From Spizellomyces punctatus DAOM BR117 (lineage: Eukaryota): 35,651 nucleotides of DNA. This document shows positions 1 to 35,651 of this stretch, piece by piece (positions within the stretch are counted from its first letter, which is position 1; every line of letters begins with the position of its first letter). The notes under the pieces are model-generated. The model saw only the letters and a list, made by a program, of their open reading frames with translations, made no database searches and had not been told where the DNA came from. The position numbers and the translations under genes were made by a program. The DNA lies in assembly GCA_000182565.2 (NCBI GenBank), contig KQ257459.1, one strand, 5' to 3'.

Positions 1-756
1 CCAAAGCAAACCACACAGGAACAAATGCCCCATTTTATTCCAAATACACTCACCCTTCAGCCAACGGTGGGAGTTTGGCCTCTGTCCCATGCTCCCGATT
101 CTCATCAGCAATAGACTTGCTGGCAGCGACAAACTTTAGAATATATTTGACCATAAAGGGGGAAAAGATTAGGGCAAAGTCGCCAAGGCATTTGGCGATA
201 CCGATTGGAGCAAGTCTCCAGAACCACGCTCTTCTCATTGCCCCTAAGAATGAGATGAGGTGATGATGAATAGATGAACAGAAGAAAACTTTATGCAAGT
301 CCGTACTGTACACATGGATGAACCCATTCAACACACAAGTAAATGACTCCACTACTCACGCCACAAGCTCGGCTGGATGGACGTTGAAGGTTGTTGAGAT
401 GTGATTAAATCTCCCCGTGAACTTCCATCCATACTCTGTTCCTGATGGCTCCATCCGACCTTTACTAATTCCTCTTTCCAGGCATCATCGAGCAAGCGAT
501 GAACATGCTCTACTTTATAGGTTGGCCCCAATTCCCAGATATCGTTGTGATCGAGAGGGCGTTGCCAACCCACGTAAAAAACGGGATTGAGCCAGGTGTA
601 CGAGAGACGGCTCCAAAGGGATGCAGTGGATTGAGGGCATGTGTGGGTGTGGCCCCAGTTTTTTGGAAGTTTGCGGCCTTTTTTCAAGGGCGCTGGTGAT
701 TCTTGATCACTGATATGGATCTTGTCGCTATCCTCCTCTTTTGGTGTCTCGGCCAT
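1..756 (-). CDS. ABCC/MRP (Yor1-like) ABC transporter, 5' part; gene continues beyond window start
   Basis: Exon 756-360 encodes the ABCC lasso-type motif ASLWSRLSYTWLNPVFYVGWQRPLDHNDIWEL. A GTGAGT..TAG intron (359-244) joins in frame to exon 243-54 (RAMRRAWFWRLAPIGIAKCLGDFALIFSPFMVKYIL, first TM helix). The next GTGAGT donor is at 53. Confidence 0.85.
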
Positions 757-2002
757 CCTGCTGAATACTAAGGAAATGGAATTATGGGCAGTTCAAGCTC
801 AAGGAGGAAGGAAAGTCTAAAAAATCAGCAGGACGGGCAAGGAAGAAAACGAAACCAACTAGTGTTTTTGTAAAAGACTGCCGATGGTGCGCAGTCATGT
901 TCGATATTTGTCATCATCTGTTGCGCCGTGTTCCAAAACGTCCAAAATTGGGGACAGATAAGAGAAGACAAAAAAGACAAACACACAAGAAAATGACAAA
1001 CTTACAACTGGGCATCCCAAAAGTGCGATTGATCAATAGGTGTGTTCTACATGCAGAATGCATATCTGTGTATGCATATCCATATCTGTGTGTGTGCTGC
1101 AAAGTGTTATGCATGCAAGTACCGTTGAAAGGTGAAAGTGTTCCAAAAGTGTGAAACACGTGACAAGTGTGAAATTCCTTCCCCTCCTTCTTCTTCTTGA
1201 AGAGTCCGCTTGGAGACCAGTTGGAAATCCCCTTCATTCACTGCTGCTCATGTCAATAAAAAGCATTCCAAATGACATACAAAAAACAAAATGGAAAGCA
1301 GCTCTTTCATTTCACACACTCGCAATACCAGTATCAGCTGTCATTGCACATTGGAAATTCCACATGGATGAACCTATATGAATAGCAATCATCAACGGCC
1401 ATCAGATGATCAACTTGTCTGAATGGGGCATCCCACATTCTTACGCATTTTTTGCTCCTTGTTGCTTATCTATGCAAATGCAAAAACTGTGCATAGCTTT
1501 TACGGATCTGCCCTTCCATCACACGACGTTGGTGGATTGCATCATCACATTCCAATCATACTCTATTGCATTCCATCCAGACATCAACAATGCGCATCAT
1601 TCAACCCTCTTGAACTTTCTCTCATCATCACCAAACACATTTCATCTTGCTTCTTTTCCATTTAGTTTTACGTGATTATTGCACGCAGGCACATTTCGTA
1701 TCGTTCACGACGATATTCTCTCGTAAGGTATGGTTTCATTGAAATTGGTAAAAATAGTCCTCGGAACGGCTCAAGAAGTGACTGTGTGTCTTTTCCTCCA
1801 ATAGGATTTTAAAGACTCAGTGAGTGTGTGAGTCGTTGACAGGAAATACGCACGCACACATTGCCATCTCCCTCTCTCCCCCATCTCGCTTACGGGAAAT
1901 AACAACTTCTTATTTTGATAAAAGACGGACACAGACGCTCAACACAGTTCAACAGCTAGAACACTTCCCACAGACGATAGTAAGCGTAAAAAGATATTCG
2001 AC

Positions 2003-5000
2003 ATGGTCCCGCCTAGTCCAGTCTCCACTGGCGAGCATTCCCTTCCTGTCGCATCCGTCACCACAGTTCACGTAGAACCCCGTATCGATCCTTCCTCTAC
2101 CAGAAGGCAGAGACTCTTGCAAGACCCCCCTAAACGTCAGGAAAATATTCACATTGAAGAGGAACTCCATTATGAGGATCGGGATCACAGATTCGCGCAT
2201 GGTCATGGGGAGAGCCCCGATACTTTTACTCTCCAGAGAAACAGAACCCTTTCCATTGTATGCTTGAGTGTTTTGCGTTTGACTAGTAATGTCTAGATAC
2301 TTATTTCATGGAAAGTCCCATACAAATCTCTTTGCAGAGGCTGAAAAGCCCAGGACACTCGGAGACGATCGCGCGTTTAGACGGAGACGACGCGGTTCGC
2401 ATGATGAAAAAGTGGTTGGAAAGGCGAGAAAGTTTTTGATTGATGTGGAAGAGACTCAGCGTAAGTGTTTTATACTCCTTGCGAGAGTGACAGTGAGCGA
2501 GCGAGCAAGGTGGTGGCAGGTGATGGCGAGCGAGCTAGGAAACAGCGTGAAAGAGCCCGCTAAACTCTCGCGCTTGGTACCCGCCCAGCGACAAAAAGAA
2601 GGAGACACGAGTGAGCACAGTTAGAGGCACCACAACAAACGCATCCGCCCTACAAACAGAGCCTGGACATGGCTGTCGCCATATACATGCACTTACTTTT
2701 AAACAAACAAGAGTGTGCTGGATCAACCTGTCTTTCATAATTGTGCACTGTTTAACCGCACGTCAACCTCAGGGCTCATTCTCGCCCAAGAAGACACGGA
2801 CGGAGACTTTCAAATTACGGTTCAAGACACTGGCCCCAAATCCTTTCACCTTGGCACAGCGAACTCTAGCGGATTCCGCAAGTACGAGATCCGTGGAACG
2901 TATATGCTCTCAAACCTCTTGCAGGAACTGGCACTTGCGACGGATTATGGAAGGAAATTTATCGTCTTGGATGAGGATCGGTTGAATGAGAATCCGTTGG
3001 ATCGGCTGAGTCGGTTGATAAAGTACCATTTCTGGGACGGTTTGACACGGCGGATTGATGCTGAAGGTAAATCGCAAAGGCAAAATACCGATGCATATCT
3101 TTTGATGCGCAGGTGTTGTTTTCACGCATGGATATGGGTGCTGATTTTAGATTCCTTGAATTGTTGACAGGTCTCGAAATCATTTGCAACGACCCAAAGA
3201 ATCGTTCACAGGACCAGAGACCACGCGTCTATGTCCCCTACCACGACGACCTGGCCATGGAATACTACACGCAGGTCGCAGCATCCCGCCCCCACCTGAA
3301 CCTCGACATTGTTCGCCTCCCAGAAATCATTTCTCCGCGGTACGTTAAATCCTTAAACCAGCACCCCGGCATTCTCTCCCTGGGACTGCGCAAAACGGTT
3401 GACCCGCGCAGTGGTAAAACCCAAATTCGTGGGACGCCCTTTGTGGTTCCAGGCGGACGGTTTAATGAGATGTATGGCTGGGACAGTTACTTTGAAGCGC
3501 TGGGACTCTTGGTGGACGGCCGTATTGAATTGGCGCGAGGAATGGTGGAAAACTTTAATTACGAGATTGAGCACTATGGCAAGATTCTCAATGCCAACCG
3601 ATCGTATTACCTGACGCGCTCCCAACCCCCGTTCTTGACGGACATGATTGCCGAGGTTGCGAAGCGCTTACCTGAAAAGGGATGGACACCTCCTGAACTC
3701 AAGGTATGGCTCGCGCAAGGTTATCGCGCGGCCATCAAGGAACTCTTGAGTGTATGGATGGCCAGTCCGCGGTTGGACCCTGTGGTTGGTTTATGCAAGT
3801 TCCATCCTGAAGGCATCGGCATGCCCCCTGAAACGGAGGCATCGCACTTTAACCATATTTTGGAACCGTATGCGGAAAAGGCGGGCGTGTCATTGGAAGA
3901 GTACATGCGTATGTATAATGAGGATATTATTCAGGAACCGGAGCTGGATTTGTATTTTGTGCATGATCGGGCTGGTATGTGCGGCGCTTTTTCTTTTCTT
4001 TTTTTTTTTCTTGATGGTTGTGTGACTGTAGCATTGTTTATTTTAATGATGAATAGTACGTGAGAGTGGGCACGATACCACATACCGGTTTGAAAAACGC
4101 TGTGCCAATCTGGCGACGATCGACCTCAACAGTCTGGTATACAAATACCAGATCGATCTTGCACATGTGATCCAGGACGATTTCGGAGGCCAGTTCAAAC
4201 TCCGTGTGCGACGCGGTCCCGATAATGTCTTTTTGAACGGGTTCTTGTCGTGGGTTGAGAATTTACGGGCCAAGGGTGTGGACGGGTCGATTGGTAACAA
4301 TGGTGGATGGGAGACGGGGTGGGCAAAGGGTATCATGGTCTGTGATGATGAGATGGACGCCGAGTACCGGCAGTGGGTCCAAGATGGGAGTGTTCCGCAC
4401 CCTACCTCTGAGACGGACAGCGAAGTTCCGACCTACACCCTCCCCCCCGACGCACCGTACTTTTACGTTACGTTTACACCCCGCCTTTTTTCGCTCCTCT
4501 CTCGTCGGATGCACACCTTGATTGACACGTACCTCTGGAACCCGACGCAGAGCCTCTACTACGACTGGGACTGCGCTACGATGGAGCAATCCGTTTATGA
4601 AACTGTAACCTGTCTCTGGGCCCTCTGGGCCGGATGTGCCTCCGAAGCCCAAGCCAACGCCATGGTTCCGCGCGCACTCGAACTTTTTGAAGTCTTTGGC
4701 GGACTTGTCTCTGGTACGGAAGAATCCCGTGGCCGTATTGGACTGGACCGTCCGAACCGACAATGGGATTACCCTTACGGATGGGCCCCGCATCAAATCC
4801 TTGCCTGGCCGGGTCTTGTTCGTTATGGTTTTACGACTGAAGCTCGCCGTGTAGCGTACCGGTGGATGTACACCATTACGAAATCCTTTGTTGATTTCAA
4901 TGGTGTCGTTCCGGAGAAATTTGATGTGGTGCATTTGACGCATAAAGTGAATGTTGAGTATGGGAATGTGGGTGCTGATTTCAGGTTTGTGGTTCGGGAG

Positions 5001-5210
5001 GGGTTTGGGTGGATGAACGCTAGTTTTCAGGTTTGTATTTTTTATTTCGTGGTGTCCTCATTTTATCGTCACGTTGATGGTTTTTGTTAACTGTTGCTTT
5101 TGTAGTTGGGTCTATCGTACCTTACGAAAAATATGCGGCGCGCGTTGGGAACTTTGACGCCTCCTGAGCAGATGTTTGGACAGGCTGTTATTGGCTTGGG
5201 TGTTGGGTAG
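2003..5210 (+). CDS. NTH1: Neutral trehalase (GH37) with N-terminal phospho-regulatory region and Ca-binding motif
   Basis: Exons approx. 2003-2257, 2316(or 2340)-2460, 2773-3066, 3171-3974, 4057-5030, 5106-5210, with phase-compatible GT-AG joins. Motifs: RNRTLS and RRRGSHDE (PKA-type sites), [87 protein letters not shown]. Confidence 0.96.
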
Positions 5211-5947
5211 AATATGAGATTATGACATGGGACTCTCGTTGCATGTGGATTGGTGTGGGCGAGTTTTCTTTCTGTGTGTTTTAGAATGTCTACGATGGAG
5301 AGGCTTTCTTTCTTTGAAACTTTTGTGAAAGTGAGAGTTTACTGCTTGAACAGTGCCTTAGGGGTGCACCACTGCACTACGGTCGTTTCTCGAAAGGGCA
5401 ATGGGTACATGTATGCCATACATTTTCACACACGATTAGGACAATGAGAGCGATGGGTAGATCCTAGTCCAAATGAACGAAAATATTTCACAACTCCAAC
5501 TCTAACCCTTTTATATGATGGATTTGGCGTTGGAAAGAGATGTTGTGTCAAACGAGAAGTTGTAAATCGATCGTTCAAGTCCAACTATGCTGAACGGTTC
5601 TTCATAACCTTGTCATGCAGATAAGGACAGATACATCTACAGGTTTAGATGATCCGTATTGGTTGCTCAGCTCATCACCTGTGAACGAATTGGTGTATAT
5701 TGCACATGTCTGGTTGGACAGCGTCTTTTGTTGACAGTCCAGGATCCAAGGTTGTCTATCTTTTCCATAGGCCATTCGTGGAATGCCAGAATACATCATA
5801 ACCATAAAAAAAAAACGAACATATCGAAAAGAATCACACAGCGAATGTACAGATTAAACAAAAACATAGCATACAAAGCAAATAAATCGTTCACTCACAT
5901 ATCGAAAAAGTATTCCAACTTTTTTTACAATCCCACGAGTGTTTTGA

Positions 5948-6406
5948 TCAACAAACACCCACTACCCAAACACACGCATCACCATATACCCTCCCTGGAC
6001 GCGGCGAATACGAACCGTACGTCCTTGTGGTAATATGACTCGTCGGAGGAGTATCCGATACCCTCCCACTCGATTTGAGTCTCGACAATTTGAACCTAGA
6101 GGCCCACAAAACGAGACAGCAAACATTTTACTCCCTCTCTTCCATTGGAAAAGCATCTTCTCTAACAAACACTTACCTCCACCCCTGTCGCTGCGTATAC
6201 GGCGGGGGAGGAACGTATCTTGGTGGCGGATCATCGTATTCCGTGCGCGGTGTGTACGGTGGGAGAGGTTGCGATGATTGGGTGGTTGAGATGGATGTGG
6301 AAGGGGTATGAGGAGGTGTTGAGACGAGGCGGCGAAGGACCGTACGACTGAGCGTTGCCATTGAGGTTCCGAGTTCGGTGTAGAGGGATTCGGATATGAG
6401 GGCCAT
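5948..6406 (-). CDS. Small proline-rich protein (~125 aa) with clustered PY (PPxY) motifs
   Basis: ATG at 6406 follows an A-rich leader. Exon 6406-6177, GTAAGT..CTAG intron 6176-6096, exon 6095-5948 ending TGA. Contains LPPY, PPRY and PPPY. Confidence 0.55.
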
Positions 6407-7409
6407 TTTTTTGTATGTGTATATGTATGGGGAGGTTTTTGTCTTTATGATTTTATATTCCTGTTGCTTGCTTGTTCAAAAGGCTTGCTTGAAAAAAGAA
6501 GCTGAACTTGTAAACAGTCTCCCCAACCTCTACAAAAAAAAACACACATCCAGAAACAACAATAACAACAAAGGGAACACACACATCACGACACCCTCTC
6601 TCTGGAGGGACCCTCCTTTTACCACCAACCCATGCTGCTGCTTGTACAAAACTGAAAGGAAAACGTACCACACATTGCACACTGGCACACTTTTGCACAC
6701 ATAATAACACCCTCACAAGATCATTACATAACACGCGATACAACACGTGAGGTGGGGGTGTGTGATGTGTTATTTGTTTAATTAATAGGGTTTCTTCCAT
6801 TTTGTTTTCTTGTGTTTTTATTTGGGTTTTTCTTTGTATTTTGACTTTAACAGCAGCCAGTTTTGGGGGAATTCTGTTCTGTAGTTGGTTTTATGGTTGT
6901 TTTGTTTTAGAGTATTGTTTAATATGGCTGGTATTTGGCTCACCCAACCTAGTAAAGCAGCAGGTGGAGAATGGGCTTTTGATACAGATATGGTGGGATG
7001 TTGCATTTCTCGTTTTTTTTTGATTGTTTTCGCATGTCCATTTGTGGGTCTTGGTTGTGGTTTCTTGGAATATTGCCTTGTTTCTCATCGTCCGTATGTG
7101 TGTTGCTTCGGGCGTGTTGGCACGTCGTATCCTAACATGACATGGGATCAGATGGCACCTGTGACGTGATCCATCATGCCAAACACAACGACAAGACCTT
7201 TATATTTCTAGATTCAAACACATCATGAGGCTGTCAAACGTCCGATTTTCGAGAAATTTAATCAAGCATAGTGAGAACCAGGCATATTAAAAAGTCAACA
7301 GAAGCGCATAATGGCCTATAAATGGCTAACTAGCTAACAACAATCTATATCAATACTATCAAAATATGTCGTGACGATTATCCAACGAGTCATAGTGTCT
7401 CTGCAGCTT

Positions 7410-8930
7410 CTATTCATCAATGGTGGATTGAAAAGAAGCTTTTCGTGTCAATGCACTTGACCCTACTACCAATGCTTGAGAAGGAGGTACCGAAGCCACA
7501 ACACTCCCACGTCGACTTATCCTCTCTTGCTCTTGCCATGCCTCTATAAGCTGTTTACGGAGATTCCTTACTTCTTGTCTGAGTCGCTCACATTCTTCTG
7601 CACCTTCGATAGATCGCAAGCGGGCGTTTTCTTCTCGTAACTCTTCGATTTCCGCTTTCGAGCGTTCTAATTCGCGACGGAGAGTTTTGAGTTCGGCGGC
7701 TAGGGATGCTGGATGGTTCGTTGGTGTCGATGGACGGTAGGGAGAGGACGAAGAAGAGGATACGTAATATTGCTGTACGACCGAGGAAGATAGAGACGAA
7801 ACGATTTCCTCGCCGTCACCTGCAATCACGGTTGGGATCACCTCGTACTCTTTGACCATATTGTCAGATCCAAATGGGTCGAATCCGCTGGCTGCAAACA
7901 GCCGGTCATTGACAACAAAAATGGAGGAAATGGGACCACCGGTATCTGGAGATCGGTACGTTCTCACGAGATGCCCGGTATTGGCATCCCATTCGCGAAC
8001 ACGTTGATCCCATCCTCCTGCAAATACCCTTCCGCCATCGACGAACACAGACAAGAGCCCACATTCGCCCCCGTACGCTCGAATGGCTTCACCAGTCGTG
8101 ACGTCCCACTCGCGCACCGTTCGATCTTCTGACGCAGAAAACAGTCGAGGACCTTGGACAAAGATGCCCGTGACACGATGGGCATGACCTTGATACGTCC
8201 GAGCAGGTGAACATGTTTTTGCACCTTTTGATACAGACGTCGCTGGGCCGGCCTCCCACTCCCGAATCGTTCGATCTTCGCCGGCGGTATACAACTTTTC
8301 CCCCGCGACAAAAACACTCAGAACCGGTGCATTGTGCCCCACGTACGTGCGCACTAGCTTTCCAGTCCCTAAATCCCATTCTCCGACATACGGCGTCTCA
8401 CCTTGTCCGCTCCATCCAACCCACGATGCCGCTGCTCCAGCAGCAACATAGGCTACTCCAGTCAATTTTTGGATGGACGACTGGGCTTGAACCGGTAGTT
8501 CTACTCCTTGTGGTTGTCCCCCACACCCCACAAAACATCGGTCCAAAGTAACAAATAATGCATTCACACAAAGCCCCACCTCAATCTTTTTTAGAAATGC
8601 ACCTGTGACCGTATCCCATTCCCGAATACACCCATCTGCCGAGCCGCTGTAGAGTCTTGGCGGAGTGTGTTGGACAAAGAGGGCGAGGACAGGGGATGTG
8701 TGCCCAGAGTAGGTACGAGTGCAGGCGCATGTCGTTAAGGAAAACTCTTTTATGGTGTGGTCATGACTGGCGGTGAAAAGGCGGGTCCCCTATTTACCAG
8801 AACCGGCGGCCGTTAGTCCTTGTGCCATAAGTGATTCCAAAAAGTTAGAAACCCAAACCTGCACGAATATGGCGTTAATGTGACTGGAATGTCCTTGAAA
8901 GACCCGCACCGGATGCTGCACAGGGTCCAT
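7410..8930 (-). CDS. WD40-repeat protein with C-terminal coiled coil
   Basis: Exon 1 8930-8859 (MDPVQHPVRVFQGHSSHINAIFVQ), GTTTGG..CTAAC..TAG intron 8858-8790, exon 2 8789-7410. Repeated GH..V..lFV....LFsaS.DrTirEWD units are followed by LAAELKTLRRELERSKAEIEELREENARL heptads. An identical alternative exon 1 starts at 9068. Confidence 0.88.
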
Positions 8931-9098
8931 TACGGGCAGATGATGGGAAGAGTCTGGTGGTGCCATAAGTGATTCCAAAAAGTTAGAAACCCAAACCTGC
9001 ACGAATATGGCGTTAATGTGACTGGAATGTCCTTGAAAGACCCGCACCGGATGCTGCACAGGGTCCATTACGGGCAGATGATGGGAAGAGTCTGGTGG
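8823..9098. repeat. Exact 138-bp tandem duplication (8823-8960, 8961-9098)
   Basis: TGCCATAAGTGATTCC...AGTCTGGTGG occurs twice head-to-tail with no differences seen. Confidence 0.97.
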
Positions 9099-10020
9099 CG
9101 AGCCCAAAAACCAAGTTCTGCAATCGCTCTTGTCATTTAACCTTTCACGGATGGATGGCACAGTCAAGCAGTGCTGAGTAAGCATTGAATCTCAAGATGA
9201 TGTCCTTCGAAAGACAACGAAGAGCATGGTCAACTTTTTGAGATTTGGGAAGCCCTCCGCTGCGTTGGGACAGTATCAGCAACAAGTTACAGCCCCCGTA
9301 GACTCTTCTCGCGAAATCTCATTGACTGGTAAAGGTTAGAATGTTAATGGACTTATTGCTGTATCAGGACGATGAGCGAATATTCTTTGAGGAGACTACA
9401 AATGGACAGAAAGCTGTGCAATCACATGTTATGAAGCACCATATTAGCAGACGAATGGCTTTGTCTTTTAGGAATCCATATCCCTCTGCATGTGCAATTG
9501 ACGTTTGCGTACGCCCTGTTCGTTGCATAAACTTTTGTTCAAGTATCCATTAATAGCCAACCCATATGGAAGGGTTTTAGCTTTTTGCTATAAATAGCAT
9601 GAATGACAAAAGATCTGCGTACTGTTTCGAGAACAATGTTTGCGGTCTTGAGGATAACGATCGAAAGGCACAAATAGCCTTCAAGTCAAAGTCATTTTGT
9701 CGCACTGCTAAATATTCGGGAATGGATCAATTTAGGAGAACCCCTCGGAATACAATGTCCGATGGAACCCTTAATGTTTTCCTCAATAAATGATGGAGAA
9801 ACTTTGTTTATGATGGCGGCTGTAAACAACAAGACTAAAAGACCTGGTATTTATGCATTTCGGACGGAAGTGACAGCTTCTACCAATTTGCACCGCCTGT
9901 TAACTTTGCACGACCAGGCGGTGACAGCCGTTTGGCGATACTTTAAAAGCTCTTTTTTCTTTAATTGCCCATGCTACTAAGTATCTGCAAGAGGTGCGCG
10001 CACTCTTAATTGCCATTGAA

Positions 10021-13000
10021 ATGAGTGAAAGAACGGGATGGAAACAACCCACGTCGAGCAGTAGTAGTGGTATCGGACGATGTAACCTACGAGTATGGGC
10101 AACATTGGCCCTCCTAGTCCTGCAATTCGGGGTTTCGACCAGCGGTCTCTGCATGCACAATACGAGGAATAATGATGTTTTGACTTTAACGGAGCCATAT
10201 GGATTTTTTTGGATGTGGGTTTGAAGGAAATAGGTTTCGCACACTTATCTTTGAACTGATTGAAACTTTGTTGCCCATATCAGTACCGACGGCATAGACG
10301 AATATGCCGCGGATGCCAACTGCTCCATCCTCATTGCCCCAGTCTGGGATCAGCCGATTACCGGCATCGCCATTGACTACATTACCGTCGAAACCGAAGC
10401 CTGCTGCGACCACGCTTATACGTATGCGGGCGACACTCTTGATGCTCCGGAAGTTGGCCGACATAATGGAACAGTCACCACACAGCTGCAGGTCAACGGG
10501 TCGACAGCATTTTTCAATTTTCAGTCAGATGGATCTGTCCAGCGGGATGGAATCATCGCTTTTTATCACATCTTAGATATACCCGACAATGAAATACCTT
10601 GGGTGAACATCTCGTGCCCTTTTGATTGCTACGGACGCGGCCAATGCGTTGATGGAAAATGCGTCTGTGAAGAAGGATATACCGGGGGACTGTGCAAGAA
10701 CGATGACAATCGCAAGGTACTTCATATCAACATTCACACTTGCATATTGAGATCTCTGCGTAACGGGCTCGATTTCAGTTATTTGCTCTGTACGACAACT
10801 GCCAGGGAGATCACTGGCAGGCAAACTGGGATCGGACATATCAATCAAATATTTGCAACTTTACAGATTGGTCGGAATATACCATTGTTTCTACCTGGAC
10901 AGGTAATATCAAACTACGGAAGCAGAGGGGCTATTGCTGATGGAGCAGAAATGCTAAGTCGGTCTTCTGACCCTTCAAACAGGCATTTCATGCGCGAACG
11001 GTCGAGTCAGCAACTTGGACATGCGAGACACTGGGATGAATTGCACGGGCAACGGGCTACCGAGAGACAGTTTGCCGCGATATTTGGAAACGATTGACTT
11101 TACGGGAGAGTTATTGACAGGCACGCTCCCTGGGGACTTGTTTCGAACACCATATTTGAATCAACTCTTTTTATCCAATACAAGACTGGAAGGGGAGTTA
11201 CCTGCTGAGGTTGGTGACCACCCTTTCTTGAAATCCAGTAACAGCTGTTGACATGTGAGGCGATAGGTTTCATGGGCCACAGCGTTAAACACTCTTCTGT
11301 TGCATGACAATAATCTGATCGGGTAAGTTTATAAACAAAAGATGATTATGGATGCATTATTGACGCTGGTCTTTTTCAATTAGCCCTCTCCCAGAAGGTC
11401 TAACACGCCTACCTCAACTCAACGAGTTAAACCTGGAAAACAACAATTTCTTTGGTTTTGTCCTGGATGACTTTGCATATTTGCAGCGTGCTATCATCCT
11501 CCTCGCTGGAAACCAATTTTTCTGCCCAACGCCCAACATAACTCGCATCCATTCCGTTACATGTAATAACATTAGCCTGACTTCCGTTACCCCCAACACT
11601 GCTGTCAGTACCGGCGGGGACACGGTCGTGGTTCGCGGAGTGGGCTTCCACCCCGGTATTCAGATGAGCTGCGTTTTTGGTGGTATCTCGTCGCCGAAAA
11701 CGGAGGTGGTGGATTGGAACACCATTGTATGTACAGTTCCACCACGTTTGGCAGGTGACACATCGATAGAGATATGGGCCTTTGGTAAAAAGGCTGCCAC
11801 GAACGGACTGCCTTTTGAGCTTCTCAATGATTGTGCGCCTGGAACATATTTGAGTCCGACGAACATGACTCAATGTCTTGGCTGTCCTGGTAAGTCTATC
11901 TAGTCTTAGGAAGCTTGGGTGAATACCACTGACATGCAAACGCTATTATCCCTCTCAGAAGGAGCAATCTGTGAAGGCGGGCAGACCCCTCCGTATCCGA
12001 AATATGGCTATCACAAGGCCGCAGAGTAAGACTGATCCTGACAGTAACCTATTGCCACATCATCTCAACTTTTGTCTCTGTCACTGCAGCATGGATGTAT
12101 TTTTGCCCTGTTTCATTCCATCGGCTTGCCCGTCACGTATGGTACGTTCTGGTATCGCAATCTTCTCACATTGCGTGTTACTGATGGACGTTGCCACGAA
12201 AGAACGGCGCCTGCAAAGCGGGTTTTACCGGTCCTCGCTGCAGTCAATGTGAAGAAGGCCTGTTTCTCAAAGGACAAGAGTGCCTTGACTGTACCGGCTC
12301 GCGTGGATTGGGGCCTATTCTAATCGTTTCTTTTGGATTTGTGTTATTGAGTGCGTTTGGAATTTGGATGGCTGTTACTGGTATGTGACTGTGATTCCCG
12401 TTGCACTGAATCAAAAGCACTGTGAATTGATTATAGAAATTGTACTCCGGATGAACAGATCTCAACCTCTCGTCAGGCACCCTGCTTCTTTTCTTGATTC
12501 AAGTATGCACCTAGTTTTGGACATCATATGGAGAGGAATGGCTCATCTCTTATTCTTTCCGTATAAAACAGATTTCTGGACTCATTCTCAAACTCCCAAT
12601 GCGCTGGCACACTCTGTTTGGACCTCTCCACACCTTTTTGCTCAATGCAAACGTCAACCTCGTATCCCTTGGGCTCAACTGCGCTTTCCGGCTTACATTT
12701 GATGAATGGATGAGCCTACTGCTCTGTGTGCCGTTGATTTTCCTGGGAATCATATTGATGATGTGTTTTGCATGGGTTGCTTGGGTGACGCTAAAGGGAG
12801 GGAAGTCTGCTATCTGGGCGGTGAGAAGAGCAATAGACACAACCATCAATGCTTCTCTAGCGTTGTCGATTCTGGGTCATGTTCCGCTGGCTGAGCAGTT
12901 TGTCGCTGTTTTTGAGTGTGCCACGGATGGTGCGGTGATCTTTGGTTTACGGTGCATGTGCTTTTTCTGCTGTTGCCTGACTTGTTTCTTCATCAACAGT

Positions 13001-14168
13001 GGAACGCTCTTACATGATTTCGAACCCCCAAGTCAGTTGCTACACCCCTGAATGGTAGCTTATATGCGAAACATGCAAGGATGATGTGCACACTCGCTAA
13101 TTATGGTCGTACTTCAATAGGAATAACAGCAAAATGAAGGCAATCCTCGGATGCGTTCTCTACGCTGGCGGCATTCCTGTCATGTTATTCTGCCTATCAG
13201 TTGCATTTCGGAAACGGCTGAACGACACAAATATTTTACACAGGTTTGGGATCGTCTTTGATTTATATACTGAATCCTCCTGGTGAGTTACCAGTCTTGT
13301 CAGCCGCCGTTGCCAACGTCAGAGCTAATAGGTTGCGTTTGTCAATGTATAGGTGGTTTGAACCTTATCGCTCAACGTACGGAATGGTCCTTATGACGAT
13401 TCCCATGGCATTTGCAAACTATCCGGCGTTCATTGTGACACTTGGACTGGCTGTAATTAACCTGGACAAGTTTGTGGTGAGTGCCAAAGACTTCTTGCTA
13501 TGGTATTTAAACATGTGGATTTTCGATTTTTAACCTGCTTGTCCTGGCAAGGTTATGCGAGTTTCTCCTTTCCGATTTCCTCACTCTAACCGTATATACA
13601 ATATGATCATCTGGACACTCAACACGTTGAGCATCGCTGGAATATTGTACTATTCAGAAACTTTGACGGAGAGCCAGCAGCATTTGATTGGAGTAATGGG
13701 TGTTGCGTCATTTTCAATATCGTACGTGCAATGTGCAGAATTCGTTATTTCATTTTTTTCTAACATCATTATAGATTAGCGGCAGTTATTCACAGCCTCT
13801 TATACGAGTGGCAGCTGCTATGGTACCACGACCTTGTCAAAGTTCCGCTCTTGTCGAGGATCCTCACTAGCCGATTCTACTTGACCCTATTCCCGCGACA
13901 TCTCACACCTCTAGGAAGACAAGAGACAAAGACCGGGCAAAGGCTTCCCGCGCTGCCTAGACCACCAAAGATTCAAGTGTACCCGCCACTACTGTACGAA
14001 AGCGCGGATTCATTGCGCAAACGGAAGGGGATTGAAAATCCAGTTGAGTTGGATATTCAGAGATCTGCGTTGGCTTGCGATATGGGGAAGGAGGCTATAG
14101 AGAAGGGGACCCTAGATTGCGAAGCCGGAGAACGGTTAAAAGGTTCTGGGTCCAGCGCTGCGCGATGA
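10021..14168 (+). CDS. Large multi-exon cell-surface receptor-like protein: signal peptide, CUB, EGF, extracellular LRRs, IPT/TIG, Cys-rich repeats, multipass TM region
   Basis: Hydrophobic leader WATLALLVLQFGVS. After intron 10215-10283 comes a CUB-like segment, [68 protein letters not shown]. LRR cap: ALYDNCQGDHW..GISCANGRV. LRRs: LFLSNTRLEGELP, LLLHDNNLIGPLP. IPT: SVTPNTAVSTGGDTVVVRGVGF..IVCTVPP. Cys-rich: CAPGTY..CLGCP, CKAGFTGPRCSQC. Several hydrophobic exons follow at 12.3-13.8 kb. The exact 3' exon boundaries are uncertain. Confidence 0.8.
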
Positions 14169-14414
14169 GTATTGAGATAGATGGTAGTTGGAATTAGGTA
14201 TAGAACATACATGCCGCTATGTGTAGCTTTTTTTATTGCTTTGTACAGTTATCGATCAAGGGAAAAATTATGTGTATGTCGACTGTGGTTCATTCACTCT
14301 ACTTGAAGCAACGTTTTCTACTTGCTAGTAAACAACTCTCCCCTACGTATAGATAAGCCTGCTAATGTTATGTTATTAGCTATATACAACCCTCCTTTGT
14401 TCAAACCGCAGTTC

Positions 14415-15506
14415 TCAAAATTCAACTGGAAATTTGAACATCTCAAACAACTTCTCGGCTGGCGTAGCAAAACTGTATCCTTTTGGAAACATTGGACTAG
14501 GAACTCGCACTGTCCCTCTCAAAACCCCGCATACGGCTCCGTACTCGTCAATTACCGGACCTCCGCTAGATCCGGGTTTGATCAGCGTGTTCAGTTCCAT
14601 GACACTCAAGTCGTCATATGTGCCAGTCTACAACGTAAGACAAGGACAATTCAGGCCAGGACGTGGCAGACGAAAGCTACATTAACTACAAACCTCGGCT
14701 TTCGAGCCAATCGCATTTTTGTACATCAACACTTTACAGGCTTCCCACTCGTGATCCGGGTGTATATGCACTTTGAGGTCTGTACCGACTGGTGGTGGGT
14801 ACGGAGACACAGCAAGAGGTCGGAGTATAACGGAACTGTCGGGGCATGGTGGGCCGAGTTGAAGAACAACCAGATCATGCTCAGGAAGCGACGCTTTGAT
14901 GTCTTGTACTGCGAGTTTGGTCGACCAAACGTGAGTCGAGAAGCAGAGCACAAGAGCGGGCTAGACACAAACCAGGGTATATTGTCCCATCACTTGTCAT
15001 AGCAACGCTAGTGCTTTGCGCTTTGGAGTTGGGCGGGACAACAGGCCCTATCTGTTCCGAGACCAATCGAAAAGTCAGGTTTCCCTCACAGATCAAAGCT
15101 CACATGTATATCCCTATAGCACCTCATCAAATGTGTGGCAGCAGGTAACCACCACTCCGCCTTCCAGGATCACGAAACCTGTGCTTATTCCAATCCTGGG
15201 ACCCCGCCCCTTCCAATCTGGGACGACATGGGCAATGAGCACTACGCCATCTGTAGATTGTTGATCCGGCGTTGGTTGATATGGAAGGATTCTATCCATA
15301 ACCACTCCATGCTTGTCCTCTATTCGATCGAGCAGGCTCGCAAGTGGTGTGGCTGTTTGGAAAGTAAAGCAAGATTGTGCCCCACGCATGAGATGCTCTT
15401 GGAGGGCGACGAGCGGGAGACGGCGGTAGTCCGTCGTCAACCTTCGACATTGAGAGATACACTTCACAGGACGGAAAGCGGGTGGTAAACGATTGACAAA
15501 TCTCAT
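14415..15506 (-). CDS. Trypsin-like (Trypsin_2, PA clan) serine protease, possibly mitochondrial
   Basis: Four phase-compatible exons: 15506-15123, 15051-14973, 14908-14694, 14627-14415. Triad motifs STGFVI..VVTCCHT (His), EHDLVVLQL (Asp), PGSSGGPVIDEYGAVCGV (Ser). The N-terminus is Arg-rich and acid-poor (MRFVNRLPPAFRPVKCISQCRRL). Confidence 0.85.
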
Positions 15507-15749
15507 TTGTGACGGAAGCCTTCCAAAATATCCAAGATGAACCTGCGGGTGACGGGCTAACAGCGAAATGATTCACATCCCGATGTGTGACGCGTTACGT
15601 TATCAACAAAACAGTGTGCTTTCCTTAAAGGTTTATGTGATATACGATACAGCAAAACAACCTATCAACAGCCATAAACAGCAAAATAAAAGTCATGCAA
15701 GCATCGCTTTGACCACCCACAATGTTGAAACCGTCCTGCAAGCTGATAC

Positions 15750-17846
15750 TTAATTTCCAACCATAGATCGCCGTTCCAAAACCATCTTGCAAAAGACCCT
15801 GTGCTGCCCCGCCTTGTGCTCGTTCATGCACTCAACAGAGCAGTATTTTGCTACTCCACAGAGTGGACAATGGATCAAAGCATCCAGGTTTGAATTCCAC
15901 GGTCGGGTTACGATTTCCTCCCCCTCTTGATGAATGACAACCCGCACATGTTGCTGAGAAATCTGCATAATCCGCTTGCATTTTGAATTGGAACAGCTGC
16001 AGTCATGCAGAAAGGGGTGCCATTGACTTGGATTTGGGCCTTGTGCAAGAGAATGCGATGCAACCAACTGCAAGCAAGACATTGCAGTTCTGAATTCTCG
16101 AGTTTTCGTGGTCTGGCGGGGAGACCAGCAACTCTGCATGTTGACGGCTTCGTTGAGGCGGGCACGGTGACATGTAATTTTCTCGGCCAGATCTTTAATA
16201 ATGGTGTCAGACGGATCACTTTTTTCAAGGGCAATCTCCAGTTGTGCCGCTTTCAACGCAATCATCCAACATTCTCCGGTTGGAAGGTATTCTGAATGGC
16301 CGGGGGCAGTTGCCAGAAACCGGTTAAGCCTGTAAATTCCCTCATTTAGAAAATCGCCTCCCAATCGCGCTAGCGCCTGAAGATCTTGATATTCCCAATC
16401 TGCCGATGACGGGCGATTCTGGGAGCAACCGAGCTGCCTGAAACCCTCTCGCATGGCTACGATGGCCAGGCCGAGTTCTGCATCGTACTGATACTTATGT
16501 CTGTAACGTCCAACCGGTCCAACTGCATCAATACCCAAAGTGTTACGCAACCAGCGGTTGGGTTTAAGCCACTTGTCCGATGTCACGGCGGCATGAAAGT
16601 GCTCCGAAGCAGCGTCAAGATCATCCAGTTCCAGGTGAAAGATGCCGCTCCAAAAGTCAAAGGATCCATATCGGAATGCCGGATGTTTGATATTCTTGCA
16701 GTCATAGAGGTTCTCCAGAACATGTAAAATCTGGTTCTTTCGAGTCGGAGGATGCGGGGTCGAAGGGGTGGTCATGAACGCCGAGACGAGCTTGGCGTTG
16801 AAGGCAAAAGTGCGTCGCTTATCTTCTTCAATCTCCGCAGAAGTCTTTGTTGGGGCATTTGCTGCTGTAACGGTAGCATCGGGCTGAGTGGAGACTCTAG
16901 AGATGGATGGATTGGTAGCAATATCGGATGTTTTGGAGATAGTCGTTTCCCGCGCAGCGTCCAATGTTCTTTGTAATGGTTGAGTCTCACCCGCGGCCGA
17001 TGTGGTGGTGTCTTGGACTTCGCCTGTCCGCTCATTGTCGTCCCAAGATTTATTCTCCTCTGTGTGATAGTGGATAACTGACACGTCATGCACCATTTCG
17101 TTCCATCCGGTACCATCGCCTCCGCCTTCTTCATCGACTCGAAGTTCTAGCAATGCTTCACGAACTTGATTTCGCTTCTTCATTTGCTCAAGAATCTCAT
17201 TTGTATCAAGTAGATCATCCTCTGAATCCTCTGCCGCCTGATCCTCTTCTCCATAACCCTCCAGTTCCTGCCAGTGGGCGTCCAGAGTTTTAGGATAAAT
17301 GTCGACCCTGGCTCGCTCAATGCTACAACGGGGTTTGAAGACCGGAACTTGACGTGTTGAAGTATATGCATCTAAAGTAGCTGGTCCCTCTGAGAGTTGT
17401 TGCGTCACAAAGCTAGTGAGGAGGTCGTAGTTTTCTACGTAGCTTGGCTCATATGGGTCAAGAACGCGGAACCACTAACAGTTGCGTAAGTCCCATCATA
17501 TGCGGATCGGCGAATAATATGGTAAACTTCGAACGCACCTTTGTGAGCGCATCTCCGAAAAGCTGCACGCAATACGGATCTCTATTCCGTAAGAGTTTCA
17601 GACCTTCATGCCACAGATATACTGCAACCTCGAATCGCTCGGCCTGTTCAACACAGTATAATGAGTATCCGTATAAATCACAAGGCGGTCAATACTTTGG
17701 TCCAGATTCCTGGCTGGACACTGGTACATTGAATGTTGCCTAACCTCCTCGTGTTCTTCTACATGAACCTTATGAAATTGCCACACATTATACTGGTAGA
17801 CATCATTTTCTGCTTGTCTAGTTTTAGTGCACCAATGCCGTGACAA
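15750..17846 (-). CDS. Large helical protein with C-terminal MYND-type zinc finger (3' exons)
   Basis: The long exon 17474-15750 ends in CSNSKC...CPLCGVAKYCSVECMNEHKAGQHRVFC. Upstream exons (AERFEVAVYLWHEG..DALTK, donor 17538; HWCTK..VEEHEE) join in phase 0. The true start is further upstream. Confidence 0.75.
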
Positions 17847-17860
17847 ACAAAGCTTGACCG

Positions 17861-19629
17861 CTACGAACCGAGGAAGGGAACGAATGGCATAGGATGCCGC
17901 AACGGGATAGGTGTCATTGCTGTCATATTATTCCAAGCAAAGGTCTGAGAGACTTTATGATCTGGAGGCATTTCTTGCGCCCATCTGACGCGCCAAAGTC
18001 TAAATCTCGTTTGTTTCCCCCACACACGCGAGGCTTGTGATATCATGTAGAATAAAGGGCGATGCTTCCACTAGCTGCGTGCTCCCATCTCAATATCATA
18101 TTATATTTGTAAATTCCACATATGAAACAGTCAAAAACGACTATGCAAGGTCCGACAGATGCAAACTCTCGCGACTAGGCTCCTCTGGTAAATCCTTGGA
18201 GAATAAATGGTCTTCCATAGCTTCTTGGGGAGTGACAGCACATATACTCGTAAAAGGGTGGGCATGTGCCCGCGTTTCGTTATACCGGGATCTCTCCACT
18301 TTGAACCGTGCACGTCCACGGTGGAATTGCTGTTGTTCCTTCTGTGCTGCTAATAGCCCGCCTTCTAGTACATCTCGATTGTCTCCAGAATCGCTGAGTC
18401 CAAAAGCAAACTCGTTCAAATGCTGCCGGAAACGAATGGTCAAGACGCCCAGAAACGAACCTGGCGATTGCATTCTTTCTTCTTTCGTGAAGGGCTCGCT
18501 GCTCTACAGCATGTCGCCTTTCATCATCCGCATATTTTTTCCGGTTGGCCAAGTATACATGGGCAAACTATCAAATTGTATGAGTTACCATCTGATGATG
18601 CCATTGTGGGTGACCGTAGTGGTAACATCCGGAAAAACATTGTTGATTGTACCTGTTTCTGCTTAAGCTCATCCAAATGCCCAGTGCGGTAGAAGATTCT
18701 CAAATTTCGCTCCACTTCTTCCGTCTGGGATGACTTCAATGCACTGGAAGGTGCAGAAGCGTCCTTCAGAAAGTGTTGATCATGGTAATGGTAGCGCACT
18801 GTGGGGCGCAACTGCTCCAGCAATTCCGTTGCTACCAGAGAGACGGAGAGGTACCTACCATTAGGATTGGCATTGGCAGTCAAGTTATCAGTACCCGCTC
18901 CCAGTTGCACACTGCATCGATGACAACGGCCATGTTGAAATGGCGAGTCGGCTGGACGTAGCAGGTGTCAGCTGGGCGTTTGGTAATGCCTTGTTGAACT
19001 CTGCATATTGACAGTGCATACCTACCAGATGCTGGAGAGCTTTCGATTCAAGCTCCTTCTTTTGTTTTGCACGACAACTCAATCGTTCACGTAAACTAGA
19101 TTCAAAGGCACGACGGTGTTCCAGCTTCCGTATTGCCATATCGTGTGCTCTTTGTGATTCTCGTAAGGCTGTTAACTGATCGGTCGCGAGTTATATTCCC
19201 CGCACATCCAAGGGGTTGAATCGAACATGAAAAGTCGCATTATCTTACATGAGCGTCAGCCTCCCCCCAAACGCGCGAAGCCGACTGTCGCTTGTCAAGT
19301 TCACCGTTCATTCTCTTCGCTAAAGCCCCGTTGGAGAACATCTCAGCCGCTCTCGTTATCACAAGGTCGTCTTGTAGCCCAATTTTGAGACTACCATCGA
19401 GCGTATTTACAGCATCATTATTATATATTTCTTCGTCGCTTTCGGTTCCCCATGCCAAGAGGCTAAAGCCCTCCCATCGCTCTACCCGAACGTTCGGGTT
19501 GGAAGTTGGTGCATTGCAGGCCATGGTAATACTGCGAGAGCGCTGGTTCACGGTAGTCGCTGCAAAGCATTTAGGAGCTCTACGTTGCTTGGCATGTGAA
19601 GAACTGTTAGGCTGCGGGGACCGTCGCAT
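17861..19629 (-). CDS. Putative upstream exons of the MYND gene, or a separate coiled-coil-rich gene
   Basis: A series of coding-like minus-strand segments bounded by GT/AG sites, e.g. ..GEADAH|LTALRESQRAHDMAIRKLEH in phase 0. Not all junctions could be closed in frame. Confidence 0.45.
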
Positions 19630-19789
19630 CTTGTGGAGGGATGTCGCCAAACTTGCTTGAGCCGTTGACCATTGCTTTGGACAGTTTCACATGACTAAGC
19701 AGGCAGTCAGCTGACCAAGTCCTTGGAGAGCCCAAGAAGCTTTATGTTTACACGCTGTGTTTTTTTACAAGGTTAACAGCGATCCTATT

Positions 19790-20250
19790 CTACTTCTCTT
19801 TAGTCTCAAAAGTCTGAAGATCAGCAGCCTTTGCTGCATTGGCCCTCGCAGAGGTGCTTCTTTGACCATATCCGTAACTCAAACTAGGACTGTAGCCATA
19901 TTGATTGACACTCCACTTGCCATGCCCCTTGACAGGAGGAGCAGTAGGTGCTAGTCTAGCGGTACTGTATCGGGGATCATGATATGATGACCCGGCTTGA
20001 GTTCGTGGATCTGCGTCCCCAGAGAAGCATTCTGGGTGGTAGAAGAGACGTATTTTCCTCCCGTCCCTGACCTGCCCAAGCGCAACTGAGTATTTGTTTT
20101 TTACGATGGGAGATAATATGCCCCACATCCAGCTTAAACCAACTCTACCTTCACATGCTCATCCTTGTAGATTGTCCTTCTGCATTCTCTGCACGTTTGA
20201 GTGCGGATTGCGGGACCTTCACTGACAGTCCAGTATTCTTGGTATGACAT
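19790..20250 (-). CDS. Small stand-alone PARP-type (CxxC...HxxC) zinc-finger protein
   Basis: Exon 20250-20149, intron 20148-20072 and exon 20071-19790 give MSYQEYWTVSEGPAIRTQTCRECRRTIYKDEHVKVRDGRKIRLFYHPECFSGDADPRTQ.... An alternative in-frame ATG is at 20280. Confidence 0.75.
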
Positions 20251-20836
20251 TTCGGGGCAGCAGTGATGGAACTCACCCATGGCGTTGAATGATAAGCAAA
20301 TCTATATTTAGACAAGCCATTACAAGCGATGGCGGCATTGCCATTTGACAGCTCATTATTCACTCGCCTTGGTACAGTCGTATCATTCGTCTGGCATGTG
20401 GTGAAAAGTCTAGACCCCTCAAGTACAACCGTGCGACGCTCTCGCCCATGGTCAAAAATAAATCACATCTGGAACTAACAGGTGGATCCAAGGCGGACAC
20501 TGCGACTAACCCGTGCTATTGTCCTCGGCCGCAAAGCAGGATGGCAGACTCCGTAGCCTCCGCAACGCACGGGTAATATTTTGGTCAGCAGTTATGTAAT
20601 TGCCAACGTTTGGCAGGAAGTTATCCCCAAACTATTACCATGAACCCTCCATGGATAAGGGTGATTCAAAATATGGTGGTGACACTAAGAGTTATTTTTG
20701 AATATAGATTCAAGATACACAATGAGGCCTTGGACCCAAACACTTGGTCCAGTTTACGAAGCATGTGAACTATCTCGAGGGTTTATTTTTCGCGAGCAAT
20801 TCCTCTTGCCCGTAGGATCTCCCTAACACCGCCTGC

Positions 20837-22907
20837 ATGGCATCGCCTAACAACCATGGGCCCGCGAGCAAAAATCGCTACGACGTAGAAGGAACTGCCC
20901 CATCGAAGACGACTGTGACGGACAAATATGGCCAGGAAATATACTGCGAATATGATATGACGATGAGAAATTGGGAACTAGTTAGAGAGCTACTGAAAGT
21001 TCTCGCTTGGTATGTAGGGTCCGCCGCCGACAGCATGGATATTGACAGTTGACCTTTAGCGTCCTTTACAGGGGTCTGTCGTGCGGTGCATTGGCGAGTG
21101 CGGTCGTCCTATTTTCCGTATTCATTAGCCTGAGGGCCTCGCAGATTGCAGATCCGTACCTTTGGCTTACTGTTATTTCCTACATTGGGTACGCACATTT
21201 TAATGTTTGGCTGATGGGTGGCCCATTTTCATTCTGTGTCTGCAACAGGACCGAGACTTTCTACACGACAGTTATAGTCGCGCTGACTAGTCCGAAAGTA
21301 GCTCTCCGATTACAGCGAAAGACATATGGAGCCGGTATCGTTGTGCTAATACTCGTATGCGTCGCATTGCGACAATGGAGAGCGGACGGCAGCGCATTAA
21401 CGGTATTTGCCGCCATTGCCCCATTTTGCACATGCTTGCTGGTTTATAACTGGCAAGCTAGTGCCAAAGCATCTATGACTGATGACGATGAAGCAATGGG
21501 TGCAAGTCATACTGGGGTGGTACGAGCCGCCGCACAATCAGACGAGATGAAAGCGGGAAACGGACTCGACATGGTGAAAGAGACAACCAATCCTCCGTCA
21601 ACAACCCCAGAGGCCAAGAGTTCACCAGTGCCAACAAGAGTCATCGCAAATATTTTCCGCAACATTGTGATTCCTTGCATACCAACATTTTCAGTGACCT
21701 TTGTATTTTTCGGAGCCCTAACTGCGATAACAATATCCCACAAACTTTTTGTAGCAGCCAAGAAACCGCTTCTTGACACATTGACACTACTCGGTTGGCC
21801 AGTTCTCCTTGTCGGTCTGCGAGCGCTTTCTATGGCATCAATACAGACGGCGGCCACCAAAATTCACGTAAACGATTCCGCGGAGCAGGGACAGGCCAAG
21901 GATATCGTCAGATCGGCCGAAGATGCTGACAAGAAGGTGGACTCTGTTATCGTCACCAGCGGTGGCAAGACCCAATCCCCGCCACCCCTAGACCTAGTAA
22001 CTGGGTTTGTCGTCCCACTGCACACGTCCCTGTTCGCTGTTGCTGTAACTGATGCAGAGCTGTACAATGTCTACACAAGCACAACATGGACGCAGTTTGC
22101 CTTGGGATTATCAGCAGTTGTCGGAATGATGTTCGCTGAAACCATGTTGGGCATCTGGATTGTTGGGAATCCTGCGAATAGAAATAACGCGAGCATATTT
22201 AGCCGCATTTCAGAACGAATAGCGAGAAGAACTCTTCAACCAACTATGACAGAAAATTCAATATACGTGGCCAAACCGTCGCAGTATGCCCTCGCTCGGA
22301 AGTTTGTGATCTTTGGCAGGGTACTGTATAGAGGTCCTGCTAGTTGCCGGTGTATATTCGAACATTATTCTCATTCTTCTTTTACCAGACAGTGGCATCC
22401 GTGACTTCCGCATTCCGAGTTATCTTCCTGCACTACCTGCCAACGTTGCCATCAATAGGTGGAAATATTTGCGATAAAAGCGGGATAATGGGAAGCTATA
22501 CGTATTTCTTATTTCCAATGCCGGATGCCGATGATATGCTTCTGTATCGAGGATGGAATGTAACTGTTAGGTGTGTGCCAGGGCACAATTTTCTTTTTTG
22601 TTCTATGCTACCCGCTAAATGCTCCGACCATTACAGGGTGTTGGTCACATTTGGTTCTCTGACGCTCACCCTGTTTGCCCTTCTGTTGCTCGAGTGCTGC
22701 TATAGCGTCAATCCCTTTCGAGTTCGCCGGTTTGATCCGTGCCAGGGGAGGTGGTTTATTACTTCCTGTTCGGTAATTGTAACTGCGCACCTGACGTTCA
22801 TTGCTCTTGTCATGTTTCTGCACCGGAGAGACTTCCAATTGATGGGGATGGTCGGATATTGTGAGCATGGGGAGTATACGGGGGATATGGCGCACCCTCA
22901 GCTTTGA
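20837..22907 (+). CDS. Uncharacterised multipass membrane protein (multi-exon)
   Basis: Consecutive ORFs with many hydrophobic helices are linked by GT-AG sites (donor 21010, acceptor 21071; donor 22321, acceptor 22389). No family recognised. Confidence 0.65.
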
Positions 22908-23336
22908 GTGAAGCCAAGGGTGCTGCCACGCTGTATAGACTAGATTTTTTGTATTCGTAAACTAAGGTGATGAATGATTCCTGAGAATCGTGCTTTTTCT
23001 CGGTAGTTGGACTCGTTTCGCATCATCAGTTTCAAAGCTACATAGGCACCTTCCCTGCATTGAGGATATCAAGTGAGGAACGAACAACAAGCAATCGCCT
23101 AACGTCCGTCTCGGATGGCGAAAAGCTGGGATAACCACCAGTGATAAGTGACGTTCTACTTTAACCATCGATTAGAGGTACAGTCCTTTCACTTCAGTAG
23201 TATGGCATATTTCGGCATATACATATGGAGAACGTATACAAATCTACTCTAGGATCAATATATCCTATCATAATGATGCTAGTCTACGGGCCCCTAATCC
23301 CACACGTGCGACCTGCTACGGCTGAAATGTCGCAAC

Positions 23337-24656
23337 TTACACAAAAACAGCTACAGCAGCACCAGCAATCATCGTCCAGAGCCAAGAGAACGACCTAAAC
23401 ACATCCACGCTTGGATATGAGCCACTGATGCTTTCGCTCTGTCTTGTTGGGCTAGCAGTCGAGGAAGTTGTGGACAATGTGATGCTAGAAGGGTTGGTGG
23501 AAATTGGCCCGGTGGAAGAAGCAGAAGCAGATATTGTCGATGATGCAGATGGTGCGACCGAGGACGCTGAAGCCGTACTAATAGGAGCAGATGTTGGGGT
23601 GGACGATGGGGGCGATACTACGGATGACGTGTTCGGGATAGGGGAGGATGTACTCCCGCTAATATCCCGATACCAAGGTTCATTGAGACAAGTTCCGACG
23701 TCCGTAATTTTGAGCGGAAAGCTAGAGCCCATATCTTTGATGGCGGATAGGGCCGCAAGAGCGACTCCCACCGTGAATGTAGAGATGTCATGTTCGAGGG
23801 AGATGAATCCTGCTTGAGGCACGAACCAGGATTTGATCTTTTTTAATACAGTCTGATGGGCGGCCGCAGATGGGGTCACGTCTGCGTCGGTAGAGTCACG
23901 GTCGGGGGCGGTACCCCACAATACTGTCCGATACCCAAGTGCCGAGGCAATGGCACGGATGCGGTCGTCGATGTCTCCGCAAGGTGGACGCCAGAAGCGG
24001 GGAACCTGTCCCGTTGTTTTGTAGATGAGAGCTTCTGTATACTTCATTTCCGCAACGAACTGGGCGTTTGTGAGAGAGGTGCTTGTCCAGTGGGTCCAGG
24101 TATGAGTGGCAATGTGGTGACCTGCATCGAAAGTTGCTTTGATTTCGTCCGGAGCACTGGATCCCATTGAGCCGACGACAAAAAAGGTGGCCTTTTGGTC
24201 ATTGAGATTGACTAGTGCATTACGCAACGCTACAGTGTCATTCACATGTTGTCCGTTCACAACATTGACGATCGGACCATCATCGTAGGTTAATCCCCAA
24301 GTGTTCTGGCCAGGACACTGGTAGACGTCTGCAGTAAAAGCATTCGTGTCGGTGTCTCGAGTGCACAAGTTTGCAGGCCAGTAACAATTTGCAGCAGCAT
24401 CGGCATTATATGTCGCTGTACAAATTCCTTTGTGTGTCGAGGGTGGAATTTGCAGATACTGTGCGGGAACCACCGATTCCACGTAGGCAAGAGCTTCTGT
24501 CACCAGAGGGTCGGTTAAATAAGATGCAGGGATGGGCTGAGACTCATCATCTGGGGGAAATGCTTTTGGCATTGGTGGTGGCATGGTGAGAGTTACCGCG
24601 ACGACATTGGCGACGCTCATCGAAAGAACAGCAAGTGTGATGATGGAAAAGTGCAT
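23337..24656 (-). CDS. Chitin deacetylase (CE4/NodB), secreted and probably GPI-anchored
   Basis: Single 439-aa ORF with a signal peptide, motifs TYDDGP, HTWTH, RPPCGDIDDRIR, DSTD and LEHD, a Ser/Thr-rich stalk and a hydrophobic C-terminus. Confidence 0.93.
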   Translation of the reverse strand: MHFSIITLAVLSMSVANVVAVTLTMPPPMPKAFPPDDESQPIPASYLTDPLVTEALAYVESVVPAQYLQIPPSTHKGICTATYNADAAANCYWPANLCTRDTDTNAFTADVYQCPGQNTWGLTYDDGPIVNVVNGQHVNDTVALRNALVNLNDQKATFFVVGSMGSSAPDEIKATFDAGHHIATHTWTHWTSTSLTNAQFVAEMKYTEALIYKTTGQVPRFWRPPCGDIDDRIRAIASALGYRTVLWGTAPDRDSTDADVTPSAAAHQTVLKKIKSWFVPQAGFISLEHDISTFTVGVALAALSAIKDMGSSFPLKITDVGTCLNEPWYRDISGSTSSPIPNTSSVVSPPSSTPTSAPISTASASSVAPSASSTISASASSTGPISTNPSSITLSTTSSTASPTRQSESISGSYPSVDVFRSFSWLWTMIAGAAVAVFV

Positions 24657-26138
24657 GTTTCTGCCGAGTATGAATTAATGGGAGGTTCAAAGAGTACAGA
24701 ATTGTTGGTGAAGGATAAGTCAAGCGCTGCCATTTTATATTCCATATCACGCAATGTGTATTTGGAATAGAGAATATTCTAAATAAACATGTGGCATCAA
24801 GTGGCATCCAGTAATTCTTTCTACGTTTCGCCCGCCGAACCGAAATGGGGCAATAATTATTATTCCACGTCAAAAATAGGAACGCAACATCTCGAGAGTG
24901 TTCTGTATTGGAATTTCTTTTTTGGAAAATCCAGTCCATTTGTTGATTTTCTCCCTGCCGAGGATATTCCACATTGGCACTTTTCACACATGCTCACCAA
25001 TAATGTGCCATTTGCAACCTGTTTTTTTCCGGTGCTTTGTTCGCAATCTTCATGTAATCCTGCCCATTGACAAAACACCTGCCAATAACAACGGCGTTAA
25101 CCACTGCCAGAGATACAGGAATACCTTTCGCTTGCAGGCACACATAGGGCATCGAATAAGGATGGGTCCTCCCGCCCAGTCCTCGCCCACATTGAACAGT
25201 GACTAGTCCTTTCATGCTACTGCAGTTAGAAAAGTTCCTCTCAACCCTTTGCCGGGGAATTCATTCTGCGTTTCTATCATCATCCTTTTCTCTCCTTTAC
25301 AACCCTGTTTAATAACCAAGCACACTATACGATTTCCTAAGGTTGTACATTCTTGCATTTAGACATGTTCATTACAACACAGAAATTCTTGTCGCATGTG
25401 AGCTGCATGTGTCATTGCTCCTGTTGTTGTAAAACGGTGCACGGTGTGAAAAGAAGAAAGGGGCCGGTTGCGACAGTCATATCAAAGAAGGTGACGACCG
25501 ATGAATACAAAACGTGCTACCGATCATTGGGACGAATCATTTACCTGCTGTGCTCACACAGCGAGTGGTCGATCTCGTTGAATGGGAAACTTAAAGCACT
25601 AAACGATGGTCTCGCGCAGCTATTCATAGAAAAAGAAGGCGTTTCCTAATCAGGATCAATACAAGCCTAACTTTAACCCATAACTCGGATTGTTCCTTGC
25701 TCTCCAATTCCTCCGCAGACCATATATTGGCAAACAAAGCAGACACCGACGGGAGACAAAAAATAGCGGCTTCACTGGCGGATGAAGTAAAAGCTTGGTC
25801 GATACCTGGGATTCTTTAGCTTGCGCTTGCCTAAATTTAGCAATCTTGCGCCTTTTTCAGTAACCCTACAGCTTAAACAATGTAAGTTTTGAAAACTCGA
25901 GGACGCCACTTAAAGCCGATTTTCTATATCCAAATCCTAAGAATCAGCGTGCTCATCACCAAGCAAAGAGTATCAGGCGGGCAACATCAATAGCAACCCT
26001 CAACCGCAGAGATCAATAGACAAAGCCAACCTTGTTGTACATGATCCATTCTTGAACTATTGTAAAGGGCTCCAGTCTGAATAAAATGGATTGCCCTAGT
26101 GGGCAACCCACGGAGATTCCGCACTGCCAAACGCCACG

Positions 26139-27863
26139 ATGTCTGTGGAGAAAATACGGGCCATTAATGTGCCAAAGCAAGAGACTGTTTTACGTGCGTT
26201 TAAGAGATAGCTTTTGCTCATCAGGATCTTATAATAACTGACCGGTTTGATGTGTAGGGACGGCGGATTTGCCGGATCCTGAAATCAGTGCAAAAGGTTC
26301 AGAAAAGGTCGGCAAGCAGAAATCGGACGAACCAAAAGGTTCCACGAAAGAGATTATTTCCACTCATCTCTTTGCGACGACATTTTCGATCCTCCTATGG
26401 TCTCTTCTATCGCTGATCCCTCTTGGGCCAATATACGACCGGAGCGGTCCACGGGTATCGGGCATAGTTTTCAGCGTCATGAATCTACCCATCAGTATTG
26501 CCATTTCCCTATCAACAGTTTTTTGGATCAGAGAGTTATTCGGCCTTAGCATTCGATGGTGGTCAAAAGATACTTGGTGGCCTGTACTAGGTACGTAACT
26601 CAACCATTCGACTATTCACGTGCGCCGAAATAGCGTACTCACATGTATGATATAGCGTACATGGTTTGGAATTTTATTGTGTACAGCATCTTTGCTCTCA
26701 TCCCGCTGTTTCCCGTGCCTTTTATGCCAGTATATGTATGTAACAAAATCTCGTAATTTTAATGCATCTCCAGCAAGCTAAAATAATGTTTCTTTTCAAT
26801 CCAAAGGGCGGAGGGTTAGCGTACTCTGTGGTTCCCCCTCTGATCACCTATCTTTTCTGTCTACCAACTCATGTGAAGGCACAACCCGACTTTCTCAAAA
26901 AGTTTGCGTCATCTATTATCGTCTCTGGATCGCTCAACGTCTACTGGTTCGTCCTTTTTGGCTTCTACTTTGCATTCATCAATACACCAAACACGACCGG
27001 GCTGCAAATTATGTTGCTTGCCATCATCAAGATATTCACTGTAGTTTTCGGGGGTATCCAGGTCAAATTGGTGCATAGCGTTGCAAGACTTCTGGGGCAT
27101 AAGGAAGGAGAAAATATTGGGGCGCTTGCAAAGCTATTTATCGAAACAGGTGAGCAATGCATTCCCAAACATTCAGACAGCGAGACTTGACATCTGACCA
27201 ACAACATTAGCCTTTGAGACGTACATCTTCCTTGTAATCCCCGACATGCACGATTGGGCCGTCTTTGGATTCTGGCTGGCGCTCGATATTTCCTGTCTCT
27301 TCCTCGAGCTCTTTCACAAATACGAGACCGCTCTCGATATCGTCCTATCCCGCTTCGGACGTCTCAAAATTTCACATCTCGGTTCATCGGAGGACCTCGA
27401 GGAGACCATACGCGTTCGTACCAAACATTATCTTGTGAGCGTTGTCTCAAAAGTTTTCGGAACGTGCGTCTTTTCCACCTTGCTGGCAACATGGTACTAT
27501 GGGCCTAACAAGGAGTGGTATCCCATATTTGCCTCGTTTCCTGAAGCCGTTGTGACGGATGCCATCTTCAAGGCATGGTTGGCATTAGCAGCCATTCTGA
27601 TTCATCTGATGGGAACGCTGGCGGTGTTTAGATACCGAGGTGTTCCTGTCGCAAAGTATGCAAGGCAATTTTTCGGACGATATGCGCCATTATTCGTGGG
27701 CATCTACCTATGTGCTCCTATTTTCCCTTTCACACACATGGTAATCATTTCATCCCAGCATATTCAGCGCGATCATGTTACTGACTATTGCTTCATCTAC
27801 TAGGGAAAGCATTGGTATTGTTTAGAGTACATGTGGGAGGTCGTACATGGAACCCACGGTTAG
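26139..27863 (+). CDS. Uncharacterised multipass membrane protein (multi-exon)
   Basis: Hydrophobic exons at 26258-~26591, ~26656-26735, ~26807-27148, ~27211-27740 and 27804-27863 are separated by short GT-AG introns. Contains LIPLFPVPF. The start codon is uncertain. Confidence 0.7.
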
Positions 27864-28267
27864 GCCTCTTCATGTTATGATTTGCGGTGTCCGTGCAAAT
27901 ACCGCAGATTGCGTTGTATCCCGCAACCGCGCGGTACACGGTTTACAAGCCGCGCAATATACCCAAACTGTGCAGTAACATTTGCAACGATTGAATGAGT
28001 GCATGTTAGATTACACTATAGACATTATGAATAGAGTGGCAATCAATAAAATGACGGCGTTCTGCAAAATGCCATGATGCTCTTAGCATTTGAAATCTAG
28101 AAAGATTTGGGGCGGGTTAGAAGTGTAATGGATTTAAGACAAGTCCCTAGCAGGTCGCATCATAGCCCTGCTGGATGGGATGGTCTCAGAATCCCTTTTT
28201 TGGGTTCCAGTACAGGTCGTGAGGGCGAGAGGCAATTGGGGATTCAGTTAACGTGAACCGAGCAGGA

Positions 28268-28331
28268 TTAGGCTTAGGGTTACAAGTGTGTTCCCATGTG
28301 GGTAAATATTTTGAAGTGTTCAGAATTGAAA
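28268..28331 (+). repeat. Conserved spacer motif copy 1 with upstream degenerate telomere-type repeat TTAGGCTTAGGGTTA
   Basis: TGTTCCCATGTGGGTAAATATTTTGAAGTGTTCAGAATTGAAA (28289-28331) matches copy 2 at 38/43 positions. Confidence 0.85.
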
Positions 28332-28352
28332 TAAAAGGGTTAAAGGTTTATC

Positions 28353-28619
28353 TGTTGGAATTAATTGATTGACTTCACCGAAATTGTCATGGGACAGTAA
28401 CTTGAATAACTAGGCGAGTTATTAACTTATCAACAAGACCAAAATGGTTCTAGAAAGCCCTGAATCTGCGCTGACCAGCTTGTTAAAAACACATTGTTAG
28501 TTAGTTGTCTTATGCTGAGAGGTCAAAGTCAGGTTGTCATCATGTGATCTGTACTATATTTAGGACCCTTTCTGTCTTTCACAACTCTCTTGACGCAAGG
28601 TCCCGCACAGCTTCTAACA
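28353..28619 (+). mobile_element. Solo/truncated Ty1-copia LTR related to the LTR at 34887-35268
   Basis: Starts TGTTGGAATTAATTG. The first 120 nt match the reverse complement of the 35268 LTR at 109/120. It has internal deletions and lacks the last ~60 nt. No target-site duplication (TTATC vs CCAGA). Confidence 0.9.
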
Positions 28620-29743
28620 CCAGAAATCTGCAGGGAGACTGCATGTTTGCTAAAGTCATCCATATCGATGCAAATGACGCCCTGCTCATGCCTCTATAAA
28701 GTCATGCGACGAGCGAGAAGCGGTAGAATCACATTACACGGCTGATCTTGGGAGCATTTTGCAAAGAGAACTGACCTCAGAAATGATATACCCCGTTCGA
28801 CGCAAGTTTCGATGAGATGGAAAACTGATATTTGATTAGAACAAAAGTTGATGACATTCAACTCATTTGAATAGGGCTGATACAAGTCGGAAGCGGAACA
28901 AGAAGTATCAAGAGCTGTAGCAAAAGGTTTGCAAGTCGTCTTCACTATTCCATACAGCGGGCCACGAGGGAGAGGGCGGGCCAGGAATGAACTGACCTGG
29001 TCCAAGTCCCGCGAAAGATATGTTGGCTGGTCAAAGGTGTCCGGGTGGTGTTAAGTATCAATTTTTGTGAAATTTGAGGATATACATCCTGTTCCTAGTG
29101 CATTGCGATGGGATCTCTTATGTTTGCGACCCATGTGCGGCCCTATTAAGGTCCAACAAGACAGAAAGTATGTTGACGGAAATGGCACAATGTGACCGAG
29201 GATACATAATTGCCAACATGGCTCGGCCAAAAGTTCAAAAGTCTAAACAGTCAAGCGCTCTTGCCTGCTGCTACCTCGGAACGCATCCGGAAATCAATGA
29301 AGATGAAGTCGACCCACTAGTAGTTACAGTAAAAGAATGCGAGGAGCATAACCCGAATATTTTGTAGAAAGATGACTTCCTGTATGTACACGCAAGCTTT
29401 GCTGTCCCAGTCTCAAAGTCGACGACTGCGGCCAAAAGCTTATATGTCAATAACTGATCTCCGTCGTCTGATGTGGACTTTAACAGACGTTGTAGCAAGT
29501 GCACCTCCATTGCATTTAGCCAGATACTAATTGACGCTGCAGCAACTCAGCGGACACATAATGGTACAAAGTAAGAAAGCTTTCACGTTACAAGTATACT
29601 TCATATACTACAAATCATGTTGTGATGATCCGTAGCAATTAGAAAACACACATGTGCCAAAACCACTCATCCAAAAACATGCCCTGGAACATGGTCACGT
29701 TCAAGAATGGTCCGCGCGGGAGCGATGTTCATGTGCTTCATTC

Positions 29744-31131
29744 TTACATGTACACCCGTACCAGACCACCCACCGCCACACCTCTCCTGCAAATGGGGCA
29801 CTTTGGCTGACGTCGGATTGCATCTCAGATACAAGCCGTACAAAAGAGATGCCCGCATCGTGTAGTTGAAGCATTGGAACATCGTGTCAAAGTCTCTAAA
29901 CATATGGCACAGCTTGCCGACTCGCCGTTGCGTCGAGTCCTTGATGAGCCCACAACGACAGGCAACACCGCAATACGGCCCGGGTTGCTACGATGGGTTA
30001 CCTCTGTTGTGACCATACCAAAGCCAAGCAACTCCGAAACCCGCTGCAACATGGAACTATGCCGCTCTGGTACATGTTCGAGATCTTTGGTCAATAGTTC
30101 GAAATATCATGTTACAAGCATTCGTGGTGCAAGGGAATGTTGTGATTAGATGCGACATGTGTCTCACTAAAACGGACAATGGTCAGTTCTATCAACTATA
30201 AACCCTTGGTGTGGCCAACCATGTACATACCGGTCAAGGCTCTAAATGAAAGTGCAATTGCAACAGTCGCACGGATGATTATGATCATTCTGCACATGCT
30301 GATGCACGAGAGCTTCTGAGGGCCATATCTCCAGGCAAACCGAACACGGGTGATGATGTACTGCAGATATATGGGCTGTCAACAGCTGCTCTCTCACAAA
30401 GCGATCCGGGGAGTAACTGCATGTAATTTTAGGAACCCTCAATGAAAGGCGCATTGACAAGTTCAATGATGACTGTGACGACTGAGATATGGCACTAACG
30501 GGGGATCACTGTCTTGGCCTATACTATGACGACCCGAGTTCCCTGTCATACGATGCTCTTCAAGTGCCCCGGAGGAGGCAAATCCTCGCCGACATTCTGT
30601 ACACGTCATCAAAAGGGGTTCGGTGTTCGCTGACGTGAAATCGTATCCAACGATTGCATTCTAGAGATGCAACAGCTTTCAACGTGTTTCTGCAGCTTTA
30701 TAGAAGTGGAAAACCCTTGCGAGCAAGATCTGCAACGAAGCTTATGCGCATTTTGTCGATGTGCTCTGAGGGCACCAGCAGACACGAATCGTCGGTGGCA
30801 TTCTTCACAAGTTAGGGTGACCAACGATTGCGATCTGGAGCTGTCACAGCTTTCAACGTGTTTCTACAGCTTTCTAGAGGTAGAAAACCCCATGTGAACA
30901 AAGCTCGCAACGAAGCCTATGCGCGACCCGTATATGGTCTGCAAGAGCAGCAGCGGAGGCAAACTCTTGTGGACATTGTTCACAACACCGAGATGATTGG
31001 GCAACCGGTCCTCCACCAGTGGTTCGATAAAAGGCGTAGAAATGGACTACTGTCTCATGATCTTGTCGGCCCTGATCAGTACGGAAGCGTCGTCGACAAT
31101 GTGTGCAGCCAAATCGCCTTTTGTCAGACAT
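29744..31131 (-). pseudogene. Decayed multi-C2H2 zinc finger + C-terminal C3HC4 RING (RNF4/Slx8-like) gene
   Basis: Fingers CTHC..HETVVH, CEQC..HIRVAH, CEEC..HRQNAH, CTEC..H and CSVC..HVQNDH. RING: CAICLE..TRCGHLFCTACI*DAIRRQPKCPICRR..VRVYM. Frameshifts near 30888 and 30620; in-frame stops near 30865, 30242 and 29825. Confidence 0.85.
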
Positions 31132-31474
31132 ACGGGGCTTGCAAACGATGAAATGCTGTGGGAAGACGCGGCAACGGGGTGAATATGCGTGAGAATCTTT
31201 CGCGCAACCAGTTTCGACAGGACCAATTGGGCCACGTGACTGTGGACATTCAAAGCAAGCTTTACAGCATCTGCATCCCCGTGGTCGTTGTCGGGCCGCA
31301 CAGTGCTCACATTTCAAGCATACCCACCGGTGTTTGGGGCATAGTCCATGTTGGATCCCCGAGGTCTAAATTAGATCCTTACTGGTCTGGATCCACCAGT
31401 GGGCATTATGTTGGCGGTCACAAGTCGCAGATTTCTTTTGCGCCGCTAGCTAGTATGTTCTAATAGTGACTTAG

Positions 31475-31547
31475 AGTGTTCCTACATGGGTACATATTCT
31501 GAAGTGTTCAGAATTGAAAGTGACCTAACCCTAACCCTAACCCATTA
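31475..31547 (+). repeat. Conserved spacer motif copy 2 followed by a CCCTAA tract
   Basis: TGTTCCTACATGGGTACATATTCTGAAGTGTTCAGAATTGAAAGTG, then CCTAACCCTAACCCTAACCC (31524-31543). Confidence 0.88.
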
Positions 31548-31864
31548 AAAACTAGTCGGAGACTGTACTGAGCATTTGAGCAGCATTGCATGATTACTGA
31601 GTTGGCTCCTTTTCTGAGCGGAGGTTGTGCTGGATTTGCAATGCCAGCATCAGCCATTCCCTCGTCCTTGTTAGTGCTTTTAAACACTCGTAAGATTCCA
31701 CTCATTGCAATGCGAAACTCGTATCAGAATGTTGCTCCTACACAAAGATCGCTCCAGGATATCTGGCAATGTCCCGTTCTGTACGTAATGTGAGCCTGAA
31801 ATTGCGTAAGCAGCCCAAGCCAGTTGCAATCGCAAACCCAAACACAGGTTTCATGGGCAGCCAG

Positions 31865-32034
31865 CCAATCAGCGCAGCTGCGCTGATGAATCACGCCAGC
31901 CAACCGCAAAAAAGACGCGCGTGGTAGACCGCACGCCAATCAGAGCGAGGTGCCCGAGCAGAAATGCCTCATTTGTACGCGCCACATCGGTGCGAGACGT
32001 TTCCCCCTCCCGCCTTGACAATACCTTATATAAA
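31865..32034 (+). promoter_or_regulatory. Putative promoter of the reductase: two CCAAT boxes, a 20-bp palindrome and a TATA box
   Basis: CCAAT at 31865 and 31936; ATCAGCGCAGCTGCGCTGAT at 31868-31887; TATATAAA at 32027-32034, ~110 nt before the ATG. Confidence 0.55.
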
Positions 32035-32142
32035 GCATTGGACTTCTTTACCTCCCATCAAGTTGTTGTCCTGCTTTTAGCTGGCCGCACTGATCGGTAA
32101 CAAGCAACTACCGCTGAAAAAGTTCTCCAAATACCTCCCGTT

Positions 32143-34377
32143 ATGGTTCGGCCGGCCTTCGCGCTCGCCCTAGCCCTTGGCTTTGTGACAGCTCTCCTCC
32201 CGGCTGCCGTCTATGGTATGACTGACGGCCGCCCAGGCTATGGTTTTATCGGATATGGCATCAACATGTACCATCCGACATGCGCTTCCGCTTGCCGTGA
32301 CAGCATTAAAGCTCCCCTGAATTGCACCTCCGCGGACATGGGACAAGCCGGCCATTCTCACAACATGAGGATGAAGCGGGACTTGATCACCCTAATGAAG
32401 CGGATGGGAATAATGGGTGATGGCAAGGAGGCACAGCTCCCGTCCGGCGATGGGTGGATGGTCATGAAGCCTACGCCCGCATGCAAAGTTCACAACGACT
32501 TCTACCTTCAGACGCTTGCCTTCTGCATCAGTCAACGATGCGAGGGTATCTCTCTCGATCATATCGAAAAGTTCTGGGCAAATGACGTCGCGGGACGTGC
32601 CCTTGATCAGCCGGCGCCAACAAAAAGCTATACAGAAGCCCATCTGGCTGCGACAAGCTCGACTCGTCAGACCCTCAACAACAAAGTATTCCTCAATTAC
32701 ACCGGCATCGTGACGGACGATACCTATACTCCCAATATCAACGCCCTCACCAGTTTTGAACGGGTTGAAGTCCTGCATTCACGATATGGCCTCATAATCT
32801 TCCTTAGCGGCGCAATCATTCCAATCTTCCTCTCCTTCCTTCGGTTCCTGCCTTGGCCCGCTTCTGTGACAACAAAGTTTCACGCACACGTAATCGACCC
32901 TCCACTGTTTGGCTCAAAGTACAATTCACCTATTCTGCGGGGTCTCGTAATCATGCCAACGCGCGGCCAGGCCCTGTTCATTGCCTACTACTGGATCCTA
33001 AATGTCGTCCTCTCGGCTGTGAACCTCTCGGCCCCGATGCCTGACGCCTGGTTCTCTGACGTTACAGGACAGGTTGTTGCCTACCTCGCCAATCGGGTTG
33101 GCGTGCTTTCGTTTGCCAATCTGCCATTAGTTTTATTGTACGCCGGCCGAAACAACATTCTCCTTTGGTTAACAAACTGGTCGCATGCGACGTTCCTTCT
33201 GATCCATCGTTGGATCGCCTTTATCTGCATGTTGCAGGCCGCTCTCCACTCTGCACTGTACCTCTATGCATACATGAAATTCGATGATAACGATTACGCT
33301 TCGGAAAGCAAGCTCCCGTACTGGTATTGGGGCATCATCGCAACTTTGTCGCTGGTTATCACTATTCCAGCATCTGTACTACCTATCCGACGAAAAGTCT
33401 ACGAGTTATTCCTCTCGAGCCATATTGTGCTGGCGATTCTAGCCTTGGTCGGCTGCTACTTGCACATATATCATCGCTTCAAGCACCAGTGGGGTTACGA
33501 GACGTGGATATACGTGGCCGTCGGGATTTGGGCATTCGACCGCCTCCTTCGTCTCGCTAGGTTGTTTTACATGGGTGGTTTCAAACGCGCGTACGTCACC
33601 GCTATTGATGACGATTATTACCAAGTCGACATTCCTGGCGTTGATGCTTCGGGTCACGTTTACTTTCATTTTCCTACTCTCAGCACCTGGCGCTTTTGGG
33701 AAAGTCATCCTTTTTCGGTTGCTGGATTACGCTGTCCGTCCGTCGATATTCAAGAGATAGCAGTCAGTGGAAAGGATGGATTGACAACACATATTGCCCG
33801 GTCGTTGGCCGAAACGAAAGATACTGGCATCACGGTTTTTGTCAGGAAGCATAGCGGTTTGACGGGTCTACTAGCTGCTCATAGCACGGCGTCTGCGGGT
33901 ATTCCCGTATTTGTGGAGGGATCTTACGGGGTCGGCATGTCCTTTTTGCAAGATCAGGAGGTGCACCCCACGAGAGAATTTCCTAACCTCTTGTGCATCG
34001 CCGGGGGTGTCGGAATTAGTGCCATACTACCAGTCTTGAAGCGTGCCAACGGCATTCCTCCAATCGGTACCAGCAAGCTATATTGGGGGGTTCGCAGTCT
34101 TCCGCTTGTTCATGCCATCGAAGACATGCTCGGAGTGCCGAAGAACGACTCCACGGTCCCAAGACACTGGGGTCAGACCGAGGTTGTGCTATCCGTAGGC
34201 GAGCGATTCAATTTACGGACTGTACTTCAGGAAGAGTTGACGAGCAAGAATGGAGGCACGACCGTTGTAGTATGTGGCCCGGCCGGGATGGCGGACGAGG
34301 TACGGGTACTGGTTGCTGGGTTGTCCAGACATACAGGGTTGCTTGTCCGGTATGTTGAAGAGAGTTTCAATTGGTGA
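32143..34377 (+). CDS. Ferric/cupric-chelate reductase (FRE family), intronless
   Basis: 744-aa ORF: signal peptide, Cys-rich ectodomain, heme-ligand helices (HRWIAFICMLQAALHS; SHIVLAILALVGCYLH), FAD motif HPFSV, EGSYG, NADPH motifs AGGVGI and CGPAGM, terminal EESFNW. Confidence 0.95.
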   Translation: MVRPAFALALALGFVTALLPAAVYGMTDGRPGYGFIGYGINMYHPTCASACRDSIKAPLNCTSADMGQAGHSHNMRMKRDLITLMKRMGIMGDGKEAQLPSGDGWMVMKPTPACKVHNDFYLQTLAFCISQRCEGISLDHIEKFWANDVAGRALDQPAPTKSYTEAHLAATSSTRQTLNNKVFLNYTGIVTDDTYTPNINALTSFERVEVLHSRYGLIIFLSGAIIPIFLSFLRFLPWPASVTTKFHAHVIDPPLFGSKYNSPILRGLVIMPTRGQALFIAYYWILNVVLSAVNLSAPMPDAWFSDVTGQVVAYLANRVGVLSFANLPLVLLYAGRNNILLWLTNWSHATFLLIHRWIAFICMLQAALHSALYLYAYMKFDDNDYASESKLPYWYWGIIATLSLVITIPASVLPIRRKVYELFLSSHIVLAILALVGCYLHIYHRFKHQWGYETWIYVAVGIWAFDRLLRLARLFYMGGFKRAYVTAIDDDYYQVDIPGVDASGHVYFHFPTLSTWRFWESHPFSVAGLRCPSVDIQEIAVSGKDGLTTHIARSLAETKDTGITVFVRKHSGLTGLLAAHSTASAGIPVFVEGSYGVGMSFLQDQEVHPTREFPNLLCIAGGVGISAILPVLKRANGIPPIGTSKLYWGVRSLPLVHAIEDMLGVPKNDSTVPRHWGQTEVVLSVGERFNLRTVLQEELTSKNGGTTVVVCGPAGMADEVRVLVAGLSRHTGLLVRYVEESFNW

Positions 34378-34654
34378 AGACCAGCCAAAAGACGAGATGT
34401 GTGGATTGCACGCTTTCGAGTGTCCGTTATCCAGCTACAGTTAGCTTTTGTTTTGTGCATACATAGTAACATTTACGGTGTTTGATTTCCGTCATCTGCC
34501 TGCTGGTTCGTTTCTGTTTGTTTATATCTGGCGCAACAACGATCCTCGCTTGTATATCATACTCATTTGAGCACATCAAAGTCACATACGTGTCAGCTGA
34601 TGTTTCGAACAGCATCCTATTTATTTACCCCATCACCACCCACAAAGGGTAACA

Positions 34655-34865
34655 TAATGTTAGGGTTAGGGTTGCGGCATGCTCAGAGTCGAGCTCAAAA
34701 ACCTACAAGTTACAAGGGTGTCCCCACCGGGTTGTTTTTTGCAAGTGTTCAGATTTGAAAGTGGTCTTAATTAAAGTTGTTGGGAATGGTCTAAAACACG
34801 GGAATCTGCAATAAAATCGCCAAGGGTTAGGGTTAGGGTTGCGCCATGGTCGTCAAGCTCTAATA
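34655..34865 (+). repeat. Conserved spacer motif copy 3 enclosed by two TTAGGG-containing direct repeats (period 167 bp)
   Basis: GTTAGGGTTAGGGTTGCG(G/C)CATG(C/G)TC at 34659 and 34826. Core GTTACAAGGGTGTCCCCACCGGGTTGTTTTTTGCAAGTGTTCAGATTTGAAAGTG at 34709-34763. Confidence 0.85.
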
Positions 34866-34886
34866 AATTTTTGTACGTGTAGAAAC

Positions 34887-35268
34887 TGTTGGGGAAAGTC
34901 GAGAAATAGGTGTTATCCTAGGACTAGACTGGGTGCACCTGAGAGGTGGATAGCTCGGTTAGAAGCTAGTCCGTCACTGGAGAACGTCTCTGGGGACCTT
35001 GCGTCAAGAGAGCAGCGAAAGAGTTGTATTACAAACAGAGAAAGGCAGGTCCTAAATATGGTACAGGTCACATGATGACAACCTGATTTTGACCTCTAAT
35101 TTTGGGCGCATAAGACAACTAACTAAGAATGTGTTTTGACAAGCTTGTAGCGCGGATTCAGGGCTTTCTACAACCATCTTGGTCTTGTCGATAAGTTAAT
35201 AACTCGCTAAGTTATTCAAGTTACCGTCCCATGGCAACTTCGATGAAATCAATCAATTAATTCCAACA
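34887..35268 (-). mobile_element. 3' LTR (382 bp) of a Ty1/copia retrotransposon
   Basis: Ends TGTTGG...CCAACA. On the minus strand it is directly preceded by the polypurine tract GGGTGAGGGGAAG (35281-35269), downstream of the RNase H ORF. Confidence 0.92.
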
Positions 35269-35304
35269 CTTCCCCTCACCCAAAATTCCCTTTTACTTAA
35301 GATC

Positions 35305-35651
35305 TCATGTTTGGGCATCGTCCAGTTCTTTAATGCCAAGTTCAGCACAACACTGGGTGAATCTCGGTGCAGGGATGGCCTTGGTAAGAACATCTGCAGT
35401 CATCTGTTGAGTGGGGCATCTTCTAACTGAAATCTCACCACTCTGGATGTGTTCCCTGAGGAAATGATAGTGTATATCGATATGCTTCGTCCGCTGTGAG
35501 ATCAGGGTGTACTTCGCCAGTTCCATCGTGCCGTTGTTATCCATTTTGAGCACAGTTGGGTTTTGTTGAACTTCCAAAAACCCAAGCTTTGCCAAGAGGT
35601 TTCTCATCCAAATAACCTCTCGTGCACAATCTGATGCCGCAATATACTCTG
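35305..35651 (-). CDS. Ty1/copia pol, C-terminal RNase H domain (partial)
   Basis: EYIAASDCAREVIWMRNLL..DN..RTKHIDIHYHFLRE..QMTADVLTKA, which are canonical copia RNase H motifs. Confidence 0.96.
   Translation of the reverse strand, partial: EYIAASDCAREVIWMRNLLAKLGFLEVQQNPTVLKMDNNGTMELAKYTLISQRTKHIDIHYHFLREHIQSGEISVRRCPTQQMTADVLTKAIPAPRFTQCCAELGIKELDDAQT

Follow-up and report, generated by a model that had tools for sequence, protein, structure and literature searches.

Repeat copies and telomere tracts around a Sordariomycete-type reductase gene in the chytrid Spizellomyces punctatus: the scar of a former chromosome end?

Eukaryotic gene transfer has mostly been deduced from trees, and integration junctions are rarely preserved. 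How, then, did an expressed Sordariomycete-type reductase gene in a chytrid come to lie between short telomere seeds and what look like relics of a repeat? The window analysed here is the whole stretch of 35,651 nucleotides from Spizellomyces punctatus DAOM BR117 (contig KQ257459.1). Its initial annotation, made from the letters alone, proposed a gene-cassette array, a breakage/telomere-addition signal or the ends of a cargo-carrying element. The locus resembles the scar left where a chromosome end once grew by DNA capture more than it resembles a bacterial-style gene-cassette system. We hold at about even confidence that the repeat copies are internalised relics of a telomere-inserted, MoTeR-like repeat, and that the chromosome once ended here and was extended by captured DNA, a foreign gene among it.

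Repeat copies and telomere tracts

Searching the window for the 18-mer of the initial annotation returned direct plus-strand matches starting at 28314, 31502 and 34743, all with 0 mismatches and at the spacings first reported (3188 and 3241 bp). Allowing up to 3 mismatches gave the same three sites in the whole window, leaving the first 28 kb without a copy, as had been noted; shuffled sequences had a mean of 0.12 matches and 0 of 100 reached 3. The 18-mer is embedded in a 47-bp ungapped repeat (28285-28331, 31473-31519 and 34714-34760) that is 87% (copy 2) and 66% (copy 3) identical to copy 1. Using a profile built from the three cores, we found no further like-scoring copy on either strand of the window, and no inverted core copy; a shorter, decayed copy 4 adds to the three first described. 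The features of the region are:

28268..28282, plus strand: degenerate telomere tract abutting copy 1, made up of a variant hexamer, a single TTAGGG and a final TTA
28283..28331, plus strand: copy 1 of the core (47-bp match 28285-28331)
28336..28350, plus strand: telomere-like tract, putatively decayed, beginning AGGGTT, right of copy 1
28353..28620, plus strand: truncated solo LTR of a copia family, 21 bp past copy 1
28621..29743, unstranded: DNA without an assigned gene; no Pfam or PHROG family in a six-frame read-through
29744..31365, minus strand: intronless C2H2 zinc-finger and RING pseudogene with frameshifts
31473..31526, plus strand: copy 2 of the core, flanked by the divergent 5' ends of both cargo genes
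31524..31543, minus strand: perfect telomere tract of ~3.3 units (CCCTAA on the plus strand), sharing 3 bp with the end of copy 2
32143..34377, plus strand: intronless ferric-chelate reductase gene, 744 aa, Sordariomycete type
34659..34673, plus strand: perfect telomere tract of 2.5 units (TTAGGG on the plus strand), ending GGGTT
34674..34822, plus strand: copy 3, the longest unit (149 bp), with segment A, core (34714-34760) and right extension
34823..34840, plus strand: perfect telomere tract of 3 units, starting AGGG and ending GGGTT
34841..34886, plus strand: copy 4, with segment A and a decayed, internally deleted core; ended by the LTR
34887..35268, minus strand: 3' LTR (TG...CA) of a copia retrotransposon, with a purine tract immediately upstream
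35305..35651, minus strand: end of copia pol, RNase H region, continuing past the window edge

Rather than a fixed core with exchanged arms, the copies share unequal lengths (49, 54, 149 and 46 bp for copies 1 to 4) of a longer repeat and have ragged right ends. In copy 3, segment A measures ~35 bp and the right extension, also present in other genomic copies, 62 bp. Compared with segment A (34674-34708), copy 4 (34841-34886) scored above all 2000 background stretches, and compared with the core its score was equalled by 8 of 2000. Tract and segment A are present twice as a single block (34659-34699 and 34826-34863). Segment A had no match above background upstream of copies 1 and 2, and similarity to the copy 3 extension after the tract of copy 2, or in the LTR start, was no better than background. 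The extension may restart beyond the solo LTR, where 27 of 2000 background stretches scored equally. Copy 1 departs from the family precisely where the 18-mer ends, the break being followed by the LTR piece, and copy 2 departs seven bases further on (similarity stops at 31526), its break being followed by a telomere tract.

TGAA and TTCA form overlapping dyads in the core, which also shows a loose periodicity of 16 bp. As hairpins the dyads were weak, with z-scores of -1.3 to +0.7 in 8 folds, and folding was no better than in shuffles; a hairpin or ribozyme role was rejected. We obtained 0 Rfam matches in 27500-35651 at E-values up to 5, so that a structured-RNA or ribozyme repeat of the retrozyme or Penelope pLTR kind found no support; the tRNA, promoter and terminator scans were empty, and no terminal inverted repeats or target-site duplications were seen at the copies. 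The even spacing, for which chance had been suggested, has a chance probability of ~0.8% when the middle copy is placed randomly; yet the test was made post hoc, and removal of the LTR piece leaves a first interval of ~2915 bp, in agreement with the ~2.9 kb first given.

In a chytrid, telomeres are reported to consist of TTAGGG repeats (10.1101/2021.11.03.467166). Perfect runs of at least 12 nt occur only three times in the 35.6-kb window, each at most 70 bp from a copy, and in none of 60 Markov simulations. The early statement that tracts lie near every copy needs amending for copy 1, whose tracts are degenerate, the left one retaining a single perfect hexamer and the right one being decayed. 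TTAGGG-sense tracts adjoin copies 1, 3 and 4 and an inverted tract adjoins copy 2, so that the placement of tracts relative to the core varies and both orientations occur. The copy 3 unit has a tract ending in GGGTT on its left and one starting with AGGGTT on its right, the pattern expected of insertion at a single point within a telomere repeat; the same two registers are found in the decayed tracts of copy 1, where GTTA at the joint is compatible with both tract and repeat. Because copies 3 and 4 have homologous left junctions, these count as one observation of the register, and a junction register coincides by chance in ~1 of 6 cases.

Read evidence came from 4 of 22 runs, the DNA evidence from three runs with reads of 38-51 nt. 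The reads place the motif within a repeat that is at least 110 bp long and present in multiple copies. Read depth reached 20-30 at 28287 versus ~4 in the 27801-28067 bin, and 68 of 76 DNA reads carried another letter at 28287, most reads at copy 1 deriving from other genomic copies. Another letter was also found at 28318, inside the 18-mer, in 12 of 59 DNA reads (one read class diverging past 28327), and at 34799, in the copy 3 right extension, in 20 of 35; 17 reads of one run continued beyond 31526 with letters resembling the extension of copy 3. None of the 40 best-supported differences fell in the deeply covered reductase. The 18-mer is therefore not invariant across the family, contrary to its first description as conserved. 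A plus-sense transcript came from another repeat copy and may be read-through of a host gene. Outside this genome, we found 0 matches to a 22-base pattern in metagenome contigs and in prokaryote genomes, and 0 to three longer or other motif patterns in viral contigs; one exact 18-mer in viral contigs, in AT-rich surroundings that lacked the remainder of the element, was taken as chance. A literature search returned no paper on the motif letters or on telomere-targeted elements in chytrids.

The multi-copy state with its variants would also be expected of a short dispersed repeat of an ordinary kind, comparable to a MITE, SINE or insulator, with built-in TTAGGG runs and perhaps protein-binding sites, lying in a transposon-rich island that the foreign gene reached independently. 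Duplication of tract and segment A as a block, the position of the copies outside the chromatin peaks of both genes, and the two LTRs at most 22 bp from a core, which would suit a general insertion hot spot, point the same way. A fixed built-in run would not vary in position and orientation relative to the core as the tracts do, and the copies lack terminal inverted repeats, a target-site duplication and any tRNA or Rfam match, so we regard this reading as unlikely, if still worth weighing. The initial annotation gave random dispersal of the motif as part of a known element as an observation that would speak against a cassette array; as the motif belongs to a multi-copy repeat, the data go part of the way towards it.

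The core may instead be a cis-acting breakage and telomere-healing site, at which a protein of the host or of an element binds or cuts beside the core, telomerase or an LTR piece patches the end and foreign DNA is captured. The breaks of copy 1 at the end of the 18-mer and of copy 2 seven bases later, each then patched, would fit, as would the dyads with their periodicity and an extension resuming past the solo LTR, at the background level given above. Against it stand the variation of the 18-mer among family members, the varying tract positions, the absence of recurring telomere-added ends at the motif among the loose ends listed, and the absence of joints between copies in the three DNA runs, whose short reads give this check for circles or empty sites low power. 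We know of no case of programmed breakage with telomere addition in fungi, and consider such a site unlikely.

Cargo of the intervals and cassette-type readings

As first annotated, one interval holds a C2H2-RING pseudogene and the other a single reductase. The ferric reductase groups with Sordariomycete proteins in a quick tree, its affinity lying with another fungal phylum than its Spizellomyces host, and it is transcribed, with poly(A) at 34494. Assembly contamination was excluded, since 30 of 30 bins were covered in 3 of 3 same-species DNA runs and the reductase is polyadenylated. Of the suggested telomere link with acquired DNA, the clustering of tracts beyond chance and the Sordariomycete-type gene in a chytrid stood. 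In a search of metagenomes for loci around relatives of the reductase, 18 stretches matched a peptide pattern and 0 were confirmed.

The C2H2-RING pseudogene has 6 stops within its last 252 codons; its chromatin peak persists over the 5' part and RNA depth is ~2x at the 3' end. No match to longer proteins was found. An exhaustive search gave 2262 matches at E-values up to 0.001, the best covering zinc-finger or RING stretches only, and none of the 10 looked up (plant or unnamed proteins) was a close relative. The LTR pair was confirmed, the solo LTR being 82% identical over 278 columns to the reversed 34993-35268; no target-site duplication was seen in its flanks. The nearest clusters to the copia pol end include 'Copia protein' (score 0.95), with no Pfam or PDB match.

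In the cassette reading, a tyrosine-recombinase system of Starship or integron type, its enzyme encoded elsewhere, would stack gene modules in tandem, and the copies would be its hybrid attachment sites. It draws on the direct orientation, the dyads, one gene per interval, the foreign cargo, and TTAC ahead of the core in copies 1 and 3. Integron cassettes are co-oriented and mostly promoterless, and each integron site forms a stable single-strand hairpin. Here the two cargo genes diverge from copy 2, a separate promoter-type chromatin peak and 3' RNA mark each of them, and none of the 8 folds gave a stable hairpin. A six-frame read-through of 24701-35651 returned no recombinase, HUH or RT family and no Pfam match to the DUF3435 tyrosine recombinase, and no recombinase domain was present in the 25 of 146 open reading frames checked against Pfam. 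The homology is unequal (49-149 bp), the core varies, no circle or empty-site joint occurred in the three short-read DNA runs, and the telomere tracts are left unexplained. An integron- or Starship-like cassette array is thus not supported, and we rate attachment sites of this kind as improbable. According to PMC10104507, the Starship Hephaestus targets TTAC; its family resembles this locus in its cargo genes, TTAC-containing direct repeats and fungal gene transfer. Starships as described there differ in their DUF3435 captain gene (none in 24701-35651), in the direct repeat and terminal inverted repeats at two ends and in scale; here the intervals span 3 kb, telomere tracts accompany three or four long direct copies, copy 2 lacks TTAC and terminal inverted repeats are absent.

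Captured genes framed by co-oriented repeated ends are the pattern left by Helitron bypass. Stacked termini of such a rolling-circle element, with genes captured via terminator bypass, would account for this arrangement and for the small CCC..GGG dyad, and resemble Helitron1/Helitron2 in these respects. The termini of those elements, in the part of PMC3627910 that describes them, have a hairpin and CTRR end or asymmetric inverted repeats; here neither strand had a constant CTRR end behind the dyad, and we found no stable hairpin, no asymmetric inverted-repeat partner and no Rep/helicase domain in 24701-35651; the tracts again go unexplained, leaving this an improbable reading. Fanzor elements SPu-1/2/3 and the ghost Spu-1 of Spizellomyces punctatus are likewise short repeats that occur in multiple copies in this host genus, with 25-33-bp terminal inverted repeats unlike the present repeat (excerpts of PMC3627910 and PMC10432273). 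Fanzor ends were not matched: four core 13-mers were absent from the 12 of 14 supplementary files of PMC3627910 covered, where line breaks could hide a 13-mer.

A possible former chromosome end

The copies are best explained as relics of a short, multi-copy, non-coding repeat situated inside TTAGGG telomere tracts. This repeat was probably a telomere-targeted retroelement, either non-autonomous or truncated; a passive telomere-adjacent repeat is a weaker variant. A unit would first have become embedded in the telomere just past the last native gene (copy 1). The end may then have broken or eroded, repair adding the LTR piece, the C2H2-RING segment and copy 2. A fragment of Sordariomycete origin, with the reductase and its promoter, would have gained telomere seeds and been attached to the eroded copy 2 through the 3-bp overlap; its far telomere could have acquired copies 3 and 4, head to tail, before a copia element inserted and the chromosome end turned internal.

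For the relic reading speak the three perfect tracts of at least 12 nt, all adjoining copies; the insertion-type registers at copy 3 with their decayed equivalents at copy 1; the short tract between head-to-tail copies 3 and 4; and the unequal lengths, ragged right ends and further genomic copies. The reductase is flanked by CCCTAA on the left and TTAGGG on the right, outward-facing seeds in the orientation of a capped linear molecule. Points against it are that no RT was found in 24701-35651, that copies 1 and 2 lack segment A, which strict MoTeR polarity would make the constant 3' end, and that independent junctions are few. The tract closing the reductase segment on the right is part of unit 3 and may not be a separate cap, and the plus-sense transcript of another copy, if not host-gene read-through, opposes MoTeR polarity. 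The tract of copy 2 could also be telomere repeats inserted within a unit, as the six bases past it match the family continuation in reads, and this would weaken the capping step. No mobilising enzyme was identified. What the data show directly is the anatomy, the multi-copy state, the lineage of the host, the foreign affinity of the reductase with its expression, and the lack of a recombinase domain in 24701-35651; from these we infer the mechanism, with the former terminal position, retrotransposition, capping of the fragment by telomeres and the sequence of steps.

We also considered, as a rather improbable extension, that the repeat is the docking site of a so far undescribed telomere-linked gene-capture system in chytrids, in which foreign linear DNA, capped with telomere seeds, would be joined beside the core by a site-specific enzyme encoded elsewhere, with arrays of acquired genes at many loci.

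Relation to MoTeR relics and telomere-capped DNA

The closest parallel is with the MoTeR relics of Magnaporthe (Pyricularia) oryzae, short truncated pieces attached to 1-3 telomere repeats at internal sites, for which Table 2 of PMC8381367 lists the same junction register. For MoTeR arrays, 10.1101/845669 describes head-to-tail units with short tracts between them; it also reports three relics in tandem with non-MoTeR DNA interspersed, relics bordered by a tract on either side, and MoTeRs that carry LTR insertions. Copies 1-4 each join an element piece to a short tract at an internal site, and units 3 and 4 lie head to tail with short TTAGGG separators in one register, with few independent junctions. 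Tandem relics with unrelated DNA between them, no target-site duplication and nearby LTR insertions are further likenesses, as far as these sources go. The present locus differs in that sequence likeness to MoTeR was not shown, no RT-encoding parent was found in 24701-35651, the host is a chytrid, and the interspersed DNA includes an expressed gene of another fungal phylum. A constant 3' terminus in every relic is likewise absent, the tract-adjacent segment A occurring in copies 3 and 4 only and missing from 2 of the 4.

If the repeat is a passive subtelomeric sequence, the finding reduces to a single case of gene transfer in a repeat-rich island. The locus otherwise suggests that a chytrid amenable to genetic work has a family of telomere-associated repeats not described so far. 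Foreign DNA has been described as gaining telomeres in Histoplasma capsulatum and Acanthamoeba castellanii (PMC11995660, citing Woods and Goldman 1992), where, in the passage concerned, foreign DNA lies between outward-facing telomere repeats and ends up in a chromosome, as at this locus. The seeds here, unlike those caps, are just 2.5-3.3 units long and each has an alternative possible origin. Those cases are laboratory transgenes; if the relic reading is true, the present locus would be a natural example of the telomere-capping route proposed from such experiments.

The repeat and its telomere tracts

The initial annotation described three same-strand copies of an 18-mer, and all three were recovered on the plus strand (3 seen against 0.12 expected). 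The 18-mer is embedded in a 47-bp repeat, with identities of 87% and 66% to copy 1, and no inverted copy was found in the window. Folding of its dyads was not unusual, and the repeat had 0 matches to RNA families and no tRNA match. The features discussed are:

28283..28331, plus strand, core of copy 1 (18-mer at 28314)
29744..31365, minus strand, C2H2-RING pseudogene
31473..31526, plus strand, core of copy 2 (18-mer at 31502)
32143..34377, plus strand, ferric-chelate reductase
34674..34822, plus strand, unit 3, the 149-bp unit of copy 3: segment A, core (34714-34760, 18-mer at 34743) and a 62-bp right extension
34841..34886, plus strand, unit 4 (copy 4)

Unit 4 (34841-34886) is arranged head to tail with unit 3 and duplicates its start, with a score equalled in 0 of 2000 background stretches; its core is decayed (8 of 2000 background stretches score as high). 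In the 6-bp palindrome of segment A (34674-34682 and 34841-34849), both outer bases differ between copies 3 and 4 while the palindrome is kept.

The proposed tie between the copies and telomere repeats also held: the window contains three perfect telomere runs of at least 12 nt (31524-31543, 34659-34673 and 34823-34840), each within 70 bp of a copy, and simulated sequences contained none. Copy 1 is flanked on both sides by decayed tracts only. The left tract of unit 3 ends in GGGTT and the right one begins with AGGGTT, as if the unit had been placed at a single cut in a telomere repeat, and the decayed tracts of copy 1 carry the same two registers (the points of the TTAGGG repeat where unit joins tract), this register evidence coming from few independent junctions. 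The tract of copy 2 may be an insertion inside the unit. The reductase segment has CCCTAA repeats at its start and TTAGGG repeats at its end, the orientation expected of a capped linear molecule, and its right tract belongs to unit 3. We consider it unlikely that the sequence is a dispersed repeat with TTAGGG runs built in; a breakage and healing site seems slightly less likely again.

Copies elsewhere in the genome

One RNA run and three ChIP runs with the same species label were used (38-60 nt; ChIP targets not given). All three DNA runs covered 30 of 30 bins of the window, so the island is part of the host. At copy 1, a different letter was carried by 68 of 76 DNA reads at 28287 and by 88 of 107 reads at 28307, read depth was several-fold that of the adjoining bin, and the deeply covered reductase contributed 0 of the 40 best-supported among 117 difference rows; these reads thus derive from other genomic copies, numbering about five or more, a figure that is rough owing to ChIP bias. 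Other copies include the right part of copy 3, where 20 of 35 reads show a different letter at 34799. At copy 2, 17 reads run beyond 31526 with a copy 3-like continuation, which places a cut or interruption of this copy at the start of its tract. The 18-mer itself varies within the family: at 28318, a different letter appears in 12 of 59 reads from DNA and in 17 of 19 from RNA.

RNA reads at 28286-28318 represent a variant copy from elsewhere in the genome, in plus sense, and the transcript bearing it probably has the repeat near its 3' end. Reads at 28230-28255 with several differences and small indels, mostly from one run, possibly reflect a further diverged repeat immediately left of copy 1. 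No DNA joints linking copies were found in the three short-read runs, the sole joint listed being an intron of an upstream native gene.

Cargo genes and neighboring elements

The trehalase exon in the left part of the window shares 99% identity with a protein of Spizellomyces sp. 'palustris'; the next four matches, all from chytrids, share 84-87%. The reductase (32143-34377) is a single intronless ORF of 744 aa with ferric-reductase domains. Among the best 120 of its 577 matches, one is itself, 31 lack an organism name and 88 carry one; none of these 88 is a chytrid, and all are filamentous ascomycetes. The best matches share 54-56% identity, and its 90% cluster has a single member. A quick tree of 45 of the best 120 matches grouped it, by a split with 100% SH-aLRT, with 7 unnamed proteins and 13 named ones, the latter all from Sordariomycetes. 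These results strongly suggest, but do not prove, that the gene was acquired from a Sordariomycete relative not represented in the sample, because the tree had no chytrid outgroup and was only midpoint-rooted.

Reductase RNA piles up toward the 3' end of the gene, and poly(A) falls at 34494. In two ChIP runs the signal peaks over the 5' portion of each cargo gene and in the third over the gene bodies, which we read as promoter and gene-body marks. In the reductase promoter region, a CCAAT box (within 31865-31893) is overlapped by a perfect palindrome of 20 bp (31868-31887), and a second CCAAT at 31936 is followed by similar bases; this is possibly a regulatory module brought along from the donor.

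The C2H2-RING gene is disrupted by frameshifts and stops, and we found no close relatives of it. It (29744-31365) keeps promoter-type and gene-body-type chromatin signal, with low RNA, and contains a 174-bp internal repeat (30647-30924) that consists of a duplicated pair of zinc fingers. An LTR piece begins 21 bp past copy 1 and a full LTR directly follows copy 4; they are those of a copia element whose pol end lies at the right edge of the window. Both LTRs (28353 and 34887) lie within 22 bp of a core's right end, in opposite orientations, and the element possibly targets the repeat. Elsewhere, the start region of a WD40 gene contains an exact 138-bp tandem duplication (8822-9097, 100% identity), either a recent event or an assembly artefact, and two ORF runs with long hydrophobic stretches (21046-22907 and 26251-27803), similar in style and with no Pfam match in scanned ORFs, may belong to a lineage-specific membrane-protein family.

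Origin of the region and known systems

The suggestion of a gene-cassette array found no support: the two genes diverge from copy 2 with their own promoters, and homology among the copies covers stretches of a longer repeat that differ in length. Six-frame read-through of 24701-35651 revealed only zinc-finger, RING and reductase domains, the first 24.7 kb being scanned on chosen ORFs (25 of the 146 in the window). These gene directions, promoters, unequal lengths and domains do not fit an integron or a Starship (as described in PMC10104507). Recombinase attachment sites are improbable, and Helitron ends, compared using features from PMC3627910, a little more so.

A repeat resident in telomere tracts fits best. 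We hold with moderate confidence that the region is a former chromosome end, given the tract registers, the head-to-tail units, the orientation of the reductase segment, the parallels with MoTeRs (telomere-targeted retroelements of Magnaporthe) and the TTAGGG terminal repeat reported for a chytrid (10.1101/2021.11.03.467166). Such an end would have grown stepwise as repair captured DNA, each step leaving a repeat relic. The contig carrying the window measures 1,011,657 bp, and the window may lie near one of its ends. The capped-fragment step is the least secure, since copy 2's tract may be internal to its unit and unit 3 includes the right-hand one.

MoTeR relics are described as short pieces found internally that carry 1-3 telomere repeats and show the junction register seen here (PMC8381367). 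MoTeR arrays run head to tail with short tracts; three tandem relics separated by unrelated DNA are also described, as is internalisation through end repair (10.1101/845669). Foreign DNA is likewise described as gaining telomeres, with a proposed role in gene transfer (PMC11995660). MoTeR relics retain their 3' end, whereas copies 1 and 2 lack the tract-adjacent segment, and the repeat is therefore not classed as a MoTeR-family member; by analogy it may well work like one. No parent element was found, nor any RT domain in the read-through of 24701-35651.

In the literature searched (subscription papers and repeat databases lying outside its scope), no paper contained the motif letters, and none was found on Spizellomyces with Penelope and telomere or on telomere-targeted retrotransposons in chytrids. 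The 12 supplementary files searched, of the 14 with the known Spizellomyces Fanzor elements (PMC3627910; PMC10432273), contained no match to the repeat. The kind of structure is already known; within the reach of these searches, what is new is its host, the family of repeats and the presence of cargo from another phylum between telomere seeds.
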